The notes under the pieces: generated by a model | The model's input: only the letters and a program-made list of their open reading frames with translations | Told to the model about the DNA's origin: nothing | Database searches by the model: none | Shown here: positions 1 through 64,000 of the stretch, one piece after another | How the letters are laid out: each line of letters starts with the position of its first letter | Numbering within the stretch: position 1 is the stretch's first letter | From: an uncultured Candidatus Saccharibacteria bacterium | Lineage (GTDB): Bacteria; Patescibacteriota; Doudnabacteria; UBA920 | Length of the DNA: 64,000 bases | Assembly (NCBI GenBank): GCA_964416765.1 | Contig: CAYQEU010000001.1 | Location: forward strand, 276,480-340,479 | Direction: 5' to 3' | Program-made: the position numbers and the translations under genes

Positions 1-525
1 AGTTTCGAAACTATCGATTATTTCTCCTAGTAGCCACAAAACATCCTCATCACTAATTCTCCGCTTTAAAACATCTTTAAGAACAGCATGATCAATATTT
101 GCAAAAAACTTTCTAATATCTCCTTTCAAGACCCAAACTGTACGGGTATTATTGCGCGAAACCCGGCGAGCATAGCTTCTAAAACGATCAATGCCGCGCT
201 GCACACCTTTATCGTAACGGCAAGAGAAAGAATCGAAGATAAATTTTGTATCGTAGAGCGGATACAAAATACGGTAAATCGCATGATGAACCAGCCGGTC
301 AGCAACGGTAGCCTTATGAATATCGCGCGGCTTAGGGTCGTTGATTTTGAAGGCAAAGTACGAACCATGCTTATACGTTTTGTCTCGTAACTGATAATGC
401 AGCGAAATGATATTATCCGTTAAATTTACCGAAAACTTAATAACATCTTTGCGCTTCCGCTTGCCTCGCAAGAATTCCCGCCACGCTATTAGCAAATTAT
501 CAATAGAAATAATATTACTATGCAT
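1..525 (-). CDS. DGR-type reverse transcriptase, N-terminal 175 aa only (gene runs off the window start). Start ATG at 525..523.
   Basis: Manual minus-strand translation gives MHSNIISIDNLLIAWREFLRGKRKRKDVIKF...PKPRDIHKATVADRLVHHAIYRILYPLY...FSCRYDKGVQRGIDR...VLKGDIRKFFANIDHAVL. This lines up with the Bordetella phage bRT N-terminus (NLWDAYRK..GKRRTW, EPKPR..KDRLVQHAL, YACRPDKG, SDFSKFFPSIDRA). It is not in the ORF track because it is partial at the edge. Confidence 0.8.
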   Translation of the reverse strand, partial: MHSNIISIDNLLIAWREFLRGKRKRKDVIKFSVNLTDNIISLHYQLRDKTYKHGSYFAFKINDPKPRDIHKATVADRLVHHAIYRILYPLYDTKFIFDSFSCRYDKGVQRGIDRFRSYARRVSRNNTRTVWVLKGDIRKFFANIDHAVLKDVLKRRISDEDVLWLLGEIIDSFET

Positions 526-921
526 ATGACCAAACTGGCTATTTCGTTTGATATTGCGGGAAAGGCTTCGATTCTTAGCAGAGTCAAAGAGGGATATCTG
601 ATTTGGATGAATTTTGTACCGCATATTCCTAAAGGCGCACGTTATACTATTGGCTCAAGAATTGAAAATAAGTTTCTTGATTTGCTTGAATTATCCTATA
701 TTGCTTATTTTAGCGAAAAAGCTGCCAAAACAGAAAAAATATCCGAGTGTATTCTTACACTTGATACCTTAAAGTTTCTTATTGCCACTGCTTGGGAGGG
801 AAAATTAATTTCTAATAAGCAGTTTGAGGACATAGCCCTCAAGCTAGATGAAGTCGGCAAGATGCTCGGCGGCTGGAAGAAGAATCTCGATAATCCGGAA
901 AAGAAAAACCACAGCCTGTAA
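520..921 (+). CDS. avd: Avd-like accessory variability determinant (four-helix bundle; 23S rRNA intervening-sequence protein family).
   Basis: 133-aa ORF. The C-terminal ISNKQFEDIALKLDEVGKMLGGWKKNL resembles the Avd motif AEVGRILGSWI and the IVS-protein consensus. ARYTIGSRIENKFLDLLELSYIA matches the YGLTSQLRRAA-SI helix. It sits between the RT and the TR. Confidence 0.7.
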   Translation: MHMTKLAISFDIAGKASILSRVKEGYLIWMNFVPHIPKGARYTIGSRIENKFLDLLELSYIAYFSEKAAKTEKISECILTLDTLKFLIATAWEGKLISNKQFEDIALKLDEVGKMLGGWKKNLDNPEKKNHSL

Positions 922-932
922 TAAGGCTGTGG
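909..932. terminator. Hairpin ccacagcc-tgtaataa-ggctgtgg spanning the avd stop codon.
   Basis: 8-bp perfect stem. It lies between avd and the TR. Confidence 0.35.
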
Positions 933-942
933 AAAGAAAAGA

Positions 943-1073
943 CTTTCGAAAACGGAACGCGAACTTGTTGTCGAGATTCCACTTGTTGTCCGGGTTCGCC
1001 CATTTATCGTTGAGCCACAGATCGTCTTCGTTGCGTTCCAGGTTGAAGACGTTCGGGTTGCCGTCGGAATCTG
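943..1073 (-). repeat. DGR template repeat (TR). The sense strand is the minus strand.
   Basis: About 131 bp near-identical to 1396..1526. All ~20 mismatches fall at T on the + strand of this copy, which is A on the target-sense strand. The 3' (minus-sense) 18 nt, cgaaaacggaacgcgaac, is A-free and invariant, as expected for an IMH-like end. Confidence 0.8.
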
Positions 1074-1289
1074 TTTATCGTATAGTGCGCCGTCAATGCC
1101 ACTGCCCGCCTAAAGCTGAGGCTGGGCTGTATTTTATTCGTGATCGCAAATCACCCAGCGACCTACACCAAGTATTTTCTTTTTTGATGACTACAAGCAG
1201 ATCCTCCGCAAGAAGCCTTGGCCGCCTGCGCTCTCAACCTGAATGAGCCTAATGGGTTTTGAAAAGCCGTAGCCGTTCAATGCTACCAA

Positions 1290-1302
1290 TCTAACCTAAT
1301 TA
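1290..1302 (-). promoter_or_regulatory. Putative extended -10 promoter (TGgTATAAT, minus strand) oriented toward the TR and RT.
   Basis: The minus-sense sequence reads aaatttggtataatta, between the target-gene hairpin and the TR. No good -35 is present. Confidence 0.3.
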
Positions 1303-1323
1303 TACCAAATTTTTTTCGAGCGA

Positions 1324-1336
1324 CCCCCTTCGGGGG
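1324..1336. terminator. GC hairpin (cccccttcggggg) just downstream of the target gene stop and the VR.
   Basis: 5-bp G/C stem with a 3-nt loop flanked by A/T runs. It could terminate the target gene and/or act as the VR-flanking DNA hairpin known from other DGRs. Confidence 0.4.
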
Positions 1337-1366
1337 AAAATTCAAAGGATCAAAGAGTCAAACGTT

Positions 1367-3496
1367 CTAACAAGGGACTAAGTTTTTGAGTTTTTCTTGC
1401 GAAAACGGAACGCGAACTCGTAGTCGAGATTCCACTGGTAGCCCGGGCGCGCCCATACACCCGTCGAGCCACAGATCGTCTCCGCGGCGCCCCAGGTCGA
1501 AGACGTCCGGGTCGCCGTCGGAATCTGCGATTTGTTTCATTCCTGTGTAAAACCAGTCGCCTTCCGGCTGATCGAGATTCTGTAAACGATAATTTGGTCC
1601 GAATTCTGCTGGTAGTAATTCCAAACCAAGTTCTTCAGCCCGGGCATATAATTGATCAGTCGTTGGGTAGCTGGTAAAACCAAGATCGGCAACTGTAAGC
1701 CGTACATAGTCTAGTTTTTCTTTGTTTTGTGCGGTTACAAAATCTTTACTATGCAGCATGTCCTTAGCATAGGTACTGATTTGTACGCCAGCTGCCTCCA
1801 TTTCTTTTTCAAGCTGATCTCTTGTTTTTCCGCCGATTTCAACCTGGCCCCGACGAATTTCACGCTCAGGGAATGAAACATAGATATGCTCAATATCCGA
1901 TTGCAGCATATCAATACTAAACTCGCCGATATAAACCTTGGTTGATTCAGTAATCTCACTTTTGCCAAGCGCGATTTCTTGTGGTTCGCACTTAATACCG
2001 GCAACGATTCTGATAATTTTTGCGGCATCTGTTTTAGGCATTTCGGGAGTCAATTCCATATCGCCTAGCTTCAAGTAAAAATCACTCTCTTCGGGATTAA
2101 AATCACGGAAATGAACTTCTCCACGTTCTGTAAGCACATGGTAATCCTTAACTTTGATATTACTCAGTTCGCTCTCGGAAATCTTTCTAAAGTCACGAAG
2201 CTGGCCAGTATCAGTTTGCGTGGTACGAAGCTTTTTAAGTGCGTCGATAACGTCGTCATAATAAGGATCATTAGGTTGGAGGTATTCATCATCCTGCTTT
2301 TTCATCTGTTCAATCACTTTGGTTTTGAGGTTATACTCCATAGTAATTACTGGTGTATCACCTTCAAGCCTCCCCGCGCGATTATTGAATTTTGGAGCGG
2401 TGCGAAATGACAAGATTTCGATTTCTCCACGCTTCATTTGGTTAATGTAAGAATCGCTCGTACCGACGCAGTGGCGCATATATTCCGATTCTTCCTCAAG
2501 GTGCGGCATATTAAGCAAGCGAGCGACGTAGTACTTGCCAGAATCAGTCTGTATGAGGTTTTCCCAAGGATTAGACGCTTCGCTATCTCCCATTTCAGCA
2601 CGCGCTTTGCGTATCTCTGCAATTTTTTGCAAGGTCTTTTCTTGGTGCACTTCAAGCAAACGATGGAGGCTTCCTTTATCTGTATTTATAAACTTGGGGG
2701 ACTCGACAATAGCATCAAACAAATCACTTAAGTCGATCGTTTCATTAGAAATAAGATGTCTTGCAAGTTTGAGTTTCAGTATGATTTGCTGGCGCTCGCC
2801 AAATTCAAAGTCTTGCACGCCAGCCAGACGGCCGCTTAAAGTCTGGTAGGCACTATTGATAGCCTGCTCTTTTTGTGGGCGGTTTTCTTTTGAAAATGAA
2901 TTTAGCGTCTGCGAGTATCTCTGATTAAGCTCGCTAATATACTTATCTTCAAATGCTTTTCTGCGCTCTGCTTCTACCTGCTCGACTGACTTTTCTTCAG
3001 TTAGAGCTTTCTCATAAAAATCAACTGAGTACCCTGCCATGTTGTCCGTGCGAAGCCGTTCAAAGCCATACCGCTCCAGCACATGGTTTAATCGGTCATT
3101 CCAGCCGTGAAAATTCAGGCGGAGGTAGCCTTGTTCTCGAGCGTACTCAATAAAACGAGGAATCTCCCGCATGGCATTGCGGCCCGTATTACGCGTAGTG
3201 CCGAAGTACTTAATATACGCTTCGCGAGGAATAAAATCTTCACATGCAATGTAGCCAATGATTTCATCTTGACTACCACTTATGAGTTTGTTGAGCGGAT
3301 GGCCGTTTTCTAAAGTATGAATAACATCCTCTACGGCCATAGTGCGTATGGCCTCATCGACCTCAGTGATGCCGAGTGTGATTGCACGGATAGCATCTTT
3401 TTGTTCTTCAGTAAGTTGGAGGCCGCGCTTTTGTTCGACCTGTTCTTGTTCCTCGGTATACAAGGGAGCGGGAACTTCTCGATTTCTAGGGTTCAT
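1367..3496 (-). CDS. DGR target protein (709 aa). The N-terminal ~650 aa have no recognised domain. The C-terminus is a CLec/FGE-like variable ligand-binding module holding the VR.
   Basis: Long ORF whose C-terminal codons are the VR. The TR-encoded equivalent ADSDGNPNVFNLERNEDDLWLNDKWANPDNKWNLDNKFAFRF has the AAC-codon-rich signature typical of DGR variable regions. The N-terminus has no signal peptide. Confidence 0.75.
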   Translation of the reverse strand: MNPRNREVPAPLYTEEQEQVEQKRGLQLTEEQKDAIRAITLGITEVDEAIRTMAVEDVIHTLENGHPLNKLISGSQDEIIGYIACEDFIPREAYIKYFGTTRNTGRNAMREIPRFIEYAREQGYLRLNFHGWNDRLNHVLERYGFERLRTDNMAGYSVDFYEKALTEEKSVEQVEAERRKAFEDKYISELNQRYSQTLNSFSKENRPQKEQAINSAYQTLSGRLAGVQDFEFGERQQIILKLKLARHLISNETIDLSDLFDAIVESPKFINTDKGSLHRLLEVHQEKTLQKIAEIRKARAEMGDSEASNPWENLIQTDSGKYYVARLLNMPHLEEESEYMRHCVGTSDSYINQMKRGEIEILSFRTAPKFNNRAGRLEGDTPVITMEYNLKTKVIEQMKKQDDEYLQPNDPYYDDVIDALKKLRTTQTDTGQLRDFRKISESELSNIKVKDYHVLTERGEVHFRDFNPEESDFYLKLGDMELTPEMPKTDAAKIIRIVAGIKCEPQEIALGKSEITESTKVYIGEFSIDMLQSDIEHIYVSFPEREIRRGQVEIGGKTRDQLEKEMEAAGVQISTYAKDMLHSKDFVTAQNKEKLDYVRLTVADLGFTSYPTTDQLYARAEELGLELLPAEFGPNYRLQNLDQPEGDWFYTGMKQIADSDGDPDVFDLGRRGDDLWLDGCMGAPGLPVESRLRVRVPFSQEKLKNLVPC
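1396..1526 (-). repeat. DGR variable repeat (VR), at the 3' end of the target gene.
   Basis: The counterpart of the TR with N at the TR adenine positions. It lies inside the last ~45 codons of the 709-aa ORF and is 1 nt longer than the TR between anchors. Confidence 0.8.
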
Positions 3497-3539
3497 ATGC
3501 TTTTAGATAAAACGTCATGACTTAATGCTAAAATCCAAT

Positions 3540-4514
3540 TTATAAAAACTTAGGAAAAACGGCTTGGAATTTTTCGGCTGTAGTAATCATCCAATCAAAA
3601 TACTTATCCCATTCTAATTCATTTTCAAAATTGCCAGGTATAGATACCTTGATCCTGCTAGCTTTCTTTTCCGGCAATTCCATCCACTCCAACTTTTGGC
3701 CAAGTTCCGCTTCGATCTGATCTTTGCTTGCAAATAATTTATGATATAACTCTTTGTTATCTGATATATAAATTTCACAGGCAAATAGATTTTCTCTGGA
3801 GTTTATAGTCAGTGCAATATGGCATTCGCTACTGCCAATGCTGATATTAGTCCAGTGCTGAGGATAGCTTTTTTGAAAACGAAGTCTTGAGTTATTTTTC
3901 TTCCCATAGCTTTTCAAATCATTCCAAAACTGTAATTGCTTGATCTTGGTATCGGTGAGTTCGGCGCTCTCAGCCGAGCTTTTTACCGCTTTAGCCCAGT
4001 CATTCGGTTTAGAGATCACTTCAAACTTAGGAGCAAATGGCGAATCGGCAATTTGCCATAATTCAATCTTCAGTAGATAAAATCCGATTTCTTCATTAGT
4101 GTTCTCGTTTAGCCAGTCGATAGCTTGGCGGTGTTCTTCCCTGACATCTTTTACTACCCAAATAACGATACGAGCATCATAGCCGGAAGCATAGGTAATA
4201 ATTTTACCTAAGTGATCGTGATTGGTAATTTCCAGTTGGTTTTCAATAATTATTTTATTACCAGTATTTTCTTCTTCAGCTAATATATCGACATTAAAAC
4301 TACCGACTTTAGCTTCGGTTTGTATCAGCTTGATATCAAAACCAATTTCATCACTAAGCAGACGAAGGTTTTCTTCTAAAGCCAACCATTGAGTGAAATC
4401 AATTGCTTCATGTTTCCAACCTTCACGCAATTCAATTTTCTTAAGTTTTCCTAATTGATTCATTGGCTCAATTATAGCAAAAAATCGCCTTCTCGGCGAT
4501 TTTTTGTGGGTCAA
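3540..4514 (-). CDS. Restriction-endonuclease-like (PD-(D/E)XK / NucS-like) N-terminal domain fused to a DUF4268-like C-terminal domain.
   Basis: 324-aa ORF in a markedly AT-rich stretch. The N-terminal GWKHEAIDFTQWLA...VDILAEEE...IIIENQ pattern is nuclease-like. Confidence 0.45.
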   Translation of the reverse strand: MTHKKSPRRRFFAIIEPMNQLGKLKKIELREGWKHEAIDFTQWLALEENLRLLSDEIGFDIKLIQTEAKVGSFNVDILAEEENTGNKIIIENQLEITNHDHLGKIITYASGYDARIVIWVVKDVREEHRQAIDWLNENTNEEIGFYLLKIELWQIADSPFAPKFEVISKPNDWAKAVKSSAESAELTDTKIKQLQFWNDLKSYGKKNNSRLRFQKSYPQHWTNISIGSSECHIALTINSRENLFACEIYISDNKELYHKLFASKDQIEAELGQKLEWMELPEKKASRIKVSIPGNFENELEWDKYFDWMITTAEKFQAVFPKFL

Positions 4515-4563
4515 TATAATCAGGTACGAAATGACCCTTCTCGTACTCCGAACCTATCTCAAG

Positions 4564-4638
4564 GTGGCTGGGGTAGTAGGATTCGAACCTACGAATGACG
4601 GGACCAAAACCCGCTGCCTTACCACTTGGCTATACCCC
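4564..4638 (-). tRNA. tRNA-Gln (anticodon UUG).
   Basis: Minus-sense sequence TGGGGTATAGCCAAGTGGTAAGGCAGCGGGTTTTGGTCCCGTCATTCGTAGGTTCGAATCCTACTACCCCAGCCA. It folds as a cloverleaf with anticodon loop TTTTGGT, CCA encoded, and is similar to E. coli tRNA-Gln. Confidence 0.85.
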
Positions 4639-4784
4639 AATATATCAATTTCGTAACCCAAATTTTACCATATTTTAGGCCATTAGTAAAGGGTTTGAGG
4701 CGTGACAAACTGCTAAGTATGTGGTATAGTCTCTTGAATACCCAAGGGGTATTCTATTTCTAGCAGGGGGACCTAAATCTATTT

Positions 4785-5438
4785 ATGAGTAGTGAAAGTA
4801 TACTGACCGGGACGTCCGGTCAGGCAACGGCGAAAGCCACGTTCAAAAACGTAACGGAAATTTCGGACAACCGCTACGTTCAGCCAATCTTGGAACGGAT
4901 GTATAATCCGGCGACCGAGGGGTCCGAATTCGCTTGTCTCGCGGCAAACATGGGCGAAGAGCTGGGTAGACATGCCTGGCACAACGTCCTTCGGGCAGGG
5001 GAAAAGGTCGCTCTTGTTCCCATTCTCAACTCCGGTATGTTTATCTGGAAAGGCGTTCACAGTAAGGTGAAGCCCGTCCAGGTCTGCCCCATAGATATGG
5101 AGCGGAAATACAACGACGACCGGAGCATCAGAGTTGAGGTTTACAAGAGCCGTCTTCGCGGGGCGCCAGCCGACCACGCGTTGATACTCGAACCGATGAT
5201 TGCGACGGGAGCTAGCGCCCTCGACGCACTTAAGCTCGTTTCGGAATGGAGACCAAAACGCATCAGCATCCTCAGCGTGCTGTGCGCTCCTCAAGGTCTT
5301 GCCGCCATCGAGCAGGCGTATCCGAACGTAAAAATCGTGACCGGCAAAATCGCCGGCGGTCTCGATGAGAACAGTTACATAATTAACCCTGGAATCGGGG
5401 ATTTCGGCGACCGGTGCTGCGGCGTGCCGTCGCACTAA
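4785..5438 (+). CDS. upp: Uracil phosphoribosyltransferase.
   Basis: PRPP-binding motif ILEPMIATGASALDAL and the C-terminal YIINPGIGDFGDRCCG signature. Confidence 0.85.
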   Translation: MSSESILTGTSGQATAKATFKNVTEISDNRYVQPILERMYNPATEGSEFACLAANMGEELGRHAWHNVLRAGEKVALVPILNSGMFIWKGVHSKVKPVQVCPIDMERKYNDDRSIRVEVYKSRLRGAPADHALILEPMIATGASALDALKLVSEWRPKRISILSVLCAPQGLAAIEQAYPNVKIVTGKIAGGLDENSYIINPGIGDFGDRCCGVPSH

Positions 5439-5546
5439 CACCAACCAACTCCCTCATAAATAACCAAGGATAGAGCGTCTTTTCTTCGGGAAAGGCGTTC
5501 TTTTTATGCTATAATTTAAAGAGCTAACCCGCCAAAAGGGCTTTTT

Positions 5547-6395
5547 ATGTCTGACTATTACAATCCCAAACGCACTAAATACCTATATGAACCAGGTTCA
5601 AAATATCCTTTCCGCTTGTCTCGGAGCAAATTGGAAAATTTCCTGAATTGCCCCCGCTGTTTTTACATGGACCGCCGACTTGGGGTTGGTCAGCCGCCGG
5701 GATATCCGTTCAACCTCAACTCCGCTGTGGACCATTTATTGAAAAAAGAATTCGACCTGCACAGGGCCAAAAACACCAGGCACCCCATGTGCGAACATTA
5801 TGGAATTGACGCGGTGCCGTTCCAGCATCCGAAGATGGATGAATGGCGTGATTCGCTTCGTGCCGGCATAACTTATTTACACCCGGAAACCAACCTCCTC
5901 ATTACTGGCGGCGTTGATGACCTTTGGGTTAACCCCAAGGGAGAATTAATTATTGTTGATTACAAAGCTACCTCTAAAGATGGGGAAGTGAGCCTGGATG
6001 CCGAATGGCAGGATGGTTACAAACACCAGATGGAAATCTACCAGTGGCTGTTCCGTAAAAACGGGTTTAAAGTGTCTGATACTGGCTACTTCGTTTACTG
6101 CAACGGCAAGCGCGACGCCGAAGCATTCGATGCCAAACTGGAATTTGATATCAAACTTTTGCCTTACAAAGGCGATGACAGCTGGGTCGAGAAAGTCATA
6201 GTGGCGGCTTACAACTGTTTGCAGGGGGAACTCCCCGCGCCAGGACCGAAATGCGACTTCTGTGCTTACCGTTCCGCAGCCGGCAGTGTGGAGAGCAATC
6301 TCCAAACTCCTGCCGCGCCTACCCGCGCGCCTTCTACTGCGCCAAAGAAAATTGCCCGTGCCCCGAAAGCCAAACAAAAAACTGCGCTATTCTAA
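5547..6395 (+). CDS. PD-(D/E)XK nuclease-family protein, Cas4/RecB-like, with two CxxC pairs.
   Basis: CPRCFY, GGVDDLW, IVDYKAT, QMEIYQWL and CDFCAY motifs. There is no CRISPR array in the window. Confidence 0.6.
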   Translation: MSDYYNPKRTKYLYEPGSKYPFRLSRSKLENFLNCPRCFYMDRRLGVGQPPGYPFNLNSAVDHLLKKEFDLHRAKNTRHPMCEHYGIDAVPFQHPKMDEWRDSLRAGITYLHPETNLLITGGVDDLWVNPKGELIIVDYKATSKDGEVSLDAEWQDGYKHQMEIYQWLFRKNGFKVSDTGYFVYCNGKRDAEAFDAKLEFDIKLLPYKGDDSWVEKVIVAAYNCLQGELPAPGPKCDFCAYRSAAGSVESNLQTPAAPTRAPSTAPKKIARAPKAKQKTALF

Positions 6396-6429
6396 ATTGG
6401 TTTAGCGCGCCCTAACGAAAAACCAAACC

Positions 6430-7125
6430 ATGCAAGATTATTTGGCCGAAGTTACAGCCAAGACTTTCCTCACTGCGAATGTGGTGGAGTTGGAATTGCG
6501 CCTGCTTGAACCGGACGCGATGGAGTTTAAAGCCGGCCAGTATATGTTTTTCAAGGTGGGCGGCGAGGAACTGCGCTGTTATTCCATGGTTAACCCCCCG
6601 ATTGAGCGGAATCCTATCTTAAGATTTCTCATAAAGCTGGTGCCACAGGGCCTGGGTTCGGAATACATTAAAAAACTTGATATTGGCGCAACCGTTTCCA
6701 TGATGGGTCCCACCGGGGGTTTTTCCATCCCCGACATGGAGCGCGAGCTGTTTTTTGTCGCCCAGGGCATTGGGGTGGCGCCGTTTTGTTCCATTGTCCC
6801 TAATTTGCTTTCCAACGGTTTTACCAAGCCGCTGCGACTGCTGTTTGGCGTCCGCAATGAGGAGGACGTATTCTATTATCATAAATTCACGGAACTGCTC
6901 CAGCTTCACCCCAACTTTACTTTTATTCCAATTTTGAGCCAGCCGGAATCCCACTGGCCCGGAGAAACCGGACGGGTCACCACTTACTTGAGCGTGGCGT
7001 ACCCAAGTTACCGCAACTCCGTATTTTACATTTGCGGCCGTCCCGACATGGTGGCCGAGTCCAGGCAGATTTTGCTCAAGGCTGGCCACCAGGCCCGTGA
7101 CATCAAAACTGAGATTTTTACCTAG
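6430..7125 (+). CDS. FAD/NAD(P)-binding oxidoreductase (ferredoxin-NADP reductase-like).
   Basis: RCYS flavin-binding motif and a GIGVAPF nucleotide-binding motif. Confidence 0.7.
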   Translation: MQDYLAEVTAKTFLTANVVELELRLLEPDAMEFKAGQYMFFKVGGEELRCYSMVNPPIERNPILRFLIKLVPQGLGSEYIKKLDIGATVSMMGPTGGFSIPDMERELFFVAQGIGVAPFCSIVPNLLSNGFTKPLRLLFGVRNEEDVFYYHKFTELLQLHPNFTFIPILSQPESHWPGETGRVTTYLSVAYPSYRNSVFYICGRPDMVAESRQILLKAGHQARDIKTEIFT

Positions 7126-7168
7126 AAAATTGGTATAATTAAGTTAAGATTAGCTAATTTTTAATAAT

Positions 7169-8356
7169 ATGAAGAAACTTTCGCTTATATTTACAGGGGG
7201 TTTCCTGGCCTTGGCCGCGCTGGCTTTTGGCCTCGTGGGACCGGCCCAAGCCGCTGATTTTTTGGCGCCGAGCGGAAATGACGGCAATTTGACCGTCAGT
7301 AGTTCTGAGACCCACCACAACCTATATGTGGCTGGGGGAAACGTCGCGGTCAACAGCCATGTCACCGGCGACTTGTATGCCGCTGGCGGTTCTGTTTCCA
7401 TTGATGGCATGGTAGACCAGGACGTCACTGCGGCCGGGGGTACCGTGCTCGTGGGCGAACCGGTTAACGGCGACGTGCGCGTGGCTGGCGGACAGGTTAC
7501 CATCAACGCGCCGGTAAAGGGCGATGTTCTTGCCGCTGGCGGTACCGTGATCCTAACCGAAAAGGCGATGGTGGAAGGTGAAGTTCGCGTTTCCGGCGGC
7601 TCCGTTACCATTGAAGGCCCGGTTATGGGAGGGGTATATGTTGAAGGCGGAACCGTTAAGTTGAACAGCAAAATTGATGGTGAAGTTAAAATCCAGGCCG
7701 CGCAGTCATTTAGCGTGGGACCGAACGCCGTTATCGCGAACGAAATTTCTTACATCGGCAAAAGCGAAGCCCAAATTGACGGCAACGCCAAAGCCAACGT
7801 TAAATTCACCACGTTAGCCCAGCACCAAAAAGACAACGGCAAGCGCACCGGTTTCGTCGGATTCCTCATCGGCGGCGCTATCATAAAGTTCATTGCTTTC
7901 ATGATCGCCGGTTTGCTCTTCCTCCACTTTTTCCGCGGCCGCGCCGTGGAAGTTACCGACCTCATGTACCGCAAGACCTGGTCCAGTTTGGGTATCGGGT
8001 TTGTCCTGGCTGTAGCCATGCCGATTGCCATAATACTCTGTCTTGTAGTATTAGTGGGTTACATCGTTGGTTTCATTGCACTGGCTGCTTACGCACTCAT
8101 GGCCATGGTTGGCATGCTGCTCGCGCTCATTTTCCTGGGTGCCTGGATCATCAAGCTCATTACCAAAAAGCCGGCTTTAGTGCTGGATTGGCAGGCGTTA
8201 GCGCTGGGAACCTTGCTCTACATGCTGTTGTGGTTCGTGCCGATTGTGGGTTGGTTGGTGGAGTTCGGGTTGTTCCTCATTGGCTTCGGGGCTTTGGCTA
8301 CCACCCAGTGGCAGCGCATCCGTTCCGGCCACGCGCCAATGCATTCACCAGAATAA
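7169..8356 (+). CDS. Signal-peptide protein with bactofilin-like beta-helix repeats and a C-terminal polytopic membrane domain.
   Basis: Repeated GD(V/L)xAAGG(T/S)V units followed by about five TM helices. Confidence 0.5.
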   Translation: MKKLSLIFTGGFLALAALAFGLVGPAQAADFLAPSGNDGNLTVSSSETHHNLYVAGGNVAVNSHVTGDLYAAGGSVSIDGMVDQDVTAAGGTVLVGEPVNGDVRVAGGQVTINAPVKGDVLAAGGTVILTEKAMVEGEVRVSGGSVTIEGPVMGGVYVEGGTVKLNSKIDGEVKIQAAQSFSVGPNAVIANEISYIGKSEAQIDGNAKANVKFTTLAQHQKDNGKRTGFVGFLIGGAIIKFIAFMIAGLLFLHFFRGRAVEVTDLMYRKTWSSLGIGFVLAVAMPIAIILCLVVLVGYIVGFIALAAYALMAMVGMLLALIFLGAWIIKLITKKPALVLDWQALALGTLLYMLLWFVPIVGWLVEFGLFLIGFGALATTQWQRIRSGHAPMHSPE

Positions 8357-8380
8357 TAATTAAATTAAACAAGAGATAAC

Positions 8381-8659
8381 ATGGGAATATTTGATAAGCT
8401 GAAAGACGTTAACGAAATGCGCAAGCAGGCCAAGCAGATGGAACTGGCTTTGGCTGGAGAGGAAGTTACCGGTCACTCATCGGGCGATAAGATCAAGATT
8501 ACGATGGACGGAAACCAAAAAGTAAAAAGCGTGGAAGTCAGTGATGACATTGTGGGCGACAGGGGAGAAGTTGCTCGGCACATCCGCGCCGCTCTGGAAG
8601 ACTTAAACAATAAGCACAAAAAGATGTTGCAGCAGAAGTTCGGCAACATGTTAATGTAA
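8381..8659 (+). CDS. YbaB/EbfC-family nucleoid-associated protein.
   Basis: 92-aa protein with the family layout: FDKLKDVNEMRKQAKQME at the N-terminus and the GDKIKITMDGNQKVKSVEVS core. Confidence 0.7.
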   Translation: MGIFDKLKDVNEMRKQAKQMELALAGEEVTGHSSGDKIKITMDGNQKVKSVEVSDDIVGDRGEVARHIRAALEDLNNKHKKMLQQKFGNMLM

Positions 8660-9081
8660 TGAGCTATGTAGTTTACGCCATCCTGTCCGCGTTTTTCGCG
8701 GCTTTAGTGGCTATTTTCGGCAAGATTGGGATCAAAGGGGTAGACAGCAACCTGGCCGTGGCCATCCGTACTCTGGTCATTGTGCTTTTCGCCTGGGCAA
8801 TTGTGTTTTTGCAGGGCAACGCGCACGACGCGTTGAAGATATCCCGTTATTCTTACGTGTTCATTATATTGTCGGCGGTGGCAACCGGCTTGTCCTGGCT
8901 GTTCTATTACAAGGCTTTGCAGCTTGGTGAAGCCGCCAAGGTGGCTCCAATAGACAAGCTGAGCATTGCCCTAACCCTGATTTTGGCATTCGCATTCCTG
9001 GGTGAAAAACCAACCCTCGGAACAGTGACAGGTGGAATTTTGGTTACCGCCGGAGTTTTGGTAACGGCTTTGGTAAAGTAA
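8659..9081 (+). CDS. EamA-like small membrane transporter.
   Basis: 140-aa protein with 4 TM helices and the EamA/DUF6 pattern. Confidence 0.6.
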   Translation: MSYVVYAILSAFFAALVAIFGKIGIKGVDSNLAVAIRTLVIVLFAWAIVFLQGNAHDALKISRYSYVFIILSAVATGLSWLFYYKALQLGEAAKVAPIDKLSIALTLILAFAFLGEKPTLGTVTGGILVTAGVLVTALVK

Positions 9082-9090
9082 CTTCTCTAT

Positions 9091-9615
9091 ATGAGCAAAA
9101 AGCTAACCGCCCTGCCTATAGTCCAGTTTGGGGACCCCGTTCTGCGCGCCGGCACCAAGCCAATGACCTTAAAGCAAATCCGCAGCAAAAAAATCCAGGA
9201 TTTAATCCCGGTGATGTTTTACACCATGAGAAACATTGGGGTGGGGCTGGCTGCGCCGCAAATTGGGTTGCCCATGCGTCTCGCGGTCATTGAAGTTAAG
9301 GACAGTATTGGTGATAGGGGAGAAGTTGATAGTTTCCCCAAAACCGTCGTTATCAACCCAAAGATTTTAAAGTATTCCAAAAAGAAGCGCCCCCGCTGGG
9401 AAGGTTGTTTGAGCCTGAAGCACGTGGCCGCGGAGGCCGTGCGGGCGGATTCGGTAACAGTGAGTTATCAGGATGAAACGGGCAAGAAGCACGTGCGGGA
9501 ATTCAGCGGCTTTACCGCCCAGGTGTTCCAGCACGAAATTGACCATCTTGACGGGACCCTTTACGTGGACCGCATCAAGGACATTAAAACGCTGATTTCT
9601 ACCAGGCGCGTATAA
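9091..9615 (+). CDS. def: Peptide deformylase.
   Basis: GVGLAAPQIG, EGCLS and HEIDHLDG motifs. Confidence 0.9.
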   Translation: MSKKLTALPIVQFGDPVLRAGTKPMTLKQIRSKKIQDLIPVMFYTMRNIGVGLAAPQIGLPMRLAVIEVKDSIGDRGEVDSFPKTVVINPKILKYSKKKRPRWEGCLSLKHVAAEAVRADSVTVSYQDETGKKHVREFSGFTAQVFQHEIDHLDGTLYVDRIKDIKTLISTRRV

Positions 9616-9733
9616 CGGCGCTTTGGTAAGTCGGCCGCGCCGAGCTAAACTACAAAACAAAAAGACGCTGGACAAACAAGGGACCAACGTCTATTTTGTT
9701 TAAATTGAGTTTCGTCTTAGGGACAGAGCCGCG

Positions 9734-10351
9734 TCAGTTTGAACTGACGAGCTTTAATCCTTCGACGAGAGGACAGTCAGGTCGCGGTTCGCTGAGCCGG
9801 GCGTGAAGAGCGGCTAGCTTGTCGCGGTGAGTGTTGATGGTAGAGGTTTCATCCGGGTGTATGGGTCGCCCGATACGGAAGTTAAGCACGAATTTGGCTA
9901 TGGGAAGCCATTCTTCGGCGTTTTTTTGCAACAGTTCTTCGAGATGGGTAATCTCTGGGGGCTTGAGTTGCTCCGTGCTTCTCGCAATGCTAAGCCTGCG
10001 AGTTTCGGAGTCGTGCTGCCGGGCGTAGTTGAGTGTCTCGCTCAACAAATCGTGAACCGGTTCCGGCAGGCGATAGGTGACATACATCACCATGCCGCCG
10101 CTGACCGCGAAACATAAGCCCAGAAGACCAACAACGTAACACAGCAGACCAAACCCGGCGGACGGATTTACCACTCGCAGGTATTGGGTGATGGACAGAG
10201 CCATAAGAATGACCCCTATTACCATCGCCGACCACAGAATTGCATCCTTCTTTTTAGTCCGGCTGCGGGACTCCAATTGGGACAGTGCTTTTTTGCACAT
10301 CCCATCCACTCTATATCTCGGGTGTTTACGCCGAGCTTTCAATTTCTTCAT
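9734..10351 (-). CDS. Hypothetical membrane protein.
   Basis: ORF with 2 TM helices. No recognised domain. Confidence 0.45.
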   Translation of the reverse strand: MKKLKARRKHPRYRVDGMCKKALSQLESRSRTKKKDAILWSAMVIGVILMALSITQYLRVVNPSAGFGLLCYVVGLLGLCFAVSGGMVMYVTYRLPEPVHDLLSETLNYARQHDSETRRLSIARSTEQLKPPEITHLEELLQKNAEEWLPIAKFVLNFRIGRPIHPDETSTINTHRDKLAALHARLSEPRPDCPLVEGLKLVSSN

Positions 10352-10446
10352 AAGTATCCCTCCAATTCTACAAATTCGATTTTCGGCCCGTAAACACTTG
10401 CTTACAATGAAAATCTTAGGTATAATTATAGCATAATTTTAACTAA

Positions 10447-11535
10447 ATGTCAATCCAGAAGAAAAACACAGTAAAGAAAAAACGAGCGTTAATAGCGCTA
10501 TCCGGCGGAATTGATTCCGCTGTTTCCGCGTATCTCCTGCAAAAGGCGGGCTATGAAGTTGAAGGCGCGTTCATGAAAAACTGGTCTTCCACGACCGGTT
10601 TGAAATATGACGAGTGCCCGTGGCTAACCGACCGGCAGGATGCTTTGCGTGTTGCCGCGTTTTTGCGCATTCCACTGCGGACCCTGGACTTTGAAAAGGA
10701 ATATAAGAAGACGGTACTGAATTATTTCTTTGAAGAGTACAAAGCCGGTCGTACCCCAAACCCGGACGTCATGTGCAACAAGGAAATTAAATTTAAGCTG
10801 TTATATGACTGGGCCATGAAGCATAAGTTTGATTACCTGGCGACCGGCCATTACGCGCAGGTTAAGGAAAGCCGCGGCAAGTTTGCTTTGGCGCGCAGCG
10901 CGGATGAGTTTAAGGATCAAACCTATTTCATATACAACATTCGGACCGACCAGCTGCCCCACGTCCTGTTCCCGATTGGCGGGATGAAGAAATCAGCCGT
11001 GCGGGCCATGGCTAAACGCCTAAAACTGCCCAACGCCAACAAGAAAGAAAGCATGGGACTTTGTTTCGTGGGACGAATTCGCCTAAAAGATTTTTTGGAG
11101 CAAAAGTTAAAGCGCAAACCCGGGCCAATTTTGGATATGGAAGGCAATAAACTGGGCAAGCACGAAGGGCTACACTACTACACTATTGGACAGCGTCAGG
11201 GAATTAAGGTGGGTGCAGGCGGCCCATATTACGTCGTAAAGAAAAAATTGGCCAGCAATACTCTTTATGTAACCAATGATCCGGAAGACAAGGCGCTGGA
11301 AGTGAAAGAACTCGAAATTCACAGTGTAAATTGGATAGCCGAACCAAAGAAATTCCCGGCCAAGCTCGCGGGCCGTTTCCGGCACCAGGGGAGCCTGGAA
11401 AAGTTAACCGTAACCAGCATTGGCAAAGGGCATTACAAAGTTGTTTTCGCGAAAACCCAGAAAGCTGTGGCCAGCGGCCAAAGCCTGGTTCTATATGATG
11501 GTAAAATTTGCGTGGGCGGCGGGGTTATAGTTTAA
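10447..11535 (+). CDS. mnmA: tRNA 2-thiouridine(34) synthase.
   Basis: SGGIDS PP-loop, CPW motif and the conserved C-terminal domains. Confidence 0.9.
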   Translation: MSIQKKNTVKKKRALIALSGGIDSAVSAYLLQKAGYEVEGAFMKNWSSTTGLKYDECPWLTDRQDALRVAAFLRIPLRTLDFEKEYKKTVLNYFFEEYKAGRTPNPDVMCNKEIKFKLLYDWAMKHKFDYLATGHYAQVKESRGKFALARSADEFKDQTYFIYNIRTDQLPHVLFPIGGMKKSAVRAMAKRLKLPNANKKESMGLCFVGRIRLKDFLEQKLKRKPGPILDMEGNKLGKHEGLHYYTIGQRQGIKVGAGGPYYVVKKKLASNTLYVTNDPEDKALEVKELEIHSVNWIAEPKKFPAKLAGRFRHQGSLEKLTVTSIGKGHYKVVFAKTQKAVASGQSLVLYDGKICVGGGVIV

Positions 11536-11639
11536 ACCCGGCGCGCTCTTTTATTTAGTTAATCCGGCGCGTAAACAAAAAACAGCCGCCCGTATGATAC
11601 AGAGCGGCTAGTCTTTGGGAAGAAAATTTGGTTATAAGA

Positions 11640-12212
11640 TTAAGCAACGAGGGCGTTGGCTGCGGTTGTCGCGGTTTGCGTGGCAGCGGACGTTCGTTTT
11701 CTGGTGGGTAGTGGGGTTGGCGTGGAGTATGATTCTCCCGCCGGCAGGGGTTGGAGTTTCTCCGGCTTGTTCAGCAGAACAACCTGGAGTTTTCGTCCAA
11801 GCAGAACTTCGTAGATCTGCTTGTTCGCGAGTACCATGGGACGGTAACCGCCCCGGTTAAGGTGCGAGCCGATGAGCGTGAGCGCTCGGCCCAGGAGTTC
11901 CGACGAGAACTTATTGGCAACCAGTTTTTGGTAATACTGGATGCTGACATCCTCAACGGTGGTTTCTTCCGTAATTTCCAGCACACGCCGGTCGGTGCGG
12001 ACCCGTTCTCCTGTCTTAACCTTGGTTTCGTTATCATATTCCGGGGTCTTAATGACCCGGTCCAACGGGACGACTAAATCGTGTCCCACTTCTTGTCTCC
12101 GTTCGACGAGGACTTCGAAGAACATTTTCGTCCCATCGGGGCTGAAAAAGAACTTCTTCTGGTCATCATCAAGGAAGACAATTCCTAGGGTGCTTTCTTC
12201 CAAGGGGATCAT
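11640..12212 (-). CDS. Hypothetical protein with a Pro/Thr-rich C-terminal tail.
   Basis: ORF only. Confidence 0.4.
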   Translation of the reverse strand: MIPLEESTLGIVFLDDDQKKFFFSPDGTKMFFEVLVERRQEVGHDLVVPLDRVIKTPEYDNETKVKTGERVRTDRRVLEITEETTVEDVSIQYYQKLVANKFSSELLGRALTLIGSHLNRGGYRPMVLANKQIYEVLLGRKLQVVLLNKPEKLQPLPAGESYSTPTPLPTRKRTSAATQTATTAANALVA

Positions 12213-12403
12213 GCTATTTACTCCTCCTGAGTAATTCTACGGGTTTTTGTTTTGGGGATATTATTTTATCGCCTGAATATAACTTGGCGTTACGTTTTAG
12301 GGCAATAATATTTATCAATACTGACAGACCAAGGGCATTAAGTCAATAAAAAATGCCGCCAGGAGTGTGGATATCCGGGCGGCATTTGAGAAAAGCCGAT
12401 GTC

Positions 12404-12829
12404 CTAGCGGGAAGTCAGGATATAGCGAGGTCGGGAATAAACGAATTCCGTGACGGGAGGACAGCGTTTTTGCAAACGGTCCAGCTGTTCCTCGTTAATC
12501 TGCCTTCGACGCAGGAGCTGATTGAGGACATTCCGGGGAATGTCCGATGGGGTCCACCACGCCTCAAGGATGAGGCATCGTTGGTCCAGGGAGCTGTAGG
12601 TGCCAAAGAGGGTATCTAAGGCCGACAGTACCCGGCAAGTCGAGCTGCTGTGGTAGTTTTCCGACCGCAGGATATCCTGGGCCGTCCACGGGGCTTCCGG
12701 ACCGAATAGGTCATGGTAAGCGACGTGGCTCTTGTGGCCAATAACGCGGACGTTATCGCCAAAATTACAATCTACCCCAGCAGTCCGGCAAACGAATTTG
12801 GGGACCTGGTGATGACGCGACTGGGCTAT
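12404..12829 (-). CDS. Hypothetical ORF of ~140 aa with no canonical start codon, downstream of hppA. Possible pseudogene or non-canonical start.
   Basis: The open frame (…HHQVPKFVCRTAGVDCNFGDNVRVIGHKSHVAYHD…) is preceded by AGGAGG and followed by a minus-strand hairpin plus T-run at 12350..12390. It has no in-frame ATG, GTG or TTG for ~130 codons and is not in the ORF track. Confidence 0.3.
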   Translation of the reverse strand: MAQSRHHQVPKFVCRTAGVDCNFGDNVRVIGHKSHVAYHDLFGPEAPWTAQDILRSENYHSSSTCRVLSALDTLFGTYSSLDQRCLILEAWWTPSDIPRNVLNQLLRRRQINEEQLDRLQKRCPPVTEFVYSRPRYILTSR

Positions 12830-12993
12830 GTGAGTTGCGGTTTTGTCCTCCTAATCTTATGGGATCGAACTAGGAAATAGAGATGGTCGTGTGACCTTTT
12901 GTTTCAGCCTTGTGGGCTAGAGTTTGCCTTCGATTGCCATCCACACATGGTTATGCAAAGACAAACCCCAACCGGATGGTTGGGGCTGAAATT

Positions 12994-15027
12994 TTACTTG
13001 ATAAATTTTACGAGCAGGAGGGCGACGATGTTGATGATCTTGATCATCGGGTTGATCGCCGGGCCCGCGGTGTCCTTGTAAGGGTCGCCTACGGTGTCGC
13101 CGGTAACGGAGGCCTTGTGCGCCTCGCTCCCTTTACCGCCGAAGTGGCCTTCTTCAATATGCTTCTTGGCGTTGTCCCAGGCCGCGCCACCGGTAGTCAT
13201 GGAGATACCGACGAACAGTCCGGTAACAATGGTGCCGACCAGCAGGCCGCCCAGAGCTTCCGCTCCGAGGGTCATGCCCACGACAATTGGGACGAGGACG
13301 GGGATTAAGGCGGGGATAATCATTTGCTTGATAGCGGCTTTGGTAACAATGTCCACGGCACGGGAGTAATCCGGGCGCGCGGTTCCTTCCATAATTCCCT
13401 TGATTTCACGGAACTGGCGGCGAACTTCTTCAACCACGGCTTTGGCGGCTTGGCCCACAGCGGACATGGCGATAGAAGCAAACAGGTAGGGGAGCAGGCC
13501 ACCAATGAGCAAGCCCACCAGAACGCGGGTATTGGTCAGGTCGAATACCGAAATATAGTGGCGGTAGTTTTCAAGTTCCTGAGTGTAAGCGGCAAACAAG
13601 ACCATGGCCGCCAAGCCGGCTGACGCGATAGCGTAACCCTTGGTTACGGCCTTAGTGGTGTTTCCAACGGCATCCAGCGGGTCGGTTACGTTGCGGACGC
13701 TGTCGCCCAGTTCAGCCATTTCAGCAATACCACCGGCGTTATCGGTGATTGGCCCGAAGGCATCAATGGCAACAATAATACCGGTGAGGGAAAGCATGCT
13801 CATAACGGACAGAGCAATACCGTAGAGGCCAGCTAAGTGGAAAGCGGCTAAGATAGCCAAAACAATAATGATTACCGGAGCGGCGGCGGATTGCATGCCA
13901 ACTGCCAAGCCCTGGATAATGTTGGTTCCGTGTCCGGTTGTGGAAGCTTCGGCAATCTTCTTAACCGGATTCCATTTGCCGGAAGTGTAGTATTCGGTAA
14001 TGACAACAATGAAAGCGGTAACTGCCAAGCCAATCAAGGAAGCCCAGTAGAGGTTCATGTAAGAGTAAAGGCCGTTGTCGCTCATGAGCCACTTGGTAAC
14101 CGGGTAGAAAGCGATAGCTGACAGTATGCCAGTTACAATCAAGCTCTTGTAGAGAGCGTTCATGATATTGTTGGTTTTGCCGAGGCGAACAAACCAGCTG
14201 CCGATAACAGTAGTAATAATAGAAGCACCACCGATAATTAACGGATAAGTGATAGCGTTAGGGTAGTTAGGGAATACGGCAGCACCGAGCAATATAACCG
14301 CAATAGCGGATACCGCGTAAGTTTCGAACAGGTCAGCAGCCATACCGGCACAGTCACCAACGTTGTCCCCAACGTTGTCGGCGATTACGCCAGGGTTGCG
14401 AGGGTCATCTTCCGGAATGCCAGCTTCGATTTTCCCAACCATGTCGGTTCCCACATCAGCACCTTTGGTAAAGATACCGCCGCCTAAACGGGCGAATACA
14501 GAAATCAAAGAAGAACCGAATGCGAGGCCAACGAGAGCAGTTAAGTCGTGGGTTAACAAGTAAAAACCTGATACTGCCAAAAGCCCGAGCCCTACTACGA
14601 AGAAACCAGTTACGGAACCGCCCTTAAAGGCAAGGCTCAGTGCCGGTTTAAGGCCTGACTTGGCAGCCTCCGCGGTGCGGACGTTGGAGCGCACGGAAAT
14701 GTTCATGCCCACGAAACCGGCCAGCGCGGAAAGGACGCTACCTACCAGGAACCCAAGAATGGTGTTTCCGGAGAAGCTCAAACCGCCGGCGTAGCGGGTT
14801 AGGTACATTAATACAATAATGATTACCGCTACCATCCCAACGGTCTTGTACTGGCGGGAAAGATAAGCTTTTGCCCCATCCTGGATGGCTTTGGCAATTT
14901 CTACCATTTTGCCCTGGCCCGCGGGTTTAGCCAGGATTTGGTAAATTAAAAAGACCCCGTATAGTAAAGCGAGGACTGCACTTCCGATTGCATACCACAG
15001 GTAGGTATCGGTGACTGAGTTTGTCAT
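12994..15027 (-). CDS. hppA: Membrane-bound proton/sodium-translocating pyrophosphatase.
   Basis: 677 aa with ~16 TM helices. [12 protein letters not shown] and [11 protein letters not shown] motifs. Confidence 0.9.
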
Positions 15028-15111
15028 TGTCTATTTGGTTACTGTTAATACTGCTTAATTTTCTGGTATAATTATAGCGATTTAAGGGTAAAAGTCAAAA
15101 ATTAAGAATTT

Positions 15112-15300
15112 ATGAAAAGCCTGTTTAACGCTTTAAAAAGCCAGAAAAATTATGCCCTGATAGTGGGTATTTTGCTGTTCGCGGTGGGTCTGTTGGGGTT
15201 TGCCTTTCGCAGCGCCACTTCCTTGCCCCCGCTGTACCTGATAGTATTCCTCGCGCTGGGATTCTGGGGCATATTGGTGAGTTTTAATAACCAACAATAA
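15112..15300 (+). CDS. Small membrane protein (62 aa).
   Basis: Two TM helices. A tataat box lies upstream at ~15067. Confidence 0.4.
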   Translation: MKSLFNALKSQKNYALIVGILLFAVGLLGFAFRSATSLPPLYLIVFLALGFWGILVSFNNQQ

Positions 15301-15317
15301 ATTAGTGGACTTATTTT

Positions 15318-15343
15318 AAAAGCCCTCCTTTCGGAGGGCTTTA
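15318..15343. terminator. Bidirectional hairpin terminator aaagccctcc-tttcg-gagggcttt.
   Basis: Perfect 10-bp stem between convergent genes. Confidence 0.55.
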
Positions 15344-15352
15344 TAATTTTCT

Positions 15353-15907
15353 TTATTTTCCCGCGAACGCCACGCTTTGCAGAATCGATCTGAATTCAGG
15401 GATTAGGCTTTGGTCTTCTCCGGCGTCAAAAGTGAAGAAAGTTTTGCCGGTTTTGACCCCAACAACCATGTCATTGGCGTTGATTCCCTGAACGCCACCC
15501 ACGGTGGTGGTGCTTGTTTGCAATCCGGCCAACCCTACAAAATCATCCGTGGTGATGTAGATGCGGATATTGTCCTGGCCCTCGGACGGCTTTATAGAAA
15601 TGACATCAAAATTAGTTTGGTCGTAGGTCTTGATGGCCCAGTCCTGCGGATATTTGAATGAAATCAAATGGCTGTCGTCATTAAACACTTGCCAGTCATC
15701 CGTAGCCGCGGCAGGGGCGTTAAGCGGAGGGGTAATGTTGGCGTTTTTAGCCGGCGCTTTCTTGGCTACTTGCTTATGGGCTGGTACGACCGGCAACTGG
15801 ATTTCCTGCTCTACTTTTTGGCTCAAATAATAGACCGCGCCCGCCAGGCCGAGAGCAATCAGCAAGAGGACACCAAAGGACAATGTAGGTTTTGTGGCTT
15901 GGATCAT
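15353..15907 (-). CDS. Hypothetical N-terminally anchored exported protein.
   Basis: ORF with one N-terminal TM helix. Confidence 0.45.
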   Translation of the reverse strand: MIQATKPTLSFGVLLLIALGLAGAVYYLSQKVEQEIQLPVVPAHKQVAKKAPAKNANITPPLNAPAAATDDWQVFNDDSHLISFKYPQDWAIKTYDQTNFDVISIKPSEGQDNIRIYITTDDFVGLAGLQTSTTTVGGVQGINANDMVVGVKTGKTFFTFDAGEDQSLIPEFRSILQSVAFAGK

Positions 15908-16217
15908 TTGTTGAGCTGAGTATTAAAAGTTGAGTTTAGATCGGCGCCGCTGCCGCAATAATACAGGTGCTGGCTCAAGTTAACGCAAAAGCCAGGGTTT
16001 TTTTGGACGTAGGAGTACTTTGGGAGAAACCAGTACAGGAAGACGGCTAGAGCGATTAGGACGGCGTAAAAAAATATTTTAAAGAATTTTAGCACTTTTA
16101 TTTCAATATATTCGGTCCGGAACTTTCCTTAATTATATCATAGACAGGGGGGAAATCCTAACGCAACCTTGATTTTTCGCCTGTTTTCCAGTATATTATT
16201 TGGGCATTTAAATATGA

Positions 16218-16292
16218 TGGGGTGTAGCCAAGCGGTAAGGCAGAGGACTCTGAATCCTCCATGCGAAGGTTCGAATCCTTCCACCCCAGCCA
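16218..16292 (+). tRNA. tRNA-Gln (anticodon CUG).
   Basis: TGGGGTGTAGCCAAGCGGTAAGGCAGAGGACTCTGAATCCTCCATGCGAAGGTTCGAATCCTTCCACCCCAGCCA. Anticodon loop CTCTGAA. Confidence 0.85.
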
Positions 16293-16299
16293 AAAAAGC

Positions 16300-16360
16300 C
16301 CTCCTATATATTTCTTCACTAAACGGATGCACCGAATCGTTCAGAAATATATAGGAGGGT
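16300..16360 (+). terminator. Hairpin with a 17-bp stem and a conserved 27-nt loop (copy A), immediately 3' of tRNA-Gln.
   Basis: Stem ccctcctatatatttct / agaaatatataggaggg. Loop tcactaaacggatgcaccgaatcgttc. A T-rich tract follows. Confidence 0.5.
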
Positions 16361-16365
16361 TTTGT

Positions 16366-16569
16366 TTACTTAGAATATTCCAGGATGTCGCCCGGCTGGC
16401 ACTCCAGAGCCGCGCAAATTGCTTCCAGCGTGGATAGGCGGATGGCCCGGGCTTTCCCGTTCTTTAGCACGGAAATATTGGCCATGGTGATGCCAACCTT
16501 CTCGGCCAGTTCCGTGACACTCATTTTTCGCTTGGCCAGCATTACGTCAATGTTTATGATAATCGCCAT
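16366..16569 (-). CDS. XRE-family HTH transcriptional regulator.
   Basis: 67 aa. MSVTELAEKVGITMANISVLKNGK is a Cro/CI-type HTH. Confidence 0.8.
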   Translation of the reverse strand: MAIIINIDVMLAKRKMSVTELAEKVGITMANISVLKNGKARAIRLSTLEAICAALECQPGDILEYSK

Positions 16570-16573
16570 AAAA

Positions 16574-17038
16574 TTATACGGTTAAGTCGTTTTCCTGTTT
16601 GATGTCGAGCGCGTTCTGGATGAGCCGCTGGAGGACCGCCGCGAAAGTGCCAATCACAAAAGAGGCAAAAATAATAATAAGGCCGATAAGAACCACGCCG
16701 GGCGCGTCGTCCCGGTCCGCCGCGTAAAAGATGTAAGGCATCCCGAGCATAAACAATACGCTAATAGCGAACCCGCAATATTTTATTTTTTTAAACGCCT
16801 GAACCGACAGTTTGGAAAAGGGCTCGTTTTTGTCGATATATGTCAGGATCTTCCAGGATTGGAAAAGTGCCAGGAAAAATGGAATAGCTGGAATATAAAG
16901 GCCAAGCAGTATAGGGCGGTAATACCCGGTACGGTCATCCATGAGAAGGTAGGGGATACCGGCGACGCAAATTGCCAGTACCACAACCGCAATACCTACC
17001 AGGACTAATTTCAAGAATAGAGTCGAAGTGTTTTTCAT
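16574..17038 (-). CDS. DUF2975-like membrane protein, copy 1.
   Basis: 4 TM helices. Paralogous to the next gene; both end ...EN(D/E)LTV. This is the typical partner of XRE regulators. Confidence 0.55.
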   Translation of the reverse strand: MKNTSTLFLKLVLVGIAVVVLAICVAGIPYLLMDDRTGYYRPILLGLYIPAIPFFLALFQSWKILTYIDKNEPFSKLSVQAFKKIKYCGFAISVLFMLGMPYIFYAADRDDAPGVVLIGLIIIFASFVIGTFAAVLQRLIQNALDIKQENDLTV

Positions 17039-17047
17039 TATTTATCA

Positions 17048-17527
17048 TCAAACAGTTAATTCGTTTTCTGTCTTAATCTCAACGGCCTTTTGCAAGTTTC
17101 GCTCCAACACCGCCGCCGCCGCTATTACGATGACAGACCCAAGGGTTATGATAACTCCCATGGCGAACCCGCCGGTCGCGTCATCATTCCCGTGCGTCAG
17201 CATGATCCAAATTTCTTCAGCTATCACAAAACCGATAACCACCATGGCACAGCGCTTGATTGTCCTCACGGCCTGGACAGCTACAGGGGAAAATATTTTG
17301 TTGGCGCGTGCGTATCCCAAAATCTGGAATGCTTTGTATACGCCGATAAAGAAGGGGATGGAACCGGCATAAACGAGAGCCAGGAAGGGGTCCTTAAAAT
17401 AAATTTCAAAGTTGGTGGCGTGCGCGTTTACCCCTTCGCGCTGGGGTTCAATAATAAGCAGGGCAGCGGCACCAAGGCCAATAAGGACAAGGACTACCTG
17501 AAGGAATATTGTCGCACCTTTTTTCAT
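17048..17527 (-). CDS. DUF2975-like membrane protein, copy 2.
   Basis: Tandem paralog of 16574..17038. Confidence 0.55.
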   Translation of the reverse strand: MKKGATIFLQVVLVLIGLGAAALLIIEPQREGVNAHATNFEIYFKDPFLALVYAGSIPFFIGVYKAFQILGYARANKIFSPVAVQAVRTIKRCAMVVIGFVIAEEIWIMLTHGNDDATGGFAMGVIITLGSVIVIAAAAVLERNLQKAVEIKTENELTV

Positions 17528-17686
17528 ACAGATGTGGGTTTTAGTTGGTTATATTAGCAGGGTAATAGCTTATTTATCGTTTGTCAATATATTTTTGCTG
17601 ATAAGTATTATTTAATCTTGACAAAAAGTAGAAAATGTGCTATCATTATATATTACGCCTACAGAGGCAATTTTAGGAGGGCTCTT

Positions 17687-18445
17687 ATGTATAAGAGAGA
17701 TTTTAGGTATTCCTGGTTAACCCGGGTCCTGAAAACTTGGGTGCGGCGGTATTTCCCCGTACCGAAGTCGCCATATACCGCGGGGTATGTGGAGGACATC
17801 TGTTCGGTTAACCTCGTCCCGCCTGAAAAACTGAAAAAGTTTTTTGCTGCTTGCATCAAAGAGCTTCAGGTTTTGAAAGGTGCCAACATTGGAGACTACT
17901 GGGAATTCGGTGTCTTCAACGGCTCCTCAATGTCGAGCATGTATAATACGTGCCGCGAGTTGGGGTTAACGAAAACCCGTTTCTTCGGGTTCGACGCGTT
18001 CGAGGGCTTGCCACCGGAAGCGGAAAACGAGGACGACGGCGTCTGGAAGAAAGGGTTCTACCACTGCTCTTTCGACAAACTCGAAAGGTGCTTGGTGCGC
18101 CGGGGCGTGGACCCGGGCAACATCACTTGGGTAAAGGGATGGTTCAACCAAACCTTAAACAGCAAGACTGTTTGCCGGTACGGGTTAAGCAATCCGGGCA
18201 TAGTCTTCATAGACTGCGATACTTACAGTTCCTCCAAGACAGTTTTGGATTTCATCGCGCCGCTCATAACGGCGGAAACCATCATCTGTCTGGACGATTG
18301 GAAGCTTAACGACCTCGACCTTAAAGGTATGGGGGAGTATAAGGCTTTCAACGAGTTCCTGGATGAGAACCCTCATCTGCGAGCCGAGGAATTAATCTCC
18401 TACAACCGAAAGTCGAAGACTTTCCTAATCACCCCACTAAGCTGA
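17687..18445 (+). CDS. Class I SAM-dependent O-methyltransferase (TylF/MycF family).
   Basis: FGFDAFEGLP motif and VFIDCDTYSS. AGGAGG lies 8 nt upstream of the ATG at 17687. Confidence 0.7.
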   Translation: MYKRDFRYSWLTRVLKTWVRRYFPVPKSPYTAGYVEDICSVNLVPPEKLKKFFAACIKELQVLKGANIGDYWEFGVFNGSSMSSMYNTCRELGLTKTRFFGFDAFEGLPPEAENEDDGVWKKGFYHCSFDKLERCLVRRGVDPGNITWVKGWFNQTLNSKTVCRYGLSNPGIVFIDCDTYSSSKTVLDFIAPLITAETIICLDDWKLNDLDLKGMGEYKAFNEFLDENPHLRAEELISYNRKSKTFLITPLS

Positions 18446-18487
18446 GGGCGGAGAACTTGTTTTTCTGCCCTCCCACCATTTCAACTG

Positions 18488-18508
18488 TCGCCTAAAGGCG
18501 ATTTTTTT
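18488..18508 (+). terminator. Rho-independent terminator tcgcc-taaa-ggcga followed by TTTTTTT.
   Basis: Hairpin plus T-run after the methyltransferase gene. Confidence 0.55.
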
Positions 18509-18582
18509 GTGCCCGCTGCTTTTTCCTGTTATCCAAGGGTTTTATGGGAAGTAATGTATAATAAATACAAAGCTTTCTCCGC

Positions 18583-21276
18583 ATGAATAAAATATTGTGG
18601 CACGTAAAATCAAAACAGCAGGTGCAGCGCCATTTTGGGGTGCCCGAATCCGGCCTGGAACTGCGCCAAGTGGAGGAAAACCAACTAAAATATGGACCTA
18701 ACGCCCTGCCGGAAGCTAGGGCTGATTCTTTGGCAGTTATTTTTTTGCGGCAGTTCCAGAGCCCGCTAATCTACATCCTCCTGGCGGCCAGTGTGGTTAT
18801 TTTTTTTATTAATGAGCTGACCGACGCTGCTATCATTCTTTTTATATTAGTTTTCAACGCGGTCGTGGGAACGATCCAGGAAGGGAAAGCGCAGAACACC
18901 CTGGCATCACTCAAAAAATTCGTGGAAACCAAGGCCACGGTCCTGCGCGCCGGTATCGAAGAAATTTTGAAAGACACGGAGGTTGTTCCGGGTGATATTT
19001 TGGTCCTGCGGGAGGGTGATAAAGTCCCCGCGGACGCCCGCGTTATAGAGTCCGAAGGGCTGACTTTGGACGAAGCCGCGCTTACCGGGGAATCACAGCC
19101 GGTTTATAAATCCGCTGACGCGCTGCGCAACGGGAACCTGCCCCCGGCCGAACAGCGCAACATGCTGTTCAAAGGGACCAACGTGGTGGCCGGGTCCGGC
19201 AAGGCAATTGTAGTGGCCATTGGGGCCGAAAGTTTAATTGGTGCCATATCGGCAAAGATTTCGGCGATAGAGTCAGAAGACCCGCTGAAGCGTGATGTCA
19301 GCAAACTGTCCCGGTTCATTATTTTGTGCGTCTCAGTAATTTGCGCCGGGCTTTTCCTGTTTGGAATATTGACGGGACAATCCGTCAAGGACATGTTCAC
19401 GGTGGTGGTTTCGCTCTCTGTTTCAATAATTCCGGAAGGGCTCCCCATTGTGTTAACTCTGGTCTTGGCTACCGGCGTCTGGCGGATGAGCAAGCGCAAC
19501 GCGTTGGTTAAGAAGCTGCAGGCGGTGGAAAGTTTGGGGCAGGCCACAGTGATCGCCGTTGATAAAACCGGCACTATTACGAAAAATGAGTTGGTGGTGC
19601 GGAAAGCGTTTGTCGCAGGGCAGGAGTTTGATGTAGAAGGGGACGGATATAGTGCTGTCGGCAGCGTGTTTCTCGCCGGCAAAAAAATTGAGCATAAAAA
19701 TTTTCCCGATTTGTTAAAGCTTGGTGAAGCCGCAGCGCTATGCGCTAACGCCAGCGTGGCGTTTAATGAAAGTAGCCAGACCACCCAAGTTGCGGGTGAC
19801 CCGACGGAAGGGGCTTTGGTCGTGTTCGCCGAAAAGCTGGGGCGGCCGAAGGATGTCATGGAGCAAACGTACCAGAAACTTTCCGAACTACCCTTTTCTT
19901 ACCAGAGTAAATATCATGCCGTGGTCCATGGCAACGGGAGCCGCCGGTCTCTAACGGTTGTCGGAGCGCCAGAAAAAATTGTCGACCTCTGCGCGAATGT
20001 ATGGCAGGGGAAACGCGCCGCGCGTTTGACGGCGGCGGAGAAGAGTGGTTTGGCGGAACGAATCAACCAAATGTCGAAGTCGGGGTTGCGCGTGGTGGGA
20101 ATAGCGTATAAAAGTATAAAGCAGGACGCGGTTAATTCTGATGAAGTGTCGGGATTAACTTTTTTGGGATTCGTCGGCATGGAAGATACATTGCGCGCGG
20201 AAGTACCGGATGCTCTGTCGCGCGCCCGGTCGGCTGGCATGCGGGTTGTCATGATTACGGGCGACCACAAGCTAACCGCGGAAGCAATCGCCACCCAGGC
20301 CGGAATATTCCGCAAAGGTGACCAGGTGTTGACTGGCATGGAAATTGATAACCTGAGCAAAGAACAACTGGCTGGTTTTCTTGGCAAGGTTGCCGTGTTT
20401 GCCAGGGTCACTCCCGAACATAAACTCAGGATTATTGAAGCGTACAAGCACGCCGGGGAAATTATTGCCATGACCGGTGACGGGGTGAACGATGCCCCGC
20501 CCCTTGTGGCAGCTGACTTGGGAGTTGCCATGGGTAAGATTGGCACTGAAGTGGCAAAGGAAGCAGCGGACATAATTTTGCTGGACGATAATTTTGGCAG
20601 TATTGTCTCCGCGGTGGAAGAAGGCCGCAGTATTTATAAGACCACAAAAAAAGTCATTTTATATCTGTTCTCCACCAGCTTCGGCGAAGTTTTGACCATT
20701 ACCGGGGCGTTGGTACTGGGGCTGCCGCTGCCAGTATTGGCGGTCCAGCTGTTGTGGCTCAATTTTGTAACTGATGGTTTTTTGGATGTGTCCCTCGCCA
20801 TGGAGCCTCGGGAAGAGGGTCTGTTGCATAAACGCGCACCCGCAGGATCGTCATCTCTGCTCGACGCGTTGATGCTTAAGCGCATGCTAACCATGGCTTT
20901 GCCCATGGCGATTGGGGCCCTGCTCTTGTTCTCGCGCTACGTTGGAGGTGACATGGTTAAGGCCTGGACAGTTTCCGTGACGGTGCTCGCGGTGTTCCAG
21001 TGGTTTAACGCGTGGAACTGCCGGAGCGAAAGGCAGTCCATCTTTAGGCATAATATATTCTCCAATAAGTATTTGCTCGGGGCCACGGCGATTGTAGGGT
21101 CACTGCAGCTCCTCGCGGTTTATCACCCTTTCTTCCAAAACTACCTGCGCACTACTGCGTTAAACCTTACCGAATGGGGAATGATAATCGCCACGGCCGC
21201 TTCCATAATATTAGTGGAAGAAATCCGTAAATATTTCTACCGCCGGCAAGAACTGAATTTTAACAAAATTACATGA
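18583..21276 (+). CDS. Cation-transporting P-type ATPase (Ca2+-type, P2A/P2B-like).
   Basis: TGES, DKTGTIT, ITGDHKLTA and GDGVNDAP motifs. 10 TM helices. Confidence 0.9.
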   Translation: MNKILWHVKSKQQVQRHFGVPESGLELRQVEENQLKYGPNALPEARADSLAVIFLRQFQSPLIYILLAASVVIFFINELTDAAIILFILVFNAVVGTIQEGKAQNTLASLKKFVETKATVLRAGIEEILKDTEVVPGDILVLREGDKVPADARVIESEGLTLDEAALTGESQPVYKSADALRNGNLPPAEQRNMLFKGTNVVAGSGKAIVVAIGAESLIGAISAKISAIESEDPLKRDVSKLSRFIILCVSVICAGLFLFGILTGQSVKDMFTVVVSLSVSIIPEGLPIVLTLVLATGVWRMSKRNALVKKLQAVESLGQATVIAVDKTGTITKNELVVRKAFVAGQEFDVEGDGYSAVGSVFLAGKKIEHKNFPDLLKLGEAAALCANASVAFNESSQTTQVAGDPTEGALVVFAEKLGRPKDVMEQTYQKLSELPFSYQSKYHAVVHGNGSRRSLTVVGAPEKIVDLCANVWQGKRAARLTAAEKSGLAERINQMSKSGLRVVGIAYKSIKQDAVNSDEVSGLTFLGFVGMEDTLRAEVPDALSRARSAGMRVVMITGDHKLTAEAIATQAGIFRKGDQVLTGMEIDNLSKEQLAGFLGKVAVFARVTPEHKLRIIEAYKHAGEIIAMTGDGVNDAPPLVAADLGVAMGKIGTEVAKEAADIILLDDNFGSIVSAVEEGRSIYKTTKKVILYLFSTSFGEVLTITGALVLGLPLPVLAVQLLWLNFVTDGFLDVSLAMEPREEGLLHKRAPAGSSSLLDALMLKRMLTMALPMAIGALLLFSRYVGGDMVKAWTVSVTVLAVFQWFNAWNCRSERQSIFRHNIFSNKYLLGATAIVGSLQLLAVYHPFFQNYLRTTALNLTEWGMIIATAASIILVEEIRKYFYRRQELNFNKIT

Positions 21277-22250
21277 CGGTACTGGTCCATTTACTATTGT
21301 TTGTTTTATCGGCGGGGGTAGTCTGGTTTTTTGCCGGGATGCTCATTGAATCAGTAAATAACGTCGCTAAGAGGTTCCACCAGAGCGGTTTTACGGTGGC
21401 GTTTTTTGTTCTTGGCTTTTTGACCTCCATTAGCGAAATTTCAGTAATGGTAAATTCGAGCATCAACCAAACGCCCCAAATATCAGCGGGGAATTTAGTG
21501 GGGGCATCTTTCGTTATTCTGCTCTTTATAGTCCCGCTTCTGGCGATTGTGGGCAAGGGCGTCCAGCTTCGAAACACGCTCCGGCACAAGTATCTGGCTA
21601 TCGCGCTGTTTGCGGTGGCGTTGCCCGCCCTGCTTATGCTTGATGGGAGTGTAAGCAGGAGTGAAGGTGTTATGTGTTTCCTGCTCTATGGAACTCTAAT
21701 TTATTTTATCCGCAAAGAACATTCCAAATCCGCCCCCGAGATTGTAGTAGCGGTTAGCGAGGAACTGATTGACAGAAAGAAAGCGACGGCGAAAGACGTT
21801 ATTAAAATAGTGATCGGCGCCGCTTTTATTTTTATTTCCGGCCACTTGCTCGTTGATGAGGCCGGCTATTTTTCGCAGGTCTTAAGCATTCCTTCGTCTA
21901 TCATCGGTTTGGTATTGCTTTCAATTGGGACAAATATACCGGAACTGGTAATCGCGGTTCGCTCAGTATTAAAGAAGCATAAGGACATCGCCTTTGGTGA
22001 TTACCTCGGTTCTACCGTCACTAACACTTTGGTATTTGCTTTCCTTCCCTGGATTAACGGCAAGTTTTCCGTCGAGCCTTCTGAATTCATAGACGCGGCA
22101 GTGCTGATGGTAATCGGCTTAGTGGGATTTTTCTTTTTTGCCAAGTCAAAAAATAAAATTACCCGGAGGGAAGGATTTGCCCTGATCGCCGTGTATGGTG
22201 CTTTTTTGGTAATCCAGGCCATAAACTTGGTAAGATTTGCAACTGACTAA
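21273..22250 (+). CDS. Ca2+/Na+ antiporter (CaCA family, YrbG-like).
   Basis: Two alpha-repeat motifs, GNLVGASFVILLFIVPL and GTNIPELVIAV. Its start overlaps the ATPase stop (ATGA). Confidence 0.8.
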   Translation: MTVLVHLLLFVLSAGVVWFFAGMLIESVNNVAKRFHQSGFTVAFFVLGFLTSISEISVMVNSSINQTPQISAGNLVGASFVILLFIVPLLAIVGKGVQLRNTLRHKYLAIALFAVALPALLMLDGSVSRSEGVMCFLLYGTLIYFIRKEHSKSAPEIVVAVSEELIDRKKATAKDVIKIVIGAAFIFISGHLLVDEAGYFSQVLSIPSSIIGLVLLSIGTNIPELVIAVRSVLKKHKDIAFGDYLGSTVTNTLVFAFLPWINGKFSVEPSEFIDAAVLMVIGLVGFFFFAKSKNKITRREGFALIAVYGAFLVIQAINLVRFATD

Positions 22251-22270
22251 CTAATCCTGGCGTTATATAG

Positions 22271-22615
22271 TTGTATAATTACGCATATAATAGAATGGAA
22301 TCACAAGGTTTTTGTCTTCTCAACAAATTAACAACTAAACCGGGACACCGGGATGAGGTGGTTAAGATTCTGCTCGAATCGGCGCGGCCCTTTGAGGATA
22401 ACCCTTCCTGCATTCTTTATCGTGTTTTTAAGGACATGGCTGATGAAAACGCAATTTGGGTGGAGGATGCCTGGGCCAACAAAGAAGACCATGAGAAGGC
22501 CCTTAAAACCGCCGAGATGGCCGTATATATAGAAAAATGCATGCCGCTCTTGGAAGGGTTGCCGGAACAAATTAAGGTGGAATACGTGGGCGGCAAACCG
22601 TTACCTCAAAGGTAG
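22271..22615 (+). CDS. Antibiotic-biosynthesis-monooxygenase (ABM) domain protein.
   Basis: 114 aa with the ABM ferredoxin-like fold pattern. Confidence 0.55.
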   Translation: MYNYAYNRMESQGFCLLNKLTTKPGHRDEVVKILLESARPFEDNPSCILYRVFKDMADENAIWVEDAWANKEDHEKALKTAEMAVYIEKCMPLLEGLPEQIKVEYVGGKPLPQR

Positions 22616-22710
22616 CCCTTCAAGCTAAGGGGGTTAATAAAGGGCCTGTTTTTTGTTATTATTACTCAGTATCAATTAGCACACCGCACGTTTTATCAAT
22701 TAATTAAAAT

Positions 22711-23469
22711 ATGGAAACACTATTAAAAGTCCATGATTTGAAGAAAACCTACGCTGGAGATTTTGAAGCGGTTAAAGGGGTTTCTTTTGAAGTGGCAAAA
22801 GGCGAGGTATTTGGAATTTTGGGACCCAACGGCGCTGGAAAGACGACGACTCTGGAAATGATTGAGGGACTGCGCGACATAACTTCAGGGGACGTGGTTC
22901 TCGACGGAATCAGCACAAAGGAAAATCCCTATGCGGTAAAAGAGCGGATTGGAATCCAATTGCAGTCCTCCGCGTTTTTTCCGAACTTAAACCTGACTGA
23001 ATTGCTTAACATGTTTTCTGACTTGTATGGCCAGACTAATGATCCCATCGAATTGCTGCGCGAAGTGGGTCTAGAAGAAAAAGCGACTGCGCGCGTGAAG
23101 GATTTATCGGGCGGTCAAAAACAGCGCTTCAGTATTGCAACCACGCTGGTCAACAAACCAATTGCGATTTTTCTGGACGAGCCAACGACCGGCCTCGACC
23201 CCCAGGCTCGCCGCAACCTTTGGGATTTAATTAACCAGATTCGTTCCAAGGGGACTACTATTATTATCACCACCCACTACATGGATGAAGCCCAGGTTTT
23301 GTGTGACCGGGTTGCAATTATGGACGACGGGAAGATTGTGGCGCTGGACACCCCCAACAACCTCATTAAACAATTGCTTGATCGCGGCTTTACACCTAAC
23401 ACATCAGTACCTCCAGCCACGCTTGAAGACGTATTCATTGACCTGACCGGAAAGGAGCTGCGAGACTAA
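22711..23469 (+). CDS. ABC transporter ATP-binding protein.
   Basis: Walker A GPNGAGKTT, signature LSGGQKQR, Walker B IFLDEPTTGLD. Confidence 0.85.
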   Translation: METLLKVHDLKKTYAGDFEAVKGVSFEVAKGEVFGILGPNGAGKTTTLEMIEGLRDITSGDVVLDGISTKENPYAVKERIGIQLQSSAFFPNLNLTELLNMFSDLYGQTNDPIELLREVGLEEKATARVKDLSGGQKQRFSIATTLVNKPIAIFLDEPTTGLDPQARRNLWDLINQIRSKGTTIIITTHYMDEAQVLCDRVAIMDDGKIVALDTPNNLIKQLLDRGFTPNTSVPPATLEDVFIDLTGKELRD

Positions 23470-24569
23470 TGAACAAGACTTTTACTTCCATAAAAACTCT
23501 GACCGTCGCGTCCATGCGGATGTACTTCCGCAACCGGGGAGCCGTTATATTCACTTTGATTTTGCCGCTTGCGCTGCTGTCAGTTTTTGGCTTCTTGTCC
23601 AAAAGCAATAATGCCGCAATCACTGTTGAGCTAACCAACAATTCCAACACGGAAATCGCCAAAAATTTGGTTAAGTCAATTCAGGACATCAAAGCATTCA
23701 AAGTCAAAGAAGTTTCGCAGTCGGAAGCCGCTGATGCTTTGGGAAAGGGGAACGCGGACCTTCAGGTTATAATTCCCGAACAATTCGGCACGAGGGATGA
23801 TAAAGGTGGTTTGGCAAATGCCGCCATCACAACCCACTACAATGCCGCTAAGCCGCAAAACGGCCAGGCCGCCAATCTTATCATTACCCAGGTGGTTAAT
23901 GGTTTTAACAACCAGTTAACGCACGCGCCGCAGCCGCTCACTATTGAGTCTTCCGGTGTACAGACGAACAACCTGAATTACTTCGACTTTATTCTTCCCG
24001 GTATTTTGGCCATGACCATAATGCAGTTAGGTATTTTCGGGGTTTCTTTCGCTTTCGTTTCGCTTAAGGCTAGCGGCGCGTTGCGCCGTCTGCAGGCTAC
24101 TCCGGTTCATCCCCGTAATTTCGTCTTTGCCCAAGCGGTTACCCGGTTAGTCATTACCATGGCGACCGTGGCCCTACTCCTTATTCTTGGGATCAAATTC
24201 TTTAATTTTCACATGATTGGGAATTATGCTTCTTTTGGGCTCGTAACCATTTTGGGGATCTTGGTGTTCTTGGGTATTGGGTTTGGGGTTGCCGGTTGGG
24301 CCAAAGATGAGAACCAAGTTGCGCCGGTGGCTAACGTCATCCAACTGCCAATGTTGTTTTTGTCCGGAATCTTTTTCCCCCGCGATTCATTTCCTAATTG
24401 GCTCCACACCGTCACTAACTTTTTCCCTCTGACTTACTTGAGTGACGCCCTGCATAAGATAGCCAATGAGGGGGTTCATCTAAGCGCTTTGGGAGGAGAC
24501 TTACTCGGCCTGATTATTTGGGGAGTTGTTATATACATCCTGGCCATAAACCTGTTCCGCTGGGAATAG
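23469..24569 (+). CDS. ABC-2 type transporter permease.
   Basis: 6 TM helices. Overlaps the ATPase stop. Confidence 0.7.
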   Translation: MNKTFTSIKTLTVASMRMYFRNRGAVIFTLILPLALLSVFGFLSKSNNAAITVELTNNSNTEIAKNLVKSIQDIKAFKVKEVSQSEAADALGKGNADLQVIIPEQFGTRDDKGGLANAAITTHYNAAKPQNGQAANLIITQVVNGFNNQLTHAPQPLTIESSGVQTNNLNYFDFILPGILAMTIMQLGIFGVSFAFVSLKASGALRRLQATPVHPRNFVFAQAVTRLVITMATVALLLILGIKFFNFHMIGNYASFGLVTILGILVFLGIGFGVAGWAKDENQVAPVANVIQLPMLFLSGIFFPRDSFPNWLHTVTNFFPLTYLSDALHKIANEGVHLSALGGDLLGLIIWGVVIYILAINLFRWE

Positions 24570-24611
24570 CAGAAAATTAAAATAAAAAATATCATATTTG
24601 CTGATTGGATA

Positions 24612-25067
24612 ATGTTAATTGCTGCGATAGTACTGGCCCAGGCCGTAGGCGCGGTGGGTACGATTTTTACCGCGCGCAAAATCCCAACGTGGTACAAGGG
24701 CCTGCGGAAACCAAAACTTTCGCCGCCTAATTGGATATTTGGCCCGGTTTGGGTGACCCTGTTCGCATTAATGGGGATCGCTTCTTTCCTAGTATGGAGA
24801 GAAGGTTGGGATGCCGCTCCGGTCAAATTGGCGCTGCTAATGTACGCAGCACAGTTCATCCTAAATGTGTTATGGTCAGCAATATTTTTCGGTTTGGAAA
24901 ATCCGTGGGCTGCCTTTGTTGAAATCTTGGTGTTGTGGATTGCTATTGCCGCGACAATTGCTTCATTCAGCCAAGTGTCCGGTATCGCGGCATGGCTGTT
25001 GCTTCCTTACCTTATGTGGGTAACTTTTGCGGGTTACTTAAACTATAAAATTTGGCGTCTAAACTAA
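24612..25067 (+). CDS. tspO: TspO/MBR tryptophan-rich sensory protein.
   Basis: Five TM helices and the WxFGPVW, LLPYLMWVTFA signature. Confidence 0.8.
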   Translation: MLIAAIVLAQAVGAVGTIFTARKIPTWYKGLRKPKLSPPNWIFGPVWVTLFALMGIASFLVWREGWDAAPVKLALLMYAAQFILNVLWSAIFFGLENPWAAFVEILVLWIAIAATIASFSQVSGIAAWLLLPYLMWVTFAGYLNYKIWRLN

Positions 25068-26068
25068 TGAATAAAATAAAACTTTTACCATTACTTTTTT
25101 TGGCTGGATTTCTGCTATGGGCCGCTCCGGCCAAAGCCGACCAGCTTATCGGTTCACCAATTGTCCAGGATCCGTCGGCGCTAACGACACGAGTCACCAA
25201 AAAGATTAACATTGCGAACTATGCCCCCACTGACTTGGTTTCTTTGGGCGCTTTGACCGGTGGTTCGGGCCAGTACCTGCGCCAAGTGGCCTACAATGAC
25301 CTTAAGGCCATGTTTGATGACGCCGCCGTCGCTAACCTGCCGCTTAAGGTTACCTCCGCTTACCGCAGTTTTTCCGAGCAACAACAACTTTACACTAACG
25401 GGACTTCCGGTGACCCGAATGGTTCGGATGTCATCGCCAAGCCGGGTTATTCGGAACACCAATTGGGGTTGGCATTAGATATTGGGGCCGCTAATACTTT
25501 ATCGGGATTCGGATCCACTCCGCAATCGGCCTGGCTCCAGTCCAACGCCTACAAATATGGGTTTGCCTTATCCTACCCAAGTGGAAAGGAATCCATAACC
25601 GGTTATACTTATGAGCCATGGCACTACCGGTATATTGGCCGCTCCGAAGCCGCTGCCTGGAAACAATCAGGTCTTGTATTGGAACAGTACCTTGCCTTGA
25701 AGCCGCAGCTTTACCTGACGCTTTCCTTAACAGGGCAGGTTATCAAACTGCAAAACGACCCCACTGTGTACATAGTGAATTCGAACGGGACAAAGCGCGG
25801 ATTCATAAATGCCGCCGCTTTTCTTTCTTACGGATATCAATGGGGCGATATCCTTTTAGTCCCGCAAGACCAATTAGCCGGCCTTCCGGAAACAAAAGTA
25901 GTGAAGCTTCAGGGCGACCCGACGGTGTACCAATTTAACGCCGACAAAACAAGGCAGGCCATTGCTTCCGAGGCCGCCTACTTACAGCTCGGCTACAAGT
26001 GGAGTGATATAGTTGAAATTAACGCGACCGAACTGGCCGGGTACCAGGTCGGTCCAATAATCAAATAA
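25052..26068 (+). CDS. D-alanyl-D-alanine carboxypeptidase-like M15 (VanY) peptidase with a C-terminal repeat domain.
   Basis: SAYRSFSEQQQLY, SEHQLGLALDI and EPWHYRY motifs. Confidence 0.75.
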   Translation: MASKLMNKIKLLPLLFLAGFLLWAAPAKADQLIGSPIVQDPSALTTRVTKKINIANYAPTDLVSLGALTGGSGQYLRQVAYNDLKAMFDDAAVANLPLKVTSAYRSFSEQQQLYTNGTSGDPNGSDVIAKPGYSEHQLGLALDIGAANTLSGFGSTPQSAWLQSNAYKYGFALSYPSGKESITGYTYEPWHYRYIGRSEAAAWKQSGLVLEQYLALKPQLYLTLSLTGQVIKLQNDPTVYIVNSNGTKRGFINAAAFLSYGYQWGDILLVPQDQLAGLPETKVVKLQGDPTVYQFNADKTRQAIASEAAYLQLGYKWSDIVEINATELAGYQVGPIIK

Positions 26069-26069
26069 C

Positions 26070-26690
26070 ATGAAAAAAATTATATTCCTTAGTGGGATAC
26101 TGCTCTTGGCGCTGGGTTGCAACCGGCAGGTTAGCCCCGGCCCCAATGCCCCTGCTAATCACTCCGAACCGGTTTCCAACAGCCAGCAATCATCAAATTC
26201 CCAACCGCAGTTACAGGGATATGCCAATTCGACTTACGGAGTGTCCTTACAGTATCCGGCTGATTTTACTTTTACTGACGCAACCTACGCGAATCTGGAC
26301 CAAAAAATCGTCCAGCTCTCCCTGGGACAGTCCAGTTACCCTGGTACGAATTTTGGGGATGCGGGGGTTGCGATTAGCACACAGAGCGCGTCTTCACTCA
26401 AGCAATGTCTGCAAATAAATTTGCCGGAGAACGCTAAAGGCTTTAAAGAAACCCGAGACATTAACGGAACTACTTTCTCTGCGGGGCAGTCTACCGGTGC
26501 GGGGGCGGGCAATATCTATAATTCTCGCGTTTACCGCGCGTACCGAAACAATTCCTGTTACGAACTAGTCGAAACAATTCACACTTCCAACATCGGCAAT
26601 TACGAACCGGGCACCGTCAAGGAAGTTGGCGCGGATGCCGTTTGGCATCGCCTGGACCAAATAACCAAAACTTTTAAATTCGCAAATTGA
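26070..26690 (+). CDS. Lipoprotein, hypothetical.
   Basis: LLLALGC lipobox. Confidence 0.5.
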   Translation: MKKIIFLSGILLLALGCNRQVSPGPNAPANHSEPVSNSQQSSNSQPQLQGYANSTYGVSLQYPADFTFTDATYANLDQKIVQLSLGQSSYPGTNFGDAGVAISTQSASSLKQCLQINLPENAKGFKETRDINGTTFSAGQSTGAGAGNIYNSRVYRAYRNNSCYELVETIHTSNIGNYEPGTVKEVGADAVWHRLDQITKTFKFAN

Positions 26691-27163
26691 TTTTTTACGA
26701 TTCTAACAACGGTGCCCATACGCTACAGGAGAATGAAGCCGTTCAATGGCGGGTTTCAGCTTATGCTATCGTCCTAAATGAGGAAGGGAAGCTTTTGTTA
26801 GTCACGCCAACCTGGCGGGATACCTACGACATCCCGGGCGGGGGAGTAGAACCCAATGAGGAAATCGCCGAAGGGCTAAAGCGGGAGGTTTATGAAGAAA
26901 CGGGCTACAAGATTAAAGTTGTTGATAACTACCCATTTTATATTTCCGAAACCAACTTTTATTGGCAAAGCCAGCCCAACCCTTTTCGCCATTCAGTAAA
27001 TATGTTTTTTAGGGCCGAACTTGAAAGTTTAGAACAAAATCTGGGAGCGGTTAATGTGGCCGTACCAAACGAAATAGCCAAAATCGAATGGGTTGGTATT
27101 TCGACTATCACCAAGGAAAATTGCCACTGGATGTATTTACCCGCCATCGAAAAATTGGGCTAA
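26687..27163 (+). CDS. NUDIX hydrolase.
   Basis: Nudix box GGGVEPNEEIAEGLKREVYEETG. Confidence 0.75.
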   Translation: MIFYDSNNGAHTLQENEAVQWRVSAYAIVLNEEGKLLLVTPTWRDTYDIPGGGVEPNEEIAEGLKREVYEETGYKIKVVDNYPFYISETNFYWQSQPNPFRHSVNMFFRAELESLEQNLGAVNVAVPNEIAKIEWVGISTITKENCHWMYLPAIEKLG

Positions 27164-27181
27164 CTTTGATATCATTTAAAC

Positions 27182-27856
27182 ATGACGAATAAAAAAACTG
27201 TTAAGAAAGTAGCAAAAAAGGTTAAGAACGGCGAAGCTCCACAAATTAAGGCGGTGGTATTTGATTTGGGCGGGGTGATTATGAGCGGTGGTTATTTGCC
27301 GTTCCTGCACCATTACTGCCTTAACGCGTTAAAAGGCGCGGGCAAAAAGAAAATTGACCGTTTAGAGCATGAAGTTAACCTTGGCAAAATCACTGAGAAC
27401 CAGTTTTACAAAGAAATCCAGCGTGTGTTTGACGTGCATCTAACCCCCAAGCAAATGCACCAAAAGATCGTGGAAAAGATGCAGACCGACAAAAGCCTAG
27501 TGCATTTTATCCCTCACCTCAAGAAAACAAAAGTCGCTTTGTTTACCAACTCAATCGGCAGCATGGCGGTTGACGTTTTGCATAAGCGGGGAGTGCCGGT
27601 TAGGAAAACTTTCGATAACCTATTCATTTCCAGCAAGATCCATTTAGCCAAACCGGACGCAAAAGCCTACCATTACGTGATAAAGAAATTAAAAGTAAAA
27701 CCCGGGGAAGCTTTAATGGTTGATGACCGACCGGAGAACATCCGCGGCGCAAAAAAAATCGGGATGCAGGGAGTGGTTTACAAGAACGCGGGTCAGTTCA
27801 AGAAGGAGTTAAAAAAATACCGGTTTGGCGTGCGAAAACAATTAAACAAAAAATAA
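27182..27856 (+). CDS. HAD-family hydrolase.
   Basis: VVFDLGGV motif I and a C-terminal (M)VDD motif. Confidence 0.65.
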   Translation: MTNKKTVKKVAKKVKNGEAPQIKAVVFDLGGVIMSGGYLPFLHHYCLNALKGAGKKKIDRLEHEVNLGKITENQFYKEIQRVFDVHLTPKQMHQKIVEKMQTDKSLVHFIPHLKKTKVALFTNSIGSMAVDVLHKRGVPVRKTFDNLFISSKIHLAKPDAKAYHYVIKKLKVKPGEALMVDDRPENIRGAKKIGMQGVVYKNAGQFKKELKKYRFGVRKQLNKK

Positions 27857-28221
27857 TGGGAAGCAGAATCGAGCTCAATGATACTCTTCAAATAACCAGG
27901 GAGCAGGGGTTTCCCGAAGAGCTGGATTACCAAAAGCATCTAGCCAGCCCTTTCACAGCTGATCAGTTTAGTGGCAGGATCTTTGAGTTTAACAATAAAA
28001 AAGACGTCAGGGTTTATCAGCAAATGCCGGTGAGGAATTTTTTGGCTGAAAACGTGGACGGGAAATGGCGTTACTGGGGCTTAGTTCATATTTTGGAAAT
28101 TACCCAAAATTACGAAACCCAAACCACCTCCGGAAAGTTCCGAATTGAATATATCTATACTCCGGAAGAAATGGAGCAAGCGTACAGCTTAATTGACCGA
28201 CGGCCAGACCAAAAACTTTAA
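27856..28221 (+). CDS. Hypothetical protein.
   Basis: ORF only. Confidence 0.4.
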   Translation: MGSRIELNDTLQITREQGFPEELDYQKHLASPFTADQFSGRIFEFNNKKDVRVYQQMPVRNFLAENVDGKWRYWGLVHILEITQNYETQTTSGKFRIEYIYTPEEMEQAYSLIDRRPDQKL

Positions 28222-28224
28222 TTA

Positions 28225-28252
28225 AAACCCCGCCAAGTGCGGGGATTTTTTA
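28225..28252 (+). terminator. Rho-independent terminator ccccgc-caagt-gcgggg followed by TTTTTT.
   Basis: Hairpin plus T-run. Confidence 0.6.
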
Positions 28253-28532
28253 TTAAAAAAAGTTGTCCGGGTCGGGCAATCCGGCTATGTTGTCAATTTT
28301 TTCTTCTTCTTCATCGTCGGGCATGTATAATCACCTCCCTTCGATATATCGACTTAATGCTACACCTGGTTACTTGGCAGTATTGGCCGTATTAGCAGGG
28401 CTGGCGGAATAATAGATAAATCGGTCACCGCTGTTTCCTTGGCGGGAAACCAATAACACAGCGAAAGCTATGACGAGTATTGCTCCAATAATCCACATGC
28501 TGGTTTTGCTCATATTGTTATTATAGCAAAAG

Positions 28533-30227
28533 TTAATGAAACCGCACGTGGTCGGACAATAGCGGGTCATCCTTTTTTGCCGCCAGTCTTTCTCCCGGCT
28601 CCTCTTTGAGCAAGAGGGAAGTGATAAAACCAAACACTAAAAATACCATGCCAAAAGCAATTGCGCGGCGGTTGGCCACCACGTTACTGTTGTTTATTAT
28701 TTCCGTTAACTCATCGCGAATTGGGACTTCAATTGGGCCGGAAAGGCGCGCGCTGCTACCGAACTCTACTTCACTGCTCTGGGCTTTTAGCGCCGAAACA
28801 ATATTTTCCTTGACCGGCTCCGGGATGACAGAACTGTTGTTTACCCCCAACCCAATGTTATAGGCCAGCGAGGAGATGAGAATTGACCCGATTATGGCTG
28901 AGCCAAGAGTGGAACCAATTTGTCTTATGGTGTTGGTTACTCCAGCCGCCTCGCCCGCTTCCTCTTCCGAAACGGCAGACAGGGTTAGGTTGCTGACCTG
29001 CGCCATAATGAATCCCATCCCTGCGCCAAACAGCATAAAGCCCGGAGCGATTTCCCACAACCCCGATTCGAGGTGGAGGTGGTAACGGACCAAACCAAAC
29101 CCGGCCAGTGTTATGAGCACGCCAAACTGCACCAGTCTGCGAGCCGAAATATATTTACTAAGAAAAGCCGAAAGTGGCGCGGAAATTAACAACATGACCG
29201 ACATAGGCAAAAGGGCTAAGCCGGTGTGCAGGGAATCATAATTTTTTACAGCCTGAAGAAATACTGGAATGGAAAATATCAACCCGGATTGGCTCAGAAA
29301 CAGTATCGCCGCGGTTAGTGTTCCCATCATGAACTGGCGGTTTCGGAGTAAGTCCAGCGAAACCAAAGGAGTGCGGCCGCGCTTGGCAGTGTAATATTCC
29401 CACCACATGAACAAACCGAGTAGGGCCACTCCGCCCGTTAGGAACAGGGGAGTAACGGAAAGGTTTCCCATGTTAACCGTATGGCCTACCAGAGTTAGGG
29501 GCTGATTGGCGATGAACCAACCATAAGTTGAAGTTTCCAGGAAAGCAAAAGTTATAGCTAATAGGCCCAGAGAGGAAAGGATTATGCCGACGACATCAAG
29601 GGTAGGAGCTTTGGGCCGTTTCCCTTCTTTAATAAGAAAAGTGCCAAGCAACAGAATTACGACGACCACAATGTTGATCTGGAATCCCCAGCGCCAGGAG
29701 TAATTAGTGGCGAGCCACCCGCCCAGCACCGGTCCTATGGCGGTGGAGGCGGCAGCCAGGCCTCCCCAAACGCCAAAGGCTATGGCGCGGTCCCGGCCGT
29801 GGTAATTGGCGATGAGCAAAGAAGCCGTGGCCGGCAGCATCAATGCCGCGCCCAGCCCTTCAATAATGGATTCGCCGATAATCATGGAACTGATGGAGTG
29901 GCTGAGTGAAGCGATTAGCGCCCCCGTCGCGAATAAAACAGCTCCCAGGACAAACATCTTCCGTCTGCCAAAAATATCACCCAGGCGCCCGCCCGTTATG
30001 GTAAAAGCGCCCAGGATGAGTGAATATATGGTAATAACCCACTGGATGTCTTCCAGGTTGGTATGCAAATCCACAATTATGGGCTTCAACGAAACGTTGA
30101 GCAGTGTCGTGTCAATTATGACAACGGAGAGGGCAAGCCCAAGGATAATTAAACCGCCCCATTTGTGAAATGGGGTTGGGTGGGTGCTGGGGAGAGAGTG
30201 TTCCTGGGGTACCGGATTTACTGCCAT
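28533..30227 (-). CDS. MFS transporter (DHA2/EmrB-like, 14 TM).
   Basis: 564 aa with MFS motifs GRLGDIFGRRK. Confidence 0.85.
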   Translation of the reverse strand: MAVNPVPQEHSLPSTHPTPFHKWGGLIILGLALSVVIIDTTLLNVSLKPIIVDLHTNLEDIQWVITIYSLILGAFTITGGRLGDIFGRRKMFVLGAVLFATGALIASLSHSISSMIIGESIIEGLGAALMLPATASLLIANYHGRDRAIAFGVWGGLAAASTAIGPVLGGWLATNYSWRWGFQINIVVVVILLLGTFLIKEGKRPKAPTLDVVGIILSSLGLLAITFAFLETSTYGWFIANQPLTLVGHTVNMGNLSVTPLFLTGGVALLGLFMWWEYYTAKRGRTPLVSLDLLRNRQFMMGTLTAAILFLSQSGLIFSIPVFLQAVKNYDSLHTGLALLPMSVMLLISAPLSAFLSKYISARRLVQFGVLITLAGFGLVRYHLHLESGLWEIAPGFMLFGAGMGFIMAQVSNLTLSAVSEEEAGEAAGVTNTIRQIGSTLGSAIIGSILISSLAYNIGLGVNNSSVIPEPVKENIVSALKAQSSEVEFGSSARLSGPIEVPIRDELTEIINNSNVVANRRAIAFGMVFLVFGFITSLLLKEEPGERLAAKKDDPLLSDHVRFH

Positions 30228-30266
30228 TATGTACTAATGATACTATACTACTAGGATTGCTAACAA

Positions 30267-30857
30267 ATGAATCTGATCAGGAAGATAGCTAAAATAATAC
30301 TGCTTGCCATTATTGGCGCGGTGGTGCTGGGGGCGGCGTTGGACGCCGCGCTGGTTTTTGGCTGGCCTCATATTCCACAGAAAATTGATCGTGCTGACGC
30401 CATCATTATTATGGGCGCGGCCATTAACACCCCAGCGCTGTATAACCGGACCATGGAGGGGTTGAAATTATACAATGAAGGCAAGGCTCCCGTGATGATT
30501 CTTTCCGGCGGCCGGATTTCTGACGCCGATATTTCCGAAGCCCAGTACATGCAAAAAGTTATCAGGCAGAATTCGGAAAAAGAGCCAAACATGATTCTGG
30601 AACAATCTTCCCATAACACCCTGGAGAACATCAGGAATTCAAAAGCCAAGTTACCAAAAGCCAAAAGCGTGATTATTGTATCGGACGAATTTCATATCGC
30701 GCGGGCGGTGCTGACGGCGCGAAGCAACGGGTTCGATGATGTCTATTGGAGTTATCCTGAACCAAATTATTATTCCAAGCCGGAACTGCGCAAATATTAT
30801 TTCCGCGAAATGGCGGCGATGATTAGTTATTTTCCTGATTTTTTCAGTAAGCGGTAA
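30267..30857 (+). CDS. DUF218 (YdcF/ElyC/SanA-like) protein.
   Basis: IIIMGAAIN...ILSGG...VSDEFHIARA pattern. Confidence 0.65.
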   Translation: MNLIRKIAKIILLAIIGAVVLGAALDAALVFGWPHIPQKIDRADAIIIMGAAINTPALYNRTMEGLKLYNEGKAPVMILSGGRISDADISEAQYMQKVIRQNSEKEPNMILEQSSHNTLENIRNSKAKLPKAKSVIIVSDEFHIARAVLTARSNGFDDVYWSYPEPNYYSKPELRKYYFREMAAMISYFPDFFSKR

Positions 30858-31258
30858 GCGTCGGGGGAATATGATTTTCACCTTGATTGTGCTATACTTG
30901 CACCGTTTCCAAACCGACAGAAATGCGGAGCGGAAACGTATTTTATCAAGGGGGAATTTCGTTATGGGTCTGATGACTCGTAAAACTAAAATTAACGCTG
31001 CCCGAGTGCTGGGGCAGTTGGACGACGACAATGTCGAGGACACCCGGAAAACAATCCGGTACGTTCCTCGATTTGAAGAGGGAGAAGAATTGCCTGGTTC
31101 GGCTTCGGCTGACCAACAGACGTACACATATTTGGTGCGTCGGCACCACACTCCCACTAGCGCTGGCTATTTTATGCCAGCATAACCACAAACAACCGTC
31201 AAAGGGCAAGGGGCGCCAAATCTTCGGAGGAGGCGCTTTTATCATACGCCGAGGCTTT

Positions 31259-31287
31259 TTGACAAAATATGAACCTTTTGGTATAAT
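31259..31287 (+). promoter_or_regulatory. Sigma70-like promoter TTGACA-N17-TATAAT for the rplJ-rplL operon, followed by a ~200-nt leader.
   Basis: ttgacaaaatatgaaccttttggtataat has the exact -35 and -10 consensus with extended TG. The leader 31288..31490 is probably the L10 autoregulatory region. Confidence 0.5.
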
Positions 31288-31490
31288 TTCATTAATTAAA
31301 TATCCCATGACAGTTGGCGGCCAGCAGGCCATAATCCGCAAAGCTTTATAGCTAGACGCGGCAAGCCCACCGAGGAACAAAGACTGCTTTCAGCAGGTCT
31401 ATATTGTACTCGGGAAACCGAGTTTTATTTTTCTCTACAATTTGGGTATTTAAGCAAGTAAAGGTCGAGATAGATAAGAAAGTACTATAT

Positions 31491-32003
31491 ATGTCAAAAA
31501 CGAAAGCCCAAAAAGAACAGGATTTGCAGGAATTAGTCGAACGGCTAAAGAATGCCAAATCCGTTGTAATGTCCGAATACCGAGGCACTACCGTAAAAGA
31601 CATCGACGCGTTTCGCCGTGCGCTTTCCGTTGAAAATGTTAAGAGCAAAGTATACAAAATTACTTTGATTAACAAAGCGCTGAAAGAAAACGGGATTGAC
31701 GCGGCGGTTGATTACAAAACACCGGTGATTCTTTCAACCTCTGAAGAGGAAGAAACTACCCCGGCCCGTCTGGTCAAGAAGATGTCCGGAACCATTCCGA
31801 CCATCCATATCTTGAGCGGTATTGTGGACAACCAGCTTGTTGGCAAAGAACAAGTTCTGGCCTTGGCAGACCTGCCAAGCAAGGAACAGCTCCGCGCCCA
31901 GGTTGTTGGCACTATTAACGCTCCTGTCACTGGTTTCGTTAACGTATTGGCAGGAAACTTGCGCGGCTTGATCAATGTGCTCAACGCTGTCGCTCAGAAA
32001 TAA
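31491..32003 (+). CDS. rplJ: 50S ribosomal protein L10.
   Basis: Start MSKTKAQKEQ. L10 family. Confidence 0.9.
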   Translation: MSKTKAQKEQDLQELVERLKNAKSVVMSEYRGTTVKDIDAFRRALSVENVKSKVYKITLINKALKENGIDAAVDYKTPVILSTSEEEETTPARLVKKMSGTIPTIHILSGIVDNQLVGKEQVLALADLPSKEQLRAQVVGTINAPVTGFVNVLAGNLRGLINVLNAVAQK

Positions 32004-32024
32004 TTAAGAAAGGAATTATCACAA

Positions 32025-32438
32025 ATGGCTGATGAAGAAAAGACTTCAGTAGAAGTCCCGGAAAAGTTCAAGTCTTTGGTTGAATCCATTGAAAAACTTT
32101 CCGTTTTGGAACTCTCCGAATTAGTTAAAGTATTAGAAGATAAGTTTGGTGTATCCGCTGCCGCTCCCATGATGATGGGCGCTATGCCTGCGGGTGCTGG
32201 CGCCGGTGCTGGTGCTGCTGAAGAAAAGACTGAATTCACAGTTGAGTTGACCTCTGCTGGTGAAAACAAGATCAACGTTATTAAGGTAGTTCGCGAAGTT
32301 ACCGGACTTGGTTTGAAAGAAGCCAAGGACATCGTAGACGCAGCTCCTAAGGTAGTTAAGGAAAACGTTGCTAAAGCTGAAGCTGATGATCTTAAAGCTA
32401 AGATCGAAGAAGCTGGCGGTACCGTTACCCTGAAGTAA
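32025..32438 (+). CDS. rplL: 50S ribosomal protein L7/L12.
   Basis: Ala/Gly-rich hinge and the conserved C-terminal domain [19 protein letters not shown]. Confidence 0.9.
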
Positions 32439-32450
32439 TAACTTCTATTG

Positions 32451-32479
32451 AAAGACCCTCGCGAGAGGGTCTTTTTTAT
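32451..32479 (+). terminator. Rho-independent terminator agaccctc-gcga-gagggtct followed by TTTTTT.
   Basis: Perfect 8-bp stem plus T-run after rplL. Confidence 0.7.
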
Positions 32480-32814
32480 TGCCTAAAATATGCTATTCTA
32501 GAATTATGATGAATGAAACACAGCACGGCGAAATGCCGGAAAGCCGCCTCGGGGAGATTATTCCTTTCTATGACGGCTTGCGTCAGCAGGTGAACGCCAT
32601 CACTTTTCACAATCTTAAGATGCCTTTTCTGCTCGAGTTCCAAAAGGCCCACCCGGATTATGGCGATTACAAGCTCTACCATATGCTTATTGGAAGCAGT
32701 AATTATAAAGGAGATTCCGAGATGGAGCTTGATACTGCCGATGGCACGCTGGAAAATTTTATCCGCCACACCTTACCAAATCTGATTGAACAAGAAAATA
32801 ACCCGGCTGAGTAG
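32479..32814 (+). CDS. Hypothetical protein.
   Basis: ORF only. Confidence 0.35.
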   Translation: MPKICYSRIMMNETQHGEMPESRLGEIIPFYDGLRQQVNAITFHNLKMPFLLEFQKAHPDYGDYKLYHMLIGSSNYKGDSEMELDTADGTLENFIRHTLPNLIEQENNPAE

Positions 32815-32818
32815 CGGG

Positions 32819-33397
32819 TTATTTTATTTCGTCAAAAGTAAATTTTTCCAATTCCCAAACGTTTATCCCATAACGTTCTTTCAGGACAAACCCGGCGGTT
32901 AACATTTCCGCGTCTTCCCATTTAAACCCGAGCTTTTCCGCGGCTGCTTTTATGCTGGCTTCATTGGGGCCTTCGATTTCCAGGTAAACCGGAACATTGC
33001 CTGGCCAGGTGTCTATGTCGATTTGAGTGTCGTCCAATGTAAACGAATGGCGCAGTTTTTCCTGCCGGCGGGAAAGCCGCAGCCCCACGGCCTGCAGGAA
33101 TTTTTCCACTTGTCCCGCGTCATTGGCTTCAAACTCAATTTCATCCACTTCCATGCCGCGGCGCGTGGCAATACTTTTGTGAGCGACATATACCCTGTCG
33201 CCTTTTGTCCGTATCCGTACCCAGACGTCGCCTTCGGGACGGTCATCATCTTTGGGGTAGAAAATAACCTCGGTCAAAAGAGTTTCTCCGAGGTCTTGTG
33301 CGCCCAGCTGATTCAGTTTTTCTAGGACTGCCGCTTTGTCGATTTCGAGGAATTTTACTTCCCGCTCGATGTTGTCGTTGTTTGGATTCGAATCCAT
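32819..33397 (-). CDS. CYTH-domain protein (class IV adenylate cyclase / triphosphatase family).
   Basis: EREVKF...E..E...LEIE pattern. Start taken at the internal Met at 33397. Confidence 0.65.
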   Translation of the reverse strand: MDSNPNNDNIEREVKFLEIDKAAVLEKLNQLGAQDLGETLLTEVIFYPKDDDRPEGDVWVRIRTKGDRVYVAHKSIATRRGMEVDEIEFEANDAGQVEKFLQAVGLRLSRRQEKLRHSFTLDDTQIDIDTWPGNVPVYLEIEGPNEASIKAAAEKLGFKWEDAEMLTAGFVLKERYGINVWELEKFTFDEIK

Positions 33398-33398
33398 T

Positions 33399-35480
33399 CT
33401 AGTAGGTAATGTTGAACTTAAGCAGGCTCGTCCCATTCAAAACGAAAATGAGTTTGTTTTTCTCATCAACCGTGAAGTCTTTCAGGTTGTTGAACTGGTC
33501 GCTCGTGTAGCTGATTTGCAGGGCTCCCGCGTCAGCTCCATTCTTTTTTATGACCAAAATAGTTTTATTTTGCCGGTCGAGCACGTATAAATAATTGAAC
33601 CCGTTCTCGGTGTAAAGTTTCAAATTGCCCGAGAGGGGAGAGGCGAGGTTGAGTTTGAAGTCCTGCTGTTTGCCTGATTGGAATTTGAGGATATTCCCGC
33701 TCGATAAAGCGACGTAGATATTTCCGTCAATCGCCATGTCTACAGCGCCTGACAACTGATCATTGGTAACGGATACCGTAGGTTTTGACACACCCTGCGC
33801 CCCGACGGCGTAGCTTGTGACGGTCTTGGCGGACTTGTTGATTATGTAAACCTTGCTGTTTACGGGGTAAGCTCTTAACCCGCCAAAATTGTCCTTGCCG
33901 GGCACGCTATCACCAAACGGAGAGCTAAGAATGCCGGTAGTCGGGTTCCAAGCGAATAATTCGCTGCCATTGTATATAACCGCGAGGTTATCCTTGAGGG
34001 CGGAGCTGTCCGCCACCGATTCGCTGGAGCGCAGCGCGTTATCTTCAACCTTACCAGTACTGCGGTTATATGACACAATGGTCCGGTTCGTTTCTGTAGC
34101 CAGGGTGGATGGCAGGACAATTAGGTTATCGGAATTGCTCAGGGTTGCGACTGAAGAGGGATTTACCGGTGTTTTCTTGTCCAGTTTGTTTAACAATTCA
34201 GTGTCGGCTTTGCGCACGTCGGCCAGTTGGGATTCATGCTCCTTGTCGTTTTCATAGGCTTTAAGGTCATTAGTGAGCTGGTTGGTGAGTTCTCTCGCCT
34301 TAGTTAAGTCGTTGTAAATCAAAGCAGAGTTCGCGTCGGTGGCCAGCTTTTGCATTTCGGTTAGTTTATTCTGGAAATCGCTGGTGGAGGTTTTGGATAC
34401 CTTCAAGCGGTGGCTTACCGCTATATTTATGATGAGCACCGCCAAAAATAGCAGAGCGCAAACGAAGAAAAACTTCTTTTGCCATGAGAAATTTCGGAAA
34501 GTGCTGGGGTGGAGCTGCTTGCGGGCCCGCTGGAACCGTTCGGTCATGAGTCCCATATTGGGTTTGCTGGCGAAGGAACGAACATTTTCCATGGTTGGTT
34601 TTGGCATGCGTCCGGCACCGCGGCGGATGGCGTCAATACTGCGGACGGAATATTTCTTAATTTGGACTCCCACGTTTTTTAGGTGGTCCATAGCCGATTT
34701 ATTTTCCCGTTCAATGTAGCGGTCCTGCAGTTCACCAACTGACACGGCGCTCCGGTCCACCTCATTCATCGGTTCAGTAATATAGTTGGCCAAGTCCACT
34801 TCACCCTCGGCTTCCTCGCCCGGTTCAATTTGCAAAGCAAAAATCGTGCCGAAGGCCACTTCGGGCCCGGCGTTGTCGCGCAGGATTTCAATAATTTCCG
34901 TGGCGGCTTCACCAAGCAAAGCATCTTCCAGGACGTTTTGGAGCCGGTCAATGGAAATATGGTTGAACAATTGGTTTGTGGAAAGTATGACCAGATCGTC
35001 CAGGCGCAAAGTTCCCACGGAAAGGTTTTCAAAAGTTTTTAGCGGATGGCGTGGCGGTTCGCTTTCCGTGATTGGGTTAAAGCGCCCGTCACGCAAAAGC
35101 AGTCCCGTCATTTTACCGGTGGAAGCAATGTATAAAGTTGAACCGGTCTTTACCGCAACAATCGCGTTTAGCTTGCCAATCCAGTGGGTCTTGCCAATTA
35201 GCGCCAGTTTACCAAGCTCTTCGTTGATGTGAGCAAGGGTGTTTTCAAACGTCGAATCGTTTACCAGCGAACGGTAACCCCGGCGCATAGCCGCGGCAAT
35301 TGCCTCGCAGATTCTTTGGCAGTCCGCGCTGGCTGCCGGGTTAAGCATAGGCAACTCGCACACCGCATACAGCTCGCTTTCGGTGGCGTCAACTTTTTCC
35401 GCCATGACAAAAACGTAGGTATTGGCCTGGCGCGGGTTGGCGATGTTTATTTTTGCAACTTGTGTTTCCAGTTCGGTCAT
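33399..35480 (-). CDS. Large single-pass membrane protein. The cytoplasmic N-terminal domain is possibly PP2C-like and the extracytoplasmic part is a beta-rich domain.
   Basis: 693-aa ORF with a TM helix near residue 330. The domain assignment is weak. Confidence 0.5.
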   Translation of the reverse strand: MTELETQVAKINIANPRQANTYVFVMAEKVDATESELYAVCELPMLNPAASADCQRICEAIAAAMRRGYRSLVNDSTFENTLAHINEELGKLALIGKTHWIGKLNAIVAVKTGSTLYIASTGKMTGLLLRDGRFNPITESEPPRHPLKTFENLSVGTLRLDDLVILSTNQLFNHISIDRLQNVLEDALLGEAATEIIEILRDNAGPEVAFGTIFALQIEPGEEAEGEVDLANYITEPMNEVDRSAVSVGELQDRYIERENKSAMDHLKNVGVQIKKYSVRSIDAIRRGAGRMPKPTMENVRSFASKPNMGLMTERFQRARKQLHPSTFRNFSWQKKFFFVCALLFLAVLIINIAVSHRLKVSKTSTSDFQNKLTEMQKLATDANSALIYNDLTKARELTNQLTNDLKAYENDKEHESQLADVRKADTELLNKLDKKTPVNPSSVATLSNSDNLIVLPSTLATETNRTIVSYNRSTGKVEDNALRSSESVADSSALKDNLAVIYNGSELFAWNPTTGILSSPFGDSVPGKDNFGGLRAYPVNSKVYIINKSAKTVTSYAVGAQGVSKPTVSVTNDQLSGAVDMAIDGNIYVALSSGNILKFQSGKQQDFKLNLASPLSGNLKLYTENGFNYLYVLDRQNKTILVIKKNGADAGALQISYTSDQFNNLKDFTVDEKNKLIFVLNGTSLLKFNITY

Positions 35481-35526
35481 ATCTTAGGTAATTATACTAT
35501 AAAAGAGTGTGATATAATAGCGATAT

Positions 35527-36123
35527 ATGACAACTCTTGCCTCGCTGGAAGTTATCCTTTCTTCAAACCAAAAATCAGCTCTTTTGGCTTTTCTAATGCT
35601 CGCCCCCGAGCGCTATTTTTCCACGGTGGAAATGGCCCGCCGCATTGGCTTGTCCACCTCCACAGTAGCGACCCTGCTCCAGCAGTTTTCACGCGATAAG
35701 TTGGTTAAGTCCGCCACGCGCGGCCGCGCTAAAGTATACGCTTTCAATCCTAAGCACGAATTAGCTGGCGAGATGCGCAGCTGGTTAAAAAACCACGGCG
35801 GCAAGTACGAAGATGAATTATTCACGGCCCTTGCAAAAGTGGGGGAGGTAAAAGCCGTATTTTTGTCTGGTATTTTTTCCGGCCAGCCCCAGCTTCCGGT
35901 GGACATCTTGATTGTCGGGAAAGTTAACTTAAAAAAACTTGATACCTTTTTGGAGCAGTGCAACAAGATGATGGGAACGGAGATCAATTATAGTATTATG
36001 TCGGAAGGGGAGTTCAAGATCCGGCGTGATACGTTTGACCGGTTTATCAAAGATATCTTTGATTATCCTCACGTAACAGTGCTGGATAAAATTAAAAAGC
36101 CGAAAGCGGCCCCAACCATATGA
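35527..36123 (+). CDS. Winged-helix transcriptional regulator with a C-terminal nucleotidyltransferase-like domain.
   Basis: N-terminal HTH (VEMARRIGLSTSTVATLLQQF). Confidence 0.45.
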   Translation: MTTLASLEVILSSNQKSALLAFLMLAPERYFSTVEMARRIGLSTSTVATLLQQFSRDKLVKSATRGRAKVYAFNPKHELAGEMRSWLKNHGGKYEDELFTALAKVGEVKAVFLSGIFSGQPQLPVDILIVGKVNLKKLDTFLEQCNKMMGTEINYSIMSEGEFKIRRDTFDRFIKDIFDYPHVTVLDKIKKPKAAPTI

Positions 36124-36368
36124 ACCTCTTCGACTTGAGCGCGATAGAAAAGTTATACCTGCAATTCCTGGCGAATTTCCCGCCAGTGGTGCAGCCCATA
36201 ATTTCTTTATTGCTGGCAGCGTTAATTGTTTACGCTGTAATCCAGGTTATCAAGAAAGATTTTGTTTACCTGATCCTGGTGGTGATTTTGCTCCCCGCGT
36301 CCATCCCGATCTTAAAAAATATTGTGGACAGCATAATACAGCTCATAACTTTCTTGATCCATCGCTAA
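36120..36368 (+). CDS. Small membrane protein (82 aa).
   Basis: Two TM helices. Confidence 0.4.
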   Translation: MNLFDLSAIEKLYLQFLANFPPVVQPIISLLLAALIVYAVIQVIKKDFVYLILVVILLPASIPILKNIVDSIIQLITFLIHR

Positions 36369-36429
36369 TATAAAAAACCGACCGGAAACGCTTATCGCAT
36401 CTCCGGTCTTTTCAAACCCATCTTGGCCG

Positions 36430-36717
36430 CTAAACCGCGACAGATTGTACCACGAGTGGTTCATTTACAACCTGCTGGCTGTGAATGAATGTTAATGGGG
36501 CACTGCATACCTGGCATTTATAGTCGCCAGGGACAACATTAAGGTTCCACTTATTGCAACGCGGGCAACTAGCGTCATCCTCTTTGTCGATGTAGGCAAT
36601 TTCCCTATTGGCTTCGGCATTTTGCATCGTGAGCGCTCTCCTGATTCCCCCTTGTCTATGCATACAGTGTAGCAAAAAATAGTTGTGGATAACTTTTATT
36701 AGTGTAACCCTTGACAT
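36430..36717 (-). CDS. Small zinc-ribbon protein, divergent from lexA (95 aa, or 66 aa from the internal Met).
   Basis: CPRC...CQVC motif. Confidence 0.45.
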   Translation of the reverse strand: MSRVTLIKVIHNYFLLHCMHRQGGIRRALTMQNAEANREIAYIDKEDDASCPRCNKWNLNVVPGDYKCQVCSAPLTFIHSQQVVNEPLVVQSVAV

Positions 36718-36737
36718 GGGGTATACGATCGTATACT
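36711..36737. promoter_or_regulatory. lexA promoter (TTGACA ... TATACT) overlapped by the perfect 16-bp palindrome GTATACGATCGTATAC, a candidate LexA operator.
   Basis: Palindrome at 36721..36736 in the 42-bp gap between the divergent genes. -35 TTGACA at 36711..36716. Confidence 0.5.
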
Positions 36738-36759
36738 ATGAAATTACTAATGACTTTTT

Positions 36760-37371
36760 ATGTCACTTACCGAAAGACAAAACCAACTTCTCAAATATAT
36801 AGTGGAGCAAATCCGGGATTATAACCTTCCCCCGTCCTTGTCAGAAATGGCCGAGTTCCTGGGCGTGAAGTCAAAACGCGCTGCCGCCAAGCATCTGGAA
36901 GCCCTGGAAGAGGGCGGGTACATTAAGACTTCAGGCAAAGCCAGGGGAATTACCGTCCTAAACAGCATGCGCGAAAGCCTTGAGAAAGGTTTGATCCGGG
37001 TGCCTATACTGGGAAACATCCAAGCCGGTTCACCGCACATGGCTGAAGAGCACATTGAAGACTGGATTAACCTCCCCCAGACACTCGTTCGTGGAAGACG
37101 GGACGTATTCGTCCTCAAAGTCAGGGGAGACAGCATGGTTAACGCAGGGATATTTGAAGGGGATTTGGTCATTGTGCGGCCCACCCGTGAAGCCAAAAAT
37201 AATGATATTGTCGTCGCCCTTCTCCATGACGAAGCCACGGTAAAGCGGTTTATCCAAATCAAGAACCGGGCTTACCTGAAAGCCGAGAACCCGGACTACG
37301 CCAACATTTACCCGAAAGAAGAGTGGATGATCCAGGGCAAAGTCGTGGGGGTCATAAGAAACTTAGAATAA
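36760..37371 (+). CDS. lexA: LexA repressor.
   Basis: N-terminal HTH, Ala-Gly cleavage region, GDSM serine and the conserved Lys (VKRF) of the S24 peptidase domain. Confidence 0.9.
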   Translation: MSLTERQNQLLKYIVEQIRDYNLPPSLSEMAEFLGVKSKRAAAKHLEALEEGGYIKTSGKARGITVLNSMRESLEKGLIRVPILGNIQAGSPHMAEEHIEDWINLPQTLVRGRRDVFVLKVRGDSMVNAGIFEGDLVIVRPTREAKNNDIVVALLHDEATVKRFIQIKNRAYLKAENPDYANIYPKEEWMIQGKVVGVIRNLE

Positions 37372-37394
37372 ATATATAAATTAAAGTTAAAGCC

Positions 37395-37574
37395 ATGTCA
37401 GAATTAGAAAGGTCAAAAAACAAAATCGTCACCCAGCTCCAGGGTCTGTGCGCCCACTGCGCCGCCGGCCGGGAGCACGACTGCCCCGTCCAGCAGATTG
37501 CCCGTGAGATCAAAGCCATCTCCGGCATCCCTCTACTGGTCAACAACGAGTTTAGGGGAGTGGTGTGGCAATGA
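37395..37574 (+). CDS. Small Cys-containing protein (59 aa) co-oriented downstream of lexA.
   Basis: MSELERSKNKIVTQLQGLCAHCAAGREHDCPVQQIAREIK... It is below the 60-aa track cutoff. Confidence 0.3.
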   Translation: MSELERSKNKIVTQLQGLCAHCAAGREHDCPVQQIAREIKAISGIPLLVNNEFRGVVWQ

Positions 37575-37578
37575 TGAT

Positions 37579-37639
37579 AAAACACATTCCCTTCCTCACT
37601 TAGCGGAGGCACCGAATCGTTCGGAAGGGAATGTGTTTT
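37579..37639 (+). terminator. Hairpin with a perfect 17-bp stem and a conserved 27-nt loop (copy B).
   Basis: Stem aaaacacattcccttcc / ggaagggaatgtgtttt. Loop tcacttagcggaggcaccgaatcgttc. Followed by ttttataaa. Confidence 0.5.
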
Positions 37640-37686
37640 ATAAAGAGGAACACATCAAAAATCGCTTCGCAGGGCGATTTTTTGTT

Positions 37687-38318
37687 ATGATTAATAATAT
37701 GAACAAACATCAAGCCGAGACAATCCGTACGTACAACCAGCGTGCTAAGCACTATATGAAAAATACTTGGGCTATGGTGCCTAATGCTCGCAAGGAATTT
37801 GCGGCCGAATTACCCCAAGACTCTTTGATATTGGACGCGGGTTGCGGGGCGGCAGGGATTCCAAATTTTTCCTATCACAGGGACACAAGGTCATCGGTAT
37901 TGATATCTCCAAGGAGTTTATAAAAGAAGCTCGCAAGCGAGTCCCCGCAGCCCGTTTTATTCAAATGGACCTGACAAAATTGAAGCTAAAACCTGAGAGT
38001 TTCGATGGAGTTTGGGCCAATGCCAGCCTGCTACATTTGCAGCGAAAACAGGTTTTGCCCGTGCTTAAGAGCTTCTATAAAATTTTGAAACCTGGTGGTT
38101 TGCTTGATGTAAAGGTAAAAAAGGGGACAGGAGAAGCAGTAATATCAGAGCGGCTCTCAGGTGGTTTTAGTAGATATTTCACGTTTTTCAGCAAAAAAGA
38201 GGTTGAAGATCTCTTTAAGAAGGCGGGGTTCAGGGTTATTTTTTCAGACTTTAGCAAAGACCCTTTTGGGCGTAGCAAAATTAAGTGGATTACCGTTTGG
38301 GGCCGGAAGCCCCAATAA
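37687..38318 (+). pseudogene. Class I SAM-dependent methyltransferase interrupted by a +1/-1 frameshift near 37850..37865.
   Basis: Frame 1 carries motif I (LILDAGCGAAG). Frame 2 continues with GRDSKFFLSQGHKVIGIDIS and the rest of the MTase fold. The two track ORFs 37498..37923 and 37842..38318 overlap. Confidence 0.6.
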
Positions 38319-38443
38319 TCCGGTGGGGAAATAAGCCGTCTTGCTAAAAACCACTCAGAGGGGTAGTATTAGAAAATAATCCTTATTTGTAAGGGTTATT
38401 TTTATTTTTTGGCTTAAATAAGCCATGTTGTTTTGCAATACGC

Positions 38444-38475
38444 TTGACAAAATTATGAAAATGATGTATATTGCT
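38444..38475 (+). promoter_or_regulatory. Sigma70-like promoter TTGACA-N17-TATATT upstream of the surface-protein gene.
   Basis: cgcttgacaaaattatgaaaatgatgtatattgc. Confidence 0.45.
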
Positions 38476-38502
38476 AAGATTTAGCTTTGATAGTCGGTCG
38501 AA

Positions 38503-41331
38503 GTGAAATCATTTGTTTTAATTAAGCGTTATATTCATATAATTAAACCCATAGTTTCTATGTCACACATAATGAAATTGAAGTCTATTGCGGGTTCCAG
38601 CTTTGGTTTGGCTACCGGAGCCATTTTGTTTGCCGCTTTGGCAACCATCATGGTTTTGGTGCCTCGCATTAACAGCGTATCCAAAGCCGAATCCTGCCCG
38701 AACCCTCCGGACCACGCAGTCTTGAACTACTGGCCAGTGAGTTTTGAACCTAGCCAGACCGGTTGTACCGATTTTACTACCGTAGACGGTCACCTGGTTT
38801 CCGGGGGTTCCTATTCTACCAGCCAGGCCGATTATGATAACGGCTTGCAGATGGCAGATGGCGACGAAGCCTACATCCGCACCTACGTCCACAACGGCGC
38901 TGCCCAGAATGGCGACCCTAACCAGACTACCGCCCAGAACGTCCAGTTGGACGTAAGCATCGCCAACACTGCTTCGGCAGACCACGGCGTCACTGCTTCC
39001 TGGCACGGCAGCAACACCAACACCGCTAGCGGTACTTTCGTGTTGCATACCCCAGCTAACCGCACCGTTGAAATTGTCCCAAACAGTGGGGAATTGTTCG
39101 ACGCGTTCGGCAACCGTTTGGCCGCTAACATTGATTTGTCTTCCGGCCACTACACCTTGGGCAACCAGCAGGCTTGTTTCGAATTCGCCCGCTTCTTGCG
39201 CTTTAAGGTTCGCATGGTAAACGCTGGTGCTCCTACCCTATCCATTACCAAACAGGTGCGCAACGTAACCCGTGGTGAAAGCAACTTCTCTTCTTCGACT
39301 AACGCTACCACCGGTGATACCGTCCAGTACCAGATCCGCGTAAGCAACACCGGTTCCGCGATCGCCAACAACACTACTGTTACCGATACCGGTACCAACG
39401 GCACCACTTTTGTGGCGGGCTCATTGCAGACCACCATGGGTACCGGCAGTACTATCCCTGGCACTATCAACATCGGCAACCTGCCGAATGGCCAGTCTGC
39501 CACTATCACTTATAACTCTACCGTAACTGGCGGCGCCGGTTCCTACGTTAACACCGCTACCGCTCAGGCAACTGGGATCTCCCCTGTTACCGCCACCGCA
39601 ACCGTTAACGTAAGCGTGGTTAACAATACAAATAACGCTGAATGTGTGGGCGTTACTTTGAGCCCAGCCAGTCCTTTTAGCCCGAACCAGGCCTTTACCG
39701 GCACTATTACCGTACGCAACAACGGCAGCACTACTTGGGTTCCGGCCAACGGTTACGCTTTGGGTTCCCAAAACCCGCAGGACAACACTACCTGGGGTTC
39801 CAACCGCATTAACTTAGGCACTCCAGTGGCTCCTGGCCAGCAGGCTATCCTGAACATCAGCACCCACGCCCCTGCTACTGCCGGCACTTACAACTTTGCC
39901 TGGCAGATGGTCCAGAACGGCCAATTCTTCGGCGCGATTTGTCAGACCCCGGTTGTGGTTAACCCGGTTCAACCCCAGAACACCACCCTGGCTTTGACCA
40001 AGAATGTCCGCAATGTTACTCAGGGCACTGGCTACCAGAAAACCGTTAGCGCCAACACTGGCGACACCGTACAGTACGAAGTCCGCATCCGCAACACTGG
40101 CTCCGTTACCGCCCGCACCGTCACTTTGACTGATAACGGCACTTCCGGCACCCAGTTCATCAGCGGTTCCATTGATGTAACACCAGCCCCGGTAAACACC
40201 AGTTTGGCTTTGGGTACCATCCCTGGCACCCTGAACCTCGGTGATTTGACCGCTGGACAGGAAATGGTTGTTCACTACAGCATGCGCGTTACCGGCGGCC
40301 CGGGAACTTACCCGAACACCGCTACCGCCCAGGCCAGCAACACCAATTCTGCCTCTGATACCGCCCAGGTTATTGTTAACCCGACCTGTACCAACAATTG
40401 TGGCGGTACTTACTCCATCGCGGTTGATAAGCAGGTTCGCAATTTGACCAACAACGGCTCTTACTCTAACTCTGCTTCAGCCGTTAACGGCGACCGCGTG
40501 CAGTTCCAAATTGTGGTTACCAACACTGGTACCCTGCAGTTGAGCAATGTCCGCTTGTCTGACGTATTGCCTTCCGGCCTGAACCTGGATAACTCCAGCC
40601 TGGCTATCGACGGCACGTTGATCTCTTCTTCTGACATCAACAACGTTGTAATCGGCACCTTGGCTCCCGGCGCGCGTAAGACCTTTACTTTCGTGTCCAC
40701 TGTCAGCCGCAACGTTACCCCTTGTACTTCCACCTCTCTCCAGAACATTGCCCGCGCTTCCGCTGACAGCGTAGGTACTGTCCAGGACGATGCCTTCGTA
40801 ACCGTTGGCTGTGTCCAAGGCTCCAATATCAACCTGGTCTTCTCCAAGAAGGCTTGGAACGATACCAAGAACGTCGATGCTACATCTACCAACGCTGCTC
40901 GTGAAGACTTCATCACTTACACCCTGACCGTTACCAACACTGGTAACTCTGATGCCAACAACTTCGTCATCACCGATGACCTGTCTGGAGTCCTGCCTTA
41001 CGCCGACTTTGTCGACAACGGCCAGGGCGGCACCTTGAGCGGTAACGTGATTACCTTCCCGGCTGTAACCGTACCGGCTGGCGGAACCGTCACCAAGACC
41101 TTCCGCGTCCGCGTTAAGTACAGCTTGAGCAATTCCCTGACTTACCAGCTGCGCAACACTTACGGTAACACCGTGTTGATCAACGTTGGGTCTGTCTTGG
41201 GTGCTTCCACCTTCGTAGCCCCGGTTACCGGCGCTACCGGCCAGGCCGCCGTCTCTTTTGCCGGTCTCTTGGTCGCAGGCTTCGTGGCCTACAAGAAGCG
41301 CTCCTTCCTGAAGAAGCTCATCTTGGCCTAA
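38503..41331 (+). CDS. Large cell-surface protein with DUF11-type repeats and a C-terminal sortase-like sorting signal.
   Basis: N-terminal signal/TM. Repeated Thr/Asn-rich ~100-aa modules (…TKQVRNVTRGE…GDTVQYQIRVSNTGS…). The C-terminus is APVTGATGQAAVSFAGLLVAGFVAYKKRS. Confidence 0.65.
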   Translation: MKSFVLIKRYIHIIKPIVSMSHIMKLKSIAGSSFGLATGAILFAALATIMVLVPRINSVSKAESCPNPPDHAVLNYWPVSFEPSQTGCTDFTTVDGHLVSGGSYSTSQADYDNGLQMADGDEAYIRTYVHNGAAQNGDPNQTTAQNVQLDVSIANTASADHGVTASWHGSNTNTASGTFVLHTPANRTVEIVPNSGELFDAFGNRLAANIDLSSGHYTLGNQQACFEFARFLRFKVRMVNAGAPTLSITKQVRNVTRGESNFSSSTNATTGDTVQYQIRVSNTGSAIANNTTVTDTGTNGTTFVAGSLQTTMGTGSTIPGTINIGNLPNGQSATITYNSTVTGGAGSYVNTATAQATGISPVTATATVNVSVVNNTNNAECVGVTLSPASPFSPNQAFTGTITVRNNGSTTWVPANGYALGSQNPQDNTTWGSNRINLGTPVAPGQQAILNISTHAPATAGTYNFAWQMVQNGQFFGAICQTPVVVNPVQPQNTTLALTKNVRNVTQGTGYQKTVSANTGDTVQYEVRIRNTGSVTARTVTLTDNGTSGTQFISGSIDVTPAPVNTSLALGTIPGTLNLGDLTAGQEMVVHYSMRVTGGPGTYPNTATAQASNTNSASDTAQVIVNPTCTNNCGGTYSIAVDKQVRNLTNNGSYSNSASAVNGDRVQFQIVVTNTGTLQLSNVRLSDVLPSGLNLDNSSLAIDGTLISSSDINNVVIGTLAPGARKTFTFVSTVSRNVTPCTSTSLQNIARASADSVGTVQDDAFVTVGCVQGSNINLVFSKKAWNDTKNVDATSTNAAREDFITYTLTVTNTGNSDANNFVITDDLSGVLPYADFVDNGQGGTLSGNVITFPAVTVPAGGTVTKTFRVRVKYSLSNSLTYQLRNTYGNTVLINVGSVLGASTFVAPVTGATGQAAVSFAGLLVAGFVAYKKRSFLKKLILA

Positions 41332-41343
41332 TCGCTTAGTTTT

Positions 41344-41378
41344 TAACCCGCCTCTTTCCGAGGCGGGTTTTTGTTTTG
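41344..41378 (+). terminator. Rho-independent terminator aacccgcctc-tttccg-aggcgggtt followed by a T-run.
   Basis: Hairpin plus T-run. Confidence 0.65.
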
Positions 41379-41507
41379 GCGAATTTTCACAAAAAAATTT
41401 GCGTCTTTGGTTTTTGGTGCTATACTGGAGAAAACTAAAGATCAAAAATAAAAAGACAACCAGCTTTTCAATTTCGAGGCTGGTTTTATTATTTATTTTT
41501 TGAATTA

Positions 41508-42656
41508 ATGGATAATCAATACCTCCAAGAGCTTATCGCGGAAGTAAAGCGTCGCCCTGGCGGCCTGCTCCTGACCGTGGCAGGCACCTCAGAAGCCGTA
41601 GTTTTGACCATAGACAGGTATAATGAACTTATGCAGCAACTAAACCAGGCAAGTCCCGCCACCCAAACCCAAACTGCAGGCAGTGCCAGCGGCGTCCAGA
41701 AGCCCTTAACCGTGCTGGTAGTGGGCGGAGCGGGCTATATTGGCAGCCATGCCGTCCGGTTGCTCCTGAAGGCCGGGCACAAGGTTATCGTGGCCGATAA
41801 CCTAACCACGGGGACGCGCTCGTACGTGCCCGAAGAGGCGGTTTTTCACGAGGGCGATATAGGGGACAGCCAGTTTTTGGATAGTATTTTCGACAGTTAC
41901 CCGGTGGACGCAGTCATGCATTTTGCCGCCAGTATTGAGGTGGAGGAATCCACCAGGGAGCCGGAGAAATACTTTGTGAACAATACACTCGGTACTGTTA
42001 CCCTGCTCCGCGCCATGGACCGCCACGGGGTCAAAAACATAATTTTCTCTTCCACCGCGGCAGTTTATGGCGAACCGGAAAAGACCCCAATTGCCGAGGA
42101 CGCCACCCTTGCTCCCATTAACCCTTATGGCCACAGCAAGCTATTGGCGGAACAAGCCATCCAGTTCTACACCGCCTACCGCGGGTTCCACGCCGTTGTG
42201 TTCCGGTACTTCAATGCCTGCGGCTCGGACTTCGACGGCAAATTGCTGGACGGCCATATCTCCCACCTTATCCCGATTGTCCGGGAGGTCGTTAAGGGCG
42301 AACGCCCATTCCTTACCATATACGGCAACGACTATGATACCGCTGACGGAACCTGCATCCGCGATTACGTCCATGTTTTGGACATAGCTGGCGCCCATTT
42401 AGCCGCCTTGCCCCGTTTGGGGGGGCTAGAACCGTTCGCGGTGTTTAATATTGGCACCGGGCGAGGGGCGAGCGTTGAGCAGGTGGCCCAGGCTACCATG
42501 GAAGTTACCGGCCGGATGATCACTTTAGAGATTGGTCCGCGCCGTGAAGGCGATCCGGCTATCTTGGTGGCAGACAACCGCAAACTAAAGGAACAGCTGG
42601 GGTATGAATTGCAATACAGCGATTTGGAAACTATAATTAAGACGAGCATGCACTAG
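41508..42656 (+). CDS. galE: UDP-glucose 4-epimerase with an N-terminal ~65-aa Phd/YefM-like extension.
   Basis: VVGGAGYIGSH Rossmann motif and the YxxxK catalytic region. The extension LQELIAEVKRRPGGLLLTVAGTSEAVVLTIDRYNELMQQL is antitoxin-like. Confidence 0.8.
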   Translation: MDNQYLQELIAEVKRRPGGLLLTVAGTSEAVVLTIDRYNELMQQLNQASPATQTQTAGSASGVQKPLTVLVVGGAGYIGSHAVRLLLKAGHKVIVADNLTTGTRSYVPEEAVFHEGDIGDSQFLDSIFDSYPVDAVMHFAASIEVEESTREPEKYFVNNTLGTVTLLRAMDRHGVKNIIFSSTAAVYGEPEKTPIAEDATLAPINPYGHSKLLAEQAIQFYTAYRGFHAVVFRYFNACGSDFDGKLLDGHISHLIPIVREVVKGERPFLTIYGNDYDTADGTCIRDYVHVLDIAGAHLAALPRLGGLEPFAVFNIGTGRGASVEQVAQATMEVTGRMITLEIGPRREGDPAILVADNRKLKEQLGYELQYSDLETIIKTSMH

Positions 42657-42684
42657 CTCGTCTTTTTCTTAACTTCTTAGAACG

Positions 42685-43029
42685 ATGTCCCAGAACTTAA
42701 ACACCATAATGCCCAACCTAGGCACCGCGCACCATGTTTATGTAGGCGGACACGCCATGGGCAAGATTAGCGCTGGAGGGCATATATACGACAAGTTAGG
42801 GCACAAGGTAGGTAGCGTGGAAAAGAATGGCACTGTCCGTGACCATTTCGGGCATAAGGTAGGGAAAATAGGTGAACACGGCGCGATATATGACAAGTGG
42901 AGCAGTCATGCCCAGTTTCATACCGAAGGCAAGGTAATCCGCGACCACAGCGGTAAGGTGGTGGCCCAGAGCTCTGGCGGCAGCCTTGGCGGCGCAGCCA
43001 TGCTTTTAATGCTAAACAAGGACCAATAA
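42685..43029 (+). CDS. Hypothetical Gly/His-rich repeat protein.
   Basis: Two ~28-aa repeats of GHxYDKxGHKVG...VRDHxGxKVG. Confidence 0.4.
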   Translation: MSQNLNTIMPNLGTAHHVYVGGHAMGKISAGGHIYDKLGHKVGSVEKNGTVRDHFGHKVGKIGEHGAIYDKWSSHAQFHTEGKVIRDHSGKVVAQSSGGSLGGAAMLLMLNKDQ

Positions 43030-43258
43030 AACAAAAATTGCCACTCCCCTGCTAAATTTTTTAATTTTTTGTACTCCCCTGGCTTAGGCCAGTTTTTTTG
43101 CGCTCGGCCAAATACTCTTCCAAAACAGCCATAAATAAGGGGAATTATAGCTCATTGACTTTTAGTCTTAAATGTGCTATAATTATATTAAGTGTCTGGC
43201 TAAGTTTTACGGGCACAAAACAATAGGCGCGAGCCTTAAAAATCGGAGGGAACTAGTT

Positions 43259-43792
43259 ATGAAGAAACGAATTCTGACGGTCGCGGTAATTATGGGCGTT
43301 TTGCTTTTTCTGGTCGGTGCGGTTATTACCGTCCTCACCGTGAATCTGCACAGCGCGGCTCCCGCTACCGCAAGAGTCATTAAGGACAGCAACCTGCGAC
43401 TGCTCCAGCAGAAAATACTCGGCGACTCGTCGGGCATGGAGTACGTCCATTTTGAGGAAGGCGACGGTCTGGTTTACGCGCTTCGCGTTAACCGGGACAA
43501 AGACTTCTTCTACACGGTTCACGACCAAGTGTCGGGCAACGAGTATCGTTTTCTCGACAGCAATCTCGACGGGACAATCTCCGACGGGATGGTCGTGGTC
43601 AATGACAGCTCGGTTGAGGGTTACAAAAGAGTCCAATGCCGGGTTGCGGCGGGAAAAGTTGTCTTCGGTGACTGCACCGACGACTTCGTCCGCAAGCTGG
43701 ACGCCGGTTTTCGCAAGAACATCTACGCCCACTACGGCGTGTTGGACGAAAACCAGCCTGCTGCCAAAGGCAGCACCCGCACCTCGCTTTAG
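43259..43792 (+). CDS. Hypothetical membrane-anchored protein.
   Basis: N-terminal TM helix. Start at the internal Met of track ORF 43172..43792. Confidence 0.4.
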   Translation: MKKRILTVAVIMGVLLFLVGAVITVLTVNLHSAAPATARVIKDSNLRLLQQKILGDSSGMEYVHFEEGDGLVYALRVNRDKDFFYTVHDQVSGNEYRFLDSNLDGTISDGMVVVNDSSVEGYKRVQCRVAAGKVVFGDCTDDFVRKLDAGFRKNIYAHYGVLDENQPAAKGSTRTSL

Positions 43793-43977
43793 CACTCGCA
43801 ACTTCCATAACTTCAACCATTGAGCCCGGATCGACCTTTAAAGTCTTTCCGGGTTCTTTGTTTTATCGGGCGCAATTTGGTGTGGACATAAAGCCGACGC
43901 CTATAAGAATAAGCAGGCCAGTAAAATAAGAAGTTTTTGCGCTGCCTGTCGTTTTATGCTATAATTTATGCACAATT

Positions 43978-44131
43978 TAATATTATCCAGAGTGGCGGCG
44001 AGGGAACTGACCCCGCGACCCGCCCGGCAACCTCTGTTTGTGCCCTTGGCATAAGCAAGCTGGTGCCTCATTCAGCCCGCAAGGGAAAGATAATTGGAAT
44101 ATCTACTTCGGGCGTTTGTAGCCCGTTTTTT
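43978..44131 (+). ncRNA. SAM-I (S-box) riboswitch with an intrinsic terminator, upstream of metK.
   Basis: uuauccagagUGGCGGCGAGGGAacuGaCCC..GacCCgCCCGGCAACC...GGUGCcucAuuCagcccGCAagggAAAGAUAA matches the SAM-I consensus (UUAUCAAGAG, GGxGGAGGGA, CCCGGCAACC, GGUGC..AA.UCC.GCA, AAAGAU). Terminator hairpin cgggcg-tttgta-gcccg plus UUUUUU at 44109..44131. Confidence 0.8.
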
Positions 44132-44149
44132 ATTTGTAATTTTCTAAAG

Positions 44150-45085
44150 ATGTTAAAGACTGCTGAGTTTATTACCCCCAGGCACCCTGACAAAATTTGC
44201 GACCTCATCGCGGATACTATTTTAGACGCGTACTTAGCTGGCGACCCGGCCAGCCGGGTGGCAGTGGAAGTTTTGGGGGGTCATGGCAAAATTATGATCA
44301 CCGGGGAAGTTACTTCCCATACCCATCCCGAAGTGGAAAGCCTGGTCAAACAGATTGAACCAAACTGTGAAGTGGAGGTGCGCCTGGTTAAACAGAGCCC
44401 CGAAATTGCCCGTGGCGTGGATATTGGCGGCGCCGGGGACCAGGGGATTATGGTTGGGTACGCCTGCCGTGACACCGAAAATCTGATGCCCTTGGAATAT
44501 GAGCTGGCGCGCAAGCTATGCCAAGAGCTATACGAAATTTACCCTTTTGACGGCAAAGTCCAGGTGACGATTGAGGGCACCAAGGTGCAGACCGTGGTCG
44601 CCAGCTTCCAGAACGCGCCAACAGGAGATTTGTTAAAACATGTTCAAGCGTTTTTGCCGGCCGAGCAGTATTTGATAAACCCGGCGGGGGACTGGACCCA
44701 GGGCGGCTTTGACGCGGACTCGGGGTTGTCCGGCCGCAAGCTCGTGGCGGACAGTTACGGGCCGCAGGTCGCCATCGGCGGCGGGTCATTTTCGGGAAAG
44801 GATTATACCAAAGTTGACCGCAGCGGGGCGTATATGGCCCGCCGTGTCGCGGTCGATTTTTTAAAAAAATACAATTGTCAAAGTGTAACAATACGGCTTG
44901 CCTATGCGATAGGTAGGGTGAATCCGGTAATGGCAGTGGGTTTGTTGGATGATAACCGTTTTATACCGGTAAACGGTTACGACTTAAGCCCAACAGGCAT
45001 CAAGAATGCACTTCGTCTCGAGCAAGTTGCATACGCCACCACTGCGAACTGGGGACACTTCGGTCGCGGTTTCAACTGGGACTGA
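44150..45085 (+). CDS. metK: S-adenosylmethionine synthetase (short form, 311 aa).
   Basis: HPDKICD, GAGDQG and GGGSFSGKD motifs. Start at the Met after the riboswitch. Confidence 0.8.
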   Translation: MLKTAEFITPRHPDKICDLIADTILDAYLAGDPASRVAVEVLGGHGKIMITGEVTSHTHPEVESLVKQIEPNCEVEVRLVKQSPEIARGVDIGGAGDQGIMVGYACRDTENLMPLEYELARKLCQELYEIYPFDGKVQVTIEGTKVQTVVASFQNAPTGDLLKHVQAFLPAEQYLINPAGDWTQGGFDADSGLSGRKLVADSYGPQVAIGGGSFSGKDYTKVDRSGAYMARRVAVDFLKKYNCQSVTIRLAYAIGRVNPVMAVGLLDDNRFIPVNGYDLSPTGIKNALRLEQVAYATTANWGHFGRGFNWD

Positions 45086-45117
45086 AGCGGAAATTAAAAA
45101 TTCAGGAAGGAGAAGTT

Positions 45118-45480
45118 ATGGACTCAACAGTGTCACCTCGTACAAAACCTTTGTACCGCGGCACCCAAGTAGTCTGGTACCTTGCCGGCCTGCTGGAAAT
45201 TATTCTTGCATTCCGATTTCTGCTGAGACTCTTCGGCGCTAATCCCGATGCAGGATTTACCAGCATAATTTATTCGCTGAGTGCCCCGTTTGTTGCGCCG
45301 TTCATGGCCGTATTTAACATCCAGCGCGTGGAGGGAAGCGCGAGCGTAGTGGAATGGACCACCCTGCTTGCCATGCTGGTATACTGGCTCATCGCGTGGG
45401 CCATCGTTAGACTGCTGGTCATGGGCAAGGACGTTTCAACGCCGGAGGCAGCCGTCAGGCTGGAAGACCAAGATAAGTAA
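45118..45480 (+). CDS. YggT-family membrane protein.
   Basis: 120 aa with the YGGT-repeat hydrophobic pattern. Confidence 0.6.
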   Translation: MDSTVSPRTKPLYRGTQVVWYLAGLLEIILAFRFLLRLFGANPDAGFTSIIYSLSAPFVAPFMAVFNIQRVEGSASVVEWTTLLAMLVYWLIAWAIVRLLVMGKDVSTPEAAVRLEDQDK

Positions 45481-45502
45481 AACGTTTCGAAAGGAGAAAC
45501 CT

Positions 45503-45727
45503 ATGGCAACTGTCATAAACAACCCACCCGAACGAGTAGAACGCGTGGAAACAGTCCGCGAGGGAGGAAGTGGAGTTGGCACCGTAGTCGCCGCCATCAT
45601 TTTGCTCCTCGTGCTGATACTGTTCGTAGCGTACGGCTTGCCAGCCCTGCGCCACAGCACTCGTTCGAGCAACGTTACGGTTCCAAGCAATGTGAACCTT
45701 AATGTCAGCGGGTCGGTAAACCGCTAA
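45503..45727 (+). CDS. Small membrane protein (74 aa).
   Basis: Single TM. RBS aaaggagaaacct. Confidence 0.4.
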   Translation: MATVINNPPERVERVETVREGGSGVGTVVAAIILLLVLILFVAYGLPALRHSTRSSNVTVPSNVNLNVSGSVNR

Positions 45728-45771
45728 CATCGCTAACTAATTAACAAATCAATTAATTGAAAGGAAATTAT

Positions 45772-45873
45772 ATGTTCCAAGACAACAACAATCAAAACTC
45801 AGGTACTGACAACAACGAAGACCAGAACCAGGGCGGCCAAGGCGGCCAGGGTTCCGAAGGCGGTAACCAGTAA
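45772..45873 (+). CDS. Tiny Gln/Asn/Gly-rich peptide (33 aa), speculative.
   Basis: RBS gaaaggaaattat followed by ATG. MFQDNNNQNSGTDNNEDQNQGGQGGQGSEGGNQ. Confidence 0.25.
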   Translation: MFQDNNNQNSGTDNNEDQNQGGQGGQGSEGGNQ

Positions 45874-45895
45874 TTAATCATTAAGACCTAATATT

Positions 45896-46159
45896 ATGGG
45901 AATCATTTTATGGATCATTTTTGGGGCTTTAGTGGGATGGATTGCCTCCTTGATCATGAAAACTGACGCAGAACAGGGCCCGTTGATGAACATCATCGTA
46001 GGGATCATCGGCGCGGTTCTCGGAGGGATACTAATGAACTTCCTCGGCCAGGGCGGCGTGAGCGGTTTCAACCTCTACAGCTTCATAGTCGCTTTGCTCG
46101 GGGCAATAGTTCTTATCGCTATCGTCAAAGCATTTACTAGAAGGGGCGTTACCCGCTAG
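45896..46159 (+). CDS. GlsB/YeaQ/YmgE-family transglycosylase-associated membrane protein.
   Basis: 87 aa with the family's conserved Gly-rich TM motifs. Confidence 0.7.
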   Translation: MGIILWIIFGALVGWIASLIMKTDAEQGPLMNIIVGIIGAVLGGILMNFLGQGGVSGFNLYSFIVALLGAIVLIAIVKAFTRRGVTR

Positions 46160-46199
46160 TACTAACACTTACATAAAAAACCAGGACAGCCGCTTTATG

Positions 46200-46222
46200 C
46201 CAGGGCTTAGCCCTGGTTTTTT
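46200..46222 (+). terminator. Rho-independent terminator ccagggc-ttag-ccctgg followed by TTTTTT.
   Basis: Hairpin plus T-run. Confidence 0.55.
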
Positions 46223-46268
46223 ATTGGTTTTTGTTGGCAATGGCATCTTTTTAAGGCATAATAAAAGC

Positions 46269-46967
46269 ATGAACAAACACCAAAATCCGGAATCAGCACC
46301 GGGTCACGAAGAAGGGAATCGCGCAGAAGATGAGGCCGGCGAAGTTACAAACAGTGAAAGTCCGGAAAAACAAAATGTATTCAGTTTTACCACTGGTCAG
46401 CAGGTCGAAAAACCTGAGGACTTGCCGGTAAGCGAGCATGAACTCGAAGAACAGCGCCTGACCCAGGAAATTGAACGGGTGAACCTGGAAACTGAAGAGT
46501 TGGTCCGGGAACGGAACGCCATGCAAGGCGAGTTGAATACTCTCTCTGCCAAATTCAGAGAGCAAGCCCAGGCGAACCAAGAAGTAATGAGCTATACCCA
46601 GCAAATCAATGCCTTAGAAAAGCGGCACAAAAACCTGGAAGTAAAATACAACCCCCGTCTTAGCCGCGTAATGCGCCCGCTCGTGGAAAGGTTTAGCAAA
46701 CGGCAGGCGAACCGTCGGGAGCTGGAGAAACAAATTGAGGCATTTAAACAGAAACGTCTCCAGGTATTTGACGAGAAGCGCAAGGAAGATGTTACGCTTC
46801 CGTCGGGCGAAACCGCTCGTGTTACAGTTGACATCCATGGTTTGCAGCAGACACTCAGGCAATTGCGAAGCAGCGTGCGGGCGCATAATATCCTCATTCA
46901 AGCCAAATTGGAAGAAAAGAGAACTTTAACCAACACATTAACCAATTTACAGACGCGTGGACGTTAG
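46269..46967 (+). CDS. Coiled-coil hypothetical protein.
   Basis: Glu/Gln/Lys/Arg-rich heptad pattern. Start at the Met after the terminator. Confidence 0.45.
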   Translation: MNKHQNPESAPGHEEGNRAEDEAGEVTNSESPEKQNVFSFTTGQQVEKPEDLPVSEHELEEQRLTQEIERVNLETEELVRERNAMQGELNTLSAKFREQAQANQEVMSYTQQINALEKRHKNLEVKYNPRLSRVMRPLVERFSKRQANRRELEKQIEAFKQKRLQVFDEKRKEDVTLPSGETARVTVDIHGLQQTLRQLRSSVRAHNILIQAKLEEKRTLTNTLTNLQTRGR

Positions 46968-48147
46968 CGATTACAAGAAAAATTCCGTCATTTTAAAGCC
47001 TGAACGGGACAAGCATGTCCGAAACAAGCACCCTTGGGTCTTCATGGGTGCCATTGCGTCATACCCCGAATTTGAAGATGGTGACATATTGCCTGTGGTT
47101 ACCGCCAAAGGCGAATTTGTTGGGTATGGGTATTTTCATAAAGGCCAGTCCATTGCCGGCCGGATGTTCAGTTTTACCGATGACTACCCTATTCACTCCT
47201 TGGCCAAAAATATAAAAAACGCGATTGCCTTGCGCGCAAAGATTATTCCGCCGGACACCAATGCTTACCGTTTGATTAATGGCGAAGGCGATGATCTGCC
47301 CGGATTGATAGTTGACCGCTATGCCGACGTATTGGTTATGCAAATCAATACTTTAGGGATGGAAAAGTTGAAGCCGTTTTTACTGGAAACGTTGAAAAAG
47401 GAACTGGGCGGTTTGCCGGTTTATGAAAAATCTGGTTCCCAAACGAGGCGGCGCGAAGGCCTGCAAGAATTTGAGGGTTGGATTGACGGGCAAGGGCCAG
47501 CCGCGGTGGAAATAATCGAGCATGGCATCAAGTTCAAAGTCGTCCTTGAAGGCAGCCAGAAAACCGGTTTTTTCCTCGACCAGCGGGAAATGCGCCAAAT
47601 GGTGCGCGGCTTGGCGAACGGTCGCAACGTGCTCAACTGTTTTTCGTACACCGGCGGTTTTAGCGTCTACGCTGCCGCGGGCGGAGCTGAGAAGGTTGAC
47701 TCCGTTGATATTTCTGATTCAGCGGTGGCGGGGGCGAGGGAAAACTTTAAAATCAATAATCTGGAAGAAAAAGCCGGCGGATTTTACACCCAAGACGTGC
47801 TGGAATTCCTCCATGTCAGGACTAAGCCTGGCCAATATGATTTTATTATTTTAGACCCGCCAGCCTTCGCAAAACGGGCCAGCGACGTACATAATGCAAG
47901 CCGGGGATACACCCAGCTCAACCAGGCCGCCATGGAGAAGCTACCGGCGGGCGGCTTTTTGCTGACCAGTTCGTGCTCCGCGCACATTCCGGCTGATTTG
48001 TTCCAGACCCTGATATTCCACGCGGCCAAGCACGCGGGCCGTAACGTCAAAATAATAAGCCGCCATGTTATGGCGGCCGACCATCCGGTGAGCTTGTTTT
48101 ACCCCGAAGGTGACTATCTTAAAAGTTTGCTGGTATACGTTGAATAA
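46957..48147 (+). CDS. rlmI: Class I SAM-dependent rRNA methyltransferase (RlmI/RlmK-like, PUA + MTase).
   Basis: N-terminal PUA-like domain plus FSYTGGFSVYAA and IILDPPAFAK motifs. Confidence 0.75.
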   Translation: MDVSDYKKNSVILKPERDKHVRNKHPWVFMGAIASYPEFEDGDILPVVTAKGEFVGYGYFHKGQSIAGRMFSFTDDYPIHSLAKNIKNAIALRAKIIPPDTNAYRLINGEGDDLPGLIVDRYADVLVMQINTLGMEKLKPFLLETLKKELGGLPVYEKSGSQTRRREGLQEFEGWIDGQGPAAVEIIEHGIKFKVVLEGSQKTGFFLDQREMRQMVRGLANGRNVLNCFSYTGGFSVYAAAGGAEKVDSVDISDSAVAGARENFKINNLEEKAGGFYTQDVLEFLHVRTKPGQYDFIILDPPAFAKRASDVHNASRGYTQLNQAAMEKLPAGGFLLTSSCSAHIPADLFQTLIFHAAKHAGRNVKIISRHVMAADHPVSLFYPEGDYLKSLLVYVE

Positions 48148-48163
48148 TACCAGGATAGCGGGG

Positions 48164-49471
48164 CTATTTCGCCGGTTTTACGCCCTGGACCAGAACTATT
48201 TTGATTGTCCGGTCAGCGGATTCACGCACCACAAACTGCGCGCCCTGGTAATCCACGGTTTCGCCGGGGTTGGGGAAGTGCTCCAGCTTTTCCAGGATAA
48301 ATCCTGACACCGTGGTGTAGTCTTCATCTTCCGGCAGCTGGAGGGAAAAATATTTGTTAAAATCCACCACTGAAACGTTTCCAGCCACGAGATAGTCATC
48401 ACCGGATTTTTTTATGGTTTCCAACACTTCATCGGTTTCATCCGCAATCTCGCCCACAATCTCCTCAAGGATATCTTCCAGGGTAACCAAGCCGGCGATT
48501 TGTCCATGCTCATCCGTTACCAACGCCATGTGGGATTTTTTCCCTTGGAGCAGTTTAAGGACCCGTCTAATTTTCATGGTATCAGGTACAAACAGCGGCG
48601 GTACCAGGAAAGTCCGCAGGTCAAGCTGATCAGGGTTTTCACCCAGAGACGTCAATAACTTTTTGGTATATAGGACGCCAATCATGCTGTTGAAGTCTCC
48701 CTGATACATGGGCAGGCGGGAATATCCCGAATCGATTGCTTTGGAAATAATTTCCGCGGCTGTTTCGCTGATGTCATACGCTGTCATATTTGCGCGCGGC
48801 ACCATAATCTTACTCACGCCTAAATCAGAAAAATTAAATACGTTTTCAATGATATTATGCTCGTGCGCTTCAATAGTCCCGACTTTGCGCCCCTCGGCAA
48901 TTAGGGAGCGGATTTCCTCTTCGGAAAGACGCCCTTCGGCGAAAGTGGTGCTGTCATTAAATGGCTTCAGGATAATGTTGGAACAAAATTCCAAAAACGT
49001 TATGAGCCAGGAAAAAACTTTAGACAAGAACCAAATGGGGTAAGCGGAAATGAGACTGAAGTTTTCCGCGTTGCGCAGGCCCAGGGACTTCGGAACTAGC
49101 TCCCCAACTATTAAGCTCAAAACCGCCACGGCAACAACTACGACTATGAAACTAATGTTATAAGAATATTGCTGGACGAAAGGTATATTGATGTAGTCCA
49201 CGTACCGCACCAGCTTTTCGGCAATGCTGGCTCCGGCAAAAGCGGAGGCGAAGATGGTGATGAGGGAAACTCCGACTTGGGTTGTAGCGAACAGCCGTTC
49301 CGGATTTTGGTGAAGTTGCTGGACAATTTTGGCACGGGTGTTGCCGGCCTTAACCAGCTCCGCGATACGGGTTTTTCGCACAGATATGAGGGCAATTTCG
49401 CTTAGGACAAAAAAGCCGTTCAATAGGGTTAGTACGAAAACTATTAATATTTCAATCCAGATATGGTTCAT
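48164..49471 (-). CDS. HlyC/CorC-family transporter (DUF21 + CBS pair + CorC_HlyC).
   Basis: Four N-terminal TM helices, tandem CBS domains and a C-terminal transporter-associated domain. Confidence 0.8.
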   Translation of the reverse strand: MNHIWIEILIVFVLTLLNGFFVLSEIALISVRKTRIAELVKAGNTRAKIVQQLHQNPERLFATTQVGVSLITIFASAFAGASIAEKLVRYVDYINIPFVQQYSYNISFIVVVVAVAVLSLIVGELVPKSLGLRNAENFSLISAYPIWFLSKVFSWLITFLEFCSNIILKPFNDSTTFAEGRLSEEEIRSLIAEGRKVGTIEAHEHNIIENVFNFSDLGVSKIMVPRANMTAYDISETAAEIISKAIDSGYSRLPMYQGDFNSMIGVLYTKKLLTSLGENPDQLDLRTFLVPPLFVPDTMKIRRVLKLLQGKKSHMALVTDEHGQIAGLVTLEDILEEIVGEIADETDEVLETIKKSGDDYLVAGNVSVVDFNKYFSLQLPEDEDYTTVSGFILEKLEHFPNPGETVDYQGAQFVVRESADRTIKIVLVQGVKPAK

Positions 49472-49514
49472 TGATGTCTGTTATTATACCACATTTTTTG
49501 CTAAAATAAGGGCT

Positions 49515-50432
49515 ATGAATGAGTACGAAATCATCCTATTTTACAAGTATATCCACCTGGAAGACCCAGAGGCCGTTGCTGATTGGCAAAGGGATCTCCA
49601 GGCGGGATTGGGCATAAAAGGGCGCACAATAGTGGCTAGCGAGGGTATTAACGCCACTATGGAAGGCACCAAGGAAAACATTGACGCATACCTGGCTGAA
49701 TTCTTAGCCGACCCCCGTTTTGCCAACACTCACATAAAGCGCAGTGCGGGCATGGGAACTGCTTTCCCCAAAACCAAGATTAAAGTCCGTAAAGAAATTG
49801 TGACTTTGGGTTTGGGTGATGCTTGTGACATCGATCCCAATGTTTTAACGGGAATTCACCTCAAACCAGAAGAACTTCATGAATGGATCCAAACAGGAAA
49901 GGAATTTTATATTGTCGACATGAGGAATGCCTATGAACACCTGGCCGGGCACTTCCAAGGGTCTATCTTGCCGCCTTTGGAGAACTTTCGGGACCTGCCG
50001 AAGTTTGTAGAATCCATTTCGCATTTAAAAGACAAGACGGTTTTGACAGTATGCACCGGAGGGGTCCGGTGTGAAAAAGCCTCGGGCTACCTCTTGAGTC
50101 AGGGTTTTAGCGACGTTTACCAGCTTGACGGCGGTATTGTCTCCTACATGGAAAAATATCCGAACGAAAATTTTGTGGGTAAGCTATATGTGTTCGACAA
50201 CAGGATCCTGATGGGTTTTTACACGGATGACCCGAGGCACCAGGTGGTGGGGGCGTGTAGTATTTGCAATAAACCCTGCGAACGGTTTACTAACTGCATT
50301 GACCCCGAGTGCCACCGCCAGGTCATTGCCTGCGAGGAATGTGAAATCAACGAAGGCCAGGCTTTCCTCTGCAAAGAAGGATGCAAAGAAGAAGCCCTAC
50401 TTGCGAAGCAGGCCAAAGCGTCCGCTCATTAA
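49515..50432 (+). CDS. trhO: Rhodanese-domain tRNA uridine(34) hydroxylase (TrhO/YceA, UPF0176).
   Basis: Rhodanese Cys motif CTGGVRCE and a C-terminal Cys-rich tail. Confidence 0.7.
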   Translation: MNEYEIILFYKYIHLEDPEAVADWQRDLQAGLGIKGRTIVASEGINATMEGTKENIDAYLAEFLADPRFANTHIKRSAGMGTAFPKTKIKVRKEIVTLGLGDACDIDPNVLTGIHLKPEELHEWIQTGKEFYIVDMRNAYEHLAGHFQGSILPPLENFRDLPKFVESISHLKDKTVLTVCTGGVRCEKASGYLLSQGFSDVYQLDGGIVSYMEKYPNENFVGKLYVFDNRILMGFYTDDPRHQVVGACSICNKPCERFTNCIDPECHRQVIACEECEINEGQAFLCKEGCKEEALLAKQAKASAH

Positions 50433-50951
50433 TCGGAATGCCAGAATTGCCGACCCGGTCACGGCCAAGCCCACAAGCGCTCCGGCCGCCACATCACCGG
50501 GATAATGATGGCCAAGGTAGACCCGGTCAAATGCCACTAAAAAAGCCCAAGCCCACACCCAATGACGGTGAGGGCTTTTAAGTTTCCATACCAAGAACAA
50601 GGCAAACGCAAAAGCAACAGCGGCTTCCGCCGAGGGGAAGGAAAATGTCGTGGGATAGGGGGTCGCGGCAAATACATTGGGCAGGGCCTGCAGGGGGCGC
50701 GGACGAGCAGAGAGAGGCTTCAGGGCCAGATCTACGATGACATCAGTAAGTGCTAGTACGACGGCCATAATGCCAGCCTTGTGGTATTTTCTGGCCGAAA
50801 GGAACAGTAGGAGAGGTAGGAGGTATATTAAAAGCCCCCGGGTGCAAAAATGAAGGATATTGAAAAAGTGGACCAGTCCCGCCGGATGAGGTAGGGAGTT
50901 AACCCAAAGGAGCAAGGTAACATCTAATTGTTGCAGAGCGTTTAAAACCAT
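50397..50951 (-). CDS. PAP2-family phosphatase.
   Basis: Acid-phosphatase motifs KxxxxxxRP, PSAE (diverged from the consensus PSGH) and YLGHHYPGDV. Confidence 0.7.
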   Translation of the reverse strand: MVLNALQQLDVTLLLWVNSLPHPAGLVHFFNILHFCTRGLLIYLLPLLLFLSARKYHKAGIMAVVLALTDVIVDLALKPLSARPRPLQALPNVFAATPYPTTFSFPSAEAAVAFAFALFLVWKLKSPHRHWVWAWAFLVAFDRVYLGHHYPGDVAAGALVGLAVTGSAILAFRLMSGRFGLLRK

Positions 50952-50985
50952 ATACTGATTATATGGATTTAGCTAAAATTAAGCC

Positions 50986-51873
50986 ATGACGAAACGGATA
51001 TCAGTGATAGTCAATGCTGGGGCGGGTGGTACAAAAATGGACCAAAAGGTGGCGGACCTTCGTCACGCATTTTCGGGTGCTGGAGTTATAGCAGATTTTT
51101 TCCTGTCCCATGAAGGGACTGACACCCGGGAAGTTACCCGGAACGCCATAAGCAAGGGCGCCCAGATAGTGGTAGCCGCGGGTGGGGACGGCACGATTAA
51201 CGCGGTCGCCGCCGAGGCACTGGAAAGTTCCACAACATTGGGAATCATCCCCTTTGGAACCTTTAACCATTTATCTAAAGATTTAGGGATTCCCCAGGAT
51301 TTAGAGAGCGCCGTAAGTCTTCTCGGTACCGGCACGGAAAAATCGATTGACGTCGCGGAAGTCAACAACCGAATATTCCTCAACAATTCCAGTATCGGGA
51401 TTTATTCTAAAATTGTCGCGACACGCCAGCGCCATGAGCGGTATGGCTACTCCAAGGGTTTTGCTTTACTGCTTTCTCTTTTGAGCCTCGTCCGACGCTA
51501 TTCCTTTGTTGAAGTCCAGATTGAAATAGAAGGGCAGACGAGAAGTTTCCGGTCGCCGCTCGTTGTTATCGGAAATAATAAGTATGAGGTGGAAGGCTTG
51601 AATTTTGGCAGCCGTGAGCGGTTGGACGAGGGGATGTTATCGTTGTTTGTCGTGAGGCACGCCGGTGTAAAAACCCTGGCCACTCTCCTGGTCCATGCTT
51701 TTAAAAAAACCCTTCGCCAGCATGACTTGTTTGAAGAGTATTTTTCGAAAGCGGTTACTGTCCGGACAAAAAAACCGGTGGTTAAGGTTGGCATTGACGG
51801 GGAGATTATTTCCGTGAGCTCACCTTTGGAATATAAATTAAGGCCGCGCGCCTTGCGTGTAATTACCAAATGA
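50986..51873 (+). CDS. Diacylglycerol/lipid kinase (YegS/DAGK catalytic-domain family).
   Basis: GGDGT motif and the NAD-kinase-like fold. Confidence 0.8.
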   Translation: MTKRISVIVNAGAGGTKMDQKVADLRHAFSGAGVIADFFLSHEGTDTREVTRNAISKGAQIVVAAGGDGTINAVAAEALESSTTLGIIPFGTFNHLSKDLGIPQDLESAVSLLGTGTEKSIDVAEVNNRIFLNNSSIGIYSKIVATRQRHERYGYSKGFALLLSLLSLVRRYSFVEVQIEIEGQTRSFRSPLVVIGNNKYEVEGLNFGSRERLDEGMLSLFVVRHAGVKTLATLLVHAFKKTLRQHDLFEEYFSKAVTVRTKKPVVKVGIDGEIISVSSPLEYKLRPRALRVITK

Positions 51874-52649
51874 ATCACCGACTCATCCAATTGTCCGATT
51901 TGCACTTTGGCACACACGACGCTTTCATCACGGAAGCGCTGGTTAAGCATGTGCAAGCACTCAAACCAGACTCTTTGGTGGTGTGCGGGGATTTAACTAT
52001 GAGGGCAAAGGTTGGTCAATTTAAGGAAGCCTCCCAATTTTTAAAAAAGTTTACTGTCCCCACCATAGTTGTCCCAGGTAACCATGACATACCGCTGTAT
52101 AACCTGTTTCGGCGATTCTATAAACCCCTGCGCCGGTTTAGAAGTTACATCGCGGCGCGGGAAGAATCCCACTTGGCCGTGGATGGACTGATTGTTATCG
52201 GACTAAATTCCAGCCGTTCGCTGACGATTAAAGGGGGAGATATTTCCAACCGCCAAATAAGAATGGTTGAAAGCATTATAGAAGGAATTCCCAAAACCGA
52301 CATCAAAATGTTGGTAACCCACCATCCCATTAACAAGATTTCCAAAAGAAAGCTCCACAAATTAGTGGAAGCCGGTATAGACATTTTCTTGTCAGGCCAT
52401 GGCCATCGTTCCTCCACTAATTTGCTGGTGAAGAAAATACGGGAGAAGGAACACACCGCTCTCATGGTTGAGGCAGGCACTTCCAGCTCCAGGCGGTACC
52501 GCGATGAACACAATTCTTTCAACTGTCTAACATTTGAAAGCCATAAGCTAATTCTGGAAACGTACACTTGGCAGGAAACCAGCATGGCGTTTGCCGTTGC
52601 TGCTTTTCGAGAGTACAAGCGTGAGTATGACCGCTGGGTCCAGATTTAG
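51870..52649 (+). CDS. Metallophosphoesterase.
   Basis: DLHFG, GDL, GNHD and GHGH motifs. Confidence 0.7.
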   Translation: MNHRLIQLSDLHFGTHDAFITEALVKHVQALKPDSLVVCGDLTMRAKVGQFKEASQFLKKFTVPTIVVPGNHDIPLYNLFRRFYKPLRRFRSYIAAREESHLAVDGLIVIGLNSSRSLTIKGGDISNRQIRMVESIIEGIPKTDIKMLVTHHPINKISKRKLHKLVEAGIDIFLSGHGHRSSTNLLVKKIREKEHTALMVEAGTSSSRRYRDEHNSFNCLTFESHKLILETYTWQETSMAFAVAAFREYKREYDRWVQI

Positions 52650-53407
52650 GCACGCATGGCCTGATCTACTGGACACCAGTAGGCCCAACGTTGCCGCTTG
52701 CCGGTTTTTTCACGGATAATTTTTTGGCCGCAATAAGGACATGTCCCTTTGCGGTGGATCTTCAGGTTTTTGCGCAAGACAAAGTCCTTCCGCCACTCGT
52801 AAAATTGCCAGGAAAAATCTCGCGCCAGTTTTACCAGTTTACGAAGCTTAGTAAGAGGCACGTCTCGCACCTTTTCCTTCGGGTTAACTTTGGCCAAAGA
52901 GAGAATTTCATTTTTTATGATATTGCCCACGCCGGCAAAGATTTCTTGGTCCAATAAAACGTCGGCAATTTGCTCGTCCGGGAGGGACTGAACAGTTTTC
53001 AGTGCTTTCTTTGCGTCCCAGGCACTAGAGAGAACATCAAGGGAAAAATCGTAATCCGAGCGGGCTTGGGAAGTTTCTATCCATTTCACGCTGCAGCTGT
53101 AACACTCAATATGGCCATTTTTGAACTCTAGTACCAAACGAGGTTCCTGAGCTTTCTTCTTATAGTCACCGGTTACGAAAACTTTTCCCACCTTGGCTTG
53201 GAAAGTCCCAAACAGCATGAAGTGTATCCGCATGGCGAAACCAGGAAACTGGAATACCAGGTGTTTTCCCCATGAAAAAATTTCCAGCACCTTTTGCTGG
53301 TCCATGCGTTCAATGCCAATTTTTGAGTTTCCGGAAACACGCATTATCTTGCGTCCGACAAACGGCCTCAATTGCTCTGAAGCCAATAGTAACGATGGTC
53401 CTTCCAT
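52646..53407 (-). CDS. Fpg/Nei-family DNA glycosylase.
   Basis: N-terminal MEGPS (the catalytic MPEGP-type N-terminus) and a C-terminal zinc finger CPYCG...CP. Confidence 0.8.
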   Translation of the reverse strand: MEGPSLLLASEQLRPFVGRKIMRVSGNSKIGIERMDQQKVLEIFSWGKHLVFQFPGFAMRIHFMLFGTFQAKVGKVFVTGDYKKKAQEPRLVLEFKNGHIECYSCSVKWIETSQARSDYDFSLDVLSSAWDAKKALKTVQSLPDEQIADVLLDQEIFAGVGNIIKNEILSLAKVNPKEKVRDVPLTKLRKLVKLARDFSWQFYEWRKDFVLRKNLKIHRKGTCPYCGQKIIREKTGKRQRWAYWCPVDQAMRA

Positions 53408-53469
53408 ATAAAATAAATCGCTCCATTAAGAGCGATTGTTACGGTCAAGCGGATGCGGAGGAGGAGGTG

Positions 53470-53865
53470 CTAAATGTAGTCTAGCAAGGGAATTAACTGA
53501 GGATAGATTGTTTCCGGATCGACTTCTTCCTTGCTGAAGAATTTAATTTCTTCGCATTCGTCTGACGGGGAAAAATCCAGCGAGGGGAAGGCGACACGGT
53601 AAAACAGCATGATACGGGCTTTCCCGCCCCGGTCTAGAGTGGGATAAGCGATAACCGGCATTTTATCTAAAATGGTAGGAGCAATTCCCATTTCTTCCTG
53701 GCACTCCCGAATTAACGCGTCTTCAAAAGTTTCATTTTTGGTGACTTTGCCGCCGGGTACTTCCCATAATCCATTCTTCTCCCGGATCATCATGAGTTTT
53801 TTATCAGCATTAAAAAACAGGGCTTTGACCGAAACATAAAAAGTTTTGTTGTTGGGGAAGTCCAT
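53470..53865 (-). CDS. NUDIX hydrolase.
   Basis: Nudix box GGKVTKNETFEDALIRECQEEMG. The start is trimmed to the Met that does not overlap the tRNA. Confidence 0.7.
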   Translation of the reverse strand: MDFPNNKTFYVSVKALFFNADKKLMMIREKNGLWEVPGGKVTKNETFEDALIRECQEEMGIAPTILDKMPVIAYPTLDRGGKARIMLFYRVAFPSLDFSPSDECEEIKFFSKEEVDPETIYPQLIPLLDYI

Positions 53866-53867
53866 AT

Positions 53868-53942
53868 TGGTAGCGCCACGGGGAATCGAACCCCGGTTCC
53901 GTGGATGAGAACCACGTGTCCTAACCACTAGACGATGGCGCC
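53868..53942 (-). tRNA. tRNA-Glu (anticodon CUC).
   Basis: GGCGCCATCGTCTAGTGGTTAGGACACGTGGTTCTCATCCACGGAACCGGGGTTCGATTCCCCGTGGCGCTACCA. Confidence 0.85.
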
Positions 53943-54421
53943 AAAAAGGTTAAAATCTTAGCTATTATAGCCATTTTTGACCCGTTAATCAACTGTTGTT
54001 ATAATGGCTTATAAAATAAAAACATGGCAAAAATAGCTCTAATTATTATCTTACTTTCATTGGTGGCGGCCGGTTGCCAAGGCGTTGAATTGAAACGCGA
54101 GCAACCGTATTCGCCTAAGGAATCGTATGACCAGCTACCACGCTAAAATAGAGTTCATGAGCATTGCCATATAGTTCCCGCGCCAGTTCGGTGCGGGCTT
54201 TTTGTTAGGAGGCTTTATCAAAGATTGCAGAGGGTACCCAAACTCATATGAGAGTGAACGCGCCAGCGTCTAGTGCCTTCCATCTCGCGGGAGGGGCGAA
54301 ACAAGGATGCGGGAGGGTTAACCCCAGCCGGGCGCCGGTGGGCATGCGGTTCAAGACCGTCGAATCTGCAATAAACTACGGGCGGCATCTGTGTCCTCTT
54401 CAGATGTCCGCCCGTTGTTTT

Positions 54422-55012
54422 TTATTCTTCAGTTGTCTCTTGTTCGGGGTCCATTTGCCGTTCGGCTTCCGGCACCGAATCTTTTAGTGCCGGAGCGTCT
54501 GGAAGCTTGATGGAGCTGGTTATAGTGTCGAAATCTGGAAGGTCACTAACGGAATTGAGCCCCATGTGCTGCAGGAACTCAGTCGTAACCTGGTAAAGAG
54601 AACCACGGGCGTCATATGGGTTGGGAATTTTTTCGATCATCCCGCGCATTAGCAGGGCGCGAAGGCTGTACTGTGAATTAACGCCGCGTATTGCCTCCAT
54701 TTCCGCTTTGGAAATAGGTTGCCGGTAGGCAATAATGGCAAGCACCTCAACAGTAGCCTCAGTCAGTTTTTCTCGCAGGTCCTGATTCAGGAAGCTTTTA
54801 ACAAGATCGCTATTCTCAGCGTTTGTAGCCATCTGGTAGTTTCCATTTGCTTCCAGAACCACTACGCCGGCATTTTGACGGTCTACTACCAACTCAGTCC
54901 CGGCCTTGCGTACTTCGCCCTCAGTCGCGCCGGTTAGCTTTGCGAGGGTTTTGTATGAAAGCGGTTTGCTCGAAACAAAGAGAAGGCTTTCAATTTTTTG
55001 CTTCAGTTCCAT
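54422..55012 (-). CDS. scpB: Segregation and condensation protein B.
   Basis: Tandem winged-helix ScpB pattern. Confidence 0.85.
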   Translation of the reverse strand: MELKQKIESLLFVSSKPLSYKTLAKLTGATEGEVRKAGTELVVDRQNAGVVVLEANGNYQMATNAENSDLVKSFLNQDLREKLTEATVEVLAIIAYRQPISKAEMEAIRGVNSQYSLRALLMRGMIEKIPNPYDARGSLYQVTTEFLQHMGLNSVSDLPDFDTITSSIKLPDAPALKDSVPEAERQMDPEQETTEE

Positions 55013-55740
55013 TAGGATTCTTCAATTACAGCCGAGGGCTGATACTTTTTAATAGTTATATCAGTAAAAAGGTTTTCCTGCTCAACGGATAAGACTCGTT
55101 GTTTGGTCAGCTCCAATAGTGCCAAAAATGTAATGATGACTTCCGGTTTGCTTTTGGCGGTTTTGAGTAAGTCATTCAAGCTAGTTTCTATTTTCTCCGA
55201 CAACAATCCCTGCAGCTCCTTAATTTTATCGCCAATAGAAATGGCTTCACGGACCTTGGCTTTTGGCAGATTGTCCAACTCTTTGAGGATTTGAACAATG
55301 CCGTTGGCGGCTGTTTGCAGATCCTCGGGGCGGAGTTCGGGGTCTGGGAGAAAGCTAATCCTTTCGGAAAACACTAAGGTACGGATAAAGCTTTGCCTTT
55401 CTAGGCCGTCCCGTTTTTTGAAGTACTTTGCCGCTTCCTTGAACTGTTGGTAAAGGATGAGGCGGGCAGCCAAATCCTCGGCGGTTTCTTCCGCGTCTTC
55501 GGTTTCAATCTCAAGGGTTGGCAGAATGGCTTTTGATTTTATGACCAGCAGCTTGGCGGCGATTGACAGGTAATCGGCTAGCGCGGTTGCGTCGATATTT
55601 TCGAGTTGTTTGACGTATGCTAAAAACTGTTCGGTTACTTCCGAAATCGCCAGCTCAGTAATGTTTAGTTTTTGTTCTTGAATTAGCGAGAGCAAAAGGT
55701 CGAGCGGGCCCTCAAACTGGTGGAGTTTAACTGACTGCAT
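55012..55740 (-). CDS. scpA: Segregation and condensation protein A.
   Basis: N-terminal FEGPLDLLLSLI motif. Confidence 0.85.
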   Translation of the reverse strand: MQSVKLHQFEGPLDLLLSLIQEQKLNITELAISEVTEQFLAYVKQLENIDATALADYLSIAAKLLVIKSKAILPTLEIETEDAEETAEDLAARLILYQQFKEAAKYFKKRDGLERQSFIRTLVFSERISFLPDPELRPEDLQTAANGIVQILKELDNLPKAKVREAISIGDKIKELQGLLSEKIETSLNDLLKTAKSKPEVIITFLALLELTKQRVLSVEQENLFTDITIKKYQPSAVIEES

Positions 55741-56052
55741 TTAGAGATTTTCTTGTTGTTTTTTGAAGAAGTTTTTGAAGGTAAGCAATAAAGCCAGGAT
55801 TAGTGCGCCGATGCCAACCACCGTCAGAACGGTTTTCCAATGACTCATGGTTTGCATAACGTATTCGTTGTAACCGCAAGGATAATTGGTTTGGTCACCC
55901 GAAACAGCTATTTGTGTGCAAACACCGTTGAAAGTGAAAGATGCTTTGGCTAGGTCGAAAAGAAACCAAAGGGAGAGAAGGGCTAACAACAGGATCAGCG
56001 ATTCCGCGAGCATACCCTTGTAAGTAACTTTTTTGTTTAGGAAGCCAAACAT
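55741..56052 (-). CDS. Small membrane protein.
   Basis: Two TM helices. Confidence 0.4.
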   Translation of the reverse strand: MFGFLNKKVTYKGMLAESLILLLALLSLWFLFDLAKASFTFNGVCTQIAVSGDQTNYPCGYNEYVMQTMSHWKTVLTVVGIGALILALLLTFKNFFKKQQENL

Positions 56053-56319
56053 TTATTTTACAACTATTGATCGATTGTAATTTCTCTTTGCAATTAAATA
56101 GTAAATAGTAGATGCAATTGCAGATAATCCCACAGCGTAAGGCCAGCCTAGTACAAGAATGAAATATATTCCTCCGACCTGAAATGCATGGGCAGTGCTT
56201 TTGTCGCTTGCGTCAATTATAGTAGCTTGGAAAAAAAGGAATACAAATATTGCTGCCAAAAGTAACAAACCTATTGTTGTGACAAAAAAGAATATCAAAC
56301 TTTTGGCAAATGGTTTCAT
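56053..56319 (-). CDS. Small membrane protein.
   Basis: Three TM helices. Confidence 0.4.
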   Translation of the reverse strand: MKPFAKSLIFFFVTTIGLLLLAAIFVFLFFQATIIDASDKSTAHAFQVGGIYFILVLGWPYAVGLSAIASTIYYLIAKRNYNRSIVVK

Positions 56320-58094
56320 TTTTGCTTATCTTTTGGCAAATCTACTTTAATGCTCAATTCTTTCAGCTGTTTTTCTTCTACTTCGCTTGGAGCATTCATC
56401 ATAACGTCCTGAGCAGAACCGTTCTTGGGGAAAGCAATTACTTCGCGGATGTTTGGTTCGTTTTCGAAAATCATGAGCATACGGTCAATTCCCGGGGCAA
56501 AGCCGCCTGAGGGAGGAGCGCCGAATTCAAACGCTCGAATCATGGCGCCGAACTTTTCGTCCACGGTGTCTTTATTGATTCCTACGATATCAAACGCCTT
56601 GTACATAATTTCGGGGTTGAAATTGCGGATGGCACCGGAAGAAAGTTCCAAGCCATTGGCAATAATGTCGTATTGGTCAGCGATAATGTCCAGCGGATCT
56701 TTAGAATTTAATTCTTCCAGGCCGCCTTTTGGCATGGAAAACGGGTTATGCATGAAATCGATTTTCTTTTCACGGGGGTCATATTCATATAGGGGGAAAT
56801 CCGTGATCCAGGCCCACGCTACTACGTTGGGGTCCTTAAGGTTGTATTTGTCTCCTAAAACATCTCGAAGTTTGCCCAAAACTTTATTAACAACAGCACG
56901 GTCGTCAGCCCCGAAGAAGACAATATCTCCTGGCTTTGCCCTGGTAGCTTCAGCAATAGAATTCATCTCACCTTCACTAAGGAATTTTGCTATGGGTGAT
57001 TTGAGGCCTTCTTCGGTATAGGTTATGTACGCAAGGCCGCCGGCTCCTTCTTTCTTCGCGGTTTCTGTAAGCTCATCAATTTGGCTGCGGCTCATGGAAG
57101 CGCCGCCAACTAAACAAATAGCTTTCACACAACCCCCGTTTTTAATGGCGTTGCCAAAAACTGAAAATTCGGTATCCTTTAGCGCCTCGGTCAGCTCAAT
57201 TAATTCCATGCCGTAACGCAAGTCCGGCCGGTCACTGCCATATTTTTCCATTGCTTCCTTGTACGGGATGCGGGGGAAGGGTTTGGAAAGGCACTTCTTG
57301 CCAGCGAATTCTTCAGTCAGTTGAATGAACAAAGGCTCTAATTCCTCAAATACGATTTCACCGCGGTCGGCAAATGCAATTTCCAAATCGAGTTGATAAA
57401 ACTCACCGGGCGAACGGTCTGCGCGAGGGTCTTCATCACGGAAACATGGCGCGATTTGGAAATATTTGTGGACGCCGCCAACCATCAACAATTGCTTAAA
57501 CTGCTGAGGGGCTTGCGGCAAAGCGTAGAACTTGCCGGGATGGAGACGGGATGGAACTAAGAAATCGCGGGCGCCTTCCGGTGAAGAATTAGCCAGAATA
57601 GGGGTGGTAATTTCAATGAAATCGTGGGCGTCCATGTAGTCACGGATCATTTTTATCATGTCGTGACGGCGCTTTAGCATGCGCTGCATCTTTTCGCGGC
57701 GCAAATCGAGAAAACGGTACTTTAGACGGACTTCTTCGTTAACTTCATCCGTGGCGTGAGAAATCTGGAACGGCAAAGCTTTGCTTTTATTCAAAACAAC
57801 CAAGTCAGATAAAACAACTTCCACGCTGCCAGTAGGGATATTTGGATTTATCAGGTCCGCATCCCGCTTTTTCACGGTACCCGTAATTTTGATAACAAAC
57901 TCATCACGTAATGTATTGGCTGTTTCAAAAATAGCGCCCATGTCGGGATTAACAGTAAGTTGAACAATCCCGGTGTGGTCGCGTAGGTCAATAAAAATAA
58001 GACCGCCGTGGTCTCGGGCGGAATCTACCCATCCGGAAAGTGTGACTTCCTGACCAACTTTTTCCAGCGTTTCAATCGCTAAATCTCGTTTCAT
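56316..58094 (-). CDS. aspS: Aspartate-tRNA ligase.
   Basis: N-terminal OB anticodon-binding domain GWVDSARDHGGLIFIDLRD and class II motifs 1-3. Confidence 0.95.
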   Translation of the reverse strand: MKRDLAIETLEKVGQEVTLSGWVDSARDHGGLIFIDLRDHTGIVQLTVNPDMGAIFETANTLRDEFVIKITGTVKKRDADLINPNIPTGSVEVVLSDLVVLNKSKALPFQISHATDEVNEEVRLKYRFLDLRREKMQRMLKRRHDMIKMIRDYMDAHDFIEITTPILANSSPEGARDFLVPSRLHPGKFYALPQAPQQFKQLLMVGGVHKYFQIAPCFRDEDPRADRSPGEFYQLDLEIAFADRGEIVFEELEPLFIQLTEEFAGKKCLSKPFPRIPYKEAMEKYGSDRPDLRYGMELIELTEALKDTEFSVFGNAIKNGGCVKAICLVGGASMSRSQIDELTETAKKEGAGGLAYITYTEEGLKSPIAKFLSEGEMNSIAEATRAKPGDIVFFGADDRAVVNKVLGKLRDVLGDKYNLKDPNVVAWAWITDFPLYEYDPREKKIDFMHNPFSMPKGGLEELNSKDPLDIIADQYDIIANGLELSSGAIRNFNPEIMYKAFDIVGINKDTVDEKFGAMIRAFEFGAPPSGGFAPGIDRMLMIFENEPNIREVIAFPKNGSAQDVMMNAPSEVEEKQLKELSIKVDLPKDKQK

Positions 58095-58162
58095 ATGGCG
58101 AAATTATAACAAATTCAGGCCTTATTGGCAAAAATCCCCATCCCGGAAAAATAGGGTGTATA

Positions 58163-58750
58163 ATGTATTTAATGTTAAAGAAAATTGTTCTTGACCTTGA
58201 AACACAAAAAGAATTTAGCGAGGTAGGAGGCAGGGGTAAAAACCACCTGTTAAAGATTTCCGTGTGCGGGGTATATGATTATTCCACCAACCAATATACC
58301 GTATACGAAGAAAAGGAAATTCCCCGTTTGGCCCCAATACTTCAGGCGGCGGATTTGATCATTGGATACAACATTAAAGACTTTGATTTTGAAGTTCTCC
58401 AGCCGTACCTGAACTTTAATATATTTGAGATACCGCATTACGATTTGATTCAGGAAATAGCCGCGGTTTTGGGACATCGCGTCAGCCTGGAAATGGTGGC
58501 CCAGGCTTCGCTCGGGGTAGGCAAGTCCGGGCACGGGCGGCAGGCGGTACTGTACTGGCGCAATGGCCGTCTCGATTTGTTGAAAAAATATTGCTTGGAT
58601 GACGTCCGGATAACCAAGCAGGTTTACGATTACGCGCTGGTAAACCAAAAAATCTTGTATCGTGATTACTTTAAGGTTAAAGAAGTTAAACTTAACCTAA
58701 TGGAGCCGGCTCCAAGGACCGGCGTTCAGCACCAAGCAGTCCTATTTTAA
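58163..58750 (+). CDS. DEDD-family 3'-5' exonuclease-like protein (RNase H-like fold).
   Basis: VLDLETQ (Exo I), IIGYNIKDFDFEVL (Exo II) and Y..D pattern (Exo III). Confidence 0.5.
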   Translation: MYLMLKKIVLDLETQKEFSEVGGRGKNHLLKISVCGVYDYSTNQYTVYEEKEIPRLAPILQAADLIIGYNIKDFDFEVLQPYLNFNIFEIPHYDLIQEIAAVLGHRVSLEMVAQASLGVGKSGHGRQAVLYWRNGRLDLLKKYCLDDVRITKQVYDYALVNQKILYRDYFKVKEVKLNLMEPAPRTGVQHQAVLF

Positions 58751-58758
58751 AATTCGCC

Positions 58759-59655
58759 ATGGCGACAAATAAAATGTTTAAAACCAAATGGCAAGCGGCC
58801 GGGTTAATCTTCGTGCTGGTGGGGAGTTTGGCCATTGCGTGGTACGGGTTATTGTCACCGGTTTTTAGCGGTGCCGTTATATTACCTCAGGAATTTCATA
58901 TTGGGTTTTTGCCCATCCACTATTACGGCGTGATCATCGCCCTGGGGGCATTGGCGGGGTGGTTTATTGCCATGGCCCAGGTAAAAAAATATGGGATAGA
59001 CGAGGATTTCGCTGAATGGATTATATTCTTCTGCGTGATTGGGGGCATTATTGGATCCCGTGCGTACCATGTATTCTCCTCGTGGAAGTATTACATCCAT
59101 AATCCTGTGCAGGCCATCGCGATCTGGAACGGGGGACTAGGGATATATGGTGCCGCCGCTGGCGGCGCGCTAGTGCTGGCAGTGGTCGTTTATTTTTCCG
59201 GCCGATGGTCAGCAAAAAAATTCATGAACTATCTGAATTGGCTAACTTTGAGTTTCGTTGCCGCCCAGGCCATTGGCCGATGGGGTAATTTTTTTAACTA
59301 TGAGGCGTTTGGCACCCCCACGGGGGTACCATGGAAGATGTATGTGCCCGTCTTGTTCCGGCCATCCGAGTACCTTGGCTACGTGTACTTCCATCCCTGG
59401 TTTTTGTACTCATCACTGGTAAACCTGGGAATTCTCCTTTATTTATGGCGTTATAAGCGCAATAATCCTTACCTTTTCGTGTGGTATTTGCTCTTGTATA
59501 ATGGTACTAGGACGTTCCTGGAACTTTTGCGCGCCGACAGCACGTTTGTTGGCCCCTTCCGGTTGAATTTCCTGGTCAGCCTCGGCCTCACCCTTTGCGC
59601 CGGGCTGTTTCTGTATAAACGCAGCCATGAACCAAAACTACCACAAAGCAATTAG
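58759..59655 (+). CDS. lgt: Prolipoprotein diacylglyceryl transferase.
   Basis: Signature IGRWGNFFNYEAFG. Confidence 0.8.
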   Translation: MATNKMFKTKWQAAGLIFVLVGSLAIAWYGLLSPVFSGAVILPQEFHIGFLPIHYYGVIIALGALAGWFIAMAQVKKYGIDEDFAEWIIFFCVIGGIIGSRAYHVFSSWKYYIHNPVQAIAIWNGGLGIYGAAAGGALVLAVVVYFSGRWSAKKFMNYLNWLTLSFVAAQAIGRWGNFFNYEAFGTPTGVPWKMYVPVLFRPSEYLGYVYFHPWFLYSSLVNLGILLYLWRYKRNNPYLFVWYLLLYNGTRTFLELLRADSTFVGPFRLNFLVSLGLTLCAGLFLYKRSHEPKLPQSN

Positions 59656-60376
59656 CGCGATCTTTAGCGTGGCCTTCCTGGTCACGGTACAGATTTTTGC
59701 CGCCCCTCTTCCGGTATTTCGTTACCTCCTCCCGGCCTTTATTTTGTTCTGTGCCGCCATGACTGTCTACAACATATGGTATTTGCGGAAAATTGGCCAC
59801 TACAATATTTGGTGGTGGGTACGTCCGGTATTGTTTGTCATCGGATGGTTCGCTCTATTCTTCATTGTTCCCGGAGATTTTTGGCGAGGATTGTTTTTGT
59901 TGCTTGGTCTGCCCATAATTTACCTAGTGGAGTTTTTGGTGGGTAACTCAGGACAACAATTGCTCATGAACGAAACCCTCATTACCGCGTTTGCCATATT
60001 CATGTCGGTAACCCAGTTCAGTCACACTTTTGCCACCATTCCCCAGGTCGTTTATTTAGGTATTTGTTTCGCCGCCACGCTTTTGCTGGTGCGGGCATCT
60101 TATGAAGCGGTACCCCGACCTGGTCCGGCGCGTTGGTACAGCGCGGCAATTTTGGCCTTACTTACGACCGAATTGTTTTGGGCACTAAGCTTTTTGCCGC
60201 TTCACTTCAGCGCCTTAGGCTTAATGATGTTTAACATATTCTACTTTTGCTGGGTTTTGTATTATTATGCATTATATGACCACCTCAACGTAAAGCAGGT
60301 GCAATACCACTTGGCATTGGGAATAATTTTCACCGCTGTAATTTTGGCGGTCACGCCGTGGAAGATCTTAACTTAA
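59627..60376 (+). CDS. Hypothetical polytopic membrane protein.
   Basis: About 8 TM helices. Confidence 0.45.
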   Translation: MNQNYHKAISAIFSVAFLVTVQIFAAPLPVFRYLLPAFILFCAAMTVYNIWYLRKIGHYNIWWWVRPVLFVIGWFALFFIVPGDFWRGLFLLLGLPIIYLVEFLVGNSGQQLLMNETLITAFAIFMSVTQFSHTFATIPQVVYLGICFAATLLLVRASYEAVPRPGPARWYSAAILALLTTELFWALSFLPLHFSALGLMMFNIFYFCWVLYYYALYDHLNVKQVQYHLALGIIFTAVILAVTPWKILT

Positions 60377-60379
60377 TTT

Positions 60380-61438
60380 ATGAATAAAAAACTTATCCTA
60401 TTTTTCGTAGTTACCCTGATTGTTTGTGTTGTTTTTAATATCCTGGCAGGGCCATGGATTGCCGCCAAGCTTTCCTTTGTCCCGATTTTCCGGAAGTACC
60501 AGTTGTTTAACCCACAGGCGCCAATTGTCATTACCAAGAAAGATGATTCCGGTTCCTCTAGTGGCAGTGAAATGACGGACGCTATCGCCCGGGCCAAATC
60601 ACATCTATCCTCGATAGCAACGATTGGACCTAATTCAGTGGTTGTTAACGGCGGCGCTCTCAATCTTTCTACTGACGGTTATTTCCTTACTGTCGTTTCC
60701 GCCTTAGCCAAGGATGCCAGCACTCAGTCCATTGTTTTGAATAATGGGCAATCGGCTCCTATAACAGCGGTTTATGGCGAGCCGGGTTCCAACCTTGTAA
60801 TAGTGAAAGCATCTTTAAACGGTGTGGCTGTTGTGGATTTCGCTTCCAGTAAGTCTCTGTTGCCTGGTACTAAAATTGGTTTTTCCCATAACGTAGTTGC
60901 TTCCAATGGCCTGGTTAATTTCCAAGGCAGTTTCGTGTCATCAGCGCAAAACGCAACTTTGGGAAAGGTTTTTAACGCTGATAAGCCTTCACGCAGTTTC
61001 GCCGCCCAGCCCGCGGGCAGCCTTATCCCCGGTGAAGCTGTGATAGGATTGGACGGCAAGATTGCTGGATTGTGGGACGGTACCAATTTAGTTTCCGCTG
61101 ACGTGGCTAACCAAACCGTGAAACTGTTTTTCAATAATTCGCAAAAGGGGATTAACCGCCCGGTTTGGAAGTTTTCATACCGCAACATTGGCAGTGTGGA
61201 AAGCAATTCCTATCAAATCCCGATCGGGGCTCTGGTCGCTTCGGTTGACGCAAACGGTCCGGCCGCCGCCGCCGGCTTAAAGGCTGGAGATAGCATAACG
61301 GCGGTAGGGGGGCAAAGCCTGACCGAAGACACCACGCTCGAAGAATTGCTGGCTAACCAAAAACCCGGGCAATCAATAGCTTTTACCGTAGTGAGGGAAA
61401 AGAAGCTGATGACGTTAACGTTAACCCCGGCTCAGTAG
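60380..61438 (+). CDS. HtrA-like protein with a C-terminal PDZ domain. The trypsin-like domain appears to lack the catalytic His/Ser.
   Basis: The PDZ GLKAGDSITAVGG is present. No GNSGG or TNNHV motifs. Confidence 0.55.
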   Translation: MNKKLILFFVVTLIVCVVFNILAGPWIAAKLSFVPIFRKYQLFNPQAPIVITKKDDSGSSSGSEMTDAIARAKSHLSSIATIGPNSVVVNGGALNLSTDGYFLTVVSALAKDASTQSIVLNNGQSAPITAVYGEPGSNLVIVKASLNGVAVVDFASSKSLLPGTKIGFSHNVVASNGLVNFQGSFVSSAQNATLGKVFNADKPSRSFAAQPAGSLIPGEAVIGLDGKIAGLWDGTNLVSADVANQTVKLFFNNSQKGINRPVWKFSYRNIGSVESNSYQIPIGALVASVDANGPAAAAGLKAGDSITAVGGQSLTEDTTLEELLANQKPGQSIAFTVVREKKLMTLTLTPAQ

Positions 61439-61522
61439 GATTGACACTCGTCCCAAAATGGGCTAAAATATGACCGAAATTAAGCTCCTCAAAAAGGGAG
61501 CTTTTAAAATGGAGGGTGACTG

Positions 61523-61990
61523 ATGAAAGGTCATGTGTTGATAGTCTACGACTCGGATGTTTCTTTGGGAAACAGTTTTATGTGTGCCCTGGCATTTTGC
61601 CAAAGGAACCGAGCCGCGGCAAATTTGGTGGCCTCGTTCGAGGGCAGCGCGATGCAGAACAACCTGCAGATGCTGCGCAACCGCCTTGGGTACGAAAACC
61701 ACGCCACCGTGGCGCTTTACATCGGTTTGCCGACCGATGAAACCGTTGACGGTGCATTTAAAATCTTTGCCGACCATCCCTCCAGAAACGTGTTCTTTCT
61801 CGGAAAGAGCGCGGACATACCTCTGCGGCTATGCCACACAGGAATAAAGACTCTGGAAGCGTTGGCTCTTATTGAGGTCCGGCATGTCCTGGACCGGTTT
61901 GCGAAATTCTCGGATGGGGGCTTGCTGCTGGTCGTGGAAGAAAACCCCACGCCGGAATTTTTTGCCGCAGCGAAGGCCCTGCTCTGCTAA
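61523..61990 (+). CDS. Hypothetical protein.
   Basis: ORF. Promoter TTGACA-N17-TAAAAT at 61442..61470 and a 5'UTR hairpin at 61481..61502. Confidence 0.4.
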   Translation: MKGHVLIVYDSDVSLGNSFMCALAFCQRNRAAANLVASFEGSAMQNNLQMLRNRLGYENHATVALYIGLPTDETVDGAFKIFADHPSRNVFFLGKSADIPLRLCHTGIKTLEALALIEVRHVLDRFAKFSDGGLLLVVEENPTPEFFAAAKALLC

Positions 61991-62068
61991 CACTCACCTT
62001 TGTATTCAAAATTGAAGCCGCGAATCGACTGCATGTCTGTTCGCGGCTTTGTTTTTCGGGACATCTTT

Positions 62069-62668
62069 TTATAGTTCGCGGCGGCCTTCGAGCGCTCGTG
62101 ACAGCGTAATTTCGTCCGCGTATTCGAGATCCCCGCCCATAGGCAGGCCCCGAGCGATCCGGGTAATTTTAACCCCGGTGTCTTTTAGCAATTTTGAAAT
62201 ATGGAGCGCCGTGGTTTCTCCTTCTAGGGTAGGATTAGTGGCGACAATTACTTCGGTTACGTCCAGCTTGGCAATTCTTCCCGGCAGGTCATCAATATTA
62301 AGCTGGTCCGCGCCAATTCCTTCCATTGGGTTTAGAACGCCGCCAAGGACATGGAATACCCCGCGAAATTGGCGGGTTTTGTCCAGGGCCAGCGCGTCCA
62401 GCGGTTCTTCCACTATGCACATCAAATGGTGGTCGCGGTTTGGATCAGCACAAATATCACAAGGGTCGGTTTCCGCCATGTTATGGCAATCGGCGCAGAA
62501 AGTCACTCCCGCTTTGAGGTTATGGATGCTCTCCGCCAGAGAATTTAAGTCGATATTGTCACGCTTCAGCAAATAAAAAGTCAGGCGTTGGGCCGATTTG
62601 GGACCAATGCCAGGGAGTTTGGAAAGTTCGTTTATGGCTCGTTCGAGGGAAGAGGGAAGTTTTGCCAT
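62069..62668 (-). CDS. recR: Recombination protein RecR.
   Basis: HhH, C4 zinc finger and Toprim pattern. Confidence 0.9.
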   Translation of the reverse strand: MAKLPSSLERAINELSKLPGIGPKSAQRLTFYLLKRDNIDLNSLAESIHNLKAGVTFCADCHNMAETDPCDICADPNRDHHLMCIVEEPLDALALDKTRQFRGVFHVLGGVLNPMEGIGADQLNIDDLPGRIAKLDVTEVIVATNPTLEGETTALHISKLLKDTGVKITRIARGLPMGGDLEYADEITLSRALEGRREL

Positions 62669-62670
62669 GT

Positions 62671-64000
62671 TTAGTTGGGGGCGGAGAATGTCGCGCCAGG
62701 ATTATTTTCTTCAGTGTTAAGGCTTTGCATGACGGCCTGGGGGCTGACGTCGAACGTGGCATCCAGGGTGCGGAACGATGTTTTGGCATCATCAAAGTAA
62801 AGGTCAACCTGACCGGTTGGGCCATTGCGGTGTTTTTTGATATGAATTTCAGCAATATTTGGTCGGCTGGATTCCCGGCCGCGGTACATGTCTTCGCGGT
62901 AAATAAACATGACCACGTCGGCGTCCTGCTCAATGCTACCCGATTCGCGAAGGTCAGCGAGCTGGGGGACCTTGTCGGGGCGGTTTTCCACGCCGCGAGA
63001 AAGCTGGGACAAGGCAATGACGGGGATGTTAAGTTCGCGGGCCAAGATCTTCAAGCTGCGGGAAATTTCACTAACTTCCTGCACGCGGTTGTCGGTGGTG
63101 CGGCCGGCCATAAGCTGGAGGTAGTCAATCACGATCAGGCCAAGGTTATGCTCGGCCTGAAGGCGCCGGGCTTTGGTGCGAACTTCCATGATGTTGGCGC
63201 CGGCGGCATCATCAATGTAAAGAGGTGCCTCGGACAAAGCGCCCATGCCATAGTTCAATTTTTCAAAATCTTCTTCCGTCAGGTTACCCGTGCGGATTTT
63301 CCAAAGGTCCACATCGGACTGGGCCGCCAGCAAACGGTCGACCAGTTGGTCCTTACTCATTTCCAAAGAGAATATCCCCGTGGGAATTTTTGCCACGGTA
63401 GCGACGTGGCGAATAATGTCCAGTGCCATGGAGGTTTTACCCATGGAAGGACGGGCCGCCAGGATTACCAAGTCGGAACGCTGCAAGCCCCCCAGTTTTT
63501 TATCCAGGTCGGTAAAGCCGGTCGGTAAACCGCGGAGTTTGCCTTTTTCCCGGTGCAGTTCATCAATACGTTCGAAAGTTTCGTGCAGGATGCTTTTTAC
63601 GGGAGTGAAATTCTGCTGGAGTTGCTGCTGGGACACGCTGAACAATTGCTGTTCCGCCTTGTCCAAAATATCCTCCACTTCGCCCTCTTCGGAAAAGGCC
63701 ATGCTTTGGATATCGCTGGCGCTTTTAATGAGCCGACGGAGTGTGCCCTTCTTTCGTACGATGTTGGCGTAGTACGTGAGGTGAGTGGCGGAAGGAACGG
63801 TATTCACCAACTGACTGAGGTATCCGGCGCCGCCCACCTGGTCTAGTTGTTTCTTTTCTTCCAGTGAATTTGAAAGAGTGAGGATATCAATGGAAATATT
63901 ACGCTCGAATAATCCGAGCATGGTTTCGTAAATGAGCTGGTGGCGGGTGTCATAAAAATCCTGCGCGCTGACAACGTCAGCTACTTTGATTATGCCGTCT
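62671..64000 (-). CDS. dnaB: Replicative DNA helicase, partial (N-terminus lies beyond the window end).
   Basis: Walker A GxGKT, IIDYLQLM and RecA-like C-domain. The frame stays open to 64000 (…SAQDFYDTRHQLIYETMLG). Confidence 0.9.
   Translation of the reverse strand, partial: DGIIKVADVVSAQDFYDTRHQLIYETMLGLFERNISIDILTLSNSLEEKKQLDQVGGAGYLSQLVNTVPSATHLTYYANIVRKKGTLRRLIKSASDIQSMAFSEEGEVEDILDKAEQQLFSVSQQQLQQNFTPVKSILHETFERIDELHREKGKLRGLPTGFTDLDKKLGGLQRSDLVILAARPSMGKTSMALDIIRHVATVAKIPTGIFSLEMSKDQLVDRLLAAQSDVDLWKIRTGNLTEEDFEKLNYGMGALSEAPLYIDDAAGANIMEVRTKARRLQAEHNLGLIVIDYLQLMAGRTTDNRVQEVSEISRSLKILARELNIPVIALSQLSRGVENRPDKVPQLADLRESGSIEQDADVVMFIYREDMYRGRESSRPNIAEIHIKKHRNGPTGQVDLYFDDAKTSFRTLDATFDVSPQAVMQSLNTEENNPGATFSAPN

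Follow-up and report, generated by a model that had tools for sequence, protein, structure and literature searches.

A very probable diversity-generating retroelement of the candidate-phyla-radiation type, with a frameshifted variable repeat and a structured leader upstream of the template repeat

The edge of the window (the whole 64,000-nucleotide stretch of DNA analysed here) raises the question of whether a diversity-generating retroelement (DGR) is encoded there and, if so, of what type it is and in what state. With high confidence, positions 1..3496 can be assigned to a DGR of the type typical of candidate-phyla-radiation (CPR, Patescibacteria) bacteria. Read along the minus strand, the element comprises, in turn, the target gene with its 3' variable repeat (VR), the promoter and leader of the putative DGR RNA, the template repeat (TR), inverted avd and the reverse transcriptase (RT). 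A sequence-only reading of the window had proposed a DGR with RT, Avd, TR/VR pair and a C-type-lectin (CLec) type target, and this is supported by the likeness of the RT to the Bordetella enzyme (bRT), a match to the Pfam bAvd family and the restriction of the repeat changes to adenines. The same reading took the DGR to be complete, which does not apply to the window because the RT is cut by its edge, so that only the N-terminal 175 amino acids lie inside. The nearest relative is found in a Ca. Doudnabacteria metagenome-assembled genome, where the gene order matches and a TR/VR pair is present; the aspartyl-tRNA synthetase of the host is also closest to Candidatus Doudnabacteria. Matching gene order is seen in 11 further genome loci, with the module inverted in one more, and TR/VR pairs were confirmed in ten of the further genome loci. 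Among metagenome loci with both RT and avd, most likewise show the arrangement TR-(avd)-RT, avd running in the opposite direction.

[quoted passage not shown] The VR (1396..1527, minus strand, 132 nt) covers the last ~44 codons of the target ORF and differs from the TR by 19 A-to-N changes, a boundary difference and an inserted G near 1462. In a gapped alignment, all 20 substitutions (13 A>G, 4 A>C and 3 A>T) fall at TR adenines on the sense (minus) strand, for which the chance expectation is about 5e-11 given that adenine makes up 40/131 of the TR; half of the template adenines (20 of 40) are altered in the VR. Thus, the earlier claim that every substitution lies at an adenine of the upstream copy is borne out, as are the assignment of 943..1073 as the TR and of the 1396..1526 copy as the VR, and the invariance of an 18-nt adenine-free stretch (GTTCGCGTTCCGTTTTCG), which is identical in the two copies. 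The description of the repeats as a pair of ~131 bp needs adjustment: the pair and its 20 substitutions are real but the lengths are unequal, and the start-to-start offset on the plus strand is 453 nt in the 5' half and 454 nt in the 3' half. Across 85 homologues, sequence entropy peaks at the AAC/AAN codons of the TR and is lowest at scaffold residues.

Beyond the adenine-free stretch, the VR reads CGCAAG (1401..1396) and the TR reads CGAAAG (948..943). The VR form, CGCAAGT, is near-universal, with an altered version in the TR, in 73 of 77 related loci, and the TR 3' end is an IMH*-like version of the VR boundary. Because this fixed difference recurs across the DGR clade, the 3'-most TR/VR mismatch probably reflects the conserved IMH/IMH* distinction and not random mutagenesis. 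The CGCAAGT motif, with its systematically disabled TR versions, provides a simple rule that separates donor from recipient and can also be used for locating remote targets.

The target gene (1367..3496, minus strand) encodes 709 amino acids as it stands. Its N-terminal portion of ~650 residues had been described as devoid of recognisable domains; this does not hold, since a PcfJ-like Pfam domain and a GNAT-like fold are detected. Residues ~30-165 adopt a GNAT-like fold, followed by long helices; Foldseek matches this region to many GNATs (E about 1e-5, probability 1.0, TM (target) 0.5-0.7), with no match to Pfam Acetyltransf and no evident Q/RxxGxG/A motif. The PcfJ-like domain (PF14284) occupies residues 278-399 (31.8 bits, Pfam gathering cut-off 25), and homologues are named "PcfJ domain-containing protein" at NCBI. 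Further alpha/beta domains lie between this domain and the VR-bearing C-terminus (residues ~590-705), which is a minimal C-type-lectin-like domain with the CLec topology, as the sequence-only reading had anticipated for the variable region. The closest known variable proteins with such folds include Mtd (1yu0), TvpA (2y3c) and the archaeal AvpA; compared with the PcfJ-like family in general, the target differs by the added GNAT-like N-terminal fold and the hypervariable lectin-like C-terminus. At the level of the fold, this is evidence that the "unknown VR" class found on PcfJ-like targets of CPR bacteria consists of a minimal C-type-lectin-like domain. Since the N-terminus is hydrophilic and without an obvious signal peptide, the target is probably a multidomain cytoplasmic protein. 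The gene adjoins a PDC-S11 candidate defence gene and lies in a low-GC island. The combination of GNAT-like, PcfJ-like and hypervariable lectin domains, the lack of a signal peptide and these neighbourhood features raise the possibility that the target acts inside the cell, as a diversified sensor or effector in a conflict system, and is not a surface adhesin, a proposal that we hold more loosely than the RNA model below.

The 709-residue ORF had been read through to its end as the target C-terminus, overlooking a +1 frameshift in the VR. The extra G near 1462 adjoins an AAC codon and puts the ORF off frame for its last ~30 codons: after ...LWLDG it continues as CMGAPGLPVESRLRVRVPFSQEKLKNLVPC, whereas the frame that agrees with the TR and all homologues reads ...LWLDGVWARPGYQWNLDYEFAFRFRKKNSKT, ends at the stop TAG 1380..1378 and yields 705 amino acids with the C-terminus FAFRFRK. 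The assembled target, with its VR frameshifted, is unable to complete the lectin fold, for which the last strands would be missing. Two other loci, L012 and P0039, also have frame-breaking indels at this AAC-rich spot (4 of 77 loci overall), in agreement with the slippage next to AAC noted in DGRs (Wu et al. 2018). Most simply, the insertion is a slippage by-product of mutagenic retrohoming, which would inactivate the lectin-like domain until the next retrohoming event overwrites the VR, and the repeated frameshifts at one spot suggest that DGR slippage regularly yields reversible null alleles. An alternative, which we consider unlikely, is that the extra base is an assembly or consensus artefact from mixed VR haplotypes, most cells having in-frame alleles. 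VRs are indeed the most heterogeneous spots in a population genome, and the identical 709-residue product encoded by two contigs (an NCBI record and a Logan assembly, L001, identical to window 1..4591) counts against an artefact less than it might, because the two records show 0 mismatches across 4591 nt and may go back to one set of reads, so that they are not independent. Nevertheless, single-base indels are not the usual product of De Bruijn chimeras between equal-length haplotypes, and comparable indels at the same position come from the unrelated assemblies of L012 and P0039.

Another reading is that the element is a dead relic, with past VR diversification, a target that is now a fixed pseudogene and retrohoming that has ceased. 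Compatible with this reading are the broken last ~30 codons, the many family members elsewhere that have no RT, avd or TR nearby yet keep A-poor tails, and the lack of VR variants on record, the 90%-identity protein cluster holding a single sequence. It is nonetheless improbable: the RT is full length on the contig with every catalytic and DGR motif, avd is intact, the TR is intact with its 40 adenines, the leader scores 101.9 bits with the covariance model described below, inside the range of other loci (the window being one of the 12 model-building sequences), and the remainder of the 2.1-kb ORF is free of stops. The VR boundary motif and the upstream homology are also intact, so that the frame remains open to repair by renewed retrohoming; the element may still be active.

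The RT was first recognised as a DGR-type N-terminus on the minus strand of 1..525, and this stop-free 175-codon fragment, MHSNIISIDNLL...GKRKRK...PKPRDIHKATVADRLVHHAIY...FSCRYDKG...GDIRKFFANIDH, does contain PKPRD, GKRKRK and FSCRYDKG. The full gene on the source contig encodes 344 amino acids (L001 8966..10000). A PDB search with the full-length protein identifies Bordetella bRT (8ub7_A) as the best match, with an E-value of 1e-43 vs about 1e-22 for group II intron RTs, and the alignment to bRT shows that the catalytic Asp, YADD, PKPRD, LKGDIRKFF and the DGR motif LGNLTSQ are all kept. RTs of the DGR clade are recognised by being closest to bRT and by the motif [I/L/V]GxxxSQ and a catalytic YxDD, all of which are found here. 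The possibility that this is an RT of the group II intron, retron or defence type beside an ordinary diverged duplication, to which the best score of the 175-residue fragment alone (62.6 bits with the NCBIfam group II intron RT model, cut-off 300) and its weak match to Pfam RVT_1 might point, is refuted by mismatches that fall exclusively at adenines of one repeat copy, by the 20 orders of magnitude that bring the full-length RT nearer to bRT and by LGNLTSQ, the element moreover having an adjoining Avd and neither a maturase or endonuclease domain nor Rfam intron RNA domains, and can be given practically no weight.

The avd gene (526..921, plus strand, 131 amino acids, as also called on the Logan contig; 133 from an alternative ATG at 520) is on the strand opposite to RT, TR, VR and target, and its start abuts or overlaps the RT start codon within the palindrome ATGCAT. 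The suggestion of an Avd-like ORF at 520..921 is confirmed by a Pfam bAvd score of 58.7 bits (cut-off 40); with NCBIfam DivGenRetAVD the score is 65 bits, under that model's cut-off of 80, and no sequence-level match was found in PDB.

Between target and TR lies a structured non-coding leader (1074..1298, minus strand) delineated by RNAalifold and a covariance model. Its 5' domain (1298..1187) consists of two hairpins whose 11-nt loops are alike (CGGYNANGGCU), and it is followed by an A-rich block (1186..1172). The 3' domain (1186..1079) is built from two hairpins within a long-range helix, which ends at the 5' edge of the TR. RNAalifold on 12 loci yields 49 pairs, 35 with compensatory changes. 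The covariance model R1 scores 101.9 bits on the window, itself one of its 12 building sequences, and also matches the untrained loci L014, L016 and L017 as well as 98 of 100 metagenome contigs tested, adjoining related DGRs; in related loci the leader co-occurs with RT and inverted avd. In a comparison with slid controls, 90.7% of cells pair as against 32-48%, and the covariation score is 0.487 as against 0.07-0.14. In the window, no Rfam family matches the leader/TR region at the gathering threshold; within 850..1450, a search up to E <= 10 gives just a chance 12-bit match to P26, and the RT-1..RT-19 motifs, including RT-10 (BPP-1 Sp), are without a match; the motif corresponds to no Rfam 15 family, and no mention of it was found in the accessible DGR literature. 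Immediately upstream, an extended -10 promoter-like box, TGGTATAAT (1299..1307, minus strand), is conserved in sequence: each of the 12 aligned loci has a TGnTAyAmT box (TAGTATACT in L025) at a distance of 219-265 nt upstream of its TR, presumed to be the start region of the DGR RNA.

Directly 3' of the TR, a U-rich tract (TCTTTTCTTTC, 932..942, minus strand) is proposed to pair with the leader A-rich block in a long-range duplex closing off the TR. In a single register, this duplex is 81.7% paired in cognate loci vs 73.7 +/- 0.9% in shuffled ones (maximum 75.9% among 300 locus shuffles), with compensatory examples in L100, L152, L084, L087 and L122. A terminator scan identifies a terminator-like stem-loop at 897..932 (minus strand), CCACAGCC-TTATTACA-GGCTGTGG (932..909) followed by TTTTTCTTTTCC (908..897). 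A hairpin and U-run with different stems (CCGCG/CGCGG, CTCTCC/GGAGAG, CCCCGC/GCGGGG and others) occupy the same place in most related loci listed, as judged by eye with no formal count. Stem-loops of about 9 bp have been reported to follow closely on the 3' end of the TR (Handa et al. bioRxiv 10.1101/2023.10.23.563531), and by analogy the one here is a candidate equivalent of the Avd-binding stem-loop of the BPP-1 DGR RNA. The stem-loop shares positions with the avd stop codon, which lies on the opposite strand. A GC hairpin, CCCCC-GAA-GGGGG (1324..1336, minus strand), is located about 60 nt 3' of the VR. It is preceded by short CTTTG-type repeats (about 1340..1365), and 5 of 12 related loci have it as CCSCC-GRA-GGSGG; it may serve as terminator of the target gene or correspond to the BPP-1 GC-rich inverted repeat following IMH.

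The TR is thus apparently embedded in a self-contained RNA of about 400 nt that comprises the extended -10 box, the 225-nt covarying leader, the TR, the long-range duplex and the stem-loop with its U-tract, the promoter and terminator being putative assignments from consensus matches. If this RNA ends at the U-tract, the start of the RT mRNA is hard to place, given that RT and avd have abutting start codons. On the model of the homologous BPP-1 system of Bordetella phage, a ~400-nt RNA would be transcribed from the TGGTATAAT box and would fold into the structured leader, the duplex bracketing the TR and the 3' stem-loop with its U-tract. This RNA would be bound by RT and Avd, which would reverse-transcribe the TR with misincorporation at its adenines; the resulting cDNA would replace the VR, recognised via its 3' boundary (the A-free stretch and CGCAAG), the TR carrying the disabled CGAAAG. 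As an outcome, 21 codons would be recoded in the small, C-type-lectin-like and ligand-binding domain with which the multidomain target ends.

The closest known systems are the DGRs of CPR/Patescibacteria (Wu et al. 2018 NAR; also Roux et al. 2021, DGR clade 2; Paul et al. 2017). The order TR-(avd)-RT (architecture B3) is found in 90% of CPR DGRs, and the PcfJ-like protein is target category g in the same catalogue (Wu et al. 2018 NAR); the likeness extends to the CPR host, the inverted avd, the PcfJ-like motif upstream of the VR, the adenine-specific TR/VR differences and occasional frame-breaking indels beside AAC. Because the layout target-TR-(avd)-RT and PcfJ-like targets are already catalogued, the DGR described here is one more of a known type among thousands, many from CPR bacteria, and brings no conceptual change.

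With the Bordetella phage BPP-1 DGR (mtd-avd-TR-brt; bRT-Avd-RNA structures 8ub7 and related), the element shares a homologous RT (300 residues aligned, key residues kept), the Avd partner, a TR/VR pair with A-mutagenesis, the IMH vs IMH* logic, a stem-loop that closely follows the TR and a duplex joining the 5' and 3' TR flanks. In contrast to BPP-1, avd is inverted and sits between TR and RT, so that there is no 140-nt non-coding Sp region; the TR is instead preceded by the conserved structured RNA of 225 nt; only about 45 nt separate the TR 3' end from the U-tract; and the Rfam RT-10 motif of the BPP-1 Sp has no match. We tentatively propose, as a possibility somewhat short of probable, that CPR-type DGRs organise their template RNA unlike the Bordetella paradigm, as a self-contained ~400-nt non-coding RNA with its own promoter, a large conserved structured domain upstream of the TR that combines the two CGGYNANGGCU-loop hairpins with a three-helix 3' domain, and a long-range A-block/U-tract duplex plus short 3' stem-loop with U-tract replacing the 140-nt Sp. 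If so, RT-Avd RNA recognition, priming and the stop of cDNA synthesis would differ in what is possibly the most DGR-rich bacterial lineage, and the conserved covarying leader and TR duplex make template recognition and priming by RT-Avd testable in a second, very different DGR lineage. The targets differ as well: that of BPP-1 is a phage tail fibre, whereas the one here is chromosomal, multidomain and probably cytoplasmic.

Aligned with gaps on the sense (minus) strand, the template repeat (TR) occupies window positions 943..1073 (131 nt) and the variable repeat (VR), at the 3' end of the target gene, positions 1396..1527 (132 nt). The repeat pair of about 131 bp recognised in the sequence-only reading is real and its TR/VR assignment is right, but the two lengths are unequal: an ungapped comparison splits into two blocks with offsets 453 and 454, and the VR carries one extra G near position 1462, beside a TR codon AAC. 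Tabulation of the mismatches bears out their claimed restriction to adenines. All 20 substitutions (13 A>G, 4 A>C and 3 A>T) fall on TR adenines, half of which (20 of 40) are altered in the VR; the probability that 20 of 20 substitutions hit adenines by chance is 5e-11. The TR, with the translation ...DSDGNPNVFNLERNEDDLWLNDKWANPDNKWNLDNKFAFRFRK, contains 8 AAC codons and 21 recodable codons, corresponding to ~10^19.7 protein variants. A search of the window and of the upstream 10 kb on the overlapping Logan contig (L001) detected no further VR of this TR, and a protein cluster look-up of the target returned no VR variants.

The 3'-most mismatch (TR A946 versus VR C1399, i.e., CGAAAG versus CGCAAG at window positions 943..948 and 1396..1401) resembles mutagenesis but probably has a different nature. 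Among 77 non-redundant related loci, the VR terminus is almost universally CGCAAGT, and the TR counterpart takes the forms CGCAACT (24 loci), CGAAAGT (at least 9), CGCAAAT (8), CGAAACT (4) and others; TR and VR share the same boundary sequence in no more than 3 or 4 of the 77 loci. The contrast between CGCAAGT and the TR variants represents the logic of IMH, the 3' boundary of the VR, and IMH*, its altered TR counterpart, in the form of a short clade-wide motif that is a compact discriminator. Attribution of all ~20 mismatches to mutagenesis therefore holds for 19, the last one probably being a boundary difference; on this count, the TR/VR differences in the window comprise 19 changes due to mutagenesis, a single diagnostic difference at the boundary and the insertion.

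The window begins within the reverse transcriptase (RT) gene: the minus-strand translation of 1..525 yields 175 amino acids of the RT N-terminus without a stop, and this fragment alone produces weak, ambiguous scores. An exact-protein look-up of the Avd ORF retrieves Logan contig SRR11845619_14970 (93 kb, with 0 mismatches to window positions 1..4591), which encodes the whole RT of 344 amino acids. The element had been described as complete, but its RT is cut by the window edge, with 175 of the 344 residues inside. A comparison of the full-length RT with PDB identifies the Bordetella phage BPP-1 enzyme (bRT, 8ub7) with an E-value of 1e-43, followed by group II intron RTs near 1e-22, in agreement with a diversity-generating retroelement (DGR) rather than a group II origin. 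The alignment spans bRT residues 12-304 and includes the conserved PKPRD (bRT R74 region), LKGDIRKFF (catalytic Asp) and YADD motifs, along with LPLGNLTSQ, which corresponds to bRT I181/G182/Q187 and to the DGR signature [I/L/V]GxxxSQ. The motifs originally read by hand are thus correct, although proof required RT sequence from beyond the window.

The accessory gene avd is located at 526..921 on the plus strand, opposite to all other parts of the DGR, and encodes 131 amino acids (133 from an upstream ATG at 520). The Avd-like ORF proposed at 520..921 passes the Pfam bAvd threshold (58.7 bits, cut-off 40); the NCBIfam DivGenRetAVD score of 65 bits is under the model cut-off of 80, and a search of PDB sequences with Avd gave no meaningful match. 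The 133-residue form starting at 520 has no exact-protein match, the form on record being that of 131 residues (ATG at 526). The starts of the RT and avd genes abut or overlap back-to-back within the palindrome ATGCAT (520..526). Such an arrangement leaves no intergenic space for promoters, so that either each gene would contain the promoter of the other, or RT expression would depend on read-through from the DGR RNA.

Among 41 related genome loci, 13 encode RT and avd beside the target, and the order target-TR-(avd)-RT is exactly preserved in 11 of these; in one locus (L016), the whole module is inverted. The nearest relative, from a Ca. Doudnabacteria metagenome-assembled genome, has the identical layout at 67% identity. 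[quoted passage not shown] 2018); Patescibacteria DGRs form their own RT clade (Roux et al. 2021). Given that both the layout and the PcfJ-like targets are already catalogued, the element belongs to a known kind: it is a true DGR but not novel as a system. The original DGR interpretation thus stands overall, subject to four corrections, and the value of the locus lies mainly in by-products, namely, a fold assignment for a CPR VR class that was previously undecided, a rule for the boundary motif CGCAAGT, frameshifts that recur and are reversible, and a structured leader RNA of wide distribution that neither Rfam nor the DGR literature surveyed contains. Seven loci (L010, L015, L021, L024, L009, L022 and L006) encode full-length members of the target family that lack RT, avd and TR at distances of up to 4 kb. 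No strong match to the leader RNA was found within the same distance, L010 showing a weak leader-like match of 21 bits, and the C-terminal ~130 nt of these genes are adenine-poor (0.13-0.16). These features suggest that the RT-less members may be former or trans targets.

As a consequence of the extra VR base, the 709-aa target ORF (1367..3496, minus strand) departs from the canonical frame after ...LWLDG and terminates in unrelated sequence. Removal of the base yields a 705-aa protein with the ending ...GVWARPGYQWNLDYEFAFRFRKKNSKT*, which is common to nearly all target homologues. The target and the position of the VR at its C-terminus had been correctly recognised, but the frame is broken by the +1 base, which was missed. 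TR/VR length differences have been described in 7% of DGRs, and frame-breaking indels, mostly beside AAC and ascribed to RT slippage, in 11 of 372 (Wu et al. 2018). In our set of 77 loci, 8 contain internal TR/VR indels, and 4 of the 77 are frame-breaking (the window, +1; L012, -5; L052, -1; L146, +2); 1-nt gaps in L007, L008 and L011 were alignment-edge artefacts and were discarded. The extra G is possibly an assembly artefact, all the more so as the NCBI and Logan records of the locus may share reads; however, frame-breaking indels recur at the same spot, directly after the conserved LWL, in independent family members, namely, L012 (5954..6084), the homologous protein P0039 and one further homologue. 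These cases suggest that the AAC-rich position after LWL is a slippage hot spot yielding null alleles. We favour genuine slippage as the source of the +1 base in the window; with both the VR boundary and the homology upstream preserved, a later round of retrohoming could overwrite it.

A homology search started with the target, in which the 8,000 candidates sharing the most words were scored, identifies 227 proteins at E <= 0.001. The best homologues are ~700 aa long; those with named sources come from CPR (Berkelbacteria, Uhrbacteria, Shapirobacteria, Falkowbacteria, Nomurabacteria and Woesebacteria), and some are titled "PcfJ domain-containing protein" at NCBI. Contrary to the initial view that the N-terminal portion has no recognisable domain, Pfam places a PcfJ domain at residues 278-399, and in an AlphaFold2 model (mean pLDDT 87, from an 85-sequence alignment), the only PDB matches of the N-terminal ~150 residues detected by Foldseek are GNAT acetyltransferases (E ~1e-5). 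We denote this domain only GNAT-like because there is no match to a Pfam GNAT model. On inspection, neither a signal peptide nor a membrane segment is obvious in the hydrophilic N-terminus. The C-terminal 120 residues, modelled alone (pLDDT 91, pTM 0.82), adopt the predicted topology beta-alpha-alpha-beta-beta-beta-beta, in line with the C-type-lectin-like (CLec) variable domain that had been proposed. In the 85-homologue alignment, most columns corresponding to TR AAC/AAN codons have an entropy above 3 bits, and most scaffold columns, e.g., G, P, F and the Leu conserved in LWL, have values below ~1.3 bits. The target-family profile had no match among PDB sequences, Pfam assigned no family to the last 53 or 127 residues in the corrected frame, and in the literature, nothing but C. 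elegans pCFJ plasmids was found under the name PcfJ. Many related DGRs (L047, L054, L057, L077 and others) retain only target residues ~487-585 and the lectin domain, with different N-terminal parts, so the unit of pre-lectin domain and CLec appears to be a shuffled cassette.

The GC content is 0.40-0.47 in window positions 1..5000 and 0.37-0.46 in the 10 kb upstream, compared with ~0.50 over most of the remaining window. The low-GC block stops at a tRNA-Gln(ttg) gene (4565..4639), inside which the Logan contig also terminates. Upstream genes on L001 encode a large serine recombinase, a ParB-N6/N4 methyltransferase, a DEAD/GpA-type ATPase and a 1539-aa AAA_11/AAA_12 helicase; directly upstream of the target is a DUF4268 gene (3540..4514, minus strand) that matches the PADLOC candidate anti-phage defence family PDC-S11 (E 3e-124). 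The block (window 1..4639 and L001 1..9475) is probably an island integrated beside the tRNA. No att-type direct repeat of the 3' part of the tRNA was found in the 10 kb upstream or in the rest of the window, so the boundary is a putative one, based on the GC content and on where the contig breaks. Outside the block, the window has an ordinary chromosomal gene content (UPRTase, H+-PPase, P-type ATPase, AspRS, DnaB). AspRS shares 72-73% identity with proteins of Ca. Doudnabacteria, which places the host within Patescibacteria; in sister strains, the identity of AspRS is 95-96%. This region also contains a SAM (S-box) riboswitch (43980..44096, plus strand; 47.0 bits, Rfam gathering 44.4) upstream of the ORF at 43937..45085, and a gene (38503..41331, plus strand) for a 942-aa, probably surface, protein with repeated DUF11/DUF7507 and Ig-like domains.

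The VR and TR are separated by 322 nt. Between the VR and the putative DGR-RNA promoter, short CTTTG(A) motifs recur every ~8-10 nt (1340..1365, minus strand; also in L005, L008, L012 and others), and a GC hairpin CCSCC-GRA-GGSGG (1324..1336, minus strand) is present in 5 of 12 loci; these could represent a target-gene terminator, a BPP-1-like cruciform or a regulator-binding site. An extended -10-like box, TGnTAyAmT, is located 219-265 nt upstream of the TR in all 12 aligned loci (in the window, TGGTATAAT at 1299..1307, minus strand, a consensus match; in L025, TAGTATACT), and the whole stretch from the box to the TR is alignable. In this leader (1074..1298, minus strand), RNAalifold predicts 49 pairs, 35 with compensatory changes. 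The 5' part consists of two hairpins with similar CGGYNANGGCU loops. Next comes an A-rich block (1186..1172), and then a 3' domain with two hairpins inside a long-range helix of 13 bp that ends at the TR. A covariance model built from the 3' domain only detects copies outside its training set in L014, L016 and L017. A 20-base pattern from the model matches at least 120 metagenome contigs, and the model itself hits 98 of the first 100 at E <= 0.001 (47-113 bits). In the model-fitted alignment, 90.7% of cells are paired, compared to 32-48% in slid controls, and the covariation score is 0.487 (0.07-0.14 in slid controls), a value reached by none of 500 shuffles. Among the matches listed, 77 of 120 contigs encode RT and avd alongside the leader, most others being short; the domain preceding the lectin domain is present in about one-fifth, and the GNAT or PcfJ part of the target has no match. 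Thus, the RNA tracks the DGR clade rather than the target.

Downstream, the TR is followed by a U-rich tract (932..942), a stem-loop and a U-run; the stem sequence varies across loci with pairing retained, as judged by eye. The U-rich tract is complementary to the leader A-block. RNAduplex is ambiguous on the partner, as two U-rich tracts compete, and a fixed-register comparison of cognate and shuffled loci was used to settle it: in one register only, pairing is 81.7% in cognate loci versus 73.7 +/- 0.9% in shuffled ones. Compensation is seen, e.g., in L100 (AACACTA/TAGTGTT), L152 (AAACAAAAA/TTTTTGTTT) and the GAAGC/GCTTC loci. Rfam holds the RT-1 to RT-19 motifs of Weinberg et al. 2017, including the BPP-1 spacer (RT-10), and gathering and permissive scans of the leader/TR region against Rfam 15 identified no family. 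The TR is thus predicted to be embedded in a conserved, covarying non-coding RNA (897..1307, minus strand) consisting of the box, leader, TR, duplex, and stem-loop with U-run. For DGRs from other phyla, a study that covered the 40 nt preceding the TR describes a stem-loop directly 3' of the TR to which Avd binds, as well as a duplex joining the upstream and downstream flanks (Handa et al., bioRxiv 10.1101/2023.10.23.563531). Judging from covariation, the template RNA of CPR DGRs seems to rest on the same principle in a different construction, with most of the structured RNA upstream of the TR.

Follow-up and report, generated by a model that had tools for sequence, protein, structure and literature searches.

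An active CPR-type DGR with a reverse-strand avd gene, most likely expressed as three units

Introduction

When the avd gene of a DGR lies antisense between the template repeat (TR) and the RT gene, is the cassette unusual, and how would it be expressed? The question is raised by a DGR at the left edge of a 64,000-nucleotide stretch of DNA from an uncultured Candidatus Saccharibacteria bacterium (contig CAYQEU010000001.1, positions 276,480 to 340,479 of the forward strand), the whole of which we call the window. The original prediction regarded the geometry as unusual and saw two outcomes: either the promoter of each of the two genes sits inside the other, or the avd mRNA is covered over its full length by an antisense TR RNA. 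From comparison with related loci, we conclude that this is one complete, active CPR-type DGR of architecture B3, most likely (probability about 0.7) organized as three expression units and not as one TR-RT transcript.

Results

Layout, identity and activity of the cassette

The minus strand holds the target gene with its C-terminal variable repeat (VR), then the TR, then the RT gene, and avd occupies the plus strand in the interval between TR and RT. The genes and repeats are as follows.

1..525, minus strand: probable DGR RT, N-terminal 175 codons, from translation; runs off the left edge of the window (full protein, 344 aa)
526..921, plus strand: avd, 131 aa, from family matches, fold model and public gene calls
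943..1073, minus strand: TR, 131 nt with 40 adenines, from alignment to the VR
1367..3496, minus strand: target gene of the DGR, 709 aa; PcfJ-like domain in the center, VR at the C-terminus
1396..1527, minus strand: VR, 132 nt, in the 3'-terminal part of the target ORF, from alignment to the TR

The strand assignments of the original prediction hold: TR (1073..943) and RT (525..1) are on the minus strand, and the Avd-like gene between them on the opposite strand is a true avd gene. The plus-strand ORF, 520/526..921, matches Pfam bAvd (PF22296) with 58.7 bits, above the cut-off of 40, and NCBIfam DivGenRetAVD with 65.2 bits, under the equivalog cut-off of 80, over profile positions 3-104 of 104. 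Its AlphaFold model (pLDDT 85.8) is a four-helix bundle with helices at residues 16-33, 36-62, 65-91 and 97-122 behind a disordered N-terminal tail (residues 1-12). A PDB search by sequence gave no match; Foldseek with the model returned as its top PDB match the Avd of a Bordetella phage, 4DWL (TM 0.75/0.88, rmsd 1.8 A). The protein is basic (pI 9.1), so that family membership, a Bordetella-like fold and charge all agree with Avd, and the HMM and structure checks that had been proposed for this ORF revealed no failure.

The complete RT gene is found in an identical contig (L001, 3966..5000). The protein matches Pfam RVT_1, and its best NCBIfam match is a group II RT/maturase, at 136 bits against a cut-off of 300, in libraries that hold no DGR-specific RT model. 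The full sequence contains LGNLTSQ and YADD, which we take to be motifs typical of DGR RTs. Context supports the same assignment, as Avd and a TR/VR pair accompany the RT in 64 relatives.

TR and VR differ by 20 substitutions, every one at a TR adenine as read on the minus strand (20/20), which places TR, VR, target ORF and RT on that strand together; the VR is 1 nt longer. It lies within the last 54 codons of the target ORF (3496..1367; Pfam PcfJ, 31.8 bits), and in the present target allele a frameshift in the VR takes the C-terminus out of the frame that the family conserves. PcfJ-like targets are recorded among CPR DGRs by Wu et al. (PMC5758913). The window and L001 differ from a contig of another sample (L002, which ends inside the VR) at 5 positions in 1430 nt, all of them in the VR and all at TR-adenine sites (1419, 1421, 1422, 1424 and 1430). 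With an adenine-specific TR/VR pair, a VR at the 3' end of its target and sample-to-sample VR differences at TR adenines alone, the element is a working DGR with ongoing VR diversification.

RT homologs at 57-70% identity adjoin Avd homologs in 78 loci. The RT gene is divergent from and adjoins avd in all 78 distinct loci with upstream sequence from related Patescibacteria, and the TR lies on the RT strand, 1-45 nt beyond the avd stop, in 64/64 of those relatives that have a detectable TR/VR pair. With this geometry present in each related locus that was examined, a chance placement of ORFs is ruled out. Named Avd and RT homologs at 57-83% identity come overwhelmingly from Patescibacteria/CPR MAGs, with other taxa in some record titles, and this taxonomy agrees with the CPR/Patescibacteria hosts of architecture B3. 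Order and strand agree as well: TR, avd and RT in that order, avd reversed, and TR and RT on the same strand. The layout, written TR-(avd)-RT, was named B3 by Wu et al. 2018 (Nucleic Acids Res 46:11, PMC5758913), and according to them it accounts for 90% of CPR DGRs. A reverse-strand avd is odd beside the textbook phage example, yet it is the usual published layout for CPR bacteria. The survey of related cassettes that the original prediction called for returned the same head-to-head geometry throughout (78/78), and the label "unusual" falls. Some antisense overlap between transcripts is inherent in the B3 layout.

The TR RNA appears to be a separate unit

Around the TR, comparison of relatives revealed the following elements.

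1299..1307, minus strand: TGGTATAAT, candidate TR RNA promoter, a perfect extended -10 box
1080..1279, minus strand: structured 5' leader of the TR RNA, six helices, RNAalifold on 62 loci
1279-1260, 1244-1195 and 1230-1207, minus strand: leader helices P1 (with a C(UACG)G tetraloop), P2 and P3
1168-1080, 1153-1141 and 1127-1104, minus strand: leader helices P4, P5 and P6
899..932, minus strand: TR RNA 3' module, stem-loop CCACAGCCT/AGGCTGTGG (932..909), then UUUUUCUUUU (908..899)

The extended -10 box stands ~220 nt upstream of the TR. A TGnTAnnnT box, mostly TGnTATAAT or TGnTATACT, is present 215-275 nt upstream of the TR in ~40/49 relatives, and a T-rich/GGTATA block is conserved in the alignment. 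The leader that follows is well supported by covariation. RNAalifold on the 62 loci gives 51 pairs, 41 of them with compensatory changes; 94.1% of cells are paired, compared with 38-47% when partners are slid, and the covariation score is 0.613 versus 0.11-0.16, a value reached by none of 500 shuffles. In Rfam 15, positions 400-1600 of the window yielded at E <= 1 only a weak chance match, to IS009 (20.6 bits; gathering score, 117). Across the whole window, Rfam at gathering thresholds finds three tRNAs and a SAM riboswitch, and nothing relevant to the cassette.

Downstream of the TR, the 932..899 element has the sequence of an intrinsic terminator, a G+C-rich stem-loop (9 pairs, 6 of them G-C) with a U-tract directly after it (T-rich tail, TTTTTCTTTT). 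Stem-loop and U-tract are found at the same place in 77/79 loci, with 61 distinct stems. The avd stop codon, read in antisense, falls in the loop, and the element extends ~20 nt into avd, covering the last seven codons and the stop only. By sequence it would be terminator-like and/or an Avd-binding stem-loop; predicted Avd-binding stem-loops just downstream of the TR have been described for 207/278 DGRs, CPR included (bioRxiv 10.1101/2023.10.23.563531).

Synonymous sites of avd show where further nucleotide-level signals may lie. They are frozen across the family at codons 20-34, dip a second time at codons 61-65, and are frozen again at codons 125-129 (as GAAAAGAAAAACCGC), which overlap the TR RNA 3' module. 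Relative codon entropy is 0.1-0.5 over codons 20-34 versus 0.7-1.0 over codons 36-124, and as synonymous sites in the latter stretch are unconstrained, no conserved RNA element is expected there. Taken together, its own -10 box, its structured leader and the 3' stem-loop with U-tract make the TR RNA look like a separate, self-contained RNA of ~400 nt.

The main competing explanation, which we consider unlikely, is that TR and RT are co-transcribed as a long minus-strand RNA running through the antisense of all of avd, with the stem-loop serving Avd binding or priming and the RNA possibly regulating avd. The Bordetella phage system needs 140 nt of RNA beyond its TR, and this segment provides the primer. 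Here, pairing of the TR 3' end with the segment just past the U-tract shows a weak co-variation (matched loci, -9.7 kcal/mol; mismatched loci, -9.0 kcal/mol; permutation p = 0.004), which implies that a fraction of the RNAs, at the least, continues past the U-tract. The U-tract may then pair with the TR 3' end in a primer-template duplex and not be a terminator, for which the RNA would have to run further into avd. Co-transcription would also accommodate the lack of a clear RT promoter in both the sigma-70 scan and the comparison of relatives, and the absence, in many relatives, of a canonical start codon close to the conserved N-terminus of the RT. Against it, the stem followed by UUUUUCUUUU has, on this strand alone, the textbook form of an intrinsic terminator, conserved in 77/79 loci; synonymous sites of avd codons 36-124 vary freely; the large RNA scaffold that is conserved lies upstream of the TR, not downstream; and co-transcription of TR and RT is not obligatory according to Wu et al. 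(PMC5758913). The second of the two outcomes foreseen, a TR RNA that covers the whole avd message in antisense, is thus disfavored.

Start codons abut and expression signals probably lie within the opposite gene

The avd/RT junction and the candidate signals around it are listed here.

520..528, unstranded: head-to-head start junction, ATGCATATG, from alignment of 78 junctions and public gene calls
510..515, plus strand: TAATAT, candidate avd -10 box inside RT codons 4-6, proposed from the box of relatives
583..627, unstranded: frozen avd codons 20-34, VKEGYLIWMNFVPHI, a nucleotide-level element seen as synonymous-site conservation
707..712, minus strand: TAAAAT, candidate RT -10 box in the antisense of avd codons 61-63, low confidence

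By alignment with 78 relatives, the family-conserved avd start is the ATG at 526..528 (M-T-K), found at a conserved offset in 66/78 aligned junctions; an additional in-frame ATG at 520..522 is specific to the lineage of the window. The RT ATG is 525..523. Independent public gene calls agree, with a 131-aa avd product from 526 and a 344-aa RT from 525, so the abutting start codons that had been placed inside one 9-bp sequence are indeed there, within ATGCATATG at 520-528.

Start codons that were misassigned in genes that do not abut would change this picture; the RT might begin further downstream or at the ATG 624..622, and avd at the ATG 607 or at an internal TTG/CTG. This we regard as improbable. 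The RT frame is open up to ATG 624..622, gene callers begin avd of many relatives at an internal TTG/GVG (98-115 aa products), and AAAGAGGGATAT before avd codon 25 resembles a ribosome-binding site. However, the IISIDNLL right after RT M1 is a conserved N-terminal motif and relatives keep H-I-Y-x-x just upstream, which excludes an RT start further downstream, and an RT beginning at 624 would mean more gene overlap, not less. On the avd side, HMM and model let the first helix begin at residue 16, conservation over codons 14-19 is of the protein type, with Arg encoded by CGA/CGG/AGA/CGC, and the upstream ATG is in frame in all three repeat-free lineages.

Every promoter, terminator and start site discussed here is assigned at the level of motifs. 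A two-hexamer sigma-70 scan came up empty for avd, RT and TR RNA alike, and the extended -10 motifs of avd and TR RNA surfaced by comparison of relatives only. For avd, 62/78 relatives have a TGnTAT(C/T)AT box within RT codons, 7 nt ahead of the avd ATG, and 74/78 have the TG. The Ile codon that supplies the G of the box is ATC in 74/78, whereas the adjacent Ile codon is free. The box of the window is degenerate, having lost the TG and the last T, with TAATAT two bases upstream instead. From its position, TAATAT (510..515) would give a near-leaderless avd mRNA that begins just before ATG 526.

For RT, the antisense of avd was searched for a conserved extended -10 box, and none was found, just the TAAAAT at codons 61-63. 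TAnnnT is present at this RT-strand site (712..707) in 59/78 loci and coincides with the synonymous dip at avd codons 61-65, which weakly suggests an RT promoter. Another constraint is at avd codons 20-34, where nearly invariant codons include AAA (76/77), TTG (73/78) and CAT (77/78). This 583..627 element is a candidate RT 5' UTR or promoter element, or a candidate internal avd ribosome site. An N-terminal extension of the RT (ATG 624..622) was considered as the general cause of the frozen codons and rejected, because RT and avd stand in all three frame relations about equally often (27/27/25 loci), as expected at random, whereas all loci share the constraint. Between the two outcomes of the original prediction, a promoter for each gene inside the other is the better supported.

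A repeat tract follows the avd start codon in relatives

Just after the avd ATG, 65/78 relatives carry a (CT)n tract; 10 have C-runs and 1 has (AC)n. The window has no repeat tract between ATG 526 and the Avd core and is not itself a phase-variable locus. The length of (CT)n varies between samples of a single strain. In-frame lengths are not enriched (23/66), and one strain has an in-frame tract in 0/9 assemblies, which leaves a phase switch and a non-coding spacer inseparable.

It is possible, if somewhat doubtful, that the avd/RT junction is a control point, at which slipped-strand mispairing in a hypermutable tract sets the frame of Avd and acts as a stochastic switch or throttle on mutagenic retrohoming. 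Different tract lengths put the Avd body in different reading frames, and the supply of full-length Avd would change with them. Such gating may not be strictly ON/OFF, as the VR of one lineage diversifies although all its sampled tract alleles are out of frame. Under such control, the lineage of the window would be a constitutively competent variant that lost the tract with the in-frame state fixed, which fits its diversifying VR. If the tract does gate Avd, the hypermutation system is itself under a stochastic switch. No description of an avd-junction tract was found in the literature searched.

Discussion

We favor a model of three expression units. The TR RNA would start from the extended -10 box (1307..1299) and comprise the leader (1279..1080), the TR (1073..943) and the stem-loop with U-tract (932..899), which would end the RNA and/or bind Avd. 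avd and RT would be transcribed divergently, with signals within each other's first codons. The avd mRNA would be leaderless or nearly so and read from ATG 526, and RT would be read from a promoter on the strand opposite the first third of avd, or via leaky read-through. Overlap would then occur at the 5' ends of the avd and RT messages, rather than between TR RNA and avd. By analogy with Bordetella phage, where these steps are established, RT and pentameric Avd would bind the structured TR RNA, which would be copied into cDNA with adenine misincorporation, and the cDNA would replace the VR.

That the cassette is a decaying remnant, its odd geometry and TR/VR length mismatch reflecting inactivation, is most improbable, for although the 1-nt length difference, the target C-terminus out of family frame and the degenerate avd promoter-like box could be read in that way, all ORFs are intact, substitutions are confined to TR adenines between repeats and between samples, and frameshifting TR/VR indels are reported in putatively functional DGRs by Wu et al. 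(PMC5758913).

As a statement about layout, the finding is a re-discovery that matters little, the arrangement having been catalogued since 2017 and being the rule in CPR bacteria. The value of the element is that of a clean, demonstrably active B3 example with testable hypotheses on how B3-type DGRs are expressed, among them that avd and RT are packed start-to-start with signals within each other.

Comparison with known systems

In order, orientation and CPR host, the element does not differ from architecture B3 as set out by Wu et al. 2018 (PMC5758913). Promoters are not a topic of that paper, and its passages that were searched do not mention abutting or overlapping starts, a structured leader upstream of the TR or a repeat tract at the junction. 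The tract of relatives has a parallel in CT-dinucleotide phase variation of Helicobacter pylori oipA (PMC10564699), as (CT)n after a conserved ATG likewise sets the downstream frame; the window copy differs in having no tract.

Conserved structured RNA beside a DGR TR is also a feature of RNA motifs RT-1 to RT-19 (Weinberg et al. 2017, PMC5737381), of which RT-10 lies between TR and brt of BPP-1, with a proposed role in reverse transcription. The leader described here is 5' of the TR, unlike RT-10, and has no relevant Rfam 15 family match.

With the DGR of Bordetella phage BPP-1 (mtd-avd-TR-brt), the element shares an RT, the Avd fold, the adenine-specific TR/VR pair, a 3'-terminal VR in the target gene and a stem-loop just downstream of the TR. 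The avd of BPP-1 is co-directional and upstream of the TR, whereas that of the window is reversed and downstream. In Bordetella phage, cis-primed cDNA synthesis depends on RNA segments that flank the TR (bioRxiv 10.1101/2023.10.23.563531). Of these flanks, BPP-1 uses just 20 nt on the 5' side and the 140-nt Sp segment on the 3' side, whereas the window element has ~200 nt of conserved structured RNA upstream of the TR and only ~45 nt of conserved sequence after the TR. The covariation-supported 5' domain of the TR RNA may take over the scaffold role of the Bordetella phage Sp segment.

Composition of the DGR cassette

The diversity-generating retroelement (DGR) at the left end of the window comprises the following genes and repeats.

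Left window edge to first codon ATG 525..523, minus strand: N-terminal part of the reverse transcriptase (RT) gene; the window opens inside the ORF
526 or 520 to 921, plus strand: accessory gene avd, 131 or 133 aa, directly against the RT
1073..943, minus strand: template repeat (TR), aligned to the variable repeat
1527..1396, minus strand: variable repeat (VR), closing the target ORF

The minus strand carries target, VR, TR and RT, and the plus strand only avd, between TR and RT. These coordinates, together with the TR/VR alignment, confirm the original prediction that TR and RT share a strand with avd opposite between them. The alignment has 20 substitutions, all at TR adenines (minus strand), and one extra nucleotide in the VR. 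The minus-strand target ORF, 709 aa in length, encodes a PcfJ-like domain and has the VR at its end. A longer public contig of the same DNA (L001, identical over 4591 nt) holds the complete RT of 344 aa. Just beyond the RT 3' end, outside the window, a large serine recombinase (Resolvase/Recombinase/Zn_ribbon_recom) is found in two unrelated lineages (L001, 891-2198; L086, 3285-3984), followed in L001 by a DEAD/GpA_ATPase-like gene, a hint that an integrative element carries the cassette. A SAM riboswitch unrelated to the DGR occurs elsewhere in the window, at 43980-44096 on the plus strand and upstream of ORF 43937-45085; its 47 bits exceed the gathering score.

The avd product passes the Pfam bAvd cut-off (58.7 bits against 40) and covers the whole NCBIfam DivGenRetAVD profile at 65.2 bits, under the strict cut-off of 80. 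Its predicted structure (pLDDT 85.8) has four helices (16-33, 36-62, 65-91 and 97-122) and a disordered N-terminal tail. The best solved match is Bordetella phage Avd (4DWL; TM 0.75/0.88, rmsd 1.8 Å), and Avd chains of DGR ribonucleoprotein cryo-EM entries are also among the best. On these profile matches and this model, the plus-strand ORF ending at 921 is identified as Avd, as had been proposed. The proposed packing of divergent starts likewise holds: 520-528 reads ATGCATATG and contains the RT ATG and both avd ATGs. Alignment with relatives shows that the M-T-K start at ATG 526 is family-conserved, while ATG 520 is lineage-specific. In the window RT, an Ile-to-Met change creates ATG 525. 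The RT N-terminus of many relatives (e.g., loci L007, L009, L013 and L105) has no ATG, GTG or TTG near the conserved H-I-Y-x-x-I-I-S; the start that gene callers assign to these RTs falls within that motif or, reading through the repeat, far upstream.

The layout is a known architecture

The cassette geometry had been thought unusual, which it is not. Wu et al. 2018 (PMC5758913) describe architecture B3 as TR-(avd)-RT, parentheses denoting the reverse strand, and list PcfJ-like targets among DGRs of the candidate phyla radiation (CPR); the window cassette has the same order and strands, and a PcfJ-like target. Judged by sequence comparison, it is this B3 architecture, the norm for the lineage. 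More than 1000 Avd and more than 8000 RT relatives are detectable, and the closest named ones are nearly throughout Patescibacteria MAGs. We compared 80 loci from species-representative genomes, 78 of them distinct and with upstream sequence. In all 78, the RT gene lies immediately upstream of avd and reads in the opposite direction, and wherever a TR/VR pair is findable (64/64) the TR starts 1-45 nt beyond the avd stop and the mutated TR base is A on the RT strand. Conserved RT and Avd anchor residues are 56-120 nt apart (79 in the window), making tight head-to-head packing a family trait. Many relatives show a 15-nt overlap of the two ORFs, avd ATG-N9-CAT, where CAT is the RT ATG on the other strand; the window has a shorter CAT|ATG abutment. 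As a known architecture, the antisense-avd layout is itself of low interest; three by-products of the comparison, a structured TR leader, packed promoters and a variable tract in relatives, deserve attention in their own right.

Diversification in nature

Over 1430 nt, the window and a contig from another sample of the same organism (L002, which ends inside the VR) disagree only at 1419, 1421, 1422, 1424 and 1430. All five differences are within the VR and opposite TR adenines, direct evidence of an active DGR, and therefore the element is diversifying in nature. Two loci of a second lineage (L099 and L100) differ in the VR at two positions, with the same TR-adenine pattern.

The extra VR nucleotide lies at about 1462, corresponding to about 1008 in the TR (TR GATAAAT, VR GGGTGTAT). 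With 1 nt more in the VR than in the TR, the target C-terminus is out of the family frame: in the present allele the last 29 codons (target ORF 1367-1455) are off-frame relative to the family-conserved ending (...EFxFRxRK...KT*), and the conserved C-terminus ...WNLDYEFAFRFRKKNSKT* is still readable in another frame. Frameshifting TR/VR indels are given for about 3% of DGRs by Wu et al. 2018 (PMC5758913).

A conserved RNA module around the TR

On the TR strand, three conserved features flank the repeat.

1307..1299, minus strand: perfect extended -10 box in sequence, TGGTATAAT
Within 1080-1307, minus strand, between box and TR: structured TR leader, roughly 200 nt, six helices (alignment A2, 62 loci)
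932..899, minus strand, right after the TR: stem-loop with the antisense of the avd stop codon in its loop, then UUUUUCUUUU

About 40/49 relatives have a TGnTAnnnT box, mostly TGnTATAAT or TGnTATACT, 215-275 nt ahead of the TR. Between the target stop and this promoter-like box, the window has a CCCCC-TTC-GGGGG hairpin (1324-1336), a lineage-specific insertion (gap in the family alignment) that lacks a U-tract on both strands. Some DGRs have a cruciform downstream of the VR, and the hairpin may be a comparable structure. For the leader, RNAalifold on the 62 loci gives 51 pairs, 41 of them with compensatory double changes. Of the alignment cells, 94.1% are paired, and sliding the 3' partners by 1-3 columns lowers this to 38-47%; the covariation score is 0.613 versus 0.11-0.16; none of 500 column shuffles reached the observed values. 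No Rfam family matches the leader.

The stem-loop is in the same place in 77/79 loci, with stems of 61 different sequences. A scanning tool calls it terminator-like. The resemblance to a terminator is confined to the minus strand, and A-runs flank the avd-strand version. In a preprint on the Bordetella ribonucleoprotein, Avd-binding stem-loops are predicted just downstream of the TR in 207/278 Avd-containing DGRs, CPR included (10.1101/2023.10.23.563531), and that at 932..899 is probably such an element, perhaps doubling as a terminator.

The original prediction raised a possible interplay between TR RNA and the avd message, to which it would be antisense. A codon-level test finds normal synonymous diversity at avd codons 36-124 (0.7-1.0 of maximum) and a collapse at codons 125-129 (GAAAAGAAAAACCGC, complementary to the U-tract and the base of the stem). 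On this test, only about 20 nt of avd belong to the conserved RNA module, which speaks against a functional RNA complementary to the full avd message and leaves the proposed interplay without support beyond this short 3' overlap. Passive read-through, in which TR and RT are co-transcribed across all of avd, is compatible with these data. It is kept alive by a weak signal: in a permutation test (p = 0.004), pairing of the TR 3' end is better with the downstream segment of the same locus than with segments from other loci, a hint of a primer-template duplex immediately beyond the U-tract. In the Bordetella ribonucleoprotein, cis-primed cDNA synthesis needs RNA on both sides of the TR (10.1101/2023.10.23.563531).

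Probable expression signals of avd and RT

With zero spacing between avd and RT, the expression signals must lie inside each other's genes. On the avd strand the family consensus is ...GAnA-TGaTAT(C/T)AT-7 nt-ATG, with TGnTAnnAT matched in 62/78 loci and TG in 74/78. The RT isoleucine codon that supplies the G is ATC in 74/78, and the adjacent isoleucine codon varies freely. The motif resembles an extended -10 box, from which the avd mRNA would be made leaderless. In the window copy the TG and the final T have been lost, but a TAATAT at 510-515 would start the avd mRNA just before ATG 526.

No good RT promoter was found in the window or the family comparison. Synonymous sites are frozen at avd codons 20-34 (583-627, plus strand; AAA 76/77, TTG 73/78, CAT 77/78) and 61-65. 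The family consensus of 583-627 contains the inverted repeat ATCAAA-GAGGGATA-TTTGAT. Its loop is Shine-Dalgarno-like, and it has a TTG that is overlapped by the TGA ending one out-of-frame reading from the upstream ATG. The codons 61-65 patch coincides with an RT-strand TAAAAT in 59/78 loci. Our guess is that both patches may be RT promoter or 5' UTR elements; if so, it would be the avd and RT messages that overlap, in their 5' parts.

A variable repeat tract in relatives

After the conserved avd ATG and before the Avd core, at the equivalent of window 535-565 and within the predicted disordered N-terminal tail, relatives (L007-L104) carry a simple repeat: (CT)n of 9-43 nt in 65/78 species-level loci, a C-run in 10 and (AC)25 in one. 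Only the window's lineage and one other lack it, as does the window's nearest relative (RT 77% identical). Tract length varies within a strain: among nine assemblies with identical RT protein and flanks (19, 19, 21, 27, 21, 25, 25, 27 and 25 nt) and in a second lineage (31, 25, 31 and 31 nt). Only 23/66 loci have the avd ATG in the frame of the Avd body, but all three tract-free lineages do. A strict ON/OFF reading is weakened by one lineage whose VR differs from sample to sample at TR adenines even though neither of the two sampled tract alleles is in frame. A literature search, its coverage not extending to the principal CPR DGR paper, found no DGR linked with such a tract. Its likeness is to Helicobacter pylori oipA (PMC10564699), where a CT repeat underlies phase variation.

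Follow-up and report, generated by a model that had tools for sequence, protein, structure and literature searches.

The two hairpins A and B in a 64-kb stretch of DNA (64,000 nucleotides, hereafter the window) are true copies of a small repeated element, previously undescribed and restricted to the lineage of a Doudnabacteria-like CPR bacterium. The element is ~65–75 nt long and consists of a copy-specific, nearly always perfect stem of 13–21 bp that carries an apical module of 25–27 nt. Six loci were found, namely after tRNA-Gln (A), after a 59-aa ORF of the lexA operon (B), after rpsI (C), after clpP (D), in the rpsM/rpsK gap (E) and in the rplM/rpsI gap (F). Judged from sequence, we put slightly less than even odds (roughly 45%) on the element being a mobile palindrome kept as an RNA hairpin in 3' UTRs or between cistrons, with a tip that would be read by a protein for processing or protection of the transcript. 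The LexA encoded in the window shares 80% identity with a protein that bears the name Candidatus Doudnabacteria, the gene content is typical of CPR/Patescibacteria, and one 681-kb contig holds both the window LexA and the S9 cluster of copy C.

Table 1. Positions in the window of the two hairpins, their apical modules and the neighbouring features.
Feature	Position	Strand	Details
Hairpin A, whole element	16295..16363	+	5' arm 16295–16315, loop 16316–16342, 3' arm 16343–16363
Hairpin B, whole element	37577..37641	+	5' arm 37577–37595, loop 37596–37622, 3' arm 37623–37641
Apical module of A	16316..16342	+	UC/UC 2x2 internal loop, AC/GU helix, 4x4 internal loop, CGG/CCG helix, AUGCA pentaloop (MFE fold, pair counts)
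Apical module of B	37596..37622	+	Motif match and MFE fold
tRNA-Gln(CTG), upstream gene of A	16218..16292	+	Encoded CCA end 3 nt before A
67-aa HTH_3/HTH_26 regulator gene, convergent to A	16366..16569	-	Stop codon abuts the 3' foot of A (2 nt away)
59-aa Cys-rich ORF, upstream gene of B	37395..37574	+	After lexA (36760–37371); ends TGA TGA TAA
Canonical intrinsic terminator	37657..37682	+	15 nt 3' of B; identical in both strains though B diverged

The loops of A (TCACTAAACGGATGCACCGAATCGTTC, 16316–16342, +) and B (TCACTTAGCGGAGGCACCGAATCGTTC, 37596–37622, +) are identical at 24 of 27 positions, a count given in a preliminary description of this DNA and borne out by a re-reading of both loops. 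A degenerate loop motif allowing up to three mismatches occurs in the window at these two sites only, and in none of 100 shuffles. The same description had assigned 17-bp stems to both copies. This holds for the perfect core of A, in which 17 Watson–Crick pairs join 16299–16315 with 16343–16359 and a further G·T pair plus three of A-T bring the total to 21 (16295–16363), but not for B, which has 19 perfect pairs (37577–37595 with 37623–37641). The MFE is −33.7 kcal/mol for A and for B, with z-scores of −8.1 and −7.8, respectively. The two stems are essentially unrelated (10/22 identical), as had been claimed; other members of the family, however, retain residual stem similarity. The 5' arm is pyrimidine-rich in every copy.

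The identical sequence of A is also present in metagenome contig WBZR01359053.1 (L012, 567–602), which ends mid-loop. Assembly probably failed here at the inverted repeat, an illustration of how such palindromes break assemblies. In addition, a canonical terminator lies ~1 kb upstream of A (window 15319–15342, AAAGCCCTCC-TTTC-GGAGGGCTTT), and its arms are the same as those of the outer stem of A (16295–16304 / 16353–16363: AAAGCCCTCC ... GGAGGGTTTT). Because of these shared arms, A may be a 49-nt element (TATATATTTCT, loop, AGAAATATATA) within the loop of such a terminator.

A strict loop pattern gave no match in 185,579 species-representative genomes and none in viral contigs. The pattern was relaxed to 19 specified bases by using the B' locus of a second strain, B' being an orthologue of B with a fully compensated stem. 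The six genome matches obtained in this way were rejected as GC-rich coding sequence without hairpins, at about the chance expectation. Of 11 metagenome matches three are real, i.e. B, C (directly behind the rpsI stop) and D (behind the clpP stop); the other eight, which are GC-rich, mostly coding and without a hairpin, were likewise set aside as about chance. A covariance model (R1) built on A, B, B', C and D scores A at 86.8 bits and B at 78.7 bits and, with filters off, finds no further copy in the 64-kb window; weak matches at 41391, 43133 and 54471 are promoter or coding sequence and not copies. In the second strain R1 detected C', D' and a new copy, E, in the rpsM/rpsK gap. A more distant relative (L043; S9 73% identical) contains a counterpart of E (E2) and copy F, both with a second type of loop (YCACCGTGCKRATCGCAAATGGTTC); the loops of E2 and F are 22/25 identical, and this type 2 loop is ~65% identical to type 1. 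Three of the six loci (B, C and D) are present in two strains, and the total sample amounts to ~10 sequences at 6 loci, some sharing descent.

With two copies in the 64-kb window and four in ~54 kb of the second strain, extrapolation from these two segments gives roughly 20–35 copies per 0.7-Mb genome. None of the families in Rfam 15 overlaps any copy at the gathering threshold, and permissive E-values return only generic long-hairpin (miRNA precursor) matches of 14–27 bits against cut-offs of 76–120. Likewise, a literature search did not find the element described. The covarying homologues that the preliminary description had suggested looking for therefore exist, and no Rfam family claims them. 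As to the specific regulons that it had named for checking, the motif is no widespread regulon signal; it is limited to one narrow CPR lineage, in which each ~100 kb of sampled DNA has a handful of copies.

Relatives with LexA 90% identical (L031 5149–5206, equal to L032 2945–3002, and L033) also have a hairpin of this architecture, which fills the space from the lexA stop to the 59-aa ORF start. Its perfect stem is 13 bp long (GTTTTTTCGAGCC / GGCTCGAAAAAAC) and its loop 24 nt (CCCGCAGGCACCAGCCGAGGACAA), whereas the whole space measures only 23 nt in the window. This hairpin may represent a third loop type of the same superfamily.

Pairing statistics were obtained from eight type-1 sequences. 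In these, pairing extends to 97% of stem cells, and both partners have changed in 17 of 22 pairs. None of 500 shuffles reaches any of the measures, and sliding the partner by 1–3 columns lowers the paired fraction to 35–51%. The main stems of this set contain zero G·U pairs. Further, the orthologous stems B/B', C/C' and D/D' differ by substitutions and by indels mirrored in both arms. The absence of G·U pairs and the mirrored indels, which selection on the RNA alone would not predict, point to maintenance of the palindrome at the DNA level, by hairpin-templated correction. Flaws in the stems include one A·C mismatch in E and a 3x3 internal loop in F. All copies share one fold, with z-scores from −3.1 to −8.1.

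The predicted MFE fold of the tip is UC | AC ... GU | UC around CGG ... CCG. In general terms the apical architecture consists of a 2x2 UC/UC internal loop, a 2–3-bp helix, a second internal loop, a small GC helix and a 5–6-nt loop, and the type 2 hairpins and the possible type 3 hairpins (L031–33) have the overall shape of type 1. Pairing of AC/GT together with CGG/CCG has two independent compensated changes and no break, with a counterpart in the type 2 loop. The apical A-U pair has become G-C in both B' and D'. An inner stem of AACGG/TCGTT had been proposed earlier. It is possible: 97.5% of its cells pair, with one compensated change and one break. The AC/GT and CGG/CCG pairing has no break and is the MFE fold, and either of the two may form. 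The most variable part of the module is the pentaloop (AUGCA, AGGCA, AGAAA).

Two strains could be compared with their flanking genes as a neutral reference. There, 125 of 293 4-fold sites differ (43%), and neither ClpP nor LexA differs in protein sequence. Between orthologous loops 15 of 81 positions have changed (18.5% vs 43% at 4-fold sites; Fisher p=5e-5), and the loop changes occur only at positions that vary among paralogues, or are compensated. In the stems, 27% of pairs have changed between strains as against 67% expected under independent drift of the arms, and all changed pairs are still complementary. The element is thus conserved and not hypervariable; the notion that the hairpins evolve faster than their surroundings was rejected, synonymous divergence between the strains being 38–50%. 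Judged by these substitution counts, the apical module is under purifying selection, and the slow change of orthologous loops, at under half the neutral rate, is what recognition by a trans factor would lead one to expect. According to the preliminary description the stem covaries fully while the loop is conserved, which is the reverse of what a plain terminator needs and implies a loop recognised by a protein or RNA, or copies of a small structured element. The two-sided changes in the paired columns, the loops below the neutral rate and the family of covarying copies support this view.

The element arrives by insertion immediately 3' of a gene end (a stop codon or a tRNA 3' end), in the orientation of that gene, and then persists for a long time, as the comparison of relatives shows. 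Copy F fills 76 nt (an insertion of ~70 nt) between the rplM stop and the rpsI start, where just 2 nt are present in the window lineage and in another relative. Copy B is absent in relatives with LexA 90% and 86% identical, in which only a normal terminator stands behind the 59-aa ORF, and C is absent in L043 and L044. Gene spacing indicates that E, F and C are all missing from one relative: only 3 nt separate the genes at the sites of E and F, and rpsI runs into the gene behind it, so that C would not fit. Remnants of stem sequence are shared between loci, CAATAYATTT by F and E2 and ATAAA...TTC motifs by B, B', D and D', which implies that the stem travels with the element and diverges later. 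Insertion with presence/absence variation is an aspect that the preliminary description did not contain.

These insertion and absence polymorphisms also favour a purely selfish DNA element, the main rival reading, which we regard as somewhat unlikely. As in REP/RAYT or IS200/IS605 PATE, an HUH/Y1 transposase encoded in trans would move a single-stranded DNA hairpin that has no host function; the loop and the stem-loop junction would be the transposase site, the stems would be kept perfect via replication template-switching and not through selection, and the orientation would be that of one replication strand. In its favour are also the loop types, which go with the genome (type 1 being that of the window lineage and type 2 that of L043), the stem remnants common to paralogues of one genome, as in F and E2, and the Watson–Crick-only stems with their mirrored indels. 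Moreover, A and B are on the same strand, and from the one to the other the cumulative GC skew climbs from 0.25 to 0.62; the direction in which the DNA is replicated, and not that of transcription, may underlie the orientation bias. However, selfish mobility leaves unexplained the purifying selection on the loops of fixed copies that stay put, and all three comparable loci are retained in both strains. No transposase, including a RAYT Y1/HUH gene, was found in the 64-kb window or in the flanks read, and the stems, which are what transposases usually read, are the least conserved part. The two readings are not exclusive; a mobile element may have been exapted for a host function.

Similar palindromes are known from Enterobacteria and Pseudomonas, where REP/REPIN sequences with their RAYT are short dispersed extragenic palindromes that form long hairpins, lie mostly just 3' of genes, are long-lived and fall into lineage-specific classes (PMC3116915, PMC3337134). 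Dispersal as extragenic palindromes just 3' of genes, long persistence and lineage-specific sequence classes are also seen here. In REP/REPIN, however, the stem (REP, 5' GTAG) is conserved and the spacer varies, whereas in the present element the stem is copy-specific and the loop conserved; the 5' arms of paralogues are ~45–65% identical and lack GTAG. In addition, copy numbers are apparently in the tens here, by extrapolation, against hundreds. The hairpins do not resemble MITEs either: the arms differ between copies, and no clear direct duplication surrounds F, the only clean insertion, where the TAA beside the 5' arm and at the 3' end is indistinguishable from the stem itself. A conserved tip on a free yet perfect stem is the reverse of the conservation pattern of REP or MITE, and offers a tractable case for separating selection on RNA structure from DNA-level self-correction of palindromes. 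Integron attC sites were dismissed, as the stem bases are ATAAA.../...TTTAT and not RYYYAAC / GTTRRRY, the centre is conserved, and the neighbours are core genes (tRNA, rpsI, rpsM, clpP, lexA). A bacterial SECIS or recoding hairpin was rejected on the grounds that the preceding stops are TAA, TAG or TGA, several with extra in-frame stops, and that one copy stands behind a tRNA. Similarly, A and B were considered and rejected as attL/attR of a 21-kb island at tRNA-Gln. The interval consists of housekeeping genes (L10, L7/L12, transporters, lexA), its GC content has no sustained shift across the 21 kb, and other copies occupy unrelated loci, which together argue against A and B as island ends.

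With respect to genes, the placement is strict. Every copy begins 0–8 nt past the end of the upstream gene, B for example 2 nt past the stop of the 59-aa ORF, and 6/6 loci are in the orientation of that gene (p=1/64). The element is always within or at the end of a transcription unit: E and F are inside ribosomal-protein operons (alpha and L13-S9, respectively), and D is located 25–30 nt before the next co-directional gene. Genomes of CPR/Patescibacteria are tiny and tightly packed, which makes a repeat family notable that sits right at the ends of genes and in places even separates ribosomal-protein genes that are translationally adjacent. To our knowledge, almost no non-coding elements have been described in this group.

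Ordinary intrinsic terminators, partly bidirectional and with large loops, that are alike only through recent shared descent would also stand behind genes, and A in particular has the appearance of one, with a GC-rich stem base and TTTTGTTT directly 3' of the hairpin, between convergent genes. Terminator stems that are long, perfect and A/T-extended occur commonly here (for example L044 6949–7000 and window 4478–4506), and the stem feet (5' ATAAA, 3' TTTAT) resemble an A-tract and a U-tract. Against this, C and E have no U-tract, B and C have a canonical terminator 15–40 nt downstream, that of B being perfectly conserved between strains, and E and F lie between co-transcribed ribosomal-protein genes; from these three features it follows that the copies are not plain terminators. 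A terminator scan calls the neighbouring canonical terminators but neither A nor B, and the combination of a U-tract straight after the stem with the end of a transcription unit is found at A only. The preliminary description had both copies preceding T-rich tracts, which is correct for A; the T run at B belongs to its own stem, and termination there has a separate signal (37657–37682), the spacer to which is scrambled between strains. Known Rho-independent terminators resemble the element in that a hairpin follows the gene, and copy A has their GC-rich base and U-tract; they differ in loop size (3–8 nt vs 25–27 nt here), and most stems here are AT-rich. Given also that the loops are better conserved than neutral sites and paralogue stems only ~50% identical, we consider it very unlikely that they are ordinary terminators.

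Under the preferred reading, that of a mobile palindrome retained as an RNA hairpin, the element would be transcribed as the 3' UTR or an intercistronic part of the RNA of the upstream gene. The RNA would form a long double-stranded hairpin with the tip as the recognition site of a putative trans-acting protein. Its role would be to define, process or protect the 3' end of the transcript, by acting as a barrier to 3' exonucleases and/or as a double-strand RNase substrate of RNase III length; the stem of 13–21 bp plus the apical helices is compatible with an RNase III site (~20 bp dsRNA). Termination would be incidental only, except in copy A, the GC-rich base and U-tract of which would also make it a bidirectional terminator for tRNA-Gln and the convergent HTH gene. 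Since the HTH stop abuts the 3' foot of A, this hairpin is the only one available to end both transcripts.

Stable hairpins that stabilize or process transcripts from behind a cistron are known from E. coli REP stabilisers, the 3'-UTR inverted repeats of chloroplasts and the intercistronic RNase III sites of phage T7. Like the present element, they stand right behind a cistron, are poor terminators, sometimes lie between co-transcribed genes and have a stem of about two helical turns. In those systems, however, no apical module is known to be sequence-conserved across unrelated genes. Recognition of double-stranded RNA that is specified by the loop occurs in the AGNN tetraloop hairpins of yeast Rnt1p and in the histone mRNA stem-loop with SLBP. 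In both, as here, the tip is conserved and the stem free; there, a protein is brought to the 3' region of a transcript through its contact with the tip. These systems are eukaryotic, with short loops, and the analogy is one of logic with no homology implied.

The conserved and exposed loop might alternatively act by base-pairing, either as a kissing loop, for which the self-complementary UGCA of most pentaloops would be suited, or as the seed of a small RNA derived from the 3' UTR. We find this hardly credible, as the pentaloop varies more than any other part, the sequence of the type 2 loop is a different one, and no complementary target of at least 10 nt exists in the window save the copies' own antisense strand and a single 11-mer, at chance level, on the opposite strand. 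A CsrA-type GGA loop was also considered, CGGA being invariant in type 1, and dropped as type 2 has no GGA. CGAATCGTTC also resembles the T-arm of tRNA-Gln next to it (CGAATCCTTC), which we took to be a coincidence.

If it is true that a protein reads the tip of such retained hairpins, a new layer of transcript 3'-end handling would exist in these organisms. A broader version, which we consider quite improbable, is that each lineage of the CPR clade has its own tip on the same architecture (type 1 for the window lineage, type 2 for L043, perhaps a type 3 for L031–33), as if read by a dedicated co-evolving protein. This could be a 3'-end processing or stability factor, in which case the system would be the bacterial equivalent of hairpin recognition specified by the loop, or an insertion machine that places the hairpin precisely between a stop and the next start.

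The surroundings of A and B provided several further observations. The 59-aa ORF contains a CAHC ... C motif and ends in three in-frame stops (TGA TGA TAA); its position behind lexA is kept in relatives down to 86% LexA identity, and no Pfam family matched it. Gene calls after lexA differ between contigs, with a 57-aa minus-strand ORF in some and the 59-aa plus-strand ORF in others (L001/L004 versus L002/L003) on the same DNA, which is an annotation inconsistency and not a biological difference. Two DUF2975 genes come after the convergent 67-aa HTH gene. A SAM riboswitch (RF00162, 47 bits) is located at window 43980–44096 (+), upstream of an S-adenosylmethionine synthetase gene. A further long-stemmed, large-looped hairpin is present at 46173–46224 (+), and comprises ATAAAAAACCAGG, a 26-nt loop with an inner AGGGC/GCCCT helix, and CCTGGTTTTTTAT. 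It shows no sequence kinship with A or B, and probably represents a terminator that has a branched tip. Finally, a region of lower GC content (42–46%) at 1367–6395 encodes a PcfJ-like protein, a DUF4268 protein and a PD-(D/E)XK nuclease and adjoins a second tRNA-Gln (TTG, minus, 4565–4639); this region may be a small integrated island.
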